The notes under the pieces are model-generated. The model was not told the origin of the DNA, made no database searches, and worked only from the letters and a program-made list of their open reading frames with translations. Made by a program: the position numbers and the translations under genes. Below, piece by piece: positions 1 to 64,000 of a DNA stretch of 64,000 nucleotides; within the stretch, counting starts at the first letter, position 1; each line of letters begins with the position of its first letter. Source of the DNA: Fidelibacterota bacterium (lineage in GTDB: Bacteria > Fidelibacterota > Marinisomatia > Marinisomatales > TCS55); contig JBHHTW010000007.1 in assembly GCA_046861385.1 (NCBI GenBank), forward strand, positions 11,775 through 75,774. The letters run 5' to 3'.

Positions 1-1179
1 AGTTAGGAATAATGAATAAATTTTATTGATCGATTTTTGCTTTAGCGTTAATTCAAATCCCGGGAATAGATTTTTATTGTCGTCAAACCATTGCAATATC
101 AGATACCTGGCAAATACATCCGTAATAAATTTATTGAATAAGAAACCGCTATTAATTGCCACTGATGAGTAAAATGAAAAATTATTTGATGTTCTTAAAA
201 GCCAATCCAGTGTAATCTCTTCATTCCCAATTTTCCCTAAAATACGATTCGTATTTAATTTCAGTAAATCTGTAATTGAAATGCCTGACATTGATTTAAC
301 GCCTTCAATGCTTTGGACAGAATCCCATAGATTATACAATTCATCATCATCTATGGAAACATCATATTTTTGATTAAGGCTCTCAATAAATTTTGAGAAA
401 CTTTCTTCTTTATAACCATATTTTCCTTTTACCAGATCTTTTTCTAATTTAGCCCGATCAATCTTTATTATATTTTTACCCTTTTTTGGAATAATTAAAT
501 CAACGATAATTACATGATATCCCATGGGTGTTTCCAATGGTCCATACAGTTTTCCCTCGGGAGAAGACCACACAACATCGTTGAAATTTTTGGGCATTAG
601 GCCAAAATTTATCTGACCCATTTCATTCCCTTTTATTTTTGAGGGCGGGGACTCGCTATAAATAGATAATGCTTCTCTATACGATACATCACCCTTAGAG
701 AGTCTGTTATAAATCGTTTTGGCCCTTTCAAATGCTTCAGCTTTAGAACGATTACTGGCTTTACCAAAAGAAAATCTGTGGGGAACAGTAATGGCTTTTA
801 CGAGAATATCTATATTGAGCGCTTTTTCTACAAAATCCAAGATACTGTCTGTAACAGTAAATTGATTTGAAATATATTTTTCTACTTCTTGAACAATGAG
901 ATCGTTTTTTAATCTGTTTTCTTCATATTCAATATTTAAATCAATTTCATTTAATACATTTTTTGGTTTCTCTGACAAAATTTTATGGACTGCATATTTT
1001 CTGATAAAGGTTCTTTTTTTTGTTGTATTTAGCTTATTAAAGTCTGTTTTATCTATACTTTTATATATTTCTGACAGATAAATATTTTTCCCTTGGATCG
1101 TTGCTGCTACATCCTTGAATCCGGAACAGGAAAAAAACAGGTAGAAAATGCTGATAAATATGGTCTTTAAGTATTTCAT
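1..1179 (-). CDS. PpiC/parvulin-type peptidyl-prolyl isomerase lipoprotein (runs off window start)
   Basis: Hand-translated from ATG at 1179: MKYLKTIFISIFYLFFSCSG (lipobox-like), later GPLETPMGYHVI (parvulin motif). Not in the ORF track because it is truncated. Confidence 0.75.
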   Translation of the reverse strand, partial: MKYLKTIFISIFYLFFSCSGFKDVAATIQGKNIYLSEIYKSIDKTDFNKLNTTKKRTFIRKYAVHKILSEKPKNVLNEIDLNIEYEENRLKNDLIVQEVEKYISNQFTVTDSILDFVEKALNIDILVKAITVPHRFSFGKASNRSKAEAFERAKTIYNRLSKGDVSYREALSIYSESPPSKIKGNEMGQINFGLMPKNFNDVVWSSPEGKLYGPLETPMGYHVIIVDLIIPKKGKNIIKIDRAKLEKDLVKGKYGYKEESFSKFIESLNQKYDVSIDDDELYNLWDSVQSIEGVKSMSGISITDLLKLNTNRILGKIGNEEITLDWLLRTSNNFSFYSSVAINSGFLFNKFITDVFARYLILQWFDDNKNLFPGFELTLKQKSINKIYSLFLT

Positions 1180-1194
1180 TAGGGCGGTGAATTT

Positions 1195-1229
1195 AAAAAA
1201 AAAGGGCGGCAATTAAGCCGCCCTTTTTT
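1195..1229. terminator. Rho-independent terminator after the 1249-3624 gene
   Basis: A9-GGGCGGC-AATTAA-GCCGCCC-T6: perfect stem with U-tracts on both sides. Confidence 0.9.
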
Positions 1230-1248
1230 ACATCATATTCTGATTTGT

Positions 1249-3624
1249 TTATTTCAGGAACATCATTTTACCGGTTAAAGCACGGTTTTGTGCTTCTACG
1301 CGATAAATGTAAACACCTGATGCAACTTGAATACCTTGACTATCGGTACCATTCCATTTCACGGACTGCAAGCCAGCTTGCATTGCACCGTTATGGATGG
1401 TTGCTACTTCTTCGCCCAGGAGTGAATAAACGGTAACCGTTACATCACTGCGAACATCAAGATTAAACGAAATGTTCGTTGTGGGGTTGAAGGGGTTCGG
1501 ATAGTTGCCTTTTAATGAGAAGGCGTCCGGTCTAACATCATTTTCAACACTTACAATAGCATTTAGATCTTCGTAAGCTTGAATCAATGGACTGGCATTT
1601 TCAGGCATATTGGCATCTGGAGAGCCGGAAATATGAACCTTAAAGTAAGATGCTCCTATCCAGTGATAACTGGGTATAGTATTCAACGCCATGGCATCAA
1701 AAGCCAAAAAGGCACTTTTACCGCCGTTACCAGCTTGACCATGGATCATAACATTATATACTTCGGAACCGGTCGGCGGATCTACTTGATCTGCGCTATC
1801 CAGTACCAGCGAATAACCGGTCATATCTACCGTGTATCCTGTGGCAGGGTCTACACCGTCCAACCAGTTGCTTCCGCCTGTTTCATAGTCGGGATCATAG
1901 TTAAGGTATAGTGAGTCTGCTAAAAATCCGGCACCTGCACTAGCAAATCCGTCTGACTCCATCATCAAGCGGGAAATACCCGACTGATCGCCTGAAGCCG
2001 CATAATTGATGTCATTATAATCAGCGGCAATCCCAAGAATGTCATATGGGAAATCCCCAGGACCATAGGTTGTATTTACCCAACCGGTGCGGGCACCAAG
2101 CCATTCATCACTGGAAACGATGTACGTTTTATCGCCGTCCCACCAAGCTGCAATCTCATCATCATTATTAAAATACGGACCTGTACCAGCCAACTCAACA
2201 ATGGTTGAATAGTTTACGGTTAATTCATCAACAATACCGCCATAGCTGGCATCCCAGATATCAAACGGTTCGCCGCCCCAATAAAAATAGAGGTAGGACG
2301 AATATAGAATCGATCCGTAAAGGGCATCCTGGTTATTGAAAATCAAGTCGTTTCCTGCTGTCGCTTCAAATATGAAGTATGAGAAGGGACTTGACGTCGT
2401 AGACAAATCACTCCCGTCTGTCGCCGTTATGGACCAGTATACAAATGTACCTGGAGATTGTCCGGGAATTTCAGCTTCCCATGTTCCATCTTCGGCTGTT
2501 CCATCTGTCATCGTCATTGTAACCGTATTGACTGGTGCAGTCAGTGAATCCAATTGATAATCCAAAGTAACAGATGCTACGCCTGCTGTTCCGCCACTTG
2601 GGTTATCATCTGTGATGGTACAACTAACTGAACGAGCAGCTGTTGATAATGTCGTCGGTAATGCATCTACACTTGTAAACACAGGACCGCGATCACCCGT
2701 TAGATCTACAGCAAGTTCGAAGTCAAACATCCAGTGGCGAATATGCCATCCACCATTACCTGAAGTTCCACCGCATTCATTGTAGAATTTGATCGATACC
2801 CACGGGTCAACCACACCATCGCCAGAAGCATAAAAGAACCCTGTTGGTTCATCTGCGCTGCCGTCACCTGTTCCGGTAAAAGCAACCATTATGCCAACCC
2901 AGTCTCCTTGCAGCAAGTCAACTTCACTGCCGAAGTCTGCAAGATTTATCCAGTTAGATGTACTTCCGCCCACGGCGAAATCCGGGTTATTTGTTGGGTC
3001 AAGTGTCGCTGCACTAAAACCATCCGGCCACAACAAACCCATTAAGGGTGTTCCTGGAGGTCCGGCAGCCGCAGCTGTAAGTCCAAGAGGATCATGTGCT
3101 CCAGCAACAACTTCGTCACCAGTATCACAAACACCCGCAGTTCCGCCAGGAGTATAGGTTGTACCTTCAATGGACATGTAACCGGTAGATGCATCCATAT
3201 CATAACCACCAATCCATCCGTCGCCATCTACAGCGTCAGATGAATATAAGTTACCGTCTGCATCATACGGATACGAGAGTTTATGCAGAGAGACCGTTAG
3301 CTGCTGGTCTCCGGTTCCCCATTCATATACAGGAATGTTCACTGCCTTTATTGTAGCATCAGCCGTCATTTGAAATGCGGTAATCATCGCATCTCCTGGG
3401 GACTGTATAAATTGTCCTCCCCAGCCGCCTGGTGGCTGATAAGCCATTGTATCGGCCGTACCTCGGCTCATGGATTGAGCGCCGGACGGCATGAGTCTAA
3501 ACATATTGTTTACTTTTCTTATATCATGGTTTCTGTTCACGCCTTGACCCTTGACAATTTCTTTTGCCGGAAGGATGGCTACAGAAACCAATGCAATAAG
3601 AAATATTAACATGTTTCTTTTCAT
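1249..3624 (-). CDS. Secreted protein with C-terminal FlgD-Ig / T9SS type A sorting domain
   Basis: Signal peptide MKRNMLIFLIALVSVAILPA after an AGGAGA RBS (start moved to 3624). C-terminus NYPNPFNPTTNISF...WNGTD...VASGVYIYRV...KMMFLK. Acidic, Gly-rich body. Confidence 0.85.
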   Translation of the reverse strand: MKRNMLIFLIALVSVAILPAKEIVKGQGVNRNHDIRKVNNMFRLMPSGAQSMSRGTADTMAYQPPGGWGGQFIQSPGDAMITAFQMTADATIKAVNIPVYEWGTGDQQLTVSLHKLSYPYDADGNLYSSDAVDGDGWIGGYDMDASTGYMSIEGTTYTPGGTAGVCDTGDEVVAGAHDPLGLTAAAAGPPGTPLMGLLWPDGFSAATLDPTNNPDFAVGGSTSNWINLADFGSEVDLLQGDWVGIMVAFTGTGDGSADEPTGFFYASGDGVVDPWVSIKFYNECGGTSGNGGWHIRHWMFDFELAVDLTGDRGPVFTSVDALPTTLSTAARSVSCTITDDNPSGGTAGVASVTLDYQLDSLTAPVNTVTMTMTDGTAEDGTWEAEIPGQSPGTFVYWSITATDGSDLSTTSSPFSYFIFEATAGNDLIFNNQDALYGSILYSSYLYFYWGGEPFDIWDASYGGIVDELTVNYSTIVELAGTGPYFNNDDEIAAWWDGDKTYIVSSDEWLGARTGWVNTTYGPGDFPYDILGIAADYNDINYAASGDQSGISRLMMESDGFASAGAGFLADSLYLNYDPDYETGGSNWLDGVDPATGYTVDMTGYSLVLDSADQVDPPTGSEVYNVMIHGQAGNGGKSAFLAFDAMALNTIPSYHWIGASYFKVHISGSPDANMPENASPLIQAYEDLNAIVSVENDVRPDAFSLKGNYPNPFNPTTNISFNLDVRSDVTVTVYSLLGEEVATIHNGAMQAGLQSVKWNGTDSQGIQVASGVYIYRVEAQNRALTGKMMFLK

Positions 3625-3714
3625 TAGTTTCTCCTTTTTTCTTTCTTGCAAGAAAGACGACAACAGTCAAAAAATGTATGACTGTCGTTTTTCGTCTTCA
3701 TTTTTTTCGATCAG

Positions 3715-4821
3715 TTAAAAAGTGGCTTTTATCGTTAACCAGCTAACACCGTCGAAATATTCTGCTGTCCTATGGGCATAATCAACGGACAGCCCTAAAC
3801 CTGTTAATTTTGACAAATCCAATCCAAAACCAAACGACGGTCCCCACATAAATTCCTCAGTACCATATTCAAATTGATCATCGGCATTGTCGTCTTGAGT
3901 GTCCTGCACTCCGTCCGCACCATAGGGTTCCGGATCAAATCCAATAGCAAGACCGCTGCGCAAATATAATATATCCATCATATTAACTTGCACACCAAAT
4001 CGATATTCATCAAAATAAAAATTATTGTTTAAAAATGACCCCGAGAAAAGAACGTGGGCAGGCCCAAGAGCAATGGGACCGTAAGACACTCCCAATTCTA
4101 ATGTCGTTGGCATTTCAAATTCCTGTAAAGTAATACGCCGCGGTTCGGTGGGTGTCCCGGGGTCGGTTCCAAAGGGATCCACAAATTCTTCCAAGTCTGA
4201 TCCTGTAAAAATCATATTTAATCCCAGATTTTTTAAAGATGCCCCTAATCGGATACCATTACTACTGGACGCATATTGAACACCGGCATCAAGGACTGCC
4301 CCCGATGCACTTTCTTTCATAATGGTTTCTGATACAATTTTAAAATCAAAACCAAACGATATACGGTCTGTCATTTTACGAGCGAACAGAAAACCAATAT
4401 TCACAAAGCTGGGAGAAAACATTTCTCCTGTTCCGGCAGTTGCTTCCATGGTCGTAACGGGGATATCACCAAAATCCAAAGATTTAAATGTGATCCCAAA
4501 TACATTTTTTCCACCAAGTCCAGACGCAACCCCAAAGTATGAAACTCCGATGTCATTTAGCCAAGTAGCGCGAGAAAACATTGCTTCACCCGTGCCGCTG
4601 ATTCTTGCAAGGCCTGCGATATTCCATTCTACTGCCTCAATCCCTGAAATGCCGGCAACATTTGCCCCGGCCATTGCTGTGCCGCTTGAGCCAACAGGAA
4701 TCAGAAGTTCTTGAGCCCCAGCCGTACCGCTTCGGTTTTTACTCCCTGCGTTCATTTGAACACAAAAAAGTAAAAAGACGGTTAATAGTAATCCAAATCG
4801 AGCTTGATATTTATTCATCAT
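3715..4821 (-). CDS. PorV/PorQ-family outer-membrane beta-barrel
   Basis: GTAGAQELLIPVG..TAMAGA N-terminal motif, LDFGDIPVTT, terminal Phe; GGAG RBS before ATG 4821. Confidence 0.85.
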   Translation of the reverse strand: MMNKYQARFGLLLTVFLLFCVQMNAGSKNRSGTAGAQELLIPVGSSGTAMAGANVAGISGIEAVEWNIAGLARISGTGEAMFSRATWLNDIGVSYFGVASGLGGKNVFGITFKSLDFGDIPVTTMEATAGTGEMFSPSFVNIGFLFARKMTDRISFGFDFKIVSETIMKESASGAVLDAGVQYASSSNGIRLGASLKNLGLNMIFTGSDLEEFVDPFGTDPGTPTEPRRITLQEFEMPTTLELGVSYGPIALGPAHVLFSGSFLNNNFYFDEYRFGVQVNMMDILYLRSGLAIGFDPEPYGADGVQDTQDDNADDQFEYGTEEFMWGPSFGFGLDLSKLTGLGLSVDYAHRTAEYFDGVSWLTIKATF

Positions 4822-4840
4822 CAATTCTCCCACAATCTTA

Positions 4841-7800
4841 TTAATAAATGTCCAGGCGCTCTTCAGGTTGGAAGATTGCCAATTTTAATACTTTTGATCC
4901 ATTACCAATTGATTTACCATTAGAATCTTTCAAATCCAAATGAACCAGGTATATACCGCTTGCAACAGGGACTCCGGCTCTATTCCGCAAATCCCAAACG
5001 GCTCGTCTGTCGCTATCATTTTCTGAGTCAATCGTATGCTCGAATTTTGCTACGAGCGCCCCGGCCAATGTGAATATCCGTATGGTGGTGGTTCCAACCC
5101 CAAGTTGAGTAAAATATACCTTACGGTCTAATGGATTGTTTTCTTCCCAGTTTGTTCCAAAATATGGATTTGGATAAACAGAAATCTCATCCATTTGTGT
5201 TTTTTGAAGAGCCTTATCCGAACTTGTCAAGCCGGACCCTTCAAAACTATACACATCTGTCCCGGGAATAGTTGGGTTATTAAATTTCACCTGGAATACA
5301 TTTCCACTTTCAAACGCGGTTGAGCCCTTATTGAATTTCAGCATCCAGCCAATTACGTCTGCATCGGCATCAAAGGCATAGGCGTCGGATGCAGTCGAGG
5401 GGTTACTGTATGCCTGATAAACGGGCATAATGAAAATGTTCTTAGTAAACTCATAACTTCCGGGATAATCTTCGCTTTCTGCATAGAAAGGCGTTGATCC
5501 GGCAACTTGATATATGGCCACGTCAATCTGAGTTGAGTCTTCCAGTGTCCACAATTCAAAGGGAATATCAACCACATCTGTTACCGTAAGAATTGAGTTA
5601 TAGTAAGTCGCCTTGGATCCGCTGTCAGTAAAACGAAATTCAACATCCAACTGCAATTTTGTTTTGTCCGGTCTTCCGGATGGCGGCGATACAGGAAGAT
5701 TTTCTATATAACCCGCCCATGTACCGTCAGATGATCCGGGATTGATGCCGCCAAATACGATTTCAGTAGAATCAAAATCATCTGTAACCGTTACCGCGTC
5801 CGAATAAGTTGCCGGCGCATCAAAAGTGGCATTTTCTGATGTCAATATAAAACCATCAATGATTTCTAAATTTACTTCTTGTCCCGCAGTGTCCAATCCG
5901 AGTTCCTCATAATAATCTACAGAAACAGGGAAGTTTCTCCCAGATGACAATGTATCGGATTCATCTGTATCAATCAGATACCACATACTTGTTGAATCCG
6001 TCACTTCAGCAAAATTGATTTCATACTCATGGCCTGTTAAAAGATACGGGTCAATTACAGTTGGAATAAATGAAGCATCAGAAATACCTGTTGCATTTGT
6101 TGTCGTCAATATATCAGAATGTTCTGATTGTAAATCGGCCCCTAAACCGGAGACTCCAGGAACTGCGGTTAATGGTTTAAATGCACTTTCGATTGTCACC
6201 GGAGCCGTTTCTTTATCATACGCATATGATGTGACAGAAAAATAATATTGACGATTATTAATTAATTGTGAGTTCCGTACAGCATCGTTGGTAATTTCGA
6301 TAAAATGCTTCACGCCGGAATCTTCACCGAATTGAACCGGTTTTGATAGCAATAACCCTGTTTCCAAATCCAAGGTTTCGTCAGTGATCACTTTAATGTC
6401 ATCCACAAGATCGTATGTTTTTATCAATTGCCACGGGCCAACGGCCGATTCGCCCTGATACACATTGTATCCCTGGAATTCATATCCTAAGCAGGTATAT
6501 CCAATCACTTCTTCCGCATTCGCTTCCCAGGATAAAATTATTTTCTCATCTAATTGAGAAACAGCTACTTTTGGAGCCGGTGGGCCGCATAGGTCAAAAT
6601 TACTGTCAAAAGCATTTTGGGCAAATTTATCAAAGTATTTGAAGACCCGAATTGATGTTAACGCATCCGGTCCTCCCGCTTCTAATAAGCAGCCAACCAC
6701 TTCTTGTTTATCCCCGGGAGCCATGGTAAAAGGACCCGAGGTCATTAAAAACCTGCGGTCACCGGAAGGATGTTCGTCACTGTCAAGCCAGCCGGTGCCT
6801 GTAACAGGGTCACCACTTGCAACAAATACACCCGGGAGACCCGTCGAAGGATCTATATAATCGGAACCATCAATCCCAACCAATCCATTCATATAATTAT
6901 AAGTTTCCTCGGCAGTTTCTGGATCTCCAAAACGATCATCTCCACGTATATATTTTACAAAACTGGTGAGGGGGAGCATTTTTTTATCGTACACTTTCTT
7001 TTGGTAATATCCCGTAACCGGGTTGCCTTCATTATCCACTCCCGTTGAATCTAAGTCCCATGTTAACAATTCAGCGGAATCACCGGGGGAATCTACCAAC
7101 GGACCTTGAAAAAAATCTGATCCGGATACAGGAGCAGCCACACCGTAAGTGGCATCCCGTCCGTCATTAAATGTATATCCAACACTCAAAATTGTATCGC
7201 AAGCAACAAAATCATCATTTGCATCACCCACATCATCATCGTGCCAAATGGAAACAAACATGGAATCAATGGTGTCTGTTCCTTTATTTTCTATCACCCA
7301 TCTTACAAACATGGTGTTGCCCAAAGCGTCGTTAGGCGCCCGATCAAAACCAAACAAGGTTGTCTGTACGTCAATATTGAGTGGAAGGGTTGCCCACAAA
7401 CCCGCATGTTCAGTTGAACCGCCGTCATTCATAATATACCAGTGAAATTGGTCTCCTAAAATATCTGGGAAATCGACCGTATAATCATATAAACCATCGC
7501 CATCAACATCAATATAGGGGGCGCCATCATCTACCGGCCATTCTCTGTAATCTTTTGTTGGGATAGTAATGGTTTCAGCTGACCCATCATTATTCAGATC
7601 GAATTCCGCCGTACTGTTTCCAGCTTTCATCCCATCAATTTCAGCTTTAAAGATTCTATAAATACGATACTTTGAATCGTTAGGATCTCCATCTAGTGTC
7701 CCGGGTCTGAATTCCCGGGTATATTCCGCGGCTGCTGTACGAATACTGCCATCAACCATTCCCGCCATCCAAATACCCGATGCAAAAACCGCTGTTTTTC

Positions 7801-8050
7801 CACTGCCTTTTGGCCATTCCAACCCGGAATCTCCAGTTGCATTATGATCCACCACCGCGCCGTTATTTCGATGATAGGTAGAAATTTGATTTCCATCCCA
7901 GAGTTCAAATTCCAACACCGCTGATTTTGCCATTCTTTCCCGCCAGCTTGCTTCACTTTCTGTTCGTTTTTCACCTCGAACCGGTAGAACCGCGAAAGCA
8001 AGAAATGTAACCAGAAGCGTTAAATTTAGTTTTTTGTTTCCAAAATCCAT
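4841..8050 (-). CDS. Large secreted protein with T9SS-like C-terminal domain
   Basis: Signal peptide; GLEWPKGSGK..VFASGIW; GDRRFLMTSGPFTMAPG; FN3-like segment; C-terminal ISVYPNPY...IRIFTLAGALV...WDLRN..G.PVASGIY. Confidence 0.8.
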   Translation of the reverse strand: MDFGNKKLNLTLLVTFLAFAVLPVRGEKRTESEASWRERMAKSAVLEFELWDGNQISTYHRNNGAVVDHNATGDSGLEWPKGSGKTAVFASGIWMAGMVDGSIRTAAAEYTREFRPGTLDGDPNDSKYRIYRIFKAEIDGMKAGNSTAEFDLNNDGSAETITIPTKDYREWPVDDGAPYIDVDGDGLYDYTVDFPDILGDQFHWYIMNDGGSTEHAGLWATLPLNIDVQTTLFGFDRAPNDALGNTMFVRWVIENKGTDTIDSMFVSIWHDDDVGDANDDFVACDTILSVGYTFNDGRDATYGVAAPVSGSDFFQGPLVDSPGDSAELLTWDLDSTGVDNEGNPVTGYYQKKVYDKKMLPLTSFVKYIRGDDRFGDPETAEETYNYMNGLVGIDGSDYIDPSTGLPGVFVASGDPVTGTGWLDSDEHPSGDRRFLMTSGPFTMAPGDKQEVVGCLLEAGGPDALTSIRVFKYFDKFAQNAFDSNFDLCGPPAPKVAVSQLDEKIILSWEANAEEVIGYTCLGYEFQGYNVYQGESAVGPWQLIKTYDLVDDIKVITDETLDLETGLLLSKPVQFGEDSGVKHFIEITNDAVRNSQLINNRQYYFSVTSYAYDKETAPVTIESAFKPLTAVPGVSGLGADLQSEHSDILTTTNATGISDASFIPTVIDPYLLTGHEYEINFAEVTDSTSMWYLIDTDESDTLSSGRNFPVSVDYYEELGLDTAGQEVNLEIIDGFILTSENATFDAPATYSDAVTVTDDFDSTEIVFGGINPGSSDGTWAGYIENLPVSPPSGRPDKTKLQLDVEFRFTDSGSKATYYNSILTVTDVVDIPFELWTLEDSTQIDVAIYQVAGSTPFYAESEDYPGSYEFTKNIFIMPVYQAYSNPSTASDAYAFDADADVIGWMLKFNKGSTAFESGNVFQVKFNNPTIPGTDVYSFEGSGLTSSDKALQKTQMDEISVYPNPYFGTNWEENNPLDRKVYFTQLGVGTTTIRIFTLAGALVAKFEHTIDSENDSDRRAVWDLRNRAGVPVASGIYLVHLDLKDSNGKSIGNGSKVLKLAIFQPEERLDIY

Positions 8051-8101
8051 GAAGTATTCTCCTTCAACCAATCGTTGTTTTAATTATTTATTCCCTTTTT
8101 T

Positions 8102-11100
8102 CTACAGATTTATTCTTAAACCAAACCGAATCTGCCTTGGGGCTCCCCAATTATATGGATGGGAAATTTTCGCATTATATAAATCAGCCCCAATCGATTC
8201 TCCATATTTATCCAGCCACACAGCTTTTCCCTCTGCCGTGGATAACCAATTATCGTTCCCCGGCTCACCAGTTGCCGCATAAACATCTTTAACAATCTCA
8301 CTGTTAAAGACATTTTCAACTTGCAGATACACATTTAACCTTGTCCCCATCAAATTAAATCCTTTATCAATCTGAAGGCCAACATTAAAGTTTGCCGGCA
8401 TTACACCGGTATTCAGACCGGCAATAGGCCTGGACGGATCGCTTGTTTGGAATACCTCTGATCGGATGTGCGATGGGGTGAAACGTGTGCCTGATCCAAA
8501 TTCCGCAAGAATATTCACTCCGAAATTTGAGAGTAATCCGCTGTGATCGCCCGTGCGATAATCAATGGTGATATTTCCAGTGTGTCGCTGATCAAACTCC
8601 AGGGGTGATACAAACGTCGGGGAGTTTCCACTTTGCCATGCAATGGTATACTGCCTGGTGGAGTTTGAACCTGTCCCTCCGGCGTAGGATAATGTATAAT
8701 TTGCATTGACCTGTACGTTATTGATTCGCCGCATACCAAAAGCGAACGACAAACCTTTGACGGTGCCATAATCACCATTCACGTATACTGCATAATTTAG
8801 CGGATAAGCCGCCCCAGTTACGTCGGTTACATTACGAATGGTTACATAGCCGGACATTTGCTTATAAAAAACGGTCGCGTCAACGCTGATATCATTGGTA
8901 ATCAGCTGTTTAAAACCAAGTTCATATTGGGTGGTGATAACCGGCTGTAGGTCCGGATTTCCGCTGGTGGTATAGTTTCCTTGCTGCATGTTTGCCAAGA
9001 ATCTTGTATAGCTAATGAACATGCGGTTTAATTCGGGTTGCTGAATGAATTTTCCATACTGAGCATGAAAAACTGTTTTATCCGTTACCGGAAAAGCCAT
9101 GCCGACTCTCGGGCTTAATAGCGTTCTTACCTCTGATTTGATTTGGAGAGGCTTACCGGTGGCATCGTAGGCTGTGGGAGTCAGGCTTCGATATTTATCA
9201 TCGCTGTCTGCTTCGCCATTTTCATTGGTGTCATCTAAATAAACTGTTTCTGCCAATTGACCGGTTTTGCTGTCAATAATTATATTCAGTGCGCCGCCGG
9301 TTTCCGGATTGAACCGCTTATTATCCGGATCAATTCGATCATATCTTAGCCCAAGATTCAATATTAAATCTTTTAGTTCCAGTTTATCTTGTATGTACAC
9401 GGCGGAAATCAAAGGGTTTCTTGCTCCGTCTAATCCGCTATCTAATTTTTTTTGCCCCGTTAAATCATACCCAATATTATCTGCATAAGCATTCATATAT
9501 GCATCAAAAATAGATTTATCGTAATACGTATCATATTCTTCACTGCTGATTGCGTCATTTTCATCTGTATCCCAAGAAGTACCAATTAGGGAATCTTTTT
9601 GAGCAGCTGAATACGGCGCAGTCTGCTGCAGCGTTGAAGCCAGCCTCATGGGGGCAAGAATTCGATAATAACGAATTGTATATTTTCGATGGTCAATACC
9701 GGCTTTTATTTCATGACGTCCCATCTGTTTTGTAATAGATCCTGTAATTCCTAAATGACTCATATCCTGTTTTGTATAGTCATCCCATACGCGACCGGCA
9801 AAAGCAAACTGAGCGACTGAATCAGCCAATCCCGGTCTTGTCCCGGCGGTTGGAAGTAAAGGCGTTACCCAAGATTCCGCCGCATAATCATATCGCTTTC
9901 CGTATTGCAGAAATGGATATATGTCACTTTCTGAACCATCATCAAAAAGAAATTTTCCATTTCCTTCGCCAAATAAGGGGTCGTATTCTTCATACTGATC
10001 ACTAAACTTGCTAACCTGAAAAGAAAGATATGTATTCTTTGCCAAAGCTCCTGTCAATCGGGCATATAAGGTTGATGTGGACGATTCGTTCTTTGGAAAA
10101 CGGAGTTTTAACGACCCGTTATCATTGTAATAATTAAACAAACTGAAGCTATGAATATATGAACTGCGTTCTTCACTGAAAAAAGAGCCGCCTGTTTTCA
10201 ATTTGAGCGGCAGGCCAATTAAGTCCTTAAAATTCACAACAACATTCCCATTCAACATAGAGCGGGTAGATCCGTTGTTAGGCAAGGGTCCGTTCTGATA
10301 TTCAATATCATCGCCTGAAACATGAAATGCATCATACTTCCCATTTCCATTTGCATCAACATACTCTTCTGCCTCTTCCTGTAATGGTCCGATTTTTGGA
10401 TTTGAGTAAACGGTGCCATCATCCACCCAGTAATTTTTGTCATCCCAAACACCATTTCCATTGGCATCCGTAAACTCTTCGCCGTTGGCAGGCAACCCTG
10501 TTGTTTGATCCAGATCACCGGTATAAACGGGATGGGTCCCCCAAGAGCTATTTGCATCATCCAAATTTTTGAATTCTCCTGCAAATGAATAACGTATAGC
10601 ATTTATACCCGGGACAGGCCCGGATACGGAACCGGAAAGTAAATTATACCCATAGGAAAAGGCTGATGGATCTCCTGATGTCGGAAGACCTGCATCTGTT
10701 AAACTTTCAAAGGAAGCCTGGAGTTTTTCACGCCCCTCCTTTGTTGTGGCGCTAATAATACCGGAATTTGCAGATCCGTATTCGGCATTAAACCCGCCTG
10801 CCTGAAAGGATATTTCTTCTAATGCTGTATTAGGGACTTCCATTGTGCCCCTGGCAGGAGTTGCGGCTATCCCTCCGCTTGAAGTACCGGAGGCGCCTAT
10901 ACTTGAATATGGATTATTTACATAAACGCCATCAATATAATATCCAACTTCATCGGTTCGTCCACCGCGGACATGGAGATCGCCACCTGTGCTGACGACG
11001 CCCGTTTGCAAAGAGGCAATTGAGTTATATCCTCGCAAAGGCATATTTTGAATATCTTCGGACCGAATAACGCGTACTTCGTTTGTCGCATTGATTTCTA

Positions 11101-11473
11101 TCAGAGGTTTTTCGGCAATAACAATAACTTCTTGGCCCTCAATCGCCTCGGGCTCTAATTCAATGTTGTATAAATTTGTTGTCAAGTCCTTTGTTACTCG
11201 GACATCCTTCATGGTTATTTCAGCATATCCAATGTATGAAAATTTAACATTATACAAACCGGGCTGAACAAACAAAATGAAAAATTCACCGTTCGGGCTT
11301 GTTGCCGCTCCCATCGATGTGCCTTCCAAAAGTACGTTTACTCCCGGGAGTACATTGCCGTTTTCCTTATCGATTACAGTACCTGTTATTTTCCCTGTAT
11401 CACCAGCAGAAATAACCAATGGCAACGCAATGAAAAGAGCTGTTGTTAAAAATTTGATAGAACGTTTTAACAT
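8102..11473 (-). CDS. TonB-dependent receptor with N-terminal carboxypeptidase-regulatory-like domain
   Basis: GKITGTVID...LPGVNV..EGT; plug HVRGGR..EVGYYIDG; GGFNAEYG; LSPRVGMAFPVT; GNPDL; C-terminal PRQIRFGLRINL. Confidence 0.92.
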   Translation of the reverse strand: MLKRSIKFLTTALFIALPLVISAGDTGKITGTVIDKENGNVLPGVNVLLEGTSMGAATSPNGEFFILFVQPGLYNVKFSYIGYAEITMKDVRVTKDLTTNLYNIELEPEAIEGQEVIVIAEKPLIEINATNEVRVIRSEDIQNMPLRGYNSIASLQTGVVSTGGDLHVRGGRTDEVGYYIDGVYVNNPYSSIGASGTSSGGIAATPARGTMEVPNTALEEISFQAGGFNAEYGSANSGIISATTKEGREKLQASFESLTDAGLPTSGDPSAFSYGYNLLSGSVSGPVPGINAIRYSFAGEFKNLDDANSSWGTHPVYTGDLDQTTGLPANGEEFTDANGNGVWDDKNYWVDDGTVYSNPKIGPLQEEAEEYVDANGNGKYDAFHVSGDDIEYQNGPLPNNGSTRSMLNGNVVVNFKDLIGLPLKLKTGGSFFSEERSSYIHSFSLFNYYNDNGSLKLRFPKNESSTSTLYARLTGALAKNTYLSFQVSKFSDQYEEYDPLFGEGNGKFLFDDGSESDIYPFLQYGKRYDYAAESWVTPLLPTAGTRPGLADSVAQFAFAGRVWDDYTKQDMSHLGITGSITKQMGRHEIKAGIDHRKYTIRYYRILAPMRLASTLQQTAPYSAAQKDSLIGTSWDTDENDAISSEEYDTYYDKSIFDAYMNAYADNIGYDLTGQKKLDSGLDGARNPLISAVYIQDKLELKDLILNLGLRYDRIDPDNKRFNPETGGALNIIIDSKTGQLAETVYLDDTNENGEADSDDKYRSLTPTAYDATGKPLQIKSEVRTLLSPRVGMAFPVTDKTVFHAQYGKFIQQPELNRMFISYTRFLANMQQGNYTTSGNPDLQPVITTQYELGFKQLITNDISVDATVFYKQMSGYVTIRNVTDVTGAAYPLNYAVYVNGDYGTVKGLSFAFGMRRINNVQVNANYTLSYAGGTGSNSTRQYTIAWQSGNSPTFVSPLEFDQRHTGNITIDYRTGDHSGLLSNFGVNILAEFGSGTRFTPSHIRSEVFQTSDPSRPIAGLNTGVMPANFNVGLQIDKGFNLMGTRLNVYLQVENVFNSEIVKDVYAATGEPGNDNWLSTAEGKAVWLDKYGESIGADLYNAKISHPYNWGAPRQIRFGLRINL

Positions 11474-11779
11474 AACAATTCTCCGTTTTTTAATTTTATT
11501 GTTGTGTTCATTGACAAAAAAGAACTCCGCACATGTTCAAGGTGAGGGTGATATTAAGTGATTGCAACTATACTATCAATAAATAATTAATATTAAGAAC
11601 AATTGACAATAATAATAGGAAGGTGATATTTGAGCAATTATATCTACTTATTTTGTCACGTGGATAGTCGAAGCTTTTAATAAAAGACTGGTCGTCAAAA
11701 ATTTTATTATTTCCTGCCTTTTGTCTCTCCTCGGTTTATTGTAAATCTTAAACAGTAATGTAAATCAATTATATACTGT

Positions 11780-13228
11780 TTACCAATCGTCTCCGTATGG
11801 GCCGCCGTAGATACCCATATCATTTCTTGTCCCATTAACGTCTTTGAATATATCTCCAGGATGGCCTGCGTTCAAAGCTGGAGAATCAGTAAATAAATGA
11901 TAGTCTCCTCTATCTGCATTCATAAAAAGTGGATTTAAATTAATATTACCATTTCCTGAAACAACCCTGAATTCGTCCGAGAGCGTATAAATCGCGGAGG
12001 TTGGGTATAATTTATAATCATCTTCACCGCCATTTTTCCATACAATTGAATTTAAGATTGTAATATTTCCATTATTAACAATAGCGCCGCTATTACTTCT
12101 ACTGGATGTTATGTTCCTGTAAAAAACACAATTCACTATATTGGCATTGCCGGTTTCTCCAATAATTAATGCACCTCCAAGTCCGCTTCTGTTTTTCTCA
12201 AATAAACAATTATTTATTTCTGTATCAGAATTGATGATTATAGCTCCACCTTCCCTATTTGTACTATTCCGGTTAAATTTTGTATTACGAATGAATAATT
12301 GGCCATCATGTTGATAAAGGCCCGCGCCGGATCCTGGTATTTGCGTATAGTTATTTCTAATGTTGCAATTAATAATTGAATTTTGCCCATCAGATAAGAT
12401 GCCTCCTCCTCGTACTTGAGAAATATTATTCACGAGAGAGCATTTCTCTAACAAAGCATTGTTTTGTAAATACACCCCACCGCCCATACCGTACGGATAA
12501 ATCTGTGTTTTAGTATCATTAGAAACCGCCCGGTTACTTCGGATAATACAATTTCTGATGATTGCAGTACCGCTGGCATGAACGCCGCCTCCAGCCAACG
12601 CGCGGCCTCCAGTGACTGTGAATCCAACGAGCTGACCTTTATTGATCGTCACCACAGATCCCGTGTCTGGAGCTGCCCCCAACACTGTAATTTCCGGTAT
12701 TAAAACACCTCGAATAACTACTTTTTTATCTAGAAATTTAAAATGATCCCGATAAAGACCGGGGAAAACATTTATAGTATCTCCATCATCAATAAAGTGA
12801 GAATCAAAAGCCAGCTGCAAAGAATCATATTGTTCCGGAACTTTTATAGAAGACACGTTTGGAACCTCCAGCGGCGCTGACAGGGCATGGATAAATTGAT
12901 CATCTTGATCGACCATACGAACCCGATATTGAAAGGTGACGTCATCATCAATTATATCCGTATAGGTCACTTGTAAGGAGTCTGGAATATGAACCCTTTC
13001 TTCCCAAACCATACTATCGCCATAGGCGGCGGAACGTTCAACTAAAAATTCCTTAAACTTCGTTATCGTTATTTTAGACCATTCTATGGTTACAGCGGTC
13101 GGAATATATATTTTTTCTCCATTATAGTTATGGGTAACCCTAAATATGTCGTCTTCCGTCGGCTGGGTGGAAAAGGGCGATTCACATGCAAGAAAAATTA
13201 TTACGAATATCAGGGCTAATCGCTTCAT
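11780..13228 (-). CDS. Lipoprotein with FN3-like domain and right-handed beta-helix (pectin-lyase-like/Pmp) repeats
   Basis: Lipobox FLAC; GGGV/GGAI and FxxN repeats; C-terminal YHL..DSPALNAG.P...RNDMGIYGG. Confidence 0.75.
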   Translation of the reverse strand: MKRLALIFVIIFLACESPFSTQPTEDDIFRVTHNYNGEKIYIPTAVTIEWSKITITKFKEFLVERSAAYGDSMVWEERVHIPDSLQVTYTDIIDDDVTFQYRVRMVDQDDQFIHALSAPLEVPNVSSIKVPEQYDSLQLAFDSHFIDDGDTINVFPGLYRDHFKFLDKKVVIRGVLIPEITVLGAAPDTGSVVTINKGQLVGFTVTGGRALAGGGVHASGTAIIRNCIIRSNRAVSNDTKTQIYPYGMGGGVYLQNNALLEKCSLVNNISQVRGGGILSDGQNSIINCNIRNNYTQIPGSGAGLYQHDGQLFIRNTKFNRNSTNREGGAIIINSDTEINNCLFEKNRSGLGGALIIGETGNANIVNCVFYRNITSSRSNSGAIVNNGNITILNSIVWKNGGEDDYKLYPTSAIYTLSDEFRVVSGNGNINLNPLFMNADRGDYHLFTDSPALNAGHPGDIFKDVNGTRNDMGIYGGPYGDDW

Positions 13229-13231
13229 GGA

Positions 13232-15430
13232 TTATATACTAATTTTCAGTGTAATTATTTCCCGGTAGCGCTCAAAATAATTGAATCCTTGTCGGATGCT
13301 TTCTTCCAAGGTTAAATCCAACTCGTCTTTAGACATCATATTTCTTACGGTGTATGATAAACTGCAATTAATCTTCCAGATTTTCTTTTTCAATGAAACA
13401 TTTAAATTTGAATTTTCCTGTGGTTTGCGAATTCCTTCACCAAAACCATTAATATAATAAAATTGCTGACCTTCGATCAAATAATCATAACTAAAGGTTA
13501 ACCATCCAAGATTTAACTCTGCGGTAGACACAAAACGATATTCTGGTTTATTTGGAAATACTCGAATATTACTGATTCCCAACCATGTGCCGCTGCTGCT
13601 AACTGAGAATTTATCATTAAACATTTTCATCTTTAATGCCGCTTCAAATCCACGAATATCGGCAGTGAGATCATTAAAGGGAACAGCGGGCCCAACTTCA
13701 ACGGGACGATAGGCAATTTTGTTAGTGTAATCATGAATGAACACGCCTAAAATGATGTTTATTTCTGAAATAGGAAAATCGGTCTGAATATCCATAAATG
13801 TCATATCCATATTTATTTCGGTGGCCGATAAATTTTCCCGGGTTAACACAGTATCCATTGAACTGTCAAACTCGGCATGCACAAACCGGAATTGGTCGCT
13901 CAAGGTCGGTAACCGAGAATTGCTGCCTGAGTTAACAAATAGTGAATAGCGCAATTGATTTGTTTGCCCGTCTATATGCACGCCCAAGCGCTTACTGGAC
14001 ACTAATAATGAAGACGAATTGTAATCTAAAAGGTTGTTTTCGTTTGGTATCCCATTTGTATAATATCTAGTTAACTCATTCCGAATTGTTTTTATATTGT
14101 TTCGTCGATAACTAAATTCCCAGTTTATGTGATCAATGACAGGGCTGTCGCTTATAATCGCCCAGCGCGAAACCCATGCAAGCGCATTTGTTTTTCTTGA
14201 CATTTCAGCAATTTTATCTACTGTTGAAAATCCATCAACGTCATAATATGATCGGTCTCCGTTAAAATATTGTTCTTCAGACTCCAGCTGAATAGTGTTT
14301 TTTATATCTTGAATTGAAAATCCTTTTGATGCTTGCAAGGTAAGTGATCCATCTTCAAGGAGTTCATTAATACTCGTAAAATAATCTTGATTTAATTCCC
14401 AGTTTCTTTGTCCTGCCATAAATGTCCAATTCTTCGAATTCATTATTGAACCTTCATATTTACCGCTTATGACTTTCAGTCCATCATCCGAAGTCACACT
14501 CCCGGATTCAAATTCTAGAGTTTTATCCAGCTTATACCAGCTAATATCGAATCTGCCTAAATAGAGGTTTAAGCCTCCAAATGCATTATTAAAAATGGAC
14601 GTTGTAATGGTCCGTCCGCCATAGGCTCTCTTTTTCCCGGTAAATCGACCGCCAACACCTACCGGACCGTAAACACCGGTTGCGCCGAATGACTGGTCAA
14701 GATCATCGCTATATGTTTGACCAAATCCTTCTGTAACATATCCGGAATTATTTTTTGCCTTTTTGCTTTCGACGTTCACCACCCCGCCGATAGCATCACT
14801 TCCAAACAAGGCAGAGCCTCCTCCTTTAACGACTTGAATTTGATCAATAGAATTCAAATCAAGAAAAGACAAATCCGCTACCCCGGTATTGGAGTCATTA
14901 ATTCGTACACCGTCAAGAAAAACAGCAACATCTGTCGCATTGCTGCCTCGAATGCTTACAGTTTGTTTCCCGCTGTTAGCATAATTTAATTGCAGACTGG
15001 ACACCCGTCTCAAGGCGCTGCCGATATCCCTGGCTCCCTGCAATTCAATCACTTCAATATCAATACGGTCTACAGCAGATGCTACATCAATTTCTACTTT
15101 TCTTCGCGCACCAACCACATCAATTTCCTGGCCGGAGATGATAGCAGCTTTTAATTCAACCAGTAAAAAACTATCGTTTTTTACCGTGATTGTCATCGGA
15201 TCATAACCAATATGTGAAATTTTAATTGAAAATGGGAAATTTTGCTTGGTTGAAAGTGTGAAAAGACCTTCCACATCGGAAGCCGTGCCCTCATCACTGT
15301 TGGCAATTGATATATTAACACCGGCTACAGGTGCGCCATTTTTTGCGTTTACAGTTTGTCCGGGAATTTCATGCACCTGTGCCAATATGCAGGATAATGA
15401 AAAAAGGGAAAAAGATATGGATCGGATCAT
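13232..15430 (-). CDS. TonB-dependent receptor
   Basis: CarboxypepD_reg-like N-terminus; plug SIRGS...VFLDGV; IQVVKGGGSALFGSDAIGGVVN. Confidence 0.85.
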   Translation of the reverse strand: MIRSISFSLFSLSCILAQVHEIPGQTVNAKNGAPVAGVNISIANSDEGTASDVEGLFTLSTKQNFPFSIKISHIGYDPMTITVKNDSFLLVELKAAIISGQEIDVVGARRKVEIDVASAVDRIDIEVIELQGARDIGSALRRVSSLQLNYANSGKQTVSIRGSNATDVAVFLDGVRINDSNTGVADLSFLDLNSIDQIQVVKGGGSALFGSDAIGGVVNVESKKAKNNSGYVTEGFGQTYSDDLDQSFGATGVYGPVGVGGRFTGKKRAYGGRTITTSIFNNAFGGLNLYLGRFDISWYKLDKTLEFESGSVTSDDGLKVISGKYEGSIMNSKNWTFMAGQRNWELNQDYFTSINELLEDGSLTLQASKGFSIQDIKNTIQLESEEQYFNGDRSYYDVDGFSTVDKIAEMSRKTNALAWVSRWAIISDSPVIDHINWEFSYRRNNIKTIRNELTRYYTNGIPNENNLLDYNSSSLLVSSKRLGVHIDGQTNQLRYSLFVNSGSNSRLPTLSDQFRFVHAEFDSSMDTVLTRENLSATEINMDMTFMDIQTDFPISEINIILGVFIHDYTNKIAYRPVEVGPAVPFNDLTADIRGFEAALKMKMFNDKFSVSSSGTWLGISNIRVFPNKPEYRFVSTAELNLGWLTFSYDYLIEGQQFYYINGFGEGIRKPQENSNLNVSLKKKIWKINCSLSYTVRNMMSKDELDLTLEESIRQGFNYFERYREIITLKISI

Positions 15431-15581
15431 TATAATATCATCAAACTAATGGAGTGGAAATTAATGTATTTTGAAAGAGAATCTATCTATTTTACTGTTT
15501 CTGATTTTCGACCCAACCTATTATATATAAAGTGGGAACAACTTTTGAATTGCCCCCACCACAATAAATTTGCCTACTTTA

Positions 15582-18353
15582 CTATTTACGCTTATCCACT
15601 ATCGCCAAAAGTGCCGGTAAAACAAATATGGATGCTAATAAGCAGGTACCAACACCTATAAAAAGCGCTATTCCAAGACTGCCGAAACCACGGTAAACAG
15701 CAAATACCAACGAACCAAATGCCAGCATTGTTGTCAGCGAGGTTATGATGATCGCCTTGCCTGTGGAACTGAAAACAGTAAATATTGCGCCCTTACCTTC
15801 ATGGTGGTAACGATGAATTAAATGGACGCCGTCATCAATACCAATACCAATGATCAGTGGAATCGCCATGATATTCAGCAGCGTTAGCTGGATGCCGGTC
15901 AGGCCCATAATTCCCACCATCCATATGACTCCGAAAAAGAGCGGGATCATAGCCAGCAGGGCTTTTTTCAGCGACCTGAAATCAAACCACAGGAATAGTA
16001 CCACCACTACAATCGTCAGTACTGCGGCCCGGCGGCCATCGGCGCCGATGATCTTCATCAGATAATAAAACATGGGCGGTGTTCCAGAAATGCTGGGAGA
16101 AATAGCTAAAATATCATTAGTGAATACTTCCAGATAATCAATACTCCAGATATTACCTTTGGGGTAGAGTGTCAGCAGAAACCGCTCACCCTTCTCGCTC
16201 ATATGAGTACTTTTTACGGAAGCCGGTAACATATCCAGCGTGATTGTAGTCGTATCAGCCATGTTTAGGACCAGGCTGCGATAAGCGTCTCCGAATTCCT
16301 GATTGAATTCGCCCAGCCGTTCCAACCGTACAGGTTTTTTCTCCATGCGGGCAATGAAACGACTCAGATTGCCAACCAATTGCGGTTGATCAGGATTGCC
16401 CACAATTCGAGTTGCTTTCTGATCTATCATATCCTGGCCACCTGTGAACGCCATATCCTGCATTTCAATGACGTTGGCCTCCAAACGGTATAACTCATCG
16501 ATTATCCCGGCTCGTTGAACAGCGGTAATACTTGAAGTCACGGTAGCCCGTTCCATTTTTTCACCGATTCGCATAATACCTGGCTTTCGTTTGTTCTGTT
16601 CTACCGCATAAGGCAAGTAATCAGATATGGATTCTACATAACTTATCGATGATTTTTTCTTTGCTGCTTCGGTGTATTCATGGTTCTGCTCTAGTGATGT
16701 AGCAGTCATCAGAGCCGCATCGGCAGAGAAATTGAACTTTTCAATGATCAAATCATTCAGGGCGATGGATTCAAGACCTTCCGGTTCCATGTTCAGGTAA
16801 TTGTAATCAAAGGTGACTCGCATCATCATGAAACCAAAAAACAGGGAGACAATTAGCCCAGCCACAAGAGAGAATCGCCACTTGCGGTGAATTCCTTCAC
16901 CAATTTTTCCGATCCGGGCATAGGCCACATCGCGGGTTTTTTTCAATTCCTTGCCGCGCCAAACCCGGTAACGCTCTCGCAGCATCAACATTGTTGGCAT
17001 GGCAATCAGGGTGGCAATCATGATAACAATTAACCCCATGCCGCATACCAAACCAAATTCCGATATCCCGGCGCTACGCCCGACCAACAAGGTGAGAAAG
17101 GCGGCCGCAGTTGTCAAGCCACCGGTAATGATTCCGCCACCGACCTTCTGCAGGGTTTCGATGATTGCCTGCTTCGGCTCAGTGCCTTTATTTACCAATT
17201 CTGAAAAAACTGAAATAATATGGATCGAGAAATCAATTCCAAGCCCCACCAATACCACCGCCATCATGGCGGTGAACATATTCAGGGTCTGTACCAACAA
17301 CCAGGCCATACCCATGGCCCAAGTAATGCCAATGATAAGATTTAGCACCGCCATGACCGGAGAACTGACCATCCTGAAAGTAAAGATAAACAGGATCAGG
17401 ATCAGAATTAATGCCAACATTGTCAACCACATGGAATCTTCCACGGCGGCCACCATCTCATCGCGTCCCAACACCAGTGCGCCGGTCAGTCCGGTCTTGA
17501 TATTGTAGTTGACGGCTTCCTTTTTAACCATTTCTTCCAAGCCGTTCACCATTGGCATTAGATGATCCATCTCCATAATGCTGAAACTTGCCTCAACCGT
17601 GATCAACAACAAAGAGCGATCAGGTGATACCAGATAGGGGTTTCCGATGGCGGCCGCTTCCGCCGCCAGCGGCCCTCTGGTTGGATCGAATTCATCACCA
17701 TATAGGGCCAACTCAGTGTGGTCAACCCAGCTTTCAATTCCATCCAAAAACATCGTTGCTGCCTGCTCACGCTGGGTGGTGGATATTTTTTCTTCGGACT
17801 GGATATATTCTTTTTCCAGACTATTATTAAGATTTGTCAAATACGGTAGCAGATTCGGATTCTCAAAAATTTCCTGCGTATTTTTCAAATCTTTGGGTTT
17901 GATCAACATCAACCCATGGTTACGGATGAATTCGGTTGGCTGCATATATTCTACGCGTTTTATGTATTGATCATTTCCTTCGATTTTACCCGCAGCTACT
18001 TTGTCTCGAGCCTTTTGCAATTGTTTTTTTACATTGTCTGAGCCATTGGTTTCGATCCAGGATTCAAGTTTCTTAACCCGAGGGGTTATTTCCTCGGCAA
18101 ACCGGATCATGTCCTTCATTTCTCCTTGGGCTACAATGAAAATGGTGGAAGCTCCATTGAATTCTTCAAAAATATAGTTGAACTCATCAACCATTGGATC
18201 ATCCTTAGGCAGAAGTCCGGTCATGTCCATTGTCATTTCCAGTTGTTCGGATAATCCGCCAAAAAAGATGGTCAGAGCGATAATAACCAATAGCATCCAC
18301 CAAGTTTTTTCGCCGGCCCAGCGGCCTAAAGTTGTTAAAAATCTCTGTTGCAT
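15582..18353 (-). CDS. MMPL/RND-family transporter
   Basis: Two TM repeats with GLGIDFSIH and GIGIDDGVH motifs, separated by large periplasmic domains. Confidence 0.92.
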   Translation of the reverse strand: MQQRFLTTLGRWAGEKTWWMLLVIIALTIFFGGLSEQLEMTMDMTGLLPKDDPMVDEFNYIFEEFNGASTIFIVAQGEMKDMIRFAEEITPRVKKLESWIETNGSDNVKKQLQKARDKVAAGKIEGNDQYIKRVEYMQPTEFIRNHGLMLIKPKDLKNTQEIFENPNLLPYLTNLNNSLEKEYIQSEEKISTTQREQAATMFLDGIESWVDHTELALYGDEFDPTRGPLAAEAAAIGNPYLVSPDRSLLLITVEASFSIMEMDHLMPMVNGLEEMVKKEAVNYNIKTGLTGALVLGRDEMVAAVEDSMWLTMLALILILILFIFTFRMVSSPVMAVLNLIIGITWAMGMAWLLVQTLNMFTAMMAVVLVGLGIDFSIHIISVFSELVNKGTEPKQAIIETLQKVGGGIITGGLTTAAAFLTLLVGRSAGISEFGLVCGMGLIVIMIATLIAMPTMLMLRERYRVWRGKELKKTRDVAYARIGKIGEGIHRKWRFSLVAGLIVSLFFGFMMMRVTFDYNYLNMEPEGLESIALNDLIIEKFNFSADAALMTATSLEQNHEYTEAAKKKSSISYVESISDYLPYAVEQNKRKPGIMRIGEKMERATVTSSITAVQRAGIIDELYRLEANVIEMQDMAFTGGQDMIDQKATRIVGNPDQPQLVGNLSRFIARMEKKPVRLERLGEFNQEFGDAYRSLVLNMADTTTITLDMLPASVKSTHMSEKGERFLLTLYPKGNIWSIDYLEVFTNDILAISPSISGTPPMFYYLMKIIGADGRRAAVLTIVVVVLFLWFDFRSLKKALLAMIPLFFGVIWMVGIMGLTGIQLTLLNIMAIPLIIGIGIDDGVHLIHRYHHEGKGAIFTVFSSTGKAIIITSLTTMLAFGSLVFAVYRGFGSLGIALFIGVGTCLLASIFVLPALLAIVDKRK

Positions 18354-18391
18354 TTTATTCCCTTTCCAAAATTCGATTCATTATTCTCAAA

Positions 18392-19588
18392 TTAAAAATA
18401 GGCTCTAAGTCGCAAGCGCAGACCGGCGCTTTGATAGCCGAATTCGTCACGATTTTCACCGATAAAAATTGATCCCACAAAACTTAATTCCACATCTTCA
18501 AAAATATTGTAATCCAATTGGGGATTGATAGCCAAGCTGCCATCATCAAGGTTTCCAATTCCGAACAGGGAGCCTGACAACAAGTCGCCCAATGGATACA
18601 TTGCCATCAGGAAAAAATAATTTTGATTTAAGCTTTTTCGCTGCCCCGCCAAATAGATAAAATAATCGTCGAATTTGGTTTCGTTAACCTTTACACCAAA
18701 ATCATTATGGTAAAATTCCCCCAGCAGGTAGAGCGAATTCTCAAAAGTATAGTCTCCACCGATAATGAATTCATATTTCAGGCTGTCGCTGTTATCATCC
18801 ATTCGGTTAACGCCTAATTCAGCCCTGGCGCCTAACCCAAATAATTCGCCTTCCAGGTTAATCCCGCCCAGCTCCCGGCTCCAGTTTCTGACGAATAATA
18901 AACCCGTTTCAGAATAATCGGATTTTCCATACAGCAGAGATAAATCAAACTGCCCCAGGCCGGTTTTAATCTGATAGTACTGTGTAGAATTGTTCCAGGA
19001 ATCGATTGGTTGAATTATTCCCGTGAAGGTTATCAACCCGAACGGCACATCGATCCGAGTGGCTGGAACCCCCACTTGTTCATAGGTTGGATCCATGACA
19101 TCCTTGGTATTGAACAGGTCGGTTGGGTTCCAGGCATAGCCCACGCCCGATGGAATTTGCTGGCGTCCAAGGGTCAGGTCGAAGCGGTCGTGATGAAACT
19201 CTAGAAAAGCATTATCCAGAAACAGAGTGTCTGGCAATGAATAGGAAAGATCATCCACAATAAATGTCAATGGTTGACCCGATATAGTATCCTTGACCAC
19301 TTCTCCGTATTCGTTGATAACAGGCAAAATAGGCCAGTAGGATTGATCGATAAATTCCATGAAATTAAAAGTTGAATTGCCATCATAGTATTTTGACACC
19401 AGGTTGGCGCTGATGCGAATCCGATCGGTAGGGGCACTGTCCAAATCCAAGCGGAATTTGTGGTAGCCGAAATAAAATTGGTTGTCCGGCAGACTAAAAT
19501 AGTCTGCTTCTGCTTCGTAGTAGCCGTACCAGTCCGCCTGAGCAAACAATATTTTAATAAGTATGGTTGTTGTAATTAATATTCGCAT
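18392..19588 (-). CDS. Outer-membrane beta-barrel (porin-like) of the MMPL operon
   Basis: Signal peptide; LTLGRQQIPSGVGYAWNPTD; alternating beta pattern; terminal Phe. Confidence 0.7.
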   Translation of the reverse strand: MRILITTTILIKILFAQADWYGYYEAEADYFSLPDNQFYFGYHKFRLDLDSAPTDRIRISANLVSKYYDGNSTFNFMEFIDQSYWPILPVINEYGEVVKDTISGQPLTFIVDDLSYSLPDTLFLDNAFLEFHHDRFDLTLGRQQIPSGVGYAWNPTDLFNTKDVMDPTYEQVGVPATRIDVPFGLITFTGIIQPIDSWNNSTQYYQIKTGLGQFDLSLLYGKSDYSETGLLFVRNWSRELGGINLEGELFGLGARAELGVNRMDDNSDSLKYEFIIGGDYTFENSLYLLGEFYHNDFGVKVNETKFDDYFIYLAGQRKSLNQNYFFLMAMYPLGDLLSGSLFGIGNLDDGSLAINPQLDYNIFEDVELSFVGSIFIGENRDEFGYQSAGLRLRLRAYF

Positions 19589-19635
19589 TTTTTCTGCATT
19601 CTTGTTTTATCAAATATGGTTAAATATCCCTGGTA

Positions 19636-20379
19636 TCATTTCTTCAAATTCCGTTCGCTGAAAAAATTCTTCTCAAAGGTGATGTCGTAGGTCACTTCCA
19701 CATACTCCATCAATGTCTGGGTTTTTTCCAGATGGTTTTTCATAATCATTTTAAATGGTGTCAAGATGCCTTCGATATTACGGATATCCTCCATCAGCAA
19801 CGATTTGGCAAAAATTCCGTTTTTATCATAATAATCGATGCGCACCGGAAATAAATCACCCGTACGGGACCAGATGACCATTTTCGAATAGGACAAGTCC
19901 TCGGTTTTAGGTGTCATCTCCAGCAGCCAACACTTTTCACCTTCTATCTTTTCAGAACCTGTTATTTTTGGAATGTAGTCAGCGCTCCAACTATCTCCAG
20001 AACCCATATCTTCATAAGTAAAATCAGAACCTTCGAATTTCTGTTTTTTGGCGTGGGAGGCCAGTTTCCGTACGCGGTTAGTTCGTTTATTGTACATCCA
20101 GATGTTATCAGAAAAATCTGTCATCAGCATGGCATTACCCTTCACCCTGCCTGGAGCCCGGTAGCGAATCAACTGGTTTTCGCCTTTATTGCCAGCGAAG
20201 GTTTCGTACTCAAAAGTGCGCAGTTGACCCGAGGTAGTCTCAATTGTCTGTTTCATAATTCCCCGGGCATTAACTGGATTCATCAGATCAATAATCTTGT
20301 CCAGCACGGAATTACCACTGGGCGGTTGGGCCGCAAGGCCCGCGATTAGACTAAGAAGAATAAGTACAACCTTTTTCAT
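19636..20379 (-). CDS. Outer-membrane lipoprotein-sorting (LolA-like) protein
   Basis: Signal peptide; P..VKG.A.L; IWMY...RVRKL; FEGSDFTYEDM; FSERNL. Confidence 0.88.
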   Translation of the reverse strand: MKKVVLILLSLIAGLAAQPPSGNSVLDKIIDLMNPVNARGIMKQTIETTSGQLRTFEYETFAGNKGENQLIRYRAPGRVKGNAMLMTDFSDNIWMYNKRTNRVRKLASHAKKQKFEGSDFTYEDMGSGDSWSADYIPKITGSEKIEGEKCWLLEMTPKTEDLSYSKMVIWSRTGDLFPVRIDYYDKNGIFAKSLLMEDIRNIEGILTPFKMIMKNHLEKTQTLMEYVEVTYDITFEKNFFSERNLKK

Positions 20380-20957
20380 TTTTCAATTCCTTTCATAAAT
20401 GAGCGAATTGCTTCATCTTTAATTTTTTTAAAATCCATGCGATCTCTAATCATCAGGTATTGCCAGACCAATCCATCGATAAAACCCATCAGCAGGGTGG
20501 CTACGCCAACATAATTCATAGTGCGGAATTCATCTTTGGCAACACCGTCCTGTAAAATGGCAATAATTATCGCACGATATTCGTCGTACATATCCGCTAG
20601 GGCGGAAGTACCCGTTTTATGCCAGAGTCCCCGGGCTGCTTGAGCCATTATTTCCGAGACGATTAACAGGGTGTCTCCCATGTGGACGATCATTTCAATG
20701 CTTTCATCCATTAAGTTTAATATTTTTTCTGACGGACTGTTGGTCGCTGATGTTAACTCCCGCAAGGGTTCGATCATTCCCGATATAAAGAATTCTTCAA
20801 TAGCTTCAAACAGTTCATCTTTACTGCGGAAATATTCATAAATAGTGCCTTTACCGATTCCGGCTTCTTCTGCAATATCTGCAATTTTACCCCGCTCCAG
20901 GCCTGTACGAGCAAAAACAGTAATTGCAGCATGGATGATTAATTCTTTTTTTGTCAT
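20376..20957 (-). CDS. TetR/AcrR family regulator
   Basis: IADIAEEAGIGKGTIYEYFRSKDELF helix-turn-helix. Confidence 0.95.
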   Translation of the reverse strand: MTKKELIIHAAITVFARTGLERGKIADIAEEAGIGKGTIYEYFRSKDELFEAIEEFFISGMIEPLRELTSATNSPSEKILNLMDESIEMIVHMGDTLLIVSEIMAQAARGLWHKTGTSALADMYDEYRAIIIAILQDGVAKDEFRTMNYVGVATLLMGFIDGLVWQYLMIRDRMDFKKIKDEAIRSFMKGIEK

Positions 20958-20976
20958 ATTAAAATTTCTTTGTATT

Positions 20977-20992
20977 GACTGACTGGTCGGTC
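20977..20992. promoter_or_regulatory. Putative TetR operator
   Basis: Near-palindrome GACTGAC-TG-GTCGGTC 20 bp upstream of the tetR start, in AT-rich context. Confidence 0.65.
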
Positions 20993-21025
20993 GGAGTTTA
21001 AGAAAAAATATTATTTTTTAATATA

Positions 21026-21796
21026 TTAATTCTTACTCCATATAAAATCGATCAGGGGCAATATGTGTATTCGAGTCGTTTTATCTTTCGGATAGCCGTC
21101 CGGGTACTCGCCAAAGATAAATTTATATCCCAACGATAAATGAAACCTGGCGCTTTTCTCCCAGGTAATCATGCTTTTATGTTCCAACGCCAGTGAGCCC
21201 TTCATGCCCGGGATTAAAAACAAGTCGCCATCAACCAAATAAGTCCATTTTCTACTCATGCGTCCATTTATATCAACCCCAAACCGCATGAGCCAGCCGT
21301 TGTAATAAACAGCGAGACGATGATAAATCAATGGTAAATCAATTGTAGAGCCCTCTGTCAAATCCTCTCCGCCAAATGCAACAGCGCCGCCTGCTTTGAA
21401 TGTTAAAATCCGGTTTTTATCCAACTGTTTGCTCGCCAATGCCATGTTCCAGAAAGAGACCATCTTTGGAATATCAAATTCCGGCGAAATCATACCGCCG
21501 ATGCCTTCCTTCGCCAACATTGTTAATAATGGTGTCGGGTAATACAATGAATGGGTCGTTGAAAGCGTCCATTGATACCTCTGGCGCCATTGTTGTTTAA
21601 TCGTTGCTCCGGGCATCAAAATAGCGGTCAGCTTGTAAAAAGAGATTTCCCGGTCTCCGGACAGTCCGCGGCGAATCGGTTGAAACAACCCATATTCCCA
21701 TCGCCCCTGCGGGAGCGTATTGGCCGTTCCCGGCAGCCAGTCCGCCTGAGAGAATATCTGGGTTACCAGAACAATAATGAGAAATAATTTTTTCAT
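21026..21796 (-). CDS. Hypothetical exported protein, probable outer-membrane beta-barrel
   Basis: Signal peptide, GTANTLPQG motif, alternating aromatic strands, C-terminal PLIDFIW. Confidence 0.55.
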   Translation of the reverse strand: MKKLFLIIVLVTQIFSQADWLPGTANTLPQGRWEYGLFQPIRRGLSGDREISFYKLTAILMPGATIKQQWRQRYQWTLSTTHSLYYPTPLLTMLAKEGIGGMISPEFDIPKMVSFWNMALASKQLDKNRILTFKAGGAVAFGGEDLTEGSTIDLPLIYHRLAVYYNGWLMRFGVDINGRMSRKWTYLVDGDLFLIPGMKGSLALEHKSMITWEKSARFHLSLGYKFIFGEYPDGYPKDKTTRIHILPLIDFIWSKN

Positions 21797-22887
21797 TATT
21801 CCAGAACAATCGATACGGTTACAGGAGCATGATCTGATATTTGCATTACATCTTGATGGGTTATTCCAGAGCCGGGTACAATATTCTGGTTGGAAAAAAT
21901 ATAATCTAATTTACGATTCCATAATCTGTCCCCGGATGTACTGTGGGTGCTGTGTTCGTCGGTTATAGCGTCTGCAAGTAAAATAGCTGTATTGTACTTA
22001 TTGTACAATGGTTGGAGAATAACCGGTTCATTTTCAAAAAAATTAAAATAACTCCCTTCTCTGTGTGGACCTCCGTCAGAATCTGTGTGAAACGATTCGT
22101 CTTCACAAGCATCCACCAGGCAGAAATCATATTCTGATCCCGGAGGAATTGAATTCAAATCACCGCCGCCTATAAAATGATAACCATCGGAATTAATTTT
22201 ATCCAGTATTTCTTTAAATTTATCAATATGCTTTTGTTTTGTATCATCAGTGGCAAAGGCAGTGGCATGAACATTGACAGCATAAAAATTATTTTGACCG
22301 GGAACTTCGACGATTGTTTTCAGTGCATTTCTCCGAAGGTAAAACATTTTTGTAAGGGCATCTTGATCTGTCCGCAAAGGCAGTTTAATGCGTTCTGATG
22401 AATTGAATGGCCATTTGCTCATGACCACATTCCCAACATCCATACGGCCAATGCCATCACTGGGGATGGTTTGGGCTTTCCACATAGAAGCATAGGTGGC
22501 ATAATTCATATCTGTATGATCCAATATCCATTGCACCTGATCAATATAGGCTGTTCGTTTGGACTCCCGGTCTACTTCCTGCATTAAAATAATATCCGGA
22601 TTGACATCCTCGATTTTGGCTGCGATACGCTCAAGGGCATCCAAGACTTCTTTTTCGGTCATAACGGTTCTATCTCCGCAGGTATCGCCAAAAAAAGGCA
22701 GCCGCCCAATACCAAAACGAATATTCCAAGTCATCACTTTTATTGAACCTCCGGGGTCAGGTGCGGATTCAATCTTCTTGGCTTCATACTGGACGGCGTC
22801 TTCAATATCATTAAAGGTCGTGACCAGGGGTTCACAACTAACCAGAAAGAAAATCAATATTATAATAGTGTATTTTACTGACGACAT
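21796..22887 (-). CDS. Endonuclease/exonuclease/phosphatase-family lipoprotein
   Basis: Lipobox LVSC; KVMTWNI, DIILMQEVD, GGDLN, LDYIF, SDHAPV. Confidence 0.9.
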   Translation of the reverse strand: MSSVKYTIIILIFFLVSCEPLVTTFNDIEDAVQYEAKKIESAPDPGGSIKVMTWNIRFGIGRLPFFGDTCGDRTVMTEKEVLDALERIAAKIEDVNPDIILMQEVDRESKRTAYIDQVQWILDHTDMNYATYASMWKAQTIPSDGIGRMDVGNVVMSKWPFNSSERIKLPLRTDQDALTKMFYLRRNALKTIVEVPGQNNFYAVNVHATAFATDDTKQKHIDKFKEILDKINSDGYHFIGGGDLNSIPPGSEYDFCLVDACEDESFHTDSDGGPHREGSYFNFFENEPVILQPLYNKYNTAILLADAITDEHSTHSTSGDRLWNRKLDYIFSNQNIVPGSGITHQDVMQISDHAPVTVSIVLE

Positions 22888-22900
22888 CTCAGGAAATATA

Positions 22901-23872
22901 TCACTGTTCCATTACACGAATCAGTATTTCATTGTCCCCAGGAAACAACCCGGATTTAACCAGTCTTGGAACCAATTTTTTCAACCGGGGTTCGATTAAA
23001 AATACACTTTTAAATATGGTCATAGCCTCGTCTTCCCGCCCGGCGCCTACAAGAGTTACTGCTGTCCAGAATGGCAATTCCGGATTTTCAGGATAAAATT
23101 CAGCCGCCCGATTATATTCAATTAATGCCAATTCTAACTTTTCATTCTCCATATAAAGATCGCCTGCATTGGCGTGCTCATAAGCCCTGTGGATACGAAT
23201 CAATCTGCGCAATTCTTTGATCGGTTCGGAATGGTCCTCAATTCGCAAATCTAACACTGTATCTTTCCAGGGGATCCCGGTCGGTTTGCCGCTAACTATT
23301 AAAATGGCTGCAGATTGTTTTCCCCTAATGTCTCCTCCTTCTTTTTGAGCTGCTTCTAAGGCGGCTAGCATTCGATCGGCCAAATCACCACCGGTGTTTT
23401 CAAATGCCCTTGCCATAGCAGCCGGCACAGTATTATTTTCCATTAAGTTTGCCTGGACTGTATAATTTTTCCCCGCGATATGACCGGCATAGTCAATGCA
23501 ACTACTTCCCGTATGGGCGGCAGAGTTCCCGCGAATATCAACCATTCCCACTTGTCGGACAGATTTTCCTTCATCTTTAGCCAATAATTCCGCCAAGGCT
23601 TCTTCCGCTGTTTTTCCTTCTCTCATAAGTTTGAGCCCTTCGGGACCATATTCTATTTTCACAAATGATTGGGTCGCCACAGCGCCGACACCCGCTTCTG
23701 CCCATGGAACCAAGGAGCCTACAGAAAACCAATGGCTTTGAACAGCAACGCCCAGTTCCCCGGTTTCTTCATCAAAGGCGACAATAGAATAGGTGTTTAC
23801 CGGACGGATTCCATGTCCAAATATGATATTCGCTAATATTAACCATGTAAAAAATATTTTTTGTTTAATCAT
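22901..23872 (-). CDS. DUF1028 (Ntn-hydrolase-like) protein with C-terminal TPR
   Basis: TYSIVA.D..TGELGVAVQS, GAVATQS, GGDIRGKQSAA, LDLRIEDH. Confidence 0.88.
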   Translation of the reverse strand: MIKQKIFFTWLILANIIFGHGIRPVNTYSIVAFDEETGELGVAVQSHWFSVGSLVPWAEAGVGAVATQSFVKIEYGPEGLKLMREGKTAEEALAELLAKDEGKSVRQVGMVDIRGNSAAHTGSSCIDYAGHIAGKNYTVQANLMENNTVPAAMARAFENTGGDLADRMLAALEAAQKEGGDIRGKQSAAILIVSGKPTGIPWKDTVLDLRIEDHSEPIKELRRLIRIHRAYEHANAGDLYMENEKLELALIEYNRAAEFYPENPELPFWTAVTLVGAGREDEAMTIFKSVFLIEPRLKKLVPRLVKSGLFPGDNEILIRVMEQ

Positions 23873-24057
23873 GTTGTTTCCTCTACAAATATTTGGGAAA
23901 TGTACTCCGGCAATTATATTTTATCAACCTCAAGTTCTGTCGGCATTATTTTACGTTTACAACAAATAACTTATTAATTCCATAGAATCCATTCCTCGGC
24001 GAACAATGGTCGTGGATGCTTAAAAAGGAGCTCTATGTAGTGGAGAATCGTATTTAT

Positions 24058-24543
24058 TTAAATTTCTTCAAACACGCCTGTCTTTTTATTCTTTTGGACT
24101 TTATCATAATTAAAACATTTTCCATTCATGGCAATATATACACCGCGGGGTAGGCTTTGGACAAAAGCAATGGCTGCTCCCAAGTTAAACAGACCGTCCG
24201 AGCTACCAAATTTAAAGGGAATCATTGCCCCTGTGAGAACAATGGTTTTTCCCAGATGCCTATCTGCCAGTAATTTTGCCGTTGTGGTCATGGTGTCGGT
24301 TCCGTGGGTAATAATAATTTGATCTTCTTCAACGCTTTTGCAATTGTCTACAATCAGTTTTCGATCTGAATCGGTCATATCAAGACTGTCTATCATCATT
24401 AGTTTGTGGATGTTCACATCTATTTGCGCTCTCCCAAGTTTGAGGATTTCTCGCATATGTGTGTCTTGGAAATAAAGCTTTCCATTTATTTCATCGTACT
24501 CTTTATCAAAAGTACCTCCCGTAATAAAGATTTGTATTGCCAT
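24058..24543 (-). CDS. Short single-domain asparaginase-family protein
   Basis: TGGTF and HGTDTM catalytic Thr motifs, LTGAM. Confidence 0.88.
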   Translation of the reverse strand: MAIQIFITGGTFDKEYDEINGKLYFQDTHMREILKLGRAQIDVNIHKLMMIDSLDMTDSDRKLIVDNCKSVEEDQIIITHGTDTMTTTAKLLADRHLGKTIVLTGAMIPFKFGSSDGLFNLGAAIAFVQSLPRGVYIAMNGKCFNYDKVQKNKKTGVFEEI

Positions 24544-24663
24544 AATTTTCCCAATATATGCTTGTTAGACTCACGCGACGGTTATATCAGAATTAAAGTA
24601 ATCCCCTTCAATAAGAATAATCAAAGAGATCCATTCCCTTGTTTAACCAAGATCGCGATAATA

Positions 24664-25014
24664 TTATAATAGTGTTAATACATTTTCAGGTGGTCGACCC
24701 AATATTGCTTTATCCTCTTTGACGACAATCGGTCTTTCAATAATTTTCGGAAATTTTGACATCGCTAATAGCAGAGCATCATCGTCGACCAGCAGTGTCT
24801 TTAGGCCGTTTTCCTTAAAGTCCGCCTCTTTTTTTCGCACAAAATCAGTGGGGCCGATTCCCATTTTTTCCGATAGAGTTTTTAAATCTGCCACAGATGG
24901 AACATCTTTTAAATATTCAATTATGGTTGGTTCGATACCGTTGTCACGCAACAGTTGCAGTGTTTTCCTGCTTTTACCTCATCTGGGGTTATGATAAATC
25001 GTAAAACCGCTCAT
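24664..25014 (-). CDS. arsC: Arsenate reductase (ArsC/glutaredoxin family), probable selenoprotein (Sec12)
   Basis: ATG 25014 after AAAGGA: MSGFTIYHNPR-TGA-GKSRKTLQLL, in frame with the ORF-track 24951 fragment; IERPIV and GRPPE motifs. Confidence 0.85.
24957..24971 (-). other. Putative bacterial SECIS hairpin
   Basis: GCAG-GAAAACA-CTGC beginning 8 nt after the in-frame UGA; loop starts with G. Confidence 0.55.
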
Positions 25015-25111
25015 TTTTCATCAATCCTTTCTCATTGTTGGTTCAGCGCAATGCCTAATTTACAAATTCCATACAGGTATCATTAATCTACCTGAAAAAT
25101 GATAATTCAGA

Positions 25112-25765
25112 TTAAATTGTTTCACAAATATCACTGAACGGCTTTTTACTGATCACGGGAACTTCTGCGTCTTTTGCCGGGTAGCCAACGGGGATTAATA
25201 AATAGGCCCGTTCGTTTTCCGGGCGTTTTAATATTTTCTGCAGAAATTTCATCGGGCTTGGCGTATGGGTTAAGGAAACCAATCCTGCGTTGTGAATCGC
25301 CGCTAATAAAACCCCAACTGCGATACCAACGGATTCATTCACATAATAATTTTTCCGGGGTTCCTCGCGGTGCGTATCTACTACTTCTTTAAAGACAACT
25401 ATTAAACATGGTGCATTTTCCAGGAATGGTTTCTGCCAGTCCGTGCCGAATTGGTTTAAGTCTTCCAGCCATTCTTTTGTTGCTCGATGGCCATAGAATT
25501 CTTTTTCTTCCTTTTCAGCCGCAATACGAATTTGTTTTTTAATCTTCGGGCTTTTCACAACAACAAATTTCCAAGGCTGCTTATTCGCGCCAGAGGGCGC
25601 TGTTGCGGCTGTTTCAATAATCTTTTTTATGATGTCTTTTGGGACCGGTCTCTTGGAAAAATCTCGTACCGTCCTCCGAGATTTCATCATCTCCAAAAAA
25701 TAATTGGACCGGCTTATCATTTCACTTTCAGATAATTCATTAAAATCTAATTTCGTGAATGTCAT
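25112..25765 (-). CDS. Nitroreductase superfamily, iodotyrosine deiodinase-like
   Basis: RRTVRDFS, APSGANKQPW, GTDWQKPFLE.AP, YYVNESVGI, LVSLTHTPSPM, LLIPVGYP. Confidence 0.82.
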   Translation of the reverse strand: MTFTKLDFNELSESEMISRSNYFLEMMKSRRTVRDFSKRPVPKDIIKKIIETAATAPSGANKQPWKFVVVKSPKIKKQIRIAAEKEEKEFYGHRATKEWLEDLNQFGTDWQKPFLENAPCLIVVFKEVVDTHREEPRKNYYVNESVGIAVGVLLAAIHNAGLVSLTHTPSPMKFLQKILKRPENERAYLLIPVGYPAKDAEVPVISKKPFSDICETI

Positions 25766-26025
25766 AGCTTTACTTTCATGGTTAGTTTTCAAGAAGGAAA
25801 TTACTATTACTTAATGACCTTTATCTATTTGCATAAGAATAACTATGATTGAATTTATAGCAATAATACATCCTCGTAAATGTATAAAACACCCGTCACA
25901 CCAGTCCTGTTATTTGTAACCAGGATAAACATCAACGGGTTGTTCCAGATCTTCAAAAAATTTGCCGTACCTGTTTTTCCAGGCTAATTCTCTTTTTGGA
26001 GTTCATTTAAAGGCCTTAGGATATT

Positions 26026-27615
26026 TCATTCCTTATATCCGTCTAATTCCCTAGCAGAAGGATCAATGACATCTGTCCACTTTGGCATCCAGAAATGGGG
26101 GATAAGGTTATCATGCTTTCCGAAGAATTGTTGATATACTTTTCGATAATAATAACTCTCTTTCAATAGTGGTTGGCAGTGATTGATTTTTACTGATTCG
26201 CGCTCAAATTCTTCTTCAGTTATTATTTTGTCCACATGGTTTTGGATAATAGTATGCCAGGATTTATTGGCATTACTGACGCCATCAGAGAAAGCGCATT
26301 TTCTTCTCCAAAGAATATCCTTCGGAAGCAAATCCATTCCATCAAAAGCCTTTCGTAATAAATGTTTCTCCAGCCGTTTTTTACCATCAAACGTTTTTAG
26401 GTCTGGCGGGATGGATAAATAGTATTTCACGAACGCTTTATCTAAAAATGGTGTCCGTGCTTCCAACCCGTTTGAACTGATGCTGCGGTCGGAACGAAGC
26501 ACATCAAACAAATACAATTCTTTCACCAACCGTTCGCTCTCTGTTTGCAGCTCGGCTGGTGAAGGAGCGTTTTTGAGATACACATAACCACCGCATACTT
26601 CATCCGCGCCGTCGCCATTGAACACAACTTTGCAATCAGAATTTTCACGGATAAACTTTGATACGAGATAATTACCCACGCTGGCCCGAACGGTGGTAGT
26701 GTCAAAAGATTCAATATTATAGATCACTGTTTCAATGGCATCCAAAAAATCCTTTTCAGACACCTCAATTTGATGATGGATTGTACCAATATGATCTGCG
26801 GTTCTTTGGGCATATTTCAAATCAATGCTGCCTGTAATTCCAATGGAAAATGTTTTTAATGTATTGCCGTTACTGTGTTGAGCTACCAATGCCGTGATCA
26901 GACTTGAATCCAACCCTCCGGACAAAAGACAGCCAATTTCCCGTTCTGCCATCATGCGTTTTTCCACAGCTTTTGACAAATATTTCCGAATACCATCACA
27001 AATTTCATTTTCACGGCCGGTTGCAATTCCATCACCATTGTAATGAAAATAACGATGGAAAGAATCCGGGGTTTTTGAACTCCACCAGGTTCCCGGCGGA
27101 AAAGGTTCAATGGTGTCGCATAGGTTAATCATTGGTTTTGCTTCGGAAGCAATATAATGATCTTCGTCTTTTCTGCCAATGAATCCCGGGCGAACTCCAA
27201 CGGGGTCACGACCCGCGTAAAAAGAGTCCGATGTACTATCATGCAAAACAAACATAAAAACGCCATCCAGTTCTTTTACTGTTTTCTCCATGCCAAATTC
27301 CTTAAACAAAAACAGGATGATTTCACAGTCCGATCCGGTAGTTAGCTGAAACCCGTATTTTTCAGCTAATTGTTTATAATTATAAATCTCTCCGTTGCAG
27401 ACCAAGGTTAACGAGGGGTCCTGGGGGTGTTGCATGGGTTGGTCTCCCGTTTCAGAAACACCCATAATCGCCAGGCGGTGAAAGATAAAAATTCCCCTTC
27501 CTTCCAATATTTTTACATGGGTGTTTTCCGGGCCCCGGTATTTGATTTTGCCAGCGTGTTCCGCCAGGCTGTCTGGCGTTTGATTTGATCCCAAGTAACT
27601 AAAAATTCCACACAT
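26026..27615 (-). CDS. asnB: Asparagine synthase (glutamine-hydrolysing)
   Basis: MCGI N-terminus, HRLAI, NGEIYN, LSGGLDSS, GDGADE, EARTPFLD. Confidence 0.95.
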   Translation of the reverse strand: MCGIFSYLGSNQTPDSLAEHAGKIKYRGPENTHVKILEGRGIFIFHRLAIMGVSETGDQPMQHPQDPSLTLVCNGEIYNYKQLAEKYGFQLTTGSDCEIILFLFKEFGMEKTVKELDGVFMFVLHDSTSDSFYAGRDPVGVRPGFIGRKDEDHYIASEAKPMINLCDTIEPFPPGTWWSSKTPDSFHRYFHYNGDGIATGRENEICDGIRKYLSKAVEKRMMAEREIGCLLSGGLDSSLITALVAQHSNGNTLKTFSIGITGSIDLKYAQRTADHIGTIHHQIEVSEKDFLDAIETVIYNIESFDTTTVRASVGNYLVSKFIRENSDCKVVFNGDGADEVCGGYVYLKNAPSPAELQTESERLVKELYLFDVLRSDRSISSNGLEARTPFLDKAFVKYYLSIPPDLKTFDGKKRLEKHLLRKAFDGMDLLPKDILWRRKCAFSDGVSNANKSWHTIIQNHVDKIITEEEFERESVKINHCQPLLKESYYYRKVYQQFFGKHDNLIPHFWMPKWTDVIDPSARELDGYKE

Positions 27616-27643
27616 ATTTTTTATTTCCTTTAATTTTCTGTAT

Positions 27644-27679
27644 AAAAAAACCCTCGCTACTTTCGTTTGCGAGGGTTTT
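27644..27679 (-). terminator. Attenuator terminator upstream of asnB
   Basis: AAAACCCTCGC-AAACGAAAGTA-GCGAGGG-T7 on the minus strand, about 30 nt before the asnB start. Confidence 0.85.
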
Positions 27680-27701
27680 GTTTAAAACCAGTGTTTAGTG
27701 C

Positions 27702-27776
27702 CTACACAGATTCCCCCGCGCCAATATTATTGGCGTTAATATTATTGCGATTGGAGTTATCTGTGAAAAGTATCAT
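27702..27776 (-). CDS. asnB leader peptide MILFTDNSNRNNINANNIGAGESV
   Basis: 24-codon ORF with 7 Asn codons in positions 7-17, immediately 5' of the terminator. Confidence 0.8.
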   Translation of the reverse strand: MILFTDNSNRNNINANNIGAGESV

Positions 27777-27823
27777 ACGTTTCTCATGGTCAATTTAGGA
27801 ATAATTACTCCTAACAAACATTT

Positions 27824-28798
27824 CTAATTTTCTGACACCATAAATTTGGCTACGCGATTCTTTACTGGTTTCACTGTCATTAAATAATCATAAATCGCCC
27901 CCAGGTCTTCTTCTGTCATTCCCGCGTAAAACGTCCAAGGCATAACCGTGTTGCCTTCTCCGTCCGGAACTATCATGTTTTTTGCTTCTTTATCTGCATA
28001 AGCTTTAAACATTCCAATGAAGTTTTCCTTGGTTTTGTTGCCCATGCCCGTTTCAAGGTCTGGGGTAATATTTGCAGAAGTGGCAACTGTTCCATTTGGA
28101 AATGGAAATTTAAATCCACCGGCATAATCCATGCCGGCTATTTTTTGTCCCCGTTTGTCCTGAGGTGTGTGGCAACCAGCGCACCCTGAGATGGTGGTCA
28201 TATATTTCCCATAGGCGAGATGATCCGTTTTAACAGGCTCCGGATTGGCTTTAGACGGTTTTGGAATGGTTCGTACAATATATTGCATAGGAAAATTTAA
28301 TTTCCTTTTTGGAGGTGTATATTCAGCGGCTTTTAAAGTCCGGATATAAGCCACTATCGAAAATAAATCTTCCTGGCTCAAGCTTGAATAATATTCGTAC
28401 GGCATGATAGGAAACAGCGCTTCTTCTGCCTTGTTGACTCCGGAAGTTATTGCTCTTGCCAACTCGCCGTCAGACCAGTCGCCAATAGCATATGGAGTGA
28501 TGTTTTTAGAATATACTTTCCCAGGAAGCCCCTTGGACTCGTCAAAGAGTTCTCCTCCTTTTCCTTCTGTACCTGGCTCAATCGGGCCAGAATATTTATT
28601 CCAGTTTCTTGTGGCATGACAATCAATACATACGGTAACGTGATTTGCCAAGTACTTCCCTCGTTCAATTCTGCTGGGGGTTTGTTCAACCGTGATTTCT
28701 TCTGGGGGTCCAACTTTTATTGGGACCAGACTGGTACACGCTGATACAATTAATAGAAAAAAGAGGATAGACATTATCCTCTGATTATTTTGGCTCAT
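27824..28798 (-). CDS. Diheme cytochrome c lipoprotein
   Basis: Lipobox-like VSAC; CIDCH and CAGCH heme motifs; NITP repeats. Confidence 0.9.
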   Translation of the reverse strand: MSQNNQRIMSILFFLLIVSACTSLVPIKVGPPEEITVEQTPSRIERGKYLANHVTVCIDCHATRNWNKYSGPIEPGTEGKGGELFDESKGLPGKVYSKNITPYAIGDWSDGELARAITSGVNKAEEALFPIMPYEYYSSLSQEDLFSIVAYIRTLKAAEYTPPKRKLNFPMQYIVRTIPKPSKANPEPVKTDHLAYGKYMTTISGCAGCHTPQDKRGQKIAGMDYAGGFKFPFPNGTVATSANITPDLETGMGNKTKENFIGMFKAYADKEAKNMIVPDGEGNTVMPWTFYAGMTEEDLGAIYDYLMTVKPVKNRVAKFMVSEN

Positions 28799-28826
28799 TT
28801 AATTATCTCCCTTTTGGTTTTCCCTG

Positions 28827-28855
28827 GCTCATGTCTTATGATTCATAACATGAGC
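28827..28855. promoter_or_regulatory. Inverted repeat upstream of cytochrome c (operator or 5' hairpin)
   Basis: GCTCATG-TC-TTATGA-T-TCATAA-CATGAGC. Confidence 0.4.
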
Positions 28856-29188
28856 ATTAAGTAATAATTTATAAAAGGTATATATTTTTTAAAATGTGGA
28901 AATTTTTAACCACTATAGAGAATATTTGACGGTGAGAGGCTTGTTTTCTTATCAACGCCCATTATTTACAACTTAACATTATTAATCCATTGAATTTTTG
29001 AGTCGGATGTCCTGATTAATTTTTCGGTTAAAGAGGCCGCCTCATTTTATCAAGTTTCTTTTCTGCCTATTAAATGCTGTGTTGCAATGAGCAGATGAAA
29101 TAATTTTTTGAAAACCACAAACCATTCACTAAAAAACAAAAATCGAATAAAGCTTTACTGTATAACTATTTAATATTAAACTATAATT

Positions 29189-29641
29189 ATGCATAGTAAG
29201 ATAAAATCGTATTCTGAGGGCCAGCGTCGTGTGTTGAGCGCGTGGGTAAAGCTCAATCGATCTGCTGAATCGATCGCTCAAACGGATTGGAAAATTATTA
29301 ACGAACACGGATTAACTGCCTCTCAATTCGGAGCAATGGAAACCCTTTACCACAAAGGACCCATGTGTCAAAAGGCTTTGGGCGAAAAATTGCTACGTAG
29401 TGGTGGAAATATGACCAAGGTAGTAGATAATCTTGAGCGGGATGGATATGTCGTCCGCGTACGAGATGAGAACGACCGCAGATACTTTAGAATTCAACTT
29501 ACGCAAAATGGGACCGATAAAATCGAAGTCGTATTTCCAAAAATATTAGCAAATCTTATGAATCGATTTTCGGTCCTTACTAAACAAGAACAACAAGCCT
29601 TATCCGGATTGTGCAAACGATTAGGATTAGGAATAAAATAG
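29189..29641 (+). CDS. MarR-family regulator (MhqR-like)
   Basis: GLTASQF, SGGNMTKVVDNLE..GYV.R...DRR; palindrome TTTAATATTAAA at 29169-29180. Confidence 0.9.
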   Translation: MHSKIKSYSEGQRRVLSAWVKLNRSAESIAQTDWKIINEHGLTASQFGAMETLYHKGPMCQKALGEKLLRSGGNMTKVVDNLERDGYVVRVRDENDRRYFRIQLTQNGTDKIEVVFPKILANLMNRFSVLTKQEQQALSGLCKRLGLGIK

Positions 29642-29650
29642 GAGTAAAAG

Positions 29651-30028
29651 ATGAAAAAACTAATCTGGATTCCCCAAGGATTATTGATCGTTATGTTTGC
29701 TATGGTTGGTTTTATGAAACTAACCCAACCCATTGAAGCCTTAAGTGCACAAATGTCGTGGGTAACCCATTTTCAACCTTGGATTGTGAGAACGATCGCT
29801 TTTTTAGAAATTCTTGGTGCCGTAGGATTATTATTGCCTGCTTTCATAAAATCATTACCATCAAAATTAATGTTTTTTGCTGCAGCGGGATTAGCATTAA
29901 CTATGGTTGGTGCTGTAATTACACATGTGGCGATCGGCGAAACCAGCCAATCAATTATTCCATTCGTTTTGTTCGCAATGTCTGCCTATGTGACTTTTTA
30001 TAGAAATAGAGAATTAGGTGAGGCTTAA
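29651..30028 (+). CDS. DoxX-family membrane protein
   Basis: Four TM segments, G.MKL, LEILGAVGL, MVGA..TH. Confidence 0.88.
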   Translation: MKKLIWIPQGLLIVMFAMVGFMKLTQPIEALSAQMSWVTHFQPWIVRTIAFLEILGAVGLLLPAFIKSLPSKLMFFAAAGLALTMVGAVITHVAIGETSQSIIPFVLFAMSAYVTFYRNRELGEA

Positions 30029-30071
30029 TTACGCTGTCCATGAAAAGTCCTATTAAAAGAATGATAAAATT

Positions 30072-30677
30072 ATGAATAAAAAAATACTGCTCTTCGCAGT
30101 GTTCGGCTTGCTTACAATAAGCTCCGCCAAGCAAAATACTGAACAATCGATTACCATTAATACACAGAACAGCACACTGGAATGGGTTGGGACTAAAGTA
30201 ACCGGGACGCATAACGGTACAATCTTAATGGAATCGGGAACTGTCCGACTAAAAGAAGACCGCTTGGTTGGGGGTACTTTTATCATCGATATGACCAGCC
30301 TTGTTAATTTGGATATTGAAACAGAAGAATGGAATCAGAAATTGGTGGGTCATTTAAAATCGGAAGATTTTTTCTCAGTAGTGTCCCACCCCACTGCCAC
30401 GTTTGAAATCACCAAAGCCCAATTTCGCCATTCCGTAAAAGCAAATGAAGCCAATTATGATATATCAGGAATTCTGACCATTAAACGTATTGCAAAAGAG
30501 GTTGGCTTTTCAGCTCTAATTGTTCAAAACAAACAGGGATATATAGCCACTGGAAAAATCGAATTAGACCGTACCCGTTGGGACATTCGCTATCGTTCCA
30601 GTAAATTTTTCGAAAATCTGGGGGATAAAATGATTCACGATATTTTCACCATAAAGTTTTCATTAAAGACTGATTAG
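30072..30677 (+). CDS. YceI-family protein
   Basis: S.LEW.G.K...HNG, HLKSEDFF.V..HPTATF, DRT.W.I.Y. Confidence 0.9.
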   Translation: MNKKILLFAVFGLLTISSAKQNTEQSITINTQNSTLEWVGTKVTGTHNGTILMESGTVRLKEDRLVGGTFIIDMTSLVNLDIETEEWNQKLVGHLKSEDFFSVVSHPTATFEITKAQFRHSVKANEANYDISGILTIKRIAKEVGFSALIVQNKQGYIATGKIELDRTRWDIRYRSSKFFENLGDKMIHDIFTIKFSLKTD

Positions 30678-30740
30678 TCTGTGGAAGGGGCGGTAAAGTA
30701 TATCCAATGGAAATTAATCGATGTCTTTGAATAAACTGAA

Positions 30741-31571
30741 ATGATGAATCAACGAAGTATCCAGCGCATTATTAACGGGGTTCAAACGTCCGATGGCGCC
30801 GGTGTAAATCTCACCCGTATTATCGGAGGACATGAATTAGATATGCTGGATCCGTTTCTTCTGTTAGATGAATTTGGCAGTAGCAATCCCGATGACTACA
30901 TCGCCGGATTTCCTCCTCATCCCCACCGTGGATTTGAAACCATTACTTATATGGTGAAAGGCAAATGGCAGCACAAAGATTCAGCCGGAAACGAAGGCCT
31001 GTTGGGAGACGGTTCTGTTCAATGGATGACCGCCGGGCGTGGAATCGTTCACAGTGAAATGCCCGTTCAAACCAATGGGCAAGTCAGGGGATTTCAGCTT
31101 TGGCTAAATCTTCCAAAAGAAAAGAAAATGGTCGAACCGGCTTATGTAGATATTCCTGCAGCCGCCATTCCCAGCGTTTCCTTCAATGGGGGATATCTCA
31201 AAGTCATTTCAGGCAGATTCAACGGGGCTATTGGTCCCGGCGCGCCACATACGGGTATGTTGTACTATGATGTTCATTTAACCAGTAATGCGGAGATTGA
31301 AATGTATATAGACGATGGCTGGAATACATTTATTTACATCTATGGGGGCAGTGTATTAGATGATCAAACAATATCTACCGGGCAACTGGCTGTATTTAAT
31401 CAACGCGGAAAATTAAAATTGAACGCAGGCGATGAAGGCGTACAATGCATTGTCGCTGCGGGGAAGCCCTTAAAGGAACCTGTGGTCAGGGGTGGCCCAT
31501 TTGTCATGAATACCCGGGGAGAGGTTCTCCAGGCTTTTTCAGACTATCAAGAAGGGATGTTTGGAATATGA
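30741..31571 (+). CDS. Pirin-family protein
   Basis: DPFLLLDEF, HPHRGFETITY, WMTAGRGIVHSEMP, GPFVMNT. Confidence 0.95.
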   Translation: MMNQRSIQRIINGVQTSDGAGVNLTRIIGGHELDMLDPFLLLDEFGSSNPDDYIAGFPPHPHRGFETITYMVKGKWQHKDSAGNEGLLGDGSVQWMTAGRGIVHSEMPVQTNGQVRGFQLWLNLPKEKKMVEPAYVDIPAAAIPSVSFNGGYLKVISGRFNGAIGPGAPHTGMLYYDVHLTSNAEIEMYIDDGWNTFIYIYGGSVLDDQTISTGQLAVFNQRGKLKLNAGDEGVQCIVAAGKPLKEPVVRGGPFVMNTRGEVLQAFSDYQEGMFGI

Positions 31572-32131
31572 ATCGATGTTCTTGGGCTGATCACAGTCCT
31601 CTATATCAAAAATACCATGATGAGGAGTGGGGCGTTCCTGCTCATGATGATAATACTTTGTTTGAATTTCTCATATTAGAAGGGGCCCAGGCAGGGTTAA
31701 GCTGGGAAACCATTTTGAAAAAACGAGACGGATACAGAGAAGCTTTCGACTATTTTGATGCAAAAAAGATATCTGTTTATTCTGAATCAAAAATTAGGAA
31801 ATTGCTTCAAAATCCGAACATTGTACGCAATAAACTCAAAGTGAATTCAGCCGTATTGAATGCCAACTTATTTCTAGATGTTCAAAAGGATTTCGGGAGT
31901 TTCGACAACTATATTTGGCAATTCACAAATGGAAAGACTATCCAAAATTCCTACCGTGATATGTCCGAAATTCCTGCAAGCACACCGGGGTCCGATGCCA
32001 TGAGTAAAGATTTAAAAAAACGCGGTTTCAAATTTATAGGAACCACCATCTGCTATGCGTTTATGCAGGCAGTGGGAATGGTTAACGATCATGTGGTCAA
32101 TTGTTTCAGGTATAAAGAGCTATCATCATGA
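31568..32131 (+). CDS. tag: DNA-3-methyladenine glycosylase I
   Basis: MNRCSW..YHDEEWG, LEGAQAGLSW, FMQAVGMVNDH...C; start ATG 31568 overlaps the pirin stop. Confidence 0.93.
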   Translation: MNRCSWADHSPLYQKYHDEEWGVPAHDDNTLFEFLILEGAQAGLSWETILKKRDGYREAFDYFDAKKISVYSESKIRKLLQNPNIVRNKLKVNSAVLNANLFLDVQKDFGSFDNYIWQFTNGKTIQNSYRDMSEIPASTPGSDAMSKDLKKRGFKFIGTTICYAFMQAVGMVNDHVVNCFRYKELSS

Positions 32132-32580
32132 AAGCCCATTATATCGGACACATTGTTTTTTATGTAAAGGAACTGGAGAGTTCACTTGCATTTTATAGAG
32201 ACCTTTTAGGGTTTAATCATATCGGAACGCTTTCCCGTCCGTTTAAAGCGGCTGCCTTAACGTCCGGAAGAACCCATCATGAGATTTTACTCATTGAAGT
32301 GGGTGAAGCTCCTCGACCTCCTAAAGGACATCGAATCGGTTTATATCATGTTGGAATCAAAATAGGTGACTCCTTAGAGGAATTAAAAGCTGCCCGGGAT
32401 GAATTAATCGAAGTGGGCGCTCCGATTACTGGTATGAGTGACCATACCGTTACTCAAAGTATTTATCTAAAAGACCCTGATGGCAACGAAGTGGAGCTTT
32501 ATGTAGATAATCCAGATATTGACTGGAAAACAGATCCTTCTGCAATTATGAAGGGTGGAATTAAACCCCTCATTCTCTAA
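32128..32580 (+). CDS. VOC/glyoxalase-family protein (ring-cleavage dioxygenase-like)
   Basis: IGHIV, HHEI, GLYHVG, SIYLKDPDGNEVELY. Confidence 0.88.
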   Translation: MKAHYIGHIVFYVKELESSLAFYRDLLGFNHIGTLSRPFKAAALTSGRTHHEILLIEVGEAPRPPKGHRIGLYHVGIKIGDSLEELKAARDELIEVGAPITGMSDHTVTQSIYLKDPDGNEVELYVDNPDIDWKTDPSAIMKGGIKPLIL

Positions 32581-35273
32581 TCTAAACTTGCCTGCGCTGC
32601 CGCTAGCCTGGCAACCGGAACGCGGAAAGGAGAGCAACTCACATAATCCAGTTTATTTTCTTTACAAAAATGAATCGAGGCAGGATCTCCTCCATGCTCA
32701 CCACAAATACCTATTTTCAATTTTGGATTCACTCCTCGGCCCAGTTTAACTGCCATGGTAACCAGCTTACCAACGCCTTTGATATCCAGGCTTTGGAATG
32801 GGTCGTGTGTTAATATTTTATTTTCCAGATAATGGGGCAGGAAGGAACCGATGTCGTCACGACTGAACCCGTAAGTGGTTTGTGTTAAATCGTTTGTACC
32901 AAAGCTAAAAAATTCAGCATGTTCTGCAATTTCATCTGCCGTCAGACATGCCCTGGGTAATTCAATCATTGTGCCCACTGTATAATCGACTTTTATATCA
33001 AACTCCTCCACTACTGATTCAGCGACAGAACGAATAATTTTTTCCTGGTTTTGGAATTCGGTTACCGTTCCCACAAGCGGTATCATAATTTCCGGATAGA
33101 CCTTTTTTCCTTCTAATGTTAGTTCTGCGGCAGCTTCCATGATAGCTCGCCCTTGCATTTCTGTTATTTCCGGATAGGCAATGCCCAAACGACAGCCTCT
33201 ATGACCAAGCATTGGGTTTAATTCGTGGAGTCCCGCGATTCGTTTTTCCACAAGACTCTTTTCAACGCCAACACGTGCAGCAAGATCTGCCGTTTGTTTA
33301 TCCGTCAGGGTTATAAATTCATGGAGAGGAGGATCCAACAAGCGGATGGTTACCGGTAGTGTTTCCATCGCAGACAAAATGCCTTTAAAATCTTTTTTCT
33401 GGTAAGGTAAAAGCTCCATCACTGCAGAACGTTTATCCTCCGGATTATTTGCCAATATCATTTTCCTCACCGCCAAAATACGTTCTTCGTCGAAAAACAT
33501 ATGCTCCGTCCGGCATAGGCCAATACCTTCTGCTCCAAACCCTCGAGCCTGGGCAACGTCCTCCGGAGTGTCTGCGTTGGTGCGAATTTTTAATGACCTA
33601 ACATCATCGGCCCAGTTCATCAATATTTTATATTCATCATGAGTTTCAGGGTCCGCGGGTATTAATTCCAATTGCCCGGAATAGACTTTACCGACTGTTC
33701 CGTTCATGGTAATCCAGTCACCTTCTTTCAGTACAATATTTTGAATATGAACCTCACGTTTTTTCAAATCTATATGCAGTGCTCCGCAACCGACGATGCA
33801 GCATTTTCCCCAGCCCCGGGCAACCAGCGCCGCGTGGGAAGTCATTCCGCCCTTGGCCGTCAGAATGGCTTCTGCTGCGTGCATACCATGAACATCTTCC
33901 GGTGATGTTTCTTCTCTGATTAAAATTACTTTTTCACCCCGATCACGCCACCGTTCCGCATCATCAGCTGTAAATACAATTCTACCTGACGCTGCCCCTG
34001 GTCCCGCCGGAAGCCCTTTTGCCAATGTGGTCGCTTTCTTCTCGCTGTCAGGATCAAGATTTGGGTGGAGAAGCTCATCCAACTGTTCGGGTTTAATTCG
34101 CATTAATGCAGTGTTTCTATTAATCAGTTTTTCGTTTGCCATATCTACTGCCATTTTAATGGCTGCGGCTCCATTCCTTTTTCCTGATCTTGTTTGCAGC
34201 ATCCACAAACGTCCATCTTGAATGGTAAATTCAATATCCTGCATATCAGTGTAATGATTTTCCAGCGTGTTCCGTATAGTCACTAACTGCTGATATGATT
34301 CTGGCATGGAAGTTTCTAGAGATGGTAAGTTTTTTGTGTCTGGTGTTTTTATTTCCTCGTTTAATGGGTTTGGAGTGCGGGTACCAGCGACCACATCTTC
34401 TCCTTGTGCGTTGGTCAGCCATTCGCCATAAAATTTATTTTCGCCCGTTGCAGGATTTCTCGTAAAAGCAACCCCGGTAGCGCTTTCGTCGCCGGTATTA
34501 CCAAAAACCATTGCCTGTACATTAACAGCTGTTCCCCACTCATCGGGTAATTTTTCAATTCGTCTATAGTTGATTGCCCTTGTTCCATTCCAGCTTTGAA
34601 AGACGGCTTTTATACCTCCCCAAAGTTGTTCCATGGGATCGTCCGGGAATTCTGTTCCTAGAGTATTTTTTATTTCTTCTTTGAAAGACTCAGACAATTG
34701 TTTCCAGTCATCTCCGGTCAAATCAGTGTCTGATGTATATTGCTTTGCGTCTTTGTGTTTATCTAACAATATTTCCAGTTTTCTGCGAATGCCTTCTCCT
34801 TCTTCCGGCTCCTCCCCGGCTGCTTTTTCCATGACCACATCTGCATACATCATAATTAACCGGCGGTAGGCGTCATAAACAAATCTGGGATTGTTTGTTT
34901 GTTTTATCAGTCCCGGGATGGTTTTAGAAGACAGTCCTACATTTAACACTGTTTCCATCATCCCCGGCATGGAAATCCTGGCTCCGGAACGGACAGAAAC
35001 AAGCAGTGGGTCGTTTTCAGAACCAAACATTTTGTCCATTTCATTTTCGATCACTTTAAGACCTGATAAAACTTGTTCTTCCAAAACATCCGGCAGCTTC
35101 TGGTCGTTGTCATAATAATGTGTACACACTTCTGTGCTGATTGTAAATCCCGGCGGCACGGGAAGTTTTAGATTGGCCATTTCGGCCAGATTCGCACCTT
35201 TGCCACCAAGAGCCTCTTTCATTTTTGCAGATCCATCTGCTTTTCCGGATAAGAACGAGTAGACGTATTTCAT
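32577..35273 (-). CDS. ppdK: Pyruvate, phosphate dikinase
   Basis: LGGKGANLAEM, GGMTSHAA, GIGLCRTEHMF, SFGTNDLTQ, GICGEHGG. Confidence 0.98.
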   Translation of the reverse strand: MKYVYSFLSGKADGSAKMKEALGGKGANLAEMANLKLPVPPGFTISTEVCTHYYDNDQKLPDVLEEQVLSGLKVIENEMDKMFGSENDPLLVSVRSGARISMPGMMETVLNVGLSSKTIPGLIKQTNNPRFVYDAYRRLIMMYADVVMEKAAGEEPEEGEGIRRKLEILLDKHKDAKQYTSDTDLTGDDWKQLSESFKEEIKNTLGTEFPDDPMEQLWGGIKAVFQSWNGTRAINYRRIEKLPDEWGTAVNVQAMVFGNTGDESATGVAFTRNPATGENKFYGEWLTNAQGEDVVAGTRTPNPLNEEIKTPDTKNLPSLETSMPESYQQLVTIRNTLENHYTDMQDIEFTIQDGRLWMLQTRSGKRNGAAAIKMAVDMANEKLINRNTALMRIKPEQLDELLHPNLDPDSEKKATTLAKGLPAGPGAASGRIVFTADDAERWRDRGEKVILIREETSPEDVHGMHAAEAILTAKGGMTSHAALVARGWGKCCIVGCGALHIDLKKREVHIQNIVLKEGDWITMNGTVGKVYSGQLELIPADPETHDEYKILMNWADDVRSLKIRTNADTPEDVAQARGFGAEGIGLCRTEHMFFDEERILAVRKMILANNPEDKRSAVMELLPYQKKDFKGILSAMETLPVTIRLLDPPLHEFITLTDKQTADLAARVGVEKSLVEKRIAGLHELNPMLGHRGCRLGIAYPEITEMQGRAIMEAAAELTLEGKKVYPEIMIPLVGTVTEFQNQEKIIRSVAESVVEEFDIKVDYTVGTMIELPRACLTADEIAEHAEFFSFGTNDLTQTTYGFSRDDIGSFLPHYLENKILTHDPFQSLDIKGVGKLVTMAVKLGRGVNPKLKIGICGEHGGDPASIHFCKENKLDYVSCSPFRVPVARLAAAQASLD

Positions 35274-35274
35274 A

Positions 35275-36681
35275 TTATACCTTTTGAATGGATAAATAGT
35301 TTGTTGTTCCCGGGACGCCGACGGGAACGCCGCCTGTTATGATATATCTGCTGTCCGGTTTGATTAGTTTTTTCTTTTTTAGAATTTTTTCCGCTATATT
35401 TGGAACATCGTCAACGCTTTGATATTCGTTAATTTTAAAAGGTGAAATTCCCCAAACGATTGACAATTTTCTGCACGTTTCAACAATGGGCGTTAGAGCC
35501 ACTACGGGGACATTGGGACGATAGCGTGAAATCATTAACGCAGTGCTCCCTGAGTAAGTCATCGTTATTATACAGGCTACAGATAGGTCGTGAGCGGCTT
35601 GTTGTGTAGCATGACTAATCGCGTTTGCGGTGTTTATTCCTCCTATGGGTCTTGGGATGGTTTCAAAGTCAATTGTTTTCTCTGTTTCAATAACCACTGT
35701 GCTCAATACATCGATTACTTCAATGGGATAATTGCCGCTTGCCGTTTCTCCCGTGACCATCAAGGCGTCTGCTCCGTCAAAAATGGCGTTTGCAATATCG
35801 CTCACTTCCGCCCGGGTTGGCACAGGTTCTTTTATCATAGACTCCAGCATTTGAGTGGCAATAATGACAGGTTTACCAAATAGATTCGCTTGTTTAATAA
35901 TTTTCTTTTGAGCAAGGGGAACCTGTTCGGGCGGCGTTTCAACGCCAAGATCTCCCCGGGCAACCATTACAGCATCAAATTTTTTTATAATTGCATCTAA
36001 ATTTTGGAGCGCTTCCCATTTTTCAATTTTTGCAATGATGGGAATTTTCGCTTTTGCTTTTTGTAATTGAGCGTCTATTTCTGCTTTATCATCAGCAGTA
36101 CGAACAAATGATAGGGCTATCCAGTCTGCCTCTTCACGGATTGCCATTTGCAAGTCTTTTTTATCCTGATCGGTTAACGCCGGAAGATTGAGCATAACGC
36201 CTGGGAAGTTTACCCCTTTACTTTTTTCAATTCTTCCTCCAAGCACAGTTGTGCATTGAAGCTTGGTTGAAGATAATTTTTTTTCAACTTTAACATGAAT
36301 ACGACCATCGTTGATTTTTATTCCGGCACCGTTCTCTATTTTGGTAAATTGTATTCCCTGGGAAATCACTACTGTATCTGATTTGGGCTTTCCTCTGCTA
36401 CTTATAAAAATTTTTTGTCCTTTTTTAATTTTAAAATCTGGTTCAACATCCTTCACGCGTATTTTGGGTCCGGATAAATCAACAATAATACAAGGCCTTT
36501 CTCCTTCCTTTAGTTTGACTTGTTTTATCAAACGGAGAAGGCGCTCTTTATCTTCCTGCTTTCCGTGAGACATGTTCACACGAAAGGCGTTGACGCCTGC
36601 TTTAACCATTTTGTTTAATTTTGGAAGGGTTGCACATGCCGGGCCAATGGTGGCAATTATTTTAGTTTTATTTGATGTCAT
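35275..36681 (-). CDS. pyk: Pyruvate kinase
   Basis: TKIIATIGPA, IIAKIE, MVARGDLGVE, ATQMLESM, PTRAEVSD. Confidence 0.97.
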   Translation of the reverse strand: MTSNKTKIIATIGPACATLPKLNKMVKAGVNAFRVNMSHGKQEDKERLLRLIKQVKLKEGERPCIIVDLSGPKIRVKDVEPDFKIKKGQKIFISSRGKPKSDTVVISQGIQFTKIENGAGIKINDGRIHVKVEKKLSSTKLQCTTVLGGRIEKSKGVNFPGVMLNLPALTDQDKKDLQMAIREEADWIALSFVRTADDKAEIDAQLQKAKAKIPIIAKIEKWEALQNLDAIIKKFDAVMVARGDLGVETPPEQVPLAQKKIIKQANLFGKPVIIATQMLESMIKEPVPTRAEVSDIANAIFDGADALMVTGETASGNYPIEVIDVLSTVVIETEKTIDFETIPRPIGGINTANAISHATQQAAHDLSVACIITMTYSGSTALMISRYRPNVPVVALTPIVETCRKLSIVWGISPFKINEYQSVDDVPNIAEKILKKKKLIKPDSRYIITGGVPVGVPGTTNYLSIQKV

Positions 36682-36721
36682 TATCTTGAAGAAATAATGT
36701 TAAAATATTCCCGTTTGACCA

Positions 36722-37105
36722 TTAGTTAATTGAAAAGGGGATTGCCAGTTTAAATGGATTAATATTGGCATCGAAATATTCTCCATTATCGCGTATCATT
36801 TGAAATGATCCCCGCATAACCCCAAACTCTGTAGATAGGGGACAATAGCTGGTGTATTCAAACGATTCTCCGGACATTAGCAGTGGTTTTTTACCAATAA
36901 CCCCCGGCCCGCGTATTTCTTCTATGTTGCCTTTGGCGTCTGTAATGTGCCAATAACGACTCATTAATTGAATATTCTCTTTTGATTCATTTGTGATTCT
37001 TATGTGATAGGCAAAAAAATAAATAGGCTTTGTCGGGTTTGATCTTCTAGGGATATATTCCGGAGAGACAGTTATCCGTATCCCGTTAGTAATAGCGTTT
37101 GACAT
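36722..37105 (-). CDS. apaG: ApaG protein
   Basis: QLMSRYWHITD, GPGVIGK.P, FEYTS.CPL.T..G.MRG. Confidence 0.93.
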   Translation of the reverse strand: MSNAITNGIRITVSPEYIPRRSNPTKPIYFFAYHIRITNESKENIQLMSRYWHITDAKGNIEEIRGPGVIGKKPLLMSGESFEYTSYCPLSTEFGVMRGSFQMIRDNGEYFDANINPFKLAIPFSIN

Positions 37106-37171
37106 TAAAATCCTAAAGCAAATATTGTTTTCAATTTATAACTTCCCTAATTGAAAATTTAAGGAAAAAGC

Positions 37172-38944
37172 ATGAATAAACTTTTGTTTCAACTGGCCAC
37201 ACTTTCTTTTCTTTTAGGTCAGAGTACAGCTACAATTGACAATAGTGAAATTACAGCAGAAGAGATAAGCGATCATATACGCTTTTTATCATCCGATCGA
37301 TTAAAAGGGCGTTATCCCGGTACGCCTGGTTCTAATACCGCTCTTCGGTATATTGAAAAAAATTGGAGAAAATTAGGCCTATTACCGAAGGGGGAGCGGG
37401 GGTTTAAACAAATTTTTCAGTTTTCAGATGATATTTCCTTGTTCGGATCCAATCGTTTGAGGATAAATGAAACAAAAGAAACTTTTCGAGTGGAAGTAGA
37501 TTTTATTCCTCTTGGGTTTTCTGGAACAGGAAAATATAACGCTCCGGTTGTTTTTGTTGGTTATGGATTTAGCGTGAAGGACAGTGTCTCCTGGAACGAT
37601 TATGATTTAATTGATGTTTCCGGTAAGTGGGTAATGATGTTTAGAGGTGGTCCCGATGGAAGCGGAAGACATTCCAAATATTCTGAATACATACCCTTAC
37701 GGAAAAAATATATGTCCGCCAGGGATAATGGCGCCATTGGTATTTTGTTTGTAAACCGATTTGACGATGAGAACCAAGATGGATTGCTTCCTCTTTCTTT
37801 TACACAATCTTCCGGCGGTAAAAAAATTGCTGCTTTGCATATTTCTCAATCGCTGGCAGAATTATTGTTACCAGAGGGTGTTTCCCTGATCGATTTACAA
37901 GCAAAACTTGATGAGGATAAGGCATCTGCATCCATATCAACCCCTTATTCTTTATCAGCAAAAATTGGATTAAAAGAAAAAAAAGTTAATGGGGTTAATT
38001 TGGTTGGCTATATCCCCGGTGACGGTTCAACCGACGAAGTAATTATCATTGGCGGCCATAGAGACCATCTTGGTTTTGGCGGTAAAAACAGCGGTTCATT
38101 AAGTCCTTATGAGCACGCTGTTCACAATGGCGCAGATGACAACGCCTCGGGAATTGCAGGGCTGATAGAGCTTGCCGAAAAATTTTCTGTCCATTCAGAC
38201 CCTCTTAAGCGGGGTCTTTTGTTCATTGCTTTTGATGGAGAAGAGAAAGGGCTTCTTGGATCTAAATACTTTGTAGAAAACCCAACCGTAGATATCACAA
38301 ACATCGCCGTTATGATTAATATGGATATGATCGGTCGATTGAAAGATTCTTCATTGTCCGTTGGGGGAACCGGAACATCTCCTGCTTTTGAACCAATGCT
38401 GGATTCACTACAAAATAAACACCATTTAAAACTTTCCTACAATCAGGGAGGCTATGGCCCTAGCGATCATAGTAGTTTTTACACAAAAGAGTCTCCTGTC
38501 TTGTTTTTCTTCACTGGAGCCCATGAGGATTATCACAAACCTTCGGACGACTGGGAAAAAATCAATTTTCAAGGCGAAAAACAAATCCTCGATCTTGTGT
38601 ACGATATGATGGTTGCTCTTTCCAATAGAGAGGCTCGACCTCTTTTTACAGAGGCGGGTTCAAAGAACCCCTCTTCCTCTCGACGAAGTTTTAAGGTAAC
38701 ATTTGGTATAATCCCATCTTATACGGGTACGGGGCCCGGATTTACCATAGACGGGGTTCGTCCCGACGGCCCGGCAGCTAAAGCGGGGATGGTTGGCGGT
38801 GATGCTATTATTGAAATCGGGGGCAAACCAGTAGAGGATATTTACGATTATATGTATCGTCTTGGAGAGCTCAAACTTGGGCAAACCGTTGAAGTAAAAG
38901 TCCGGCGGGGAAGCGAAGCGTTAGTTTTCTCAGTGACCCTTTGA
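37172..38944 (+). CDS. M28 peptidase with PA and PDZ domains
   Basis: GGHRDHLG, NGADDNASG, GEEKGLLGS, NMDMIG, SDH, YH..SD; C-terminal PDZ. Confidence 0.92.
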   Translation: MNKLLFQLATLSFLLGQSTATIDNSEITAEEISDHIRFLSSDRLKGRYPGTPGSNTALRYIEKNWRKLGLLPKGERGFKQIFQFSDDISLFGSNRLRINETKETFRVEVDFIPLGFSGTGKYNAPVVFVGYGFSVKDSVSWNDYDLIDVSGKWVMMFRGGPDGSGRHSKYSEYIPLRKKYMSARDNGAIGILFVNRFDDENQDGLLPLSFTQSSGGKKIAALHISQSLAELLLPEGVSLIDLQAKLDEDKASASISTPYSLSAKIGLKEKKVNGVNLVGYIPGDGSTDEVIIIGGHRDHLGFGGKNSGSLSPYEHAVHNGADDNASGIAGLIELAEKFSVHSDPLKRGLLFIAFDGEEKGLLGSKYFVENPTVDITNIAVMINMDMIGRLKDSSLSVGGTGTSPAFEPMLDSLQNKHHLKLSYNQGGYGPSDHSSFYTKESPVLFFFTGAHEDYHKPSDDWEKINFQGEKQILDLVYDMMVALSNREARPLFTEAGSKNPSSSRRSFKVTFGIIPSYTGTGPGFTIDGVRPDGPAAKAGMVGGDAIIEIGGKPVEDIYDYMYRLGELKLGQTVEVKVRRGSEALVFSVTL

Positions 38945-39730
38945 TTTAATCGAATCCCGGAGTTCATTGCGGAGCGCTAATACTGCTTTCACGTAATTAT
39001 CAGAATGGTTATATGAGTAGACAGCTTTATACACCTTCTCTTGGTTTTCATAATCGTTTGAAGGATAGCCGTTTTTAACTAAATAATTGGCGATACTGGC
39101 CATCACGTCGGGCCATTCATAGGCCTGGCGTACGCCGTCTCCGTCAAAATCAACCGCAAATCGATTAAAACTAGATGGAATAAATTGTCCATAACCAAAT
39201 GCGCCTGCATAAGAGCCGTAAATACTGTGAGGAGGAATTGAGTCTTGATAACAATAGTACAAAAATTCTATTAATTCCGTTGTTGCCCAGTTTGCTCTCT
39301 TGGGCATTTCTGAAATTTGTGTATATAATGAGTTGAAAACTGTAAACTGTTTGTGGTGACTGCCGTAATTACTTTCTATCCCCACAATGCTTAATATTAA
39401 AAAGAGGTCAACGCCGTAGCTTTTAGATACTTTTACAAGTGTATTCTGTTGTTCTTTATAAAATTCACTGCCTTTGTTTATTCGTGAAGGTTTTACGAAT
39501 AATTTTTTGTATTCTTCCCATGATTTGCTTTCGTAGGGTTTTGCAAAGCGCTCGAGGATTTCTTTATGTATCTGGATATTTTCATTGTCTAACGCCCGTT
39601 GAAGATATTCCTCCGAAACGCCTTTTTTCATCGCCCTCTCTTTTATAACATGGTAAACGGAATCTTTAGTTAGTGCATAAGAATTATTGATTAACAATAC
39701 TGTTAATAATATGAATATGGTTGGGTGCAT
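38930..39730 (-). CDS. Lytic murein transglycosylase (MltB-like)
   Basis: GIESNYG, GSYAGAFGYGQFIPSS, DFDGDG, YNHS..YV; start set to MHPTIF signal peptide. Confidence 0.9.
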   Translation of the reverse strand: MHPTIFILLTVLLINNSYALTKDSVYHVIKERAMKKGVSEEYLQRALDNENIQIHKEILERFAKPYESKSWEEYKKLFVKPSRINKGSEFYKEQQNTLVKVSKSYGVDLFLILSIVGIESNYGSHHKQFTVFNSLYTQISEMPKRANWATTELIEFLYYCYQDSIPPHSIYGSYAGAFGYGQFIPSSFNRFAVDFDGDGVRQAYEWPDVMASIANYLVKNGYPSNDYENQEKVYKAVYSYNHSDNYVKAVLALRNELRDSIKSKGH

Positions 39731-39734
39731 TTTA

Positions 39735-40442
39735 TTAATTTTCCTTTTTAAACTGTAATATCCGATCATCGTTTTTAAAAACGCCGTGCGTATTTTCCGG
39801 AAGCAAGGCCGCAATGCGGCACATAATTTTTTCTCCAATTTTATCCATGTACTCGTTTTTTGAAATATCGTTTTTTGTGCTTTCTAACGGATAAAAAGGT
39901 CTGCCAATTTCAATTCTTACTTTTGGCCTTACTCCTCTTAACCAGTTATTCCATTCATATTCTAATCCAGAAATTCCAACAGGAAGAATCCGTGTGTTGT
40001 TAAGTGTTGATAAATAAATAACCCCTCGTTTAGCGGGTCTCAATATTTTATCGGTTGTTGTACCTTCCGGGAAAATACCTAATATCTCTTTTTCCTGTAA
40101 TACTTTTTTAGCCTTCTTGATTGTAGAGGGGGCAAGTTTTACTCTGTTGGTTGGAATGAAACCATAACACCAAGTTGCCCATTGATAATACCAGGGAATT
40201 GGTTGGTCGCTGGCAGCTAAAAATGAGATTGGCCGTTGTAAAGCATAAACAACAAAAGCCGGATCTACCATACTAAAATGATTAATCGCAACAATGTACG
40301 GTCCTTTGTCAGGAATGTGATGGCGTCCCTTTAGATTAATTTTTGTTAGAATTGACCCTAAAAACAGAGATAAATAGCTCAACACATAACGAAGCCATTT
40401 CGGGCCTGGCGAATAACGATCTAGTATTGTACGTGCGCTCAT
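39735..40442 (-). CDS. 1-acyl-sn-glycerol-3-phosphate acyltransferase family
   Basis: NHFSMVD (HxxxxD), FPEGT. Confidence 0.9.
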   Translation of the reverse strand: MSARTILDRYSPGPKWLRYVLSYLSLFLGSILTKINLKGRHHIPDKGPYIVAINHFSMVDPAFVVYALQRPISFLAASDQPIPWYYQWATWCYGFIPTNRVKLAPSTIKKAKKVLQEKEILGIFPEGTTTDKILRPAKRGVIYLSTLNNTRILPVGISGLEYEWNNWLRGVRPKVRIEIGRPFYPLESTKNDISKNEYMDKIGEKIMCRIAALLPENTHGVFKNDDRILQFKKEN

Positions 40443-40476
40443 TGTGTATTTTCCCTAAAGATACGGGCTTAAAAAT

Positions 40477-40513
40477 AAAATAAAAGGGGATCATAATAAT
40501 CCCCTTTTATTTT
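40477..40513 (-). terminator. Rho-independent terminator after ssb
   Basis: AAAATAAAAGGGGAT / ATCCCCTTTTATTTT inverted repeat. Confidence 0.8.
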
Positions 40514-40540
40514 TATCATTATTCGTATTCAGATTGTCCG

Positions 40541-40942
40541 TTAAAACGGTAAGTCGTCATCGTCTCCGTTGTTTGCAGGTGGTGTTCCACTACTGTCGCT
40601 TTTGCGTCCCAGCATTGTGAACCTATCCGCTAATACTTCAGTTGTATAGCGTGTCACGCCATCTTTATCTTCCCAAGATCGTGTACGAATGCGGCCTTCA
40701 ATATATGCCATCTGGCCTTTTTTCATATACTCATTTGCTGTTTCTGCGGCTTTACCATACAGAACAACTCGGTGCCATTCAGTACGATCTTCATAGTTAC
40801 CCTCACTGTTTTTCCAGGATTCATTTGTCGCCATGTTAAAGGTGGACACCGCAACTCCTGACGGAGTAAAACGGCTCTCCGGATCCGCTCCGAGATGTCC
40901 AACCAATATTGCTTTATTTACGCTTCCTTTTTGCATAATCAC
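40541..40942 (-). CDS. ssb: Single-stranded DNA-binding protein
   Basis: VNKAILVGHLGADPE, TEWHRVV, C-terminal DDDLPF. Confidence 0.97.
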   Translation of the reverse strand: MIMQKGSVNKAILVGHLGADPESRFTPSGVAVSTFNMATNESWKNSEGNYEDRTEWHRVVLYGKAAETANEYMKKGQMAYIEGRIRTRSWEDKDGVTRYTTEVLADRFTMLGRKSDSSGTPPANNGDDDDLPF

Positions 40943-41037
40943 TCTCCTTTCGTTTTGTATTATACTTCAAAGCGATACTCTTAACTTCGCGATTTTTACT
41001 TCGCGCATTAAATTGTACAGCCAGAATTAAATACATG

Positions 41038-41592
41038 TCAAGGTTTTTTTTGCCACGTTCTAAAAACACCAGTAATTTGACCAATGCATTCTTCTTTTTT
41101 GGACGTATTAATTTTTGTGATCAGCCTTGATTTCTTGTTTTTATTCTGTATTATTATTTTTCCTGTAGAACTTTTTGTTGTGTTTGGATTCACAATCAAA
41201 ATATCTTTTTTAATAATATGATCTTTCTTCAATTCGTCTGTTTCCATTTTTATTACATAGGAGTGATTATTATGAACGACGTCCGGAGGAACGTCAATAT
41301 AATTATATGGTTGTAGAAACCAATTAATTTTATCCTTTATCCATTCTCCTTTTACGGGTAACCGCTCTGTTGTTGTTTTTAGTTTTTTTGATATTTTTAT
41401 TGACCTTGCTCTGTTCCAGTCCTGCTGTATTAATCCTTTTTGCTTTAAAGCTTTTACGTGTTTATAAACTGTCCCTTTCGATTTATACTTTAAGTGCTGC
41501 GCAATTTCGTCGAACGTTGGAGACAGTCCGTTTTTGCTTAAATAAGTTTTAATATACTGAAAAACGGCTTTTTGTTTTAGTGTAATTGCCAT
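41038..41592 (-). CDS. LexA-like repressor with degenerate protease domain
   Basis: LexA DNA-binding domain (SPTFDEIAQHLKYKSKGTVYKHVKALKQKGLI..ARSI). C-terminal fold recognisable but the Ala-Gly site and catalytic Ser are absent. Confidence 0.75.
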   Translation of the reverse strand: MAITLKQKAVFQYIKTYLSKNGLSPTFDEIAQHLKYKSKGTVYKHVKALKQKGLIQQDWNRARSIKISKKLKTTTERLPVKGEWIKDKINWFLQPYNYIDVPPDVVHNNHSYVIKMETDELKKDHIIKKDILIVNPNTTKSSTGKIIIQNKNKKSRLITKINTSKKEECIGQITGVFRTWQKKP

Positions 41593-41625
41593 GCAGTACA
41601 ATTAGCGTAATTGTCTTTAGCCTTA

Positions 41626-42966
41626 TTAAGCCAAGGAAAAAGTGATGTCTTTTTGAAGCGCCCTAACCAAATGACTTATACGTTTATCTGTTTTGATCTT
41701 TTTTTCTATGTTCCGACAGGCGTGAAGCACCGTTGTATGGTCTCTGCCTCCAAATTGCATTCCTGTATTCATCAGAGACGACCCCATAATTTCCCTGCAT
41801 AAATAAATCGCTATCTGCCTTGCTTCTGCAATTTGCATTCTCCTGCTACTTCCAACGATATCTCTTTCTGATATTTTTGTTGCCTCTGATACGCTTCGAA
41901 TTATATCACCGGCAGTAATATCTGTAAAAAGACCCCCTCCAATTCTTTCACGAACGACCTTTTTTACTAAATCGAAATCTATTTCACAATTGGTCAAAGA
42001 TGAATAAGCAAGTAGTCTTATTATGGTTCCCTCCAACTCTCTTATATTATTTTTTATATGTGTGGCCATAAACTCCACAATATCATAAGGTAGATCCAAA
42101 CCGCTTTGTTCCGCTTTTTCCATTAAAATCGCCACTCTTGTTTCATAATCAGGAGGTTGAATATCTACAACAAGCCCGGATTCAAAACGTGACACAAGTC
42201 TATCTGTTAACCCTTTCATTTCTTTAGGTAGTCTGTCCGCTGTCATAACAATTTGCTTTCCCTGTTGATACAAATCATTAAAGGTATGAAAAAACTGCTC
42301 TTGGGTTTGTTCTTTATTTTGAAAGAACTGAATGTCGTCGATTAACAGCGCTTCTGCGTTTCTATATGATTTTGAAAAAACCTCTGTTTTATTTTTTTGT
42401 ATCGATGAAATAAAATCAAGTGTAAATCTTTCACTTGAAGCAACAACAATGTCTGCATATTCTCTTTCACTTATTATAAAATTTCCTATTGCGTGTAATA
42501 GATGCGTTTTTCCCAGACCAACGCCTCCATATATTAATAGAGGATTGTATGAATGATTTCCTGGCGATCCTGCGACTGAAGTCGCTGCTGCTCTAGCGAA
42601 TTGATTATTTGTTCCTTCTATGAAACTCGCAAAAGTGTATTTACTGTTTAGGTTGTGCTTTTTTACTTTACTCTTACTTTCGGCCGTTCCTGTAATCGGA
42701 TCAAAATTCTCTAATTTTATATTTTTATCGGGTGCTATCGTATATTTTATTGTTATATTATTTTTTGTGAAAGCATTGGCCGCGTGTGAAATTTGATTTT
42801 TGTAATGGCTTTCAATCCATTCATAAAAAAATTGATTTGGTACTTCCAGAACGATTTCGTCTTCTGTAAACCCTATTAGCCCAATTGGCTCTAACCACGT
42901 ATTAAATGCATGGCTGGGCAGATTTTCTTTTAAATGGTTTTTTATACTCTTCCAGGTGTTTTCCAC
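41626..42966 (-). CDS. dnaA: Chromosomal replication initiator
   Basis: YNPLLIYGGVGLGKTHLL, LLIDDIQF, NIRELEG, GGRDHTTVLHA. Confidence 0.99.
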   Translation of the reverse strand: MENTWKSIKNHLKENLPSHAFNTWLEPIGLIGFTEDEIVLEVPNQFFYEWIESHYKNQISHAANAFTKNNITIKYTIAPDKNIKLENFDPITGTAESKSKVKKHNLNSKYTFASFIEGTNNQFARAAATSVAGSPGNHSYNPLLIYGGVGLGKTHLLHAIGNFIISEREYADIVVASSERFTLDFISSIQKNKTEVFSKSYRNAEALLIDDIQFFQNKEQTQEQFFHTFNDLYQQGKQIVMTADRLPKEMKGLTDRLVSRFESGLVVDIQPPDYETRVAILMEKAEQSGLDLPYDIVEFMATHIKNNIRELEGTIIRLLAYSSLTNCEIDFDLVKKVVRERIGGGLFTDITAGDIIRSVSEATKISERDIVGSSRRMQIAEARQIAIYLCREIMGSSLMNTGMQFGGRDHTTVLHACRNIEKKIKTDKRISHLVRALQKDITFSLA

Positions 42967-43037
42967 AAGTTTTCCACATTAAGATTAAAGTAAAATTTAT
43001 GGATTAATATTTTCCCATTTCAAATGATATTTCCACA
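42959..43037. promoter_or_regulatory. DnaA-box-like cluster at the dnaA start
   Basis: TTTTCCACA 42959-42967 (overlaps the GTG start), TTTTCCACA 42970-42978, ATTTCCACA 43029-43037. Confidence 0.75.
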
Positions 43038-43082
43038 ATATAGTAAATAAATATTATAAATGTATTTAAGGATGTATTTCTT

Positions 43083-43112
43083 TTGCAATTTCTTGTGCTG
43101 TTTTTGTACTTT
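43083..43112 (+). promoter_or_regulatory. Putative sigma70 promoter of rpmH
   Basis: TTGCAA-N18-TACTTT. Confidence 0.45.
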
Positions 43113-43139
43113 CCCCGGCTAATTTTGAGGATATAATTA

Positions 43140-43274
43140 ATGAAACGAACTTATCAACCAAGCCGAAGAAAAAGAAAAAATAAACATGGCTTTAGGGCGA
43201 GAATGAAAAGCCCCGGCGGTAAACGTGTTTTAAAAAATCGCAGGAAAAAGGGCAGAAGCGTTCTTTCTGCATAG
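43140..43274 (+). CDS. rpmH: 50S ribosomal protein L34
   Basis: Hand translation [51 protein letters not shown]. Confidence 0.98.
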
Positions 43275-43528
43275 TGGCGGAAATTTTGAAAAAGGTTATA
43301 CATTACATTGATCTGGCTTTTTCCTGGGTTTTAGTGCTTATTATCACTATGTATAGAGCAATATTATCTCCGCTCTTTGGTAACAGATGCCGGTTTCATC
43401 CAACCTGCTCAGCATACGCAATAGAAGCGCTTAAAACAAAAAATCTTTTTAACGCGCTCTTTCTTATAACAAAACGTTTAACAAAATGCCATCCTTTTCA
43501 TCGTGGTGGTTTTGACCCTGTTAAATAA
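43274..43528 (+). CDS. yidD: Membrane protein insertion efficiency factor
   Basis: CRFHPTCSAYA, KCHPF..GGFDPV. Confidence 0.95.
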   Translation: MAEILKKVIHYIDLAFSWVLVLIITMYRAILSPLFGNRCRFHPTCSAYAIEALKTKNLFNALFLITKRLTKCHPFHRGGFDPVK

Positions 43529-43540
43529 CTGTAGGTCATC

Positions 43541-45208
43541 GTGAACCAAAAAACTCTTTTTGCCTTTTTAATAATCGCTGTCATCATTTTACTGACACCG
43601 GCTTATTATAACATAATATACCCTCCAGCAGAAAACAACCCCGCCGATAGTCTTAATACTGTTTTCAAGCCCGCGGTTTCACCTGATGTCGGGTCCCAGA
43701 TTCTGCCTGCTTTAGTAAATACAAAAACAGTACAAAAAGACAGCATCAAGTACAACGAGGAAAAATACAACATTGAAACAGATTTGTATATCGCTGAGAT
43801 TAGTTCGAAAAATGGCGGTTCAATCACTTCTTTTCTACTAAAAAATTATCCTGGTAACCAGAAAGAATTTGTTCAACTTATTAATAATCACAACAAAGAC
43901 AATCTCTTGTTGTCATATAAAAGCGTTGATGGTGAAACCGTTATTTTGTCCGGGGCGTGGGAGCCTGTAAATAATTTTTCACCAAGACAAATTAACTCAG
44001 AACATGTGCTCTCGTTTCAAAAAGCTACACCGCATGGCTATGTTTATAAAACTTTGACGTTCTATCCGGATAGATATATTATTAATGTTAATACAAATTT
44101 AATAAACCATCTTCCATATATTTCTCAAGGCATATTTGAAATTTCATGGGATGGAGGATTGCCTTTAACTGAAAAAAACAAGAAGGATGATTTAAATTAT
44201 TTCGACGCTTACTTATATACGGGCGAAGAATTGATTAGTCCAGATATATCGGATAAAGAAAACAAAAAAAATGATCATATTAAAGGAGAAACTCTTTGGG
44301 CTGCTCTCCGGACAAAATACTTTTTAAGCGCTCTAATTCCAGACATCGCTGGTTTGGGAGGAATAACGTCTGGTTATTTGGTCAATGAAAATGAGAAAGT
44401 TTTCAACATCTCTCTTTCTTTATCTGCTGCCCAAAATAAAAACACCTCTCTTTATCTTGGGCCTCTTGAATATCGGCGAATTAAAGCAATCGGTTTCAAT
44501 CTTGAGTCTATCATGAATTTCGGCTGGTCCTTTATTCGGCCGATTGCAAAAGGCGTTCATTACCTGTTAACAAAAATGAACACTGTGATTCCGAACTATG
44601 GCGTTATTCTGATCATCTTCTCTGTTCTCATAAAAATAATAGTATATCCTTTAACTAAAAAGAGCTTTGAATCCACCCAAAAAATGCAGGCGATTCAACC
44701 TCAATTAAATATATTAAAAGAAAAATACAAAAACGATCAGCAAAAAATGAGCCAGGCTCAAATGGCTTTATTCAAAGAACATGGTGTAAATCCCCTTGGT
44801 GGCTGTTTACCCATTCTTTTACAAATGCCCCTATTGCTTTCTCTCTTTCAAGTTTTTAGGTCAACAATTGAACTTAGAGGCGCGCCTTTTGTTTTATGGA
44901 TATCAGACCTATCGGCTCCAGATACAATCATCAATTTGCCTTTTTCAATTCCCGTTTACGGAGACCATATTGCTGTGCTTCCAATCCTAATGGGCGTCAC
45001 AATGTTTATACAACAAAAAATGATGCCAACCCAAGCCGGGGGTCAACAAAAAATTATGTCTTATTTCATGACAGGCTTTTTTACTCTATTATTTAATAAT
45101 TTTCCTTCAGGTTTAAATCTCTATTATACGCTTTTTAACGTATTAACAATTTTACAACAAAAATTTCTTACACCACACCCGCACACCGATACAATTAAAA
45201 AACAATGA
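43541..45208 (+). CDS. yidC: Membrane protein insertase
   Basis: NPLGGCLPILLQMP, ELRGAPF..WI.DLS.PD, FPSGLNLY. Confidence 0.97.
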   Translation: MNQKTLFAFLIIAVIILLTPAYYNIIYPPAENNPADSLNTVFKPAVSPDVGSQILPALVNTKTVQKDSIKYNEEKYNIETDLYIAEISSKNGGSITSFLLKNYPGNQKEFVQLINNHNKDNLLLSYKSVDGETVILSGAWEPVNNFSPRQINSEHVLSFQKATPHGYVYKTLTFYPDRYIINVNTNLINHLPYISQGIFEISWDGGLPLTEKNKKDDLNYFDAYLYTGEELISPDISDKENKKNDHIKGETLWAALRTKYFLSALIPDIAGLGGITSGYLVNENEKVFNISLSLSAAQNKNTSLYLGPLEYRRIKAIGFNLESIMNFGWSFIRPIAKGVHYLLTKMNTVIPNYGVILIIFSVLIKIIVYPLTKKSFESTQKMQAIQPQLNILKEKYKNDQQKMSQAQMALFKEHGVNPLGGCLPILLQMPLLLSLFQVFRSTIELRGAPFVLWISDLSAPDTIINLPFSIPVYGDHIAVLPILMGVTMFIQQKMMPTQAGGQQKIMSYFMTGFFTLLFNNFPSGLNLYYTLFNVLTILQQKFLTPHPHTDTIKKQ

Positions 45209-46551
45209 TTTCTTCTGATACGATCGTTGCATGTGCAACGCCGTATGGTTTTGGGGGAATAGCGGTTGTTCGCATCAGCGGCGAAAATGCTGTCTGCCTC
45301 GCTGAAAAAGTCTGTAATAATAATTCTCCCTTAAAAAACCGAAAAGCGGCTTTATGCTCACTTTATACTAAAGATGGCGATGTTTTCGATGATGCCATCA
45401 TAACCGCTTTTCTATCGCCGAATTCCTACACTGGAGAAAATGTTGCGGAAATTTCTTGCCACGGAAACCCGGCAATCGTTTACAAATTAATAAATATATT
45501 AATTGAATACGGAGCCCGAATGGCGGAGCCCGGAGAATTTACCCGCAGGGCGTTTATTAATGGAAAACTTGATCTTGTCCAAGTAGAAGCTGTCTCTGCG
45601 TTAATACATTCAAATAGTGAAAAAAGCGTTTTTTTAAATCGGCGTATTTTATCTGGATCCCTCTCAAAGAGACTAAATGAAATTAAAACGGACATAATGG
45701 AGGCCTTGTCTTTTGTTGAATTTGAACTCGACATTTCCGAAGAAGAACTGGTTAACGAACCGATAAAAAAAACCATAAATATTGCCCGGGTTGCTCTAAA
45801 AAGATTAAATAAACTTTCCGACTCTTTCAATGAAGGGCGTTTAATAAACCGTGGAGCCAATATTGTTATAATCGGCAACCCAAACGTCGGGAAATCAACG
45901 TTACTTAACGCTTTGCTTGAAGAAAACAGAGCGATCGTTAGTGAAGAACCGGGCACGACCCGCGATGTGTTGGACGCTCATCTCATTTATGATGGTATCG
46001 GCGTAACGATCACAGATACAGCCGGTATTAGAGAGACAGACAACCATATTGAAAAGGAGGGCGTCTCCAGGGCAATAAATAAGGCGAGAGAGGCCGATCT
46101 GGTTATTCATGTAATAGATGCGGCGGATCGCAAATATTTTGATTTTCCCGTTGACAATACAAAAATTATTAAAGTTTTTAACAAGGCTGATTTATTGACA
46201 GTCGCTGATAAAAAAAGACTCTTTGAACACAACAATACTTCTATAATCCTTTCCGCTTTTACGGGAGAGGGTATTGTATCTTTAAAAAAAGCAATAAAAG
46301 ATGCGCTCCACACGTCTAGCCTTTTTTCTGAAGAAACTTATTTGATAACCCATAGACAACACAATATAACCCAAACCTCCATAAAATCAATAGACCGTGC
46401 AATTGATAATCTTAATAAGCCCTTTCCGCCCCTAGAGCTTGTATCTATTGATTTGCGGGAGGCTTTAACCGCCATCGATCAAATGCTTGGAAAAACAACA
46501 AGCGCTGACATTTTAAATAACATCTTCGGCCAATTCTGTGTAGGGAAATAA
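45205..46551 (+). CDS. mnmE: tRNA modification GTPase
   Basis: AEPGEFTRRAF.NGK, GNPNVGKS, GTTRD, DTAG, FCVGK. Confidence 0.97.
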   Translation: MISSDTIVACATPYGFGGIAVVRISGENAVCLAEKVCNNNSPLKNRKAALCSLYTKDGDVFDDAIITAFLSPNSYTGENVAEISCHGNPAIVYKLINILIEYGARMAEPGEFTRRAFINGKLDLVQVEAVSALIHSNSEKSVFLNRRILSGSLSKRLNEIKTDIMEALSFVEFELDISEEELVNEPIKKTINIARVALKRLNKLSDSFNEGRLINRGANIVIIGNPNVGKSTLLNALLEENRAIVSEEPGTTRDVLDAHLIYDGIGVTITDTAGIRETDNHIEKEGVSRAINKAREADLVIHVIDAADRKYFDFPVDNTKIIKVFNKADLLTVADKKRLFEHNNTSIILSAFTGEGIVSLKKAIKDALHTSSLFSEETYLITHRQHNITQTSIKSIDRAIDNLNKPFPPLELVSIDLREALTAIDQMLGKTTSADILNNIFGQFCVGK

Positions 46552-46566
46552 GTTTCACGTGAAACA
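46551..46566. other. parS site
   Basis: AGTTTCACGTGAAACA; 15/16 to the parS palindrome TGTTTCACGTGAAACA. Confidence 0.88.
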
Positions 46567-48436
46567 TAGTGCGAATAATTTTGATGTTGTTGTTGTGGGG
46601 GCGGGCCACGCCGGAATCGAAGCAGCGCTTGCCGCCTCCCGGCTTGGTGTTACTGTTGGGCTTATCACAATCGATCCCTTGGTTCTCGGCAGAATGTCTT
46701 GTAATCCTGCCATCGGTGGCTTGGCAAAGGGCCAAATGGTTCGGGAGGTTGATGTCCTTGGGGGCGTTATGGGTATCGCGGCTGATAACACAGGCCTTCA
46801 GTTCAAAATGCTCAACAAATCAAAAGGAATGGCTGTCTGGTCTCCCCGGGCCCAAGTAGACAAAAGAGCTTATGAAAAATTTGTCAATAATATAATTAAT
46901 CGCAATTCAAACATTTCTCTTATTAAGGGCGATGTTACAAAATTAATTATTAACCATTATTCTGTCTCCAAAGTTGTTTTAAGAAATGGTGTTGAACTTT
47001 CAGCAAAGTCGATTGTTTTAACCTGCGGTACCTTTTTAAATGGTTTAATTCATGTGGGCGAACGAAAAATTCATGCTGGACGAATGGGCGAATCTGGATC
47101 GGTTGGAATATCGGAGTTCCTTGTTTCACATGGATTTATAAAAGGCCGTCTTAAAACAGGAACCCCGCCCAGGATAATTGCAAATAGCGTTAACTGGAAA
47201 AAATTATCCCTTTCAATTGGAGACGACAACCCAACCCCTTTTTCATACAGAACGTCTGCATTCAACCCTCCAAACGTTCCATGTCATATTGCTCAAACCA
47301 ACGAGGTTTGTCATGAAATAGTCCGTAGGGACATATTGTCGTCTCCCATGTTTTCTGGAGATGTCTCTGGTGTGGGCCCGCGCTATTGTCCGTCTATCGA
47401 AGATAAAATTCACCGTTTTTCATCTCGCAATTCTCACTCTCTATTTTTGGAGCCGGAGTGGATGAATTCAAATCAGATCTATGTTAACGGATTTTCCACC
47501 AGCCTGCCTGAAAAAACCCAATTAAATGCACTTAAAAAAATTCATGGATTGGAAAAAGTAAAATTGTTTCGCCCCGGTTATGCAATTGAATATGATTTTT
47601 TTCCTTCTTCACAACTAAAAAAATCTTTAGAAACAAAAAACGTTTCCGGATTGTTTTTTGCTGGCCAAATTAACGGCACCTCTGGATACGAAGAGGCCGC
47701 CGCACAAGGTCTTGTAGCAGGCGCCAATGCCGCAAGGAGCGTATTAAACAAAGAACCATTATTGCTTTCAAGGTCGGATGCATATATTGGTGTGCTTATT
47801 GATGATCTTATTACAAAAGAAACCGACGAGCCCTATCGCATGTTTACATCAAGAGCAGAGTACCGAATATTAATTCGTTATTCTAGTGCGGCGAAGCGGC
47901 TGGCAAAAAAATCTTTTGAATTTGGATTAATAACCCATAAAACATTTGAAACAATTTCCTCTTTATTAGAAATAACTAAACAAGCCTTGACTGCCCTCGA
48001 GACTTCTATAACGCCGTCTGAAATTAACCACCTCCTTTCAACGTTGGGAGAAAGCGTGTTAAAACAAAAATCGTCTGCCTATGATATCTTGAAAAGACCC
48101 TCTGTGAACATCAACCATCTTCCTAATCGTTTATTTAAGAAAATAAAAATAAAAAACGCTCCTGTTTATTTTGTTAATGAAATGATGAGGGAGGCAGAGA
48201 TTTCAATTAAATATAAGGGTTATATTGATCGGCAGCTTCGGGAAATTCTTACGCTAAAGTCTCAAGAGGCAAAGATAATACCGCCAGGGTTTAATTATTC
48301 AACCTTAAAAAACATGTCAAATGAGGCGCGAGAAAAACTTTCATTTGTTCGCCCGGAAACCCTTGGGCAGGCGATCCGGGTCTCTGGCGTATCTCCAGCA
48401 GACGCAGCTGTTTTAGCTGTCCATCTTCACAGATAG
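46559..48436 (+). CDS. mnmG: tRNA uridine 5-carboxymethylaminomethyl modification enzyme
   Basis: GAGHAGIEAA, MSCNPAIGG, GPRYCPSIEDK, GQINGTSGYEEAAAQG. Confidence 0.98.
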   Translation: MKHSANNFDVVVVGAGHAGIEAALAASRLGVTVGLITIDPLVLGRMSCNPAIGGLAKGQMVREVDVLGGVMGIAADNTGLQFKMLNKSKGMAVWSPRAQVDKRAYEKFVNNIINRNSNISLIKGDVTKLIINHYSVSKVVLRNGVELSAKSIVLTCGTFLNGLIHVGERKIHAGRMGESGSVGISEFLVSHGFIKGRLKTGTPPRIIANSVNWKKLSLSIGDDNPTPFSYRTSAFNPPNVPCHIAQTNEVCHEIVRRDILSSPMFSGDVSGVGPRYCPSIEDKIHRFSSRNSHSLFLEPEWMNSNQIYVNGFSTSLPEKTQLNALKKIHGLEKVKLFRPGYAIEYDFFPSSQLKKSLETKNVSGLFFAGQINGTSGYEEAAAQGLVAGANAARSVLNKEPLLLSRSDAYIGVLIDDLITKETDEPYRMFTSRAEYRILIRYSSAAKRLAKKSFEFGLITHKTFETISSLLEITKQALTALETSITPSEINHLLSTLGESVLKQKSSAYDILKRPSVNINHLPNRLFKKIKIKNAPVYFVNEMMREAEISIKYKGYIDRQLREILTLKSQEAKIIPPGFNYSTLKNMSNEAREKLSFVRPETLGQAIRVSGVSPADAAVLAVHLHR

Positions 48437-48440
48437 TATT

Positions 48441-51400
48441 ATGACCGTTTCACGTGAAAACAATTCAGCCTGGGACGTGCTTATTGAAACCGTTTCTTCT
48501 TCTGAATATTTTCGTTATCTTTTCTCTAAGAAGCCTGTTGCTTTAAAATCTCTTCCTGATGGTTTTTTATCATTACTCCTCTCTGCGTATGTAACGAAGA
48601 AGAAGGGCGCTGTTATTGTTATCGCTGATGATCTTGATTCTGAAAATTTTTATTTAACACTGTCTGACTTATTGCCCGATTTAATTCATTATGCCCCGAA
48701 GAAACAAGCTGTGACAGATGCGTCCTCCGTCTTTATTACTGAGGATGAAAAGCAATTTGCAGATGCATATAATTTTCTTGAAACAGGGGGTCGCGGTCTG
48801 CTTGTTGTTGCAAAATCTGCCTTGGGGCGCCAGGTTCGGTCTCCCTTTGAAAAAAACAATATGGAATATCTCCTCGAAACAAACAGCAAATCCAACATCG
48901 CCGCTTTATTGCGATCGTTGTCTGTGTGGGGGTATGAAAAAAAGACGGAAACCGTTACGCCAAAAACATTTTGCGTTCGGGGAGGAATTCTTGATATATA
49001 CCCTTTGTACTCCAAATACCCTGTAAGAATTGAAACGTTCGGAGACCTTGTAGAGTCTGTGCGGTTGTTTAACCCGGTGTCTCAGCTTTCGATAAAAACT
49101 ATTAATGATTTTAAAATTGTTGCTCCATCAGGCTTCTTTTCGAATAATATGGTTTCATTACAGGTTCTTTTTAAGGGCATTGAAGACGTCTTTTATTTAA
49201 AGCGCAGTGAAAAGGTTTTTCGTATATCCAACTCAACTAACGCTGTTGTTAAAGAAATCAAATTCAACGGTTCCTGTGTTGATAAAAACGCTCCGGCTAG
49301 AAAAAGCAAAAAAACATATGTGTTTACATCAAAAAAATCTATTGGAAAAAAATTAAAAATGTCTCTTGGTGGTTTTTTAATTATTGAAAAACCTCTGCCC
49401 TCAGGCTTCTTTTCCAATGATTTAAATCTCGTTGTATATGGATATACCGATCTGAATATTCAGAGGCCTTCGTCAGGGGGCGATTTGTCATTAACGCCAG
49501 AAACAAATGAAAGATTTACTTTGTCTAATATTGAATGGGGAGATCTTGTTGTACATGAAAACTATGGGATCGGGCTATACCGTGGACTGGCGAAAAAAAC
49601 AGACGTCGACAATCAACAGGATTTTATTGCAATCGAATATGCAGATGGGGGAATTGTTAATGTTCCAGTAGATAGATTTGATATTGTACATAAATATATT
49701 TCTGCTCATAAGGATTCTATAAAACTATCGCGCCTTGGCTCAAAACTCTGGTCAAAGCAAAAATCTATCATTCACAAATCGGCAGAATTAATTGTTGACG
49801 ATCTTGTAGCAATATACTCGTCGAAACAAGCTAAAAGATCCTTTTCCTATTCTTCTGATAATGAACTTGTAGAGTTGTTAGCCGGGAGCTTTCCGTTTGA
49901 AGAAACGCCCGATCAACAAAAAGCGATTCATGACGTTCTTGAAGACCTGGACAAAGCTTCTCCAATGGATAGGGTTATTTTTGGTGATGTCGGTTTTGGA
50001 AAAACAGAAGTGGCTCTTCGGGGCGCCATAAAAGCAATTGCCGGCGGTAGACAGGTTTTTTTTCTGGCGCCTACAACCCTTCTTGCAGATCAACATTATA
50101 TAACGTGTGAAAATCGCTTGAGCGAATTGGGCGTAAACGTTGCCTTACTTTCCAGATTTCAAACCAAAAAAGAACAATTAGAAATCATTAATCAGATTGA
50201 AACAAAGAAAGTTGATATTATCGTGGGAACACATCGGTTATTATCGGATGATATTGTAGTTAATAATCTCGGGTTATTAATCATTGACGAAGAACACCGG
50301 TTTGGAGTTAAACATAAAGAACGAATCAGAATCTTAAAACAAGACGTTGATGTTCTTACATTAACGGCAACACCTATCCCTCGTACGCTACAGCAGTCTC
50401 TTTTTGGTGTGCGAAACGTAAGCCGCATAAACACCCCTCCCATGGAACGTTTACCCATAAAAACAATAATAGGGTATTTTAATTGGAAAAAAATAAAAGA
50501 ACAGGTTGGGCGAGAATTGCGTCGCGGCGGCCAAATATATTTTTTACATAATGATATTAATTCTATTCCATTTGTCGTTGATAAATTACGCGATCTTTTT
50601 CCAAACCATTCCTCTGTGGGAGCGCATGGTTCTATACCAAGTAAAAACCTTGAAAAAATCATCCTATCCTTTTTCTATGGTGAAATTGATATTCTTGTGT
50701 GCACGACAATTATAGAATCTGGATTAGACGTTACAAGAGCAAACACAATTATTATTAATAATGCACACCGATTTGGCATTGCTCAGCTTTATCAAATTAG
50801 AGGTCGCGTTGGACGTGGAAACGTTCAGGCTTACTGCTGGCTGCTAATTCCACACAAAACGCTTAAGAAAGAGGCATATGAGCGATTGCGGGCAATCGAA
50901 CATTTTTCTGCACTTGGATCAGGATATCAAATCGCCTTAAAAGATTTAGAGATCCGAGGAGCGGGGAACCTTTTTGGCTATGAACAAAGTGGAAATATAG
51001 GAAAAGTAGGTTTTCACCTATACTGTAAAATATTGAATAAAGCTCTTGATGAAAAATTGAAAGGTTCGGGCTTTAAAAAAGTCACGCGCCCAACGGTCTC
51101 AATTAAAAGAGGCGCTTTTTTTTCGGAGGAATATATCCCTATAGTTCAAGATAGGATTTACTATTACCAGAGGTTGGCGTCTGCAGTAAATACTGATGAG
51201 GTTTTTGCGGTAAAATATGAAGTTTTAGATCGTTATGGTAAAATGAGTGAAGAGGCCGATAATGTGATAAATGCAGCTTATCTTCGGGAACTATTTTTGA
51301 ATTTAGGTGTGGAAAAAATATTATTAGATACTCGCCTGGTGAGATTCGACTTTTCAAATCAACCCGCCGGCGGTGGAATCAATTTTTCAGAACTATATAA

Positions 51401-51545
51401 TGACCTTTTATCACGAAAATGGAATTGCTCGTTTAAGGAACACAATAAAGGCTTCTCGTTGGTCGTCAACACAGATTCTTTGATAAAATCCATATCATTT
51501 GCTAAAGAAATTAACAAGCTGTTGAAAGCTAATTTTTCAGGGTAA
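48441..51545 (+). CDS. mfd: Transcription-repair coupling factor
   Basis: VRGGILDIY, GDLVVH..YGIG, GDVGFGKTEVA, DEEHRFG, TATPIPRTL, DLEIRGAGN. Confidence 0.95.
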   Translation: MTVSRENNSAWDVLIETVSSSEYFRYLFSKKPVALKSLPDGFLSLLLSAYVTKKKGAVIVIADDLDSENFYLTLSDLLPDLIHYAPKKQAVTDASSVFITEDEKQFADAYNFLETGGRGLLVVAKSALGRQVRSPFEKNNMEYLLETNSKSNIAALLRSLSVWGYEKKTETVTPKTFCVRGGILDIYPLYSKYPVRIETFGDLVESVRLFNPVSQLSIKTINDFKIVAPSGFFSNNMVSLQVLFKGIEDVFYLKRSEKVFRISNSTNAVVKEIKFNGSCVDKNAPARKSKKTYVFTSKKSIGKKLKMSLGGFLIIEKPLPSGFFSNDLNLVVYGYTDLNIQRPSSGGDLSLTPETNERFTLSNIEWGDLVVHENYGIGLYRGLAKKTDVDNQQDFIAIEYADGGIVNVPVDRFDIVHKYISAHKDSIKLSRLGSKLWSKQKSIIHKSAELIVDDLVAIYSSKQAKRSFSYSSDNELVELLAGSFPFEETPDQQKAIHDVLEDLDKASPMDRVIFGDVGFGKTEVALRGAIKAIAGGRQVFFLAPTTLLADQHYITCENRLSELGVNVALLSRFQTKKEQLEIINQIETKKVDIIVGTHRLLSDDIVVNNLGLLIIDEEHRFGVKHKERIRILKQDVDVLTLTATPIPRTLQQSLFGVRNVSRINTPPMERLPIKTIIGYFNWKKIKEQVGRELRRGGQIYFLHNDINSIPFVVDKLRDLFPNHSSVGAHGSIPSKNLEKIILSFFYGEIDILVCTTIIESGLDVTRANTIIINNAHRFGIAQLYQIRGRVGRGNVQAYCWLLIPHKTLKKEAYERLRAIEHFSALGSGYQIALKDLEIRGAGNLFGYEQSGNIGKVGFHLYCKILNKALDEKLKGSGFKKVTRPTVSIKRGAFFSEEYIPIVQDRIYYYQRLASAVNTDEVFAVKYEVLDRYGKMSEEADNVINAAYLRELFLNLGVEKILLDTRLVRFDFSNQPAGGGINFSELYNDLLSRKWNCSFKEHNKGFSLVVNTDSLIKSISFAKEINKLLKANFSG
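48446..48461. other. parS-like site
   Basis: CGTTTCACGTGAAAAC within the first codons of mfd. Confidence 0.7.
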
Positions 51546-51555
51546 CTTTTTTATT

Positions 51556-52317
51556 ATGAAAAGGTATATTTTTCTTTTGATGGTGCTTTTTTTTGCTTCT
51601 TGTGATAAAAAAGATTCGGGCAATTCATTGGCTTCTGTTGGAAACGCGCAGCTTGCAGAAGATTTTGTTTTACGCGCTGTTGAGTCTGGCGAAGGTTCTG
51701 TCTCTGATATTGTAAACCAATGGATAGAAGAAGAGATATTATTTCAAAACGCTCTCTCTTCAGGGTTTCTGGTAGATACTCCATTTCTTTCTAATCTTGA
51801 AAAGAAATTGGCGGGTCAGATGTTTTTACAGCGCCTCGCAGGAGAGAAAATTGTTGTTTCTAATGCAGATATCAACGAGTATTATGAAAAAAATAAGTTT
51901 GGCTTCATTCGAAAAAATAAAAGCGCTCGTGTATATCATTTATTATTCCCATCAAAAGAAGAAAGCAAAAAAGCTGTTAATGTCTTGAAATCAAATAAAA
52001 AAGACGAAGAAAAAAATCAACTTATAAATAGACACAAGGCTCAACCCGTCGTTGTAATTGATGGCGGTTTGATCAAGGAATTAAATAATCCTCTTTTTTC
52101 CTCTCGTTATAAAAAAAGAGTAATTGGACCGATAAAAAGTGCCCACGGTTACCACGTCTTATTTGTTTTGGAACGGTTTAAAGAAAATTCTTTTATACCG
52201 TTGGAAGAACTTTACGATGAAATATATCAACGTATCTATCAACAAAAATTTGCCTTAAAATCCCTGCGCATTTTAGACAGTTTAAGAAACCATACACCCT
52301 ACGAAATAAATTTATGA
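51556..52317 (+). CDS. PpiC-type PPIase lipoprotein
   Basis: Lipobox FASC; GPIKSAHGYHVL. Confidence 0.75.
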   Translation: MKRYIFLLMVLFFASCDKKDSGNSLASVGNAQLAEDFVLRAVESGEGSVSDIVNQWIEEEILFQNALSSGFLVDTPFLSNLEKKLAGQMFLQRLAGEKIVVSNADINEYYEKNKFGFIRKNKSARVYHLLFPSKEESKKAVNVLKSNKKDEEKNQLINRHKAQPVVVIDGGLIKELNNPLFSSRYKKRVIGPIKSAHGYHVLFVLERFKENSFIPLEELYDEIYQRIYQQKFALKSLRILDSLRNHTPYEINL

Positions 52318-53615
52318 AAAATCAGATGAAAATATTTTTTCCAATTATTCCATTATTGCTGACCGTTTTCTTGTTTGCAGAAAAAACTGAAAAAGAAGTG
52401 TTTGTCGATGGTGTTGCCGCAATTGTTGGCGATCACGTAATCTTAAAAAGCGACGTCGCTCAACTTGTAAATATGTCTGCTGTTCAGCAAAGACTTAATC
52501 CCGCGACTGATATGGATAAACTTTTACAACTGCAAAAAGAGGTTGTACAGTCGGTTGTTGATCAAAAAATAATGCTGGAAATGGCCGCGTTGGATTCTAT
52601 TGAAGTTGATGATAAAGAAGTGGACAGGGCGTTGGATCAGCAAATAGAGATGTTTATTCAACAGGCTGGAAACGAAGACAAGGCAGAAGAAATGCTGGGA
52701 CAGTCTTTAAAGTCTTTTCGTAGAGAGTTTTGGTTAGAAATGAGAGACCGGCTCGTCACAGAGCGCTATCAGCAAACCTTAATTAATAATATTACTATCA
52801 GCCGTCAAGATGTAGAAAAATTTTTTAACACCTTTAAAGACAGCATCCCTCTTTTTCCCCTTACGGTTAAACTTCGTCATCTTTTGCTTCAAATAAAACC
52901 CGGCGAAACCAGCATTTTAAATACAAAAGAAAATCTCAATAAGATTAGGGAACGCATACTAAACGGTGAATCTTTTTCTAAACTAGCATCGCTTTACTCT
53001 CAAGATCCAGGTTCAAAAAAGAACGGTGGTTCTTTGGGTTTTGTCAAGCGCGGTTCTCTCGTTGCAGAATTTGAATCGATCGCTTTTTCTCAAGACGTGG
53101 GCGTTGTGAGTGAAATTGTAGAAACACAGTTCGGTTTTCATATAATAAAAACAGATGAAAAAAGGGGAGATAAAGTTCGTGTTAGCCATATCTTGCTCAT
53201 TCCAGAGATAACAGAAGAAGATGACTCTAAAACATATAAATTTGCATTATCTTTAAAAGATTCAGCAACGACACTCGAAGAATTCAAGCGCCTTGTCGGC
53301 GTTTATTCAGCCGACGAACAAACAAAGGACATCGGCGGGGATTTGGGATGGATTAATCCTCAAAACGCCCCTATTCCGGAAATAGCACAGGTAATTAGCT
53401 TATTGGAAGTGAAAGAGTGCAGTTTGCCCGTGAGAACAGATCAGGGTTACCACTTATTTTGGGTGACATCGTTCAAACCCGGCGGTGCGCCAGACTTAAA
53501 AGTTCATTGGACAGATATTGAATTAATGGCTCTAAACATGAAAAAATCTGAGTGGTATAATTCGTGGATAACTGATGCGAGAGAAAAATTCTATATTCAT
53601 ATAAATGAGTGGTAG
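52314..53615 (+). CDS. surA: SurA-like chaperone/PPIase
   Basis: VDGVAAIVGDHVILKSD N-domain; two parvulin domains (SQDPGS..GGSLG, ETQFGFHII). Confidence 0.85.
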   Translation: MKNQMKIFFPIIPLLLTVFLFAEKTEKEVFVDGVAAIVGDHVILKSDVAQLVNMSAVQQRLNPATDMDKLLQLQKEVVQSVVDQKIMLEMAALDSIEVDDKEVDRALDQQIEMFIQQAGNEDKAEEMLGQSLKSFRREFWLEMRDRLVTERYQQTLINNITISRQDVEKFFNTFKDSIPLFPLTVKLRHLLLQIKPGETSILNTKENLNKIRERILNGESFSKLASLYSQDPGSKKNGGSLGFVKRGSLVAEFESIAFSQDVGVVSEIVETQFGFHIIKTDEKRGDKVRVSHILLIPEITEEDDSKTYKFALSLKDSATTLEEFKRLVGVYSADEQTKDIGGDLGWINPQNAPIPEIAQVISLLEVKECSLPVRTDQGYHLFWVTSFKPGGAPDLKVHWTDIELMALNMKKSEWYNSWITDAREKFYIHINEW

Positions 53616-53976
53616 TTATCCACAGCTGTTATGAACAGGTTATCAACAGTTATTGTTTCATTATTGTAAAATTACCTAAAAAAGCTGTATTGTCTAATAT
53701 TCGCCATTTTTCCACAATTCAATATTACTTATCCACATCAACCGTTACTTTAAATTAATTATTGTAATATGGTTGAAAGTAGAAGCTTATTATTCACAGA
53801 CTTAATTTTATCCACTGTTTCCACAGATTTATATATAATTATATTTTTTAAACTATATAATATAATATAATTATTAAGAATCAAATTTCTTGTGTTAAAA
53901 AACCATTTACGGTAACATTACCAGCTTTTTACTATCTAATAATTTTAAATAAAATCAACTTAAAATGGAAAATTAA
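53616..53976. other. Chromosomal replication origin oriC
   Basis: Perfect TTATCCACA at 53616 and 53729. Variants at 53629, 53640, 53708, 53790, 53808, 53817. Followed by a very AT-rich tract (~53828-53880), directly upstream of dnaN. Plus strand looks T/C-rich left of here and A/G-rich right of here (by eye). Confidence 0.9.
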
Positions 53977-55092
53977 ATGAGGATTTCAATATCATCTGAA
54001 GAACTTTATAAATCATTACAAAAATTATCAAAAGCTACACCGGCAAGGTCAACCCTTCCGATTTTGAATTGTGTATTGATTGAAGTTGAAAACGATCGAG
54101 TATCAATGAGAACGACAGATCTTGAAATAACGATTGTTTGTACTATGAGCGCAAGCGTGGAAGAGCCCGGCTCTGCTGCTATTCCGCTGCAAACACTCAT
54201 AGAGATCACCAATGCGCTTACAGACTCCCGGTTGACCATTCACGCCGATGAAAGTCAAAAAATAGAATTAATTACCAATAATGGGACATATGACCTCATG
54301 GGTAAACCTGTGGAAGAATTTCCAGTGACACCCGAAGTGGATAATCGTAAGGCGACAGGAATTAACGCAACAGTGTTAAAAGATATAATAAACCTTACTA
54401 GCTTTGCCGTGAGCAAGGACGAATTAAAACCAGCGCTTACAGGAGTTCTTTTTCGTTTTGAAGAGAACAGACTATTGTCTGTTGCTACAGATGGACACCG
54501 ATTAGTCAGATACGTAAGAAACGACTTCAAAAGCGAGGAATTTTCAGGAGACGTTATTGTTCCTAGAAAATTTCTTAACCTAATAAACGGATTGATGGGC
54601 ACAGAAGAAAAGATTCAGATATGGATGGGAGACAATAACCTTACAGCAACAGTCGGAGGAGACTCTCTTTTTACAAGAATTATAGATGAACGATTCCCAG
54701 ATTTTGAAAGCGTAATTCCGAAAGACAACGATAAAGAACTCCTGATAGAAAGAGAAGCCCTTCTGTCTACAGTTCGAAGGGTATCTATTTTCTCTAACAG
54801 ATCAACGCATCAAATAGCGCTGGAATTATCCAGCGACTCAGCAAAAGTGAGAACGGAGGATCCCGAAAAAGCGTCAAAAGCAGTTGAAGAACTTCCTGCA
54901 AAATTAACAGGTGAACCAATCACCGTGGGATATAATGCCTCCTATTTAAAAGATGTATTGATGCATTTGAAATCTCAAAACGTAAGTTTTCATTTGAAAA
55001 CACCCATTAGTGCCGGTCTCGTTTATCCCGAAGTTCAAGATGTAAACAGTGAAATAACCATGCTGTTAATGCCCATACGGTTAAACGATTAA
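53977..55092 (+). CDS. dnaN: DNA polymerase III beta clamp
   Basis: TLPIL, TDLEI, VATDGHRL, LLMPIRL. Confidence 0.98.
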   Translation: MRISISSEELYKSLQKLSKATPARSTLPILNCVLIEVENDRVSMRTTDLEITIVCTMSASVEEPGSAAIPLQTLIEITNALTDSRLTIHADESQKIELITNNGTYDLMGKPVEEFPVTPEVDNRKATGINATVLKDIINLTSFAVSKDELKPALTGVLFRFEENRLLSVATDGHRLVRYVRNDFKSEEFSGDVIVPRKFLNLINGLMGTEEKIQIWMGDNNLTATVGGDSLFTRIIDERFPDFESVIPKDNDKELLIEREALLSTVRRVSIFSNRSTHQIALELSSDSAKVRTEDPEKASKAVEELPAKLTGEPITVGYNASYLKDVLMHLKSQNVSFHLKTPISAGLVYPEVQDVNSEITMLLMPIRLND

Positions 55093-55141
55093 TTGACAGA
55101 TAAAGAAGAACGAAACAAACCCGACCCCAGACAACGCTTTA

Positions 55142-56223
55142 ATGAACAGCGTTGATACTATTGAAATTCAAAACTTTAGAAACCACAAACATCTTCATAT
55201 AAAATTTAAAAAAGGGATAAATGTGATTTGGGGAGAAAACGGTTCGGGGAAAACAGCAATCCTCGAAGCAATTTATACGCTATCTATGGGCAGAAGCTTT
55301 AGAACCAGACTACATAAAGAAACGTTAAAGGAAGGGAGCGACAGTCTTTCGATTGAAGGAACGTTCACAAATAAAAAACAACAGCACAAGATTGTATTAA
55401 ATCAACTTTTAAACGGTCAAAGAAAATTTTTAATTGATCGTTATCAGCATATAAGCGTGAAGGAGTTGGTTGGTAAAAATCCAATCGTTATTTTATCCCC
55501 GGAAGAGCAGGTAATCACAAAAGGATATCCGGCTGACCGTCGTAGTTATTTTGATAAAATATTGTCAATCGTTTCTATGGAATATTTAAATACATTACTG
55601 GGATATCAAAGAATTCTAAAGCAAAGAAACGCAGCGATTCGAACTTTAAAGCAAGGAAGAACAAATAAAGACACTGTTCTCGCCTGGAACGAACCATTAA
55701 TCCGCACAGGAAAAAAACTCTGGAAGAATCGTATAGAATTAATGGAAGTTTTTATAGATGAAGTCAAAAAAGCAGCAAAGAAATACGACGCGACCAGTGT
55801 AGAATTATTACTTCACTATCATCCGGAAGGAAAGAGAGAGAACTTTAAGAATCGTCTTGAAAATTCACTAAATTCAGACCTTAATAAAGGCTGGACAACC
55901 ACCGGTCCGCATAGGGATAATTACACTTTTCTGCTTAATTCACGCCCCCTGCGCGAATTTGGCTCTCAGGGAGAGCATAAAATTGCCCTTGTATTAATTA
56001 AAATGGCAGAAATTAGTATGATAAATAAGATAATGGGGAGCAACCCCGTTTTGATGTTAGATGATCTTTTCGCAAAGCTTGATTTTAAAAGAGCTGACAA
56101 GGTATTATCCCTTTTGAGCGGTCGCGGACAAACGATTATTACCACTACCGATATTGTTGATTTTGAAAAACACGGACTTGACCTGAAATCTCCAGACAAT
56201 TCAACGTATTATTTAGAAAGACA

Positions 56224-56236
<13 letters not shown>
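55142..56236 (+). CDS. recF: DNA replication/repair protein RecF
   Basis: GENGSGKT, GPHRD, GSQGE, LMLDD. Confidence 0.95.
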
Positions 56237-58475
<2,239 letters not shown>

Positions 58476-58493
58476 ATTTAGCGAAAGAGAAAT

Positions 58494-61001
58494 ATGGATT
58501 TATTAAGAGACAATATTTTAAATAGAGACATTGTTGATGAAATGCGAGAAAGCTATCTCAATTACTCAATGTCTGTTATTGTATCTCGGGCGCTGCCCGA
58601 CGTTAGAGACGGACTTAAACCTGTCCATAGAAGAATTCTATATGGTATGAGCGAATTGGGGGTTAGTTGGAACAGATCATATAAAAAATCAGCCAGAATA
58701 GTTGGAGATGTTCTTGGTAAATATCATCCTCACGGAGACTCCTCTGTATATGATGCATTAGTAAGAATGGCACAAGATTTTGCCATGCGCTACGAACTAG
58801 TTGACGGTCAGGGAAATTTTGGATCTGTTGATGGAGACAGAGCCGCGGCTATGAGATATACTGAGGCGAAGATGACAAGGATCGGCAGCGAAACCATGAC
58901 AGATCTTGATAAAGACACGGTTGACTGGCAGCTGAATTTTGACGAATCTTTAAAGGAACCGACAGTTTTACCAAGTACGCTACCAACCCTTCTCATAAAC
59001 GGGTCAGAGGGAATCGCTGTTGGAATGGCGACGAAAATACCGCCCCACAACTTAACAGAAATAATAAATGCGCTCATTGCAACAATAGAAACACCAGAGA
59101 TAGAAACAGAAGAGTTGTTAACAATTGTTTCTGGCCCGGATTTTCCCACTGGAGCAATGATTATGGGTAAAGAGGGAATAATTAATGCCTATAAAACGGG
59201 CAGAGGAAAAGTTATCGTTAGAGCTCGGGCAATTATTGAGAGCGACAACAAAGGTATGTCGAGTATTATTATTAATGAACTTCCCTATCAGGTCAATAAG
59301 GCAAATCTTATAGAAAAAATTGCCGACTTAGTTAGAAACAAAAAAATTGAAGGCATTAGAGACATAAGAGACGAATCCGATAAAGACGGTATACGGGTCG
59401 TCATCGAAACAAAAAGGGACGCTATCCCAGAAATAGTTCTAAACCAGCTCTTTAAATACACTCAGTTGCAAGATACGTTTGGTATTATTTTATTAGCCCT
59501 TGTAAAGGGAATTCCAAAACTCCTCACGTTGAAAGAAATCTTAAAGCATTTTATTGATTTTCGACATGAAATAGTGGTTAGAAGAACAACTTTCGAGCTT
59601 AAGGACGCTGAAGCAAAAGCACACATACTAGAAGGGTTGAAGATTGCGCTTGATAACATAGACGAAGTAATAGAATTAATTAAAATAAGCAAGGACCCAG
59701 CATCAGCAAAAGAAGGGCTGATGAATCAATTCGACCTTTCTGAAAAACAGGCTCAGGCAATTTTAGATATGCGCCTACAAAGATTGACAGGGCTTGAGGT
59801 AGAAAAAGTGGTGGCAGAATACAAAGAAATAATAAAAATAATCGCAAAACTGAGGGGGATTTTAGAAAGCCGTTCACAACGAATGAATATTATTAAACTC
59901 GAACTTGAAACGGTAAGAGAACGCTATGGCGATGAGCGTAGAACAGAAATTATGCCTTATGGTGCAGATGTCTCTTTAGAAGATATGATAGCTGAAGAAG
60001 AAATGGTTATTACGATTACTCATAGTGGATACATAAAACGAACACCTATTACTACATATAAAACTCAACGACGCGGAGGCAGGGGAATACAAGGAGCCCT
60101 TTCCAAAGATACGGATTTTGTTGAGCACCTTTTTATAGCAAATACTCACAGCTATCTTCTGTTCTTCACGGATAAGGGAAAGTGTTATTGGCTGAAAGCT
60201 TATGATATACCGCAAGGCGGTAGAGCAACCCTGGGGCGAGCAGTTGTTAACTTGATCGGTTGTGAACCAGGTGAAATTGTAGAAGCTTTTGTGAGCGTGA
60301 AAGAATTTGATGATCAGCATTTTATTGTTATGGCGACACAAAATGGAATAATTAAAAAAACATCTCTATCAGCATATAGCAGACCAAGAAAAGGCGGAAT
60401 ATATGCTATAGAAATTCGTGAGGGAGATAAACTAATCGAAGCAAAAATCACCGATGGAGAAAACGATATTCTTTTAGGAACTAAAGAAGGAAAATCCATC
60501 CGTTTTTCAGAAAAAAACGTTAGACCAACAGGTCGAAAAACAATGGGAGTTAAAGGAATAACCCTAAGTTCAAAATCGGATAAAGTTATTGGAATGCTGG
60601 TGGTAAAAAGGGAAGGCACTATTTTAGTTGCGACAGAAAAAGGACAAGGCAAGAGAACCGAAATAATACAATATCGAACCCAAACGCGTGGCGGTAAAGG
60701 CGTTATGACTATGCGTGTTAATCAAAAAACCGGTAAAATGTCAGCCATCATGGAAGTGGTGGATAATGATGATCTTGTTATTATTACCGATAAAGGAGTC
60801 CTGATGCGCCAGCCTGTTTCTGCAATTAGAACAATTGGCAGAGTAACGCAAGGAGTCAAGCTGGTTAAACTCGATGAAGGATCAAAAATATCATCCATCA
60901 CCAGAGTTATTCACGACGATGAAAACGTTGAAACGAAAGGTATCAAACAAGCAGAGGAATTAAAAGGGGGAGAAAAAGCTTCAACAAATGACGAATCTTA
61001 A
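58494..61001 (+). CDS. gyrA: DNA gyrase subunit A
   Basis: [16 protein letters not shown], GyrA box QRRGGRG. Confidence 0.98.
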
Positions 61002-61692
61002 AAACAGGGTTCATTCAAACCTTGGTGAGATTCAGGAAAAAATCTCTTCTGCAAAAGCTCGGTCGGGAAATAATCAGCATATTACACTGGTTGCTGTTAC
61101 CAAAACACACTCAATAAAGGTTGTTGAAACAGCTATTTCACTTGGTCTAAAAAACATAGGTGAAAACAGAGTCCAGGAAGCCGACGAAAAATTTTCTAAT
61201 GTTGTTTTTAATCAGGGTGTCGTTAAAAGAATGATTGGTCATTTACAAACCAACAAAGCGAAGAAAGCCGTTCAAATTTTTGATACCATAGACGGAGTTG
61301 ATTCTTTAAAGCTGGCGAAAAAAATTAATACACTCACCAAAGATTTAGTGGAAAAATTTGAAATATTGTTGGAAATAAATACGAGTAGTGAAGAACAAAA
61401 ATTCGGCTTTAAACCCATCTGTTCTGATGAGCTTTTAGAGTGTATAGAGCTAGAAGGCTTATTAGTAAAAGGCCTGATGACCATTGGGCCGCTGACTAAT
61501 GAAAAAAATCTAATCAGAGGTGCTTTTACAAAACTTCGAGATTTAAAAGATGAGATAAATAACCAGGTTTCACCCTCAAAAAAATTGAGCGTTTTGTCAA
61601 TGGGTATGACGGGAGATTATGAAATTGCCATCGAAGAGGGAAGCAATATGATACGGATTGGCACGGCACTTTTTGGGAGAAGGAGATTCTAA
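60988..61692 (+). CDS. yggS: YggS/PLP homeostasis protein
   Basis: [39 protein letters not shown]. Confidence 0.95.
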
Positions 61693-62600
61693 TAGAATTT
61701 ATTTAGTTTCTTTGAAATTTCTGATCCAAGTTTAATATTATTCAGCGCAAGCGCTTTGTTGGCCTTGAGGCTTCTCCCCCGGGTTTTGTCAACTATTTCT
61801 TTTAATAGAAAAGGTGTTAATTTTGATCCTTTAACGCCCTTTTGCTTAGCCAATTGGCAGGCATTTTCTATAATAAAATCAATTTTTTTTATTGGTATTT
61901 CATCTCCCACAGGAACAGGATTAGCAACCAGAAGCGCAGAAGAAAGTCCAAGCTGTCTGTGATGAATAAAAACAAAAGCAATTTCATCCGGTGTGTTTAT
62001 CGTGGCAGATAGTTTTAGGCCGGACGCTCTGGAATAAAAAGAAGGAAACTCATCTGTTTTGTATCCCAACACCGGGATAGAATATGTCTCAAGCATTTCC
62101 AATGTTTTGGGTAAATCAAGAATCGCCTTTGCACCAGCCGAAACCACGATAATTGGAGTATTGCTCAACGCAATGATATCCTGTGAAACGTCAAATGTCC
62201 AATGGGCATTTCGATGCACCCCACCGATGCCGCCGGTCGCAAAGACGTCGATTCCTATCATATTCGCCAAGTGCGCAGTGGCCGAAACGGTTGTAGCGCC
62301 AGTAAACTTTTGTGATACCACCCACCCTATATCGCGAAGAGACGTTTTAACTACACTATTATTAGAACAAATAAAAAGTAAGTCCTTTTCTTCTAATCCA
62401 ATATGAATGTCTCCATTTATAATAGCAATGGTTGCAGGAACAACGCCATTTTCTATAATAAGATTTTCAGCTTTACTTGCAAACTCCATATTATCAGGAT
62501 ACGGCATGCCATGGGCCAAGATGGTTGACTCCATCGCCAGGACGGGTCTCTTTTCCTTTAGAGCTGTTTTGACCTTTTTGCTAATGATAAAGTTTTTCAT
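61689..62600 (-). CDS. psuG: Pseudouridine-5'-phosphate glycosidase
   Basis: MESTILAHGMPYP, GATTVSAT, ATGGIGGVHR, GAKAILDL, TPFLL. Confidence 0.93.
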   Translation of the reverse strand: MKNFIISKKVKTALKEKRPVLAMESTILAHGMPYPDNMEFASKAENLIIENGVVPATIAIINGDIHIGLEEKDLLFICSNNSVVKTSLRDIGWVVSQKFTGATTVSATAHLANMIGIDVFATGGIGGVHRNAHWTFDVSQDIIALSNTPIIVVSAGAKAILDLPKTLEMLETYSIPVLGYKTDEFPSFYSRASGLKLSATINTPDEIAFVFIHHRQLGLSSALLVANPVPVGDEIPIKKIDFIIENACQLAKQKGVKGSKLTPFLLKEIVDKTRGRSLKANKALALNNIKLGSEISKKLNKFY

Positions 62601-62678
62601 AACCGCTTGGAAAGTTATCAGAAGATTATCAATAAACGGCATTAATTTTGCGACCTTGATTTACAAGAGAAACGCAAT

Positions 62679-62945
62679 ATGAAAAGAATAAATTTAGAAA
62701 TTTTCGGATTAAACAAACATAATCTAATATACAAAACAAAAGAAGATAATATTGTAATTGTGAAAAACCGTAAAAGCAGAATTATTATGAAAGACGGAAA
62801 TAAACTATTGGAAATAGCTGATAAAATCAAAGAAAAAATCCCAAATGCAAAAATTGAACTTCTCACGACAGCGCCCATCTGCAGCAAAACAAAAGCTTTT
62901 TTAGAAAAAAACGGAATCCCAACAAAACAAGTAGATGTTCTCTAA
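62679..62945 (+). CDS. Hypothetical protein
   Basis: 88-aa ORF (RKSRIIMKDG..., APICSK) whose end overlaps the MATE start. Confidence 0.65.
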   Translation: MKRINLEIFGLNKHNLIYKTKEDNIVIVKNRKSRIIMKDGNKLLEIADKIKEKIPNAKIELLTTAPICSKTKAFLEKNGIPTKQVDVL

Positions 62946-64000
62946 TATTATAAAAATAATAAAGCCAAAAGACAAAGCCGTATCAAATCAGGTTATAAAA
63001 CTTGCTTTGCCAGTGATCGTCAGCAACCTAAGCCGCGTTTTAATGAGCGTGGTAGATGTCGCCATGGTCGGGCGGCTTGGTACAGCAGCCCTTGCTGCGA
63101 CCGGCATGGGCGCCATGTTGTTTTGGGGGGCGTTAAGCCTTGTCTTGGGGATCAGAACCTCAACGCAAACGATAGCATCAAGAAGGCTGGGTCAGAAAAA
63201 ATTTGAAGAATGCGGCACTGCAATGCATAACGGAATACTCCTGGCGGCGATTTATAGTCTACCGGTCTCTGCTGTTGTTTACTATTTTTCCGAGGAAATT
63301 ATACATTTTTTCATTGAGGATTCCACGGCAGCGGCGTTATGTATAACATACTTTAAAATTGTATTTATTGGTTTGTTTTTTTCCTCGCTGTCTTTTGTGT
63401 TTCAGGGTTTTTTTACAGGAATTGAAAAAACAAGAATTCACATGACAGTTTCAGTTACCAGTAATATAATAAATGTGTATTTAAATGCAGGTTTAATATA
63501 CGGAACAAATTCAGTTTTGAATTTTTTTGATGGGTACCCCGCTATAAGCTGGATTGGCAATCTATGGGCGTGGGTTGAATTTCCAGCGATGGGAGTTGAA
63601 GGAGCGGCGATAGCAACATTAATTGCATCCGCCTGGTTGATAGCGCATTATTGTTTTTATCTTTTTTCTGAAGAACAAAAAAAGAAATACAAAACATTAT
63701 CATTGACAATAAATAAAACAATGATGTTTCGACAAATCAGGCTTGCTTTACCTCAGGGTTCACAAGAGATGGCCGTGGCAATAGGATGGTCAATGTATTA
63801 TAAAATAATGGGAATGATCGGATTAGTAGAACTGGCCACAACGGAACTTGTTTTTACAATTATGCATGCGTCTTTTATGCCTGCAATTGGGGTTGGGCAA
63901 GCTGGAGCAACCTTGGTAGGGAAATTCATGGGAGAACGTCGATTTGATAAAGCTGAAACAAGTATTTACGAATCTATTCGATGGGCCGAGATCATTATGG
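62935..64000 (+). CDS. MATE-family efflux transporter (runs off window end)
   Basis: Hand translation: KLALPVIVSNLSRVLMSVVDVAMVGRLGTAALAATG...MGVEGAAIAT. Confidence 0.9.
   Translation, partial: MFSNIIKIIKPKDKAVSNQVIKLALPVIVSNLSRVLMSVVDVAMVGRLGTAALAATGMGAMLFWGALSLVLGIRTSTQTIASRRLGQKKFEECGTAMHNGILLAAIYSLPVSAVVYYFSEEIIHFFIEDSTAAALCITYFKIVFIGLFFSSLSFVFQGFFTGIEKTRIHMTVSVTSNIINVYLNAGLIYGTNSVLNFFDGYPAISWIGNLWAWVEFPAMGVEGAAIATLIASAWLIAHYCFYLFSEEQKKKYKTLSLTINKTMMFRQIRLALPQGSQEMAVAIGWSMYYKIMGMIGLVELATTELVFTIMHASFMPAIGVGQAGATLVGKFMGERRFDKAETSIYESIRWAEIIM

What the first reader, a model, noticed from the sequence alone, without database searches (positions are those of the whole stretch)
27644..27776. 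Asparagine-sensing ribosomal attenuator upstream of asnB
Seen: a 24-codon ORF (ATG 27776, TAG 27702) encoding MILFTDNSNRNNINANNIGAGESV has 7 Asn codons in 11 positions. It is followed by a GC-stem/U7 terminator about 30 nt before asnB. Leader codons 20-22 (GCGGGGG, 27719-27713) can pair with the terminator 5' arm CCCUCGC (27675-27669), enclosing a further AAUC-GUGU/ACAC-GGUU stem; this is a mutually exclusive antiterminator. A CGCCAAU/AUUGGCG hairpin (27735-27719) covers the last Asn codons. Established: this is the architecture of the trp/his/thr/leu/ilv/phe attenuators; asparagine is not in that classical set (E. coli asnA is controlled by the regulator AsnC). Inference: ribosome stalling on Asn codons allows read-through into asnB. 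I cannot confirm whether this has been described in this lineage.
Basis: partly seen in the sequence, partly recalled or inferred. Interest (0 to 1): 0.88.

Follow-up and report, generated by a model that had tools for sequence, protein, structure and literature searches.

The report
Asparagine-sensing leader attenuator before asnB
A tiny asparagine-rich reading frame and a switchable transcription stop signal sit just ahead of the only asparagine-making gene found in this uncultured marine bacterium, and most likely turn the gene on when asparagine runs short; the mechanism is textbook, but I found no published description of it for this amino acid.

Summary
A 24-codon ORF (27776-27702, minus strand) has 7 Asn codons in 11. 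It is followed by a strong intrinsic terminator ending 28 nt before asnB.

It is not chance. Only 5 of 121,667 open frames in this genome are as Asn-dense, and none of the other small ones checked looks like an attenuator.

The unit is conserved. It occurs in 14 of 14 orthologous asnB loci of relatives and in 29 of 39 named loci, mostly titled Marinimicrobia/Neomarinimicrobiota (SAR406). Upstream neighbours differ between loci.

All 31 distinct leaders have an in-frame ATG. In the Asn-rich cores, AAT/AAC outnumber AAA/AAG 215 to 2. A G-run ends 8-11 nt before the stop codon and pairs with the terminator's C-run.

Folding with a masked ribosome gives the antiterminator when the ribosome sits on Asn codons (28 of 31 leaders). 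It never forms with the ribosome at the stop codon (0 of 31).

asnB is single-copy, AsnA was not found, and AsnRS and one tRNA-Asn are present.

Rfam 15 has no matching family, and ten full-text searches found no asparagine attenuator. This scan had already noted the same kind of element on other DNA.

Verdict: a real leader-peptide attenuator with a new amino-acid specificity. There is no expression evidence.

The parts
27791..27818 (-). Promoter-like stretch upstream of the leader: TTTG (27818-27815), a 17-nt spacer, then TAAATTG (27797-27791), ending 14 nt before the leader ATG. Inferred only.
   Evidence: Read. A TAAATT(G/A)-like motif lies 10-20 nt before the leader ATG in the closest relatives L002-L005. 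Its likeness to Bacteroidota-type -33/-7 boxes is recalled, not tested. No transcription start data.
27702..27776 (-). Leader ORF of 24 codons plus TAG, with 7 Asn codons at positions 7, 9, 11, 12, 14, 16 and 17
   Evidence: The Asn density is matched by 5 of 121,667 frames genome-wide. An in-frame ATG and an Asn run are present in all 31 distinct homologous leaders.
27747..27765 (-). Region 1 (leader codons 4-10). It can pair with region 2 when no ribosome is on the leader (candidate anti-antiterminator).
   Evidence: MFE of the leader ORF alone is -22.5 kcal/mol, z -4.27, 0 of 200 shuffles as good. The same pairing appears. It is the preferred no-ribosome fold in only some relatives.
27719..27735 (-). 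P1 hairpin CGCCAAU-AAU-AUUGGCG, holding Asn codons 16-17 and abutting the antiterminator
   Evidence: It is present with changed sequence (for example GCUAAU/AUUAGC and ACCAAU/AUUGGU) in about two thirds of the leaders and absent in the SGGEAL-type subgroup.
27705..27722 (-). Region 2: the G-run GCGGGGG (27719-27713) plus the last sense codons. It is the 5' strand of the antiterminator and ends 8 nt before the stop codon.
   Evidence: The G-run pairs with the terminator's C-run over 4 positions in 31 of 31 leaders. It lies 8-11 nt before the stop codon in all of them. Chance control.
27676..27712 (-). Spacer enclosed by the antiterminator, with an inner hairpin that spans the stop codon
   Evidence: An inner hairpin occurs in 31 of 31 leaders with different stem sequences in each subgroup; mean dG is -6.9 and mean z is -2.3. 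In this window it is weak (-3.6 kcal/mol, z -0.6).
27644..27679 (-). Intrinsic terminator: AAAA + CCCUCGC (27675-27669), an 11-nt loop, GCGAGGG (27657-27651), U7 (27650-27644). The 5' arm is also the 3' strand of the antiterminator.
   Evidence: -17.8 kcal/mol, z -5.66. It is the only helix in the RNAalifold consensus of 31 leaders, and 4 of its 9 pairs show compensatory changes.
27626..27630 (-). Shine-Dalgarno-like AAGGA of asnB, inside the 28-nt spacer after the terminator
   Evidence: AAAGGAA/GGAG-like motifs occur at the same place in most relatives, and the spacer is 11-32 nt in 13 of 14 loci.
26026..27615 (-). asnB, glutamine-hydrolysing asparagine synthase B, 529 aa, the regulated gene
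   Evidence: Pfam Asn_synthase and GATase_7. NCBIfam NF006949 scores 501.4 bits (cut-off 499) and TIGR01536 scores 371.6 (cut-off 267.1). It is the only close copy in the genome.

Best explanation
This is a ribosome-mediated (leader-peptide) transcription attenuator that tunes asnB to the supply of charged tRNA-Asn.

Transcription starts upstream of the leader (inferred). A ribosome translates the 24-codon leader while RNA polymerase moves on.

- When Asn-tRNA(Asn) is plentiful, the ribosome runs to the TAG. There it covers the G-run GCGGGGG (8 nt upstream) and opens the inner hairpin. The C-rich arm CCCUCGC is then free to pair with GCGAGGG, the terminator forms, and transcription stops 28 nt before asnB.
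- When Asn-tRNA(Asn) is scarce, the ribosome stalls on Asn codons 7-16. The G-run stays free, so it pairs with CCCUCGC as soon as that is made. This pairing is stacked between the P1 hairpin and the inner hairpin. The terminator cannot form and asnB is transcribed.
- Without any ribosome, leader codons 4-10 can sequester the G-run region, which would favour termination.

Shown here: the anatomy, its conservation, codon-level selection and structural compatibility.
Inferred: the promoter, transcription-translation coupling, and the actual response to asparagine.
For: (1) Anatomy is exactly as described.

(2) Asn density is rare: 5 of 121,667 frames. A covariance model of the element finds one significant match in the own genome (E 1.3e-17; the next best is 0.035).

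(3) Conservation is tied to asnB.
- 14 of 14 relatives' loci with an intact 5' end and more than 55% identity carry it.
- 29 of 39 named loci carry it.
- The 30 best model hits among 151 genomes of the order are all directly upstream of asnB, 30 of 30.
- The nearest upstream frame differs between loci: same strand in 7 of 13 and opposite strand in 6 of 13.

(4) There is selection at the codon level.
- In the Asn-rich cores of the 31 leaders, AAT occurs 157 times, AAC 58 and AAA+AAG 2, out of 288 codons.
- An in-frame ATG is present in 31 of 31.
- The G-run is kept at the nucleotide level although it falls in different codon registers (GVGE, SGGE, GMG).

(5) Antiterminator.
- The G-run and C-run pair over 4 positions in 31 of 31 leaders.
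- This window has GCG/CGC/GCG where 21 relatives have U/A/U at the flanking position, so both helices are preserved.
- Chance of such pairing is 0.175% for this window and at most 3.7% for any of the 31.
- P1 plus antiterminator folds at -21.7 kcal/mol, z -3.18.

(6) Ribosome-mask folding of the nascent RNA.
- The antiterminator is in the MFE for at least one Asn stall position in 28 of 31 leaders, and in 0 of 31 with the ribosome at the stop codon.
- In this window it forms at Asn codons 7, 9, 11, 12, 14 and 16 but not at 17.

(7) Physiology fits. AsnA was not found in a 97.85%-complete genome. AsnRS is present at 502.5 bits. There is one tRNA-Asn(GUU). asnB is single-copy.

(8) There is no room for a promoter after the terminator.

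(9) The same genome has a His-codon leader plus terminator before hisG, so this style of control is plausible here.
Against: - There is no expression or termination data of any kind.
- This window's leader is the most degenerate of its genus. Its Asn codons are interrupted, with at most 2 in a row, whereas relatives have runs of 4 to 9 consecutive Asn codons.
- Its inner hairpin is weak (z -0.6). The antiterminator alone is only marginally better than shuffles (-15.3 kcal/mol, z -1.81, 11 of 200 as good).
- Full-length equilibrium folds always contain the terminator, whatever the ribosome position. The switch must therefore be kinetic, which was not tested.
- The region 1:2 pairing is the preferred no-ribosome fold in only about half of the 14 relatives.
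- Three of 31 leaders (L050, L010, L047) gave no antiterminator in the mask model.
- Ten of 39 named loci lack the element.
- Sigma-70-like hexamer matches lie inside the leader at 27769-27738. These are probably just AT-rich Asn codons, but an internal start would bypass the sensor.
- RNAalifold on the MAFFT alignment recovers only the terminator.
- The register of the antiterminator pairs was chosen to maximise pairing.
- Whether transcription and translation are coupled in this phylum is unknown.
Confidence: 0.82

Rival explanations
1. The terminator attenuates asnB, but the signal is not specifically Asn-tRNA. The leader would report general translation speed or coupling, or a protein or small RNA would set the terminator/antiterminator balance, with the Asn codons being incidental.
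For: There is no experimental link to asparagine. Equilibrium folds favour the terminator regardless of ribosome position. This window's Asn codons are interrupted. Leaders without amino-acid specificity are known, such as ermC, mentioned in a passage of PMC2965389.
Against: Asn codons are what is conserved across very different leader peptides: AAT+AAC 215 of 288 core codons against AAA+AAG 2. The gene controlled is the asparagine synthase. Stall positions on Asn codons are the ones that free the antiterminator.
Confidence: 0.08
2. This is a chance ORF in an AT-rich spacer, and the hairpin is simply the terminator of the upstream cytochrome c gene (27824-28798).
For: The upstream gene is on the same strand and ends 48 nt before the leader ATG. 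AT-rich DNA easily yields AAT repeats.
Against: The leader plus terminator stays with asnB while the upstream neighbour changes, and that neighbour is on the opposite strand in 6 of 13 loci. The Asn frame is kept open with an ATG in 31 of 31 leaders. Only 5 of 121,667 frames are this Asn-dense. The G-run complementary to the terminator arm recurs in all 31.
Confidence: 0.03
3. The small ORF encodes a functional Asn-rich peptide, for example a RiPP or lasso-peptide precursor processed by an AsnB-like cyclase, rather than a sensor.
For: Lasso cyclases are asparagine-synthetase homologues. Two literature searches surfaced lasso-peptide papers for that reason (listings). The C-terminal residues GVGESV / SGGEAL look conserved within subgroups.
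Against: The enzyme passes the AsnB equivalog cut-off (501.4 against 499) and fails the lasso-cyclase model badly (113 against 525). It keeps the N-terminal Cys amidotransferase domain. A terminator separates the two genes. The peptide varies freely outside the Asn run. The conserved C-terminal part is explained by RNA pairing, because the G-run is kept in different codon registers. None of the neighbouring ORFs scanned matched a maturation protease or RRE family.
Confidence: 0.02
4. Control is translational rather than transcriptional: leader translation or alternative folding governs access to the asnB ribosome-binding site.
For: The leader stop codon and the asnB start are only 86 nt apart. 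Leader ORFs close to structural genes have been proposed to aid re-initiation (abstract and passages of PMC4833913).
Against: The hairpin is a canonical intrinsic terminator with a 7-9 U tail in all 31 leaders. The asnB SD lies 14-18 nt beyond the U-run and is not part of any predicted helix.
Confidence: 0.03

Closest known systems
Classical enterobacterial leader-peptide attenuators (trpL, hisL, pheL, leuL, thrL, ilvL/ivbL; Rfam Trp_leader, His_leader, Leu_leader, Thr_leader, Phe_leader)
   Same: A short translated leader rich in codons for the end-product amino acid. An intrinsic terminator just before the biosynthetic gene. An antiterminator that shares a strand with the terminator. A stop codon placed so that a terminating ribosome blocks the antiterminator. 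A possible upstream 1:2 pairing.
   Different: - The regulatory amino acid is asparagine, which is not in the classical set (recalled).
- The host belongs to an uncultured marine phylum, not Proteobacteria.
- There is no sequence membership: the His, Leu and Thr leader models score 21-24 bits against cut-offs of 49-55.
- There is extra architecture: a small hairpin holding the last Asn codons, and an inner hairpin spanning the stop codon enclosed by the antiterminator.
- It controls a single gene rather than an operon.
Asn-specific T-box leaders of Firmicutes (before asnS/asnA-type genes). Recalled; a T-box survey, PMC2494555, was seen only in the listing.
   Same: It senses the charging state of tRNA-Asn and acts through competing terminator and antiterminator helices in the 5' leader.
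   Different: T-boxes bind uncharged tRNA directly and need no translation. Here there is no T-box match in Rfam, and the sensor is a translating ribosome on Asn codons.
AsnC (Lrp-family) control of asnA in E. coli (recalled, as in the finding)
   Same: Couples an asparagine synthetase gene to asparagine supply.
   Different: It is a DNA-binding protein acting at a promoter, and the gene is asnA rather than asnB. No AsnA was found in this genome.
Asn-codon leaders before asnB noted earlier by this scan on other DNA: Marinimicrobia (e1-3899944, e1-2304895), flavobacteria (e1-5246976, e1-4142547), the Xanthomonas family (e1-4183240) and others
   Same: The same logic and the same regulated gene. 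The two Marinimicrobia notes describe what is evidently the same element family.
   Different: Those are unchecked AI notes on other genomes. A word look-up with this window's sequence found no look-alike stretch among them. Whether the elements of the different phyla are homologous or convergent is open.
Non-classical leader-ORF attenuators, for example the poly-Cys leaderless short ORFs of mycobacteria (bioRxiv 10.1101/834739; only the listing and the start of the abstract were seen)
   Same: Shows that short ORFs rich in one amino acid's codons act as amino-acid-specific attenuators outside the classical set and outside Proteobacteria.
   Different: Different amino acid, different phylum, and (from the abstract) leaderless mRNAs with operonic effects rather than a terminator/antiterminator pair of this form.

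Membership tests
Leader-peptide (ribosome-mediated) transcription attenuators | Short translatable ORF with a start codon in the 5' leader of a biosynthetic gene | tested here: met
   A 24-codon ORF with ATG. An in-frame ATG precedes the Asn run in 31 of 31 distinct homologues. Translation itself is not shown.
Leader-peptide (ribosome-mediated) transcription attenuators | Leader enriched in codons for the amino acid made by the downstream gene | tested here: met
   7 Asn in 11 codons, a density reached by 5 of 121,667 frames genome-wide. Relatives have 4-10 Asn in 11. AAT+AAC make up 215 of 288 core codons against 2 for AAA+AAG. The downstream gene is AsnB.
Leader-peptide (ribosome-mediated) transcription attenuators | Intrinsic terminator between the leader ORF and the structural gene | tested here: met
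   -17.8 kcal/mol, z -5.66, with a U7 tail. It is conserved with compensatory changes and ends 28 nt before the asnB ATG.
Leader-peptide (ribosome-mediated) transcription attenuators | Antiterminator mutually exclusive with the terminator, favoured when the ribosome stalls on the regulatory codons and blocked when it reaches the stop codon | tested here: met
   Computational only. G-run to C-run pairing occurs in 31 of 31, with a three-strand compensatory change in this window. Chance control gives 0.175%. Mask folding gives the antiterminator in 28 of 31 leaders at Asn stalls and in 0 of 31 at the stop codon.
Leader-peptide (ribosome-mediated) transcription attenuators | Upstream 1:2 (anti-antiterminator or pause) pairing that gives termination without translation | tested here: inconclusive
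   It is predicted in this window (-22.5 kcal/mol, z -4.27). It is the preferred no-ribosome fold in only about half of the 14 relatives.
Leader-peptide (ribosome-mediated) transcription attenuators | Promoter upstream of the leader and none between the terminator and the gene | tested here: inconclusive
   Only 11-32 nt separate the U-run from the asnB ATG in 13 of 14 loci. A conserved TAAATT(G/A)-like motif lies before the leader but is unverified. Sigma-70-like matches inside the leader come from a consensus scan only.
Leader-peptide (ribosome-mediated) transcription attenuators | Read-through rises when the cognate charged tRNA is limiting | not testable with these tools
   No RNA run was listed for this DNA. 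Reporter assays or Term-seq are needed.
Rfam leader families His_leader (RF00514), Leu_leader (RF00512), Thr_leader (RF00506), trpB motif (RF04312) | Score at or above the family's gathering threshold | tested here: not met
   23.8 against 49, 22.3 against 50, 21.0 against 55 and 25.1 against 59 bits. The weak matches cover mainly the terminator.
T-box leader | Match to the T-box covariance model (specifier loop and T-box sequence) | tested here: not met
   No T-box match even at E up to 10 in 27300-28200.
Lasso-peptide / RiPP precursor with an AsnB-like cyclase | The adjacent enzyme is a lasso cyclase rather than a housekeeping AsnB | tested here: not met
   NF033535 (lasso cyclase) scores 113 bits against a cut-off of 525, while the AsnB equivalog NF006949 scores 501.4 against 499.

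The most novel reading that the evidence does not exclude
The asnB leader is one member of a lineage-specific family of attenuators built on a reusable 3' 'expression platform'. The platform consists of a G-run 8-11 nt before the stop codon, an inner hairpin spanning the stop codon, and a C-run terminator. Specificity is set simply by which codons fill the 5' part of the leader.

The model built from asnB leaders also picks up leaders before lysW-lysX operons in other Marinimicrobia, weakly (E 4.5e-7 to 6.1e-4). One of these peptides is Lys/Arg-rich and ends in SVGVSV. Its G-run and stop-codon hairpin are nearly the same as in the asnB leaders.

If this reading is right, attenuators in this phylum evolve by duplication and codon swapping. 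Together with the earlier scan notes from other phyla, ribosome-sensed asparagine control of asnB would then be a widespread, undescribed regulon type rather than a curiosity.
Probability: 0.35. Interest if true: 0.72.

Novelty: new variant of a known kind. Interest (0 to 1): 0.6.

Why it matters
Leader-peptide attenuation is a textbook mechanism known for a handful of amino acids, mainly in Proteobacteria. An asparagine-specific version would extend the set of amino acids sensed by stalled ribosomes.

It controls the only asparagine-synthesis gene found in this genome and is conserved across families of an abundant, uncultured ocean phylum. It would show the mechanism at work in the Marinimicrobia lineage, and it gives a concrete, testable regulator for asnB outside the AsnC and T-box paradigms.

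It also supplies an unannotated RNA family (31 distinct sequences and a working covariance model) that genome annotation and Rfam currently miss.

It hints that such attenuators evolve by re-using one terminator/antiterminator module with different sensor codons.

For reading metatranscriptomes of SAR406, short leader-only transcripts before asnB would become an in-situ reporter of asparagine sufficiency.

Tried and rejected
- RNA evidence: the look-up of sequencing runs (kind rna) listed no RNA holder for 26900-28300.
- Rfam at a permissive threshold gave only sub-threshold matches, mostly to the terminator.
- RNAalifold on the MAFFT alignment of 31 leaders recovered only the terminator. The antiterminator and inner hairpin sit in different columns in different subgroups, so a single column-wise structure is not valid for all rows.
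- I therefore used register-anchored scripts with a random-window control.
- Full-length folding with a masked ribosome was uninformative because the terminator always wins at equilibrium. It was replaced by folding the nascent transcript.
- Other Asn-dense frames in the genome were inspected and rejected as attenuators.
- Distant asnB homologues (26-37% identity) were left out of the '14 of 14' count. Two of them (G011, G020) were looked at and have no leader, and one 41%-identity locus (G175) also has none.
- The own genome was searched for a lysX-like gene by tblastn and none was found.
- Ten literature searches, and term look-ups in PMC9723704, PMC4833913, PMC7366714, PMC2965389 and PMC2659441, found no asparagine leader attenuator. 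Subscription papers, such as the 2004 FEMS comparative study of proteobacterial attenuators (recalled), and all supplementary tables could not be seen. PMC9723704 refers to its Table S7 for leader-peptide candidates in a flavobacterium, and that table may bear on priority.
- The lasso-peptide reading was considered and rejected.
Full report
**Observation.**
- The 24-codon ORF runs from ATG 27776 to TAG 27704-27702 and encodes MILFTDNSNRNNINANNIGAGESV. Asn is at codons 7, 9, 11, 12, 14, 16 and 17.
- A small hairpin CGCCAAU/AUUGGCG lies at 27735-27719.
- GCGGGGG lies at 27719-27713.
- The terminator has CCCUCGC at 27675-27669, an 11-nt loop, GCGAGGG at 27657-27651 and U7 at 27650-27644.
- The asnB ATG is at 27615.

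The 529-aa product carries the Pfam Asn_synthase and GATase_7 domains. It passes the NCBIfam AsnB equivalog (501.4 bits, cut-off 499) and TIGR01536 (371.6, cut-off 267.1). The terminator folds at -17.8 kcal/mol (z -5.66) and the 171-nt leader region has z -4.51.

**More than chance.** The whole 2.43-Mb genome (39% G+C) has 121,667 stop-to-stop frames of at least 11 codons. Only 5 of them reach 7 Asn in 11 codons, and this ORF is one. I inspected ten other frames with 6 or more Asn in 11 codons: the nine shortest and the single frame with 8. They lie inside or antisense to coding sequence and lack a terminator-plus-gene arrangement. A covariance model built from the element finds it once in the own genome at E 1.3e-17, with the next match at E 0.035.

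**Who carries it.** Records of close relatives are mostly titled Candidatus Marinimicrobia / Neomarinimicrobiota; a few are untyped 'uncultured bacterium' records, one is titled Fidelibacterota and one mentions Marinisomatales. The window therefore comes from a SAR406-type uncultured marine bacterium.
- Among 41 related genomes, 14 asnB loci have an intact 5' end and more than 55% identity. All 14 carry an Asn-rich leader ORF (5-9 Asn in 11 codons) followed by a G-run, a C-run terminator and a U6-9 tail. Distant homologues of 26-37% identity were left out of that count. Two of them were looked at and have no leader.
- Among 39 named loci with a complete asnB 5' end, 29 have the element. The 10 without it are nine very AT-rich relatives and one Bacteroidaceae gene of 43% identity.
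- A sample of 151 genomes of the order gave 31 hits at E 4e-12 or better, in 30 genomes. The 30 best are all directly in front of asnB, 30 of 30.
- A 41%-identity asnB in another family of the class also has an Asn leader (three Asn in a row) and matches the model at 44 bits.
- In a phylum-wide sample only 36 of 251 genomes have this asnB at all at E 1e-100 or better.
- The nearest upstream open frame differs between loci and is on the opposite strand in 6 of 13. The hairpin is therefore not simply the terminator of a conserved upstream gene.

**Evidence that the leader is read as codons.**
- All 31 distinct leaders have an in-frame ATG ahead of the Asn run.
- In their Asn-rich cores, AAT occurs 157 times and AAC 58 times, but AAA+AAG only twice, among 288 codons. 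In an AT-rich genome that points to selection for Asn codons rather than for A/T content.
- The rest of the peptide varies freely between subgroups.
- The apparently conserved C-terminus (GVGESV, SGGEAL, GMGxLI) is accounted for by RNA. The G-run is kept at the nucleotide level in different codon registers, and it always ends 8-11 nt before the stop codon.

**The switch.** The terminator's C-run pairs with the leader's G-run over four positions in 31 of 31 leaders, and further pairs follow in most.
- This window differs from its relatives on all three strands at once: GCG/CGC/GCG where most have GUG/CAC/GUG. Both the antiterminator and the terminator are thereby kept.
- Pairing of this length with the last 25 nt of the leader is matched or exceeded by 0.175% of random genome windows for this sequence, and by at most 3.7% for any of the 31.
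- Between the G-run and the C-run, every leader has a hairpin that spans the stop codon. Its stem sequence differs by subgroup (mean dG -6.9, mean z -2.3, 19 of 31 below -2). In this window it is weak (-3.6, z -0.6).
- P1 plus the antiterminator folds at -21.7 kcal/mol (z -3.18). The antiterminator alone folds at -15.3 (z -1.81). The leader ORF alone, with codons 4-10 pairing to the G-run region, folds at -22.5 (z -4.27).

Full-length folds always keep the terminator, so the choice must be made during transcription. I folded only the RNA that has emerged 3' of a ribosome and 5' of the terminator's second arm.
- The antiterminator is in the MFE for at least one Asn stall position in 28 of 31 leaders.
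- It is in the MFE for none of the 31 with the ribosome at the stop codon.
- In this window it forms for stalls at codons 7, 9, 11, 12, 14 and 16, but not at 17 (one search gives the same picture with a larger footprint).
- The no-ribosome 1:2 pairing is preferred in this window but in only about half of the 14 relatives.

**Context.** The spacer from the U-run to the asnB ATG is 28 nt here and 11-32 nt in 13 of 14 loci. It holds only a Shine-Dalgarno-like AAGGA, so asnB must be transcribed through the terminator. A TTTG-17 nt-TAAATTG stretch ends 14 nt before the leader ATG and recurs in the nearest relatives; I treat it as a candidate promoter only. The consensus scan also lists sigma-70-like matches inside the leader, which probably reflect the AAT-rich codons. 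AsnA was not found in the 97.85%-complete genome. AsnRS is present, there is one tRNA-Asn(GUU), and asnB has no second close copy. Free asparagine made by AsnB therefore appears to be the only source of Asn-tRNA found here.

**Mechanism and rivals.** The best reading (about 0.82) is a classical ribosome-mediated attenuator tuned to asparagine.
- *Signal is not Asn-specific (0.08):* a terminator switch answering to something other than Asn-tRNA.
- *Chance ORF plus the upstream gene's terminator (0.03):* contradicted by conservation independent of the neighbour.
- *Functional peptide or lasso precursor (0.02):* contradicted by the AsnB and cyclase model scores.
- *Purely translational control (0.03):* the hairpin is a canonical terminator and the SD is unpaired.

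Nothing here shows expression. No RNA run was listed.

**Comparison with what is known.** It works like trpL, hisL, leuL, thrL and pheL. It is not a member of their Rfam families (21-25 bits against cut-offs of 49-59) and it has no T-box. Ten full-text searches and five targeted look-ups found no asparagine leader attenuator. Subscription papers and supplements were not visible. This scan had already noted the same kind of element on other DNA, including two Marinimicrobia genomes. Those notes are unchecked, and a word look-up with this sequence matched none of them. I class it as a new variant of a known kind.

**Seen in passing.**
- Weak hits of the asnB-leader model in other Marinimicrobia lie before lysW-lysX operons (LysW 65.1 bits, cut-off 53.2; LysX 329.7, cut-off 275.6). 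One of their leader peptides is Lys/Arg-rich, and its G-run and stop-codon hairpin are nearly the same as in the asnB leaders.
- The own genome has an HHH-containing leader plus terminator 15 nt before hisG.

Together these suggest that attenuators in this lineage share a reusable terminator/antiterminator module.

Noticed in passing
L119:84-170 (+) with lysW at 321-485 and lysX at 482-1354; also L129, L117, L120, L128: In other Marinimicrobia genomes the asnB-leader model hits weakly (E 4.5e-7 to 6.1e-4) in front of lysW-lysX operons. In L119 the 28-codon leader is Lys/Arg-rich and ends in SVGVSV. It has nearly the same G-run, stop-codon hairpin and C-run terminator as the asnB leaders. This is a possible lysine/arginine attenuator on a shared platform. 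The own genome has no lysX-like gene by tblastn.
   Followed up: partly
Own genome contig C73, about 48530-48720 (+), outside the window (locus L134): A short ORF (MNMRRRPNHHHRPF...) with three His codons in a row is followed by a strong terminator 15 nt before hisG. The first 80 residues of that gene score 72.6 bits on TIGR00070. Rfam His_leader scores only 24.6 bits against a cut-off of 49. This looks like a second leader-peptide attenuator in the same genome.
   Followed up: partly
L003:1309-1500 (same as L032): In one genus-mate, about 166 nt with terminal inverted repeats are inserted between the attenuator's U-run and the asnB Shine-Dalgarno. This looks like a miniature mobile element. 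It could uncouple asnB from the attenuator if it carries a promoter.
   Followed up: no
window 24058-24543 (-): A 161-aa ORF two genes downstream of asnB matches only the N-terminal domain of asparaginases (Pfam PF00710, E 2.4e-26). All NCBIfam asparaginase models score far below their cut-offs. It is either a short-chain asparaginase-like protein or a fragment, and it lies near the asparagine synthase.
   Followed up: partly
L039, L040, L055-L058, L062, L063, L065 (regions upstream of asnB): Nine related asnB loci (58-69% identity) have very AT-rich upstream regions with no Asn leader and no comparable terminator. The attenuator appears to have been lost or never gained in these lineages.
   Followed up: partly
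L014 / L026 (G039:C1:33542-34999): The asnB homologue of one genome of the order is interrupted by 8 stop codons (2 TGA, 1 TAG, 5 TAA) and lacks the first 40 residues. It is an apparent pseudogene.
   Followed up: no
window 27773-27787 (-): A four-codon mini-ORF (MRNV) ends in a TGA that overlaps the leader's ATG (ATGA). It is not conserved in relatives, so it is probably incidental.
   Followed up: no
L083:172-299 (-) (G221, another family of the same class): A different, 41%-identity asnB also has an Asn-containing leader (MTNRNYTTNLFFTLNNNIERGFM) with a G-run, a hairpin and a terminator. It matches the model at 44.4 bits. The element therefore extends beyond the order and beyond one asnB subtype.
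   Followed up: partly
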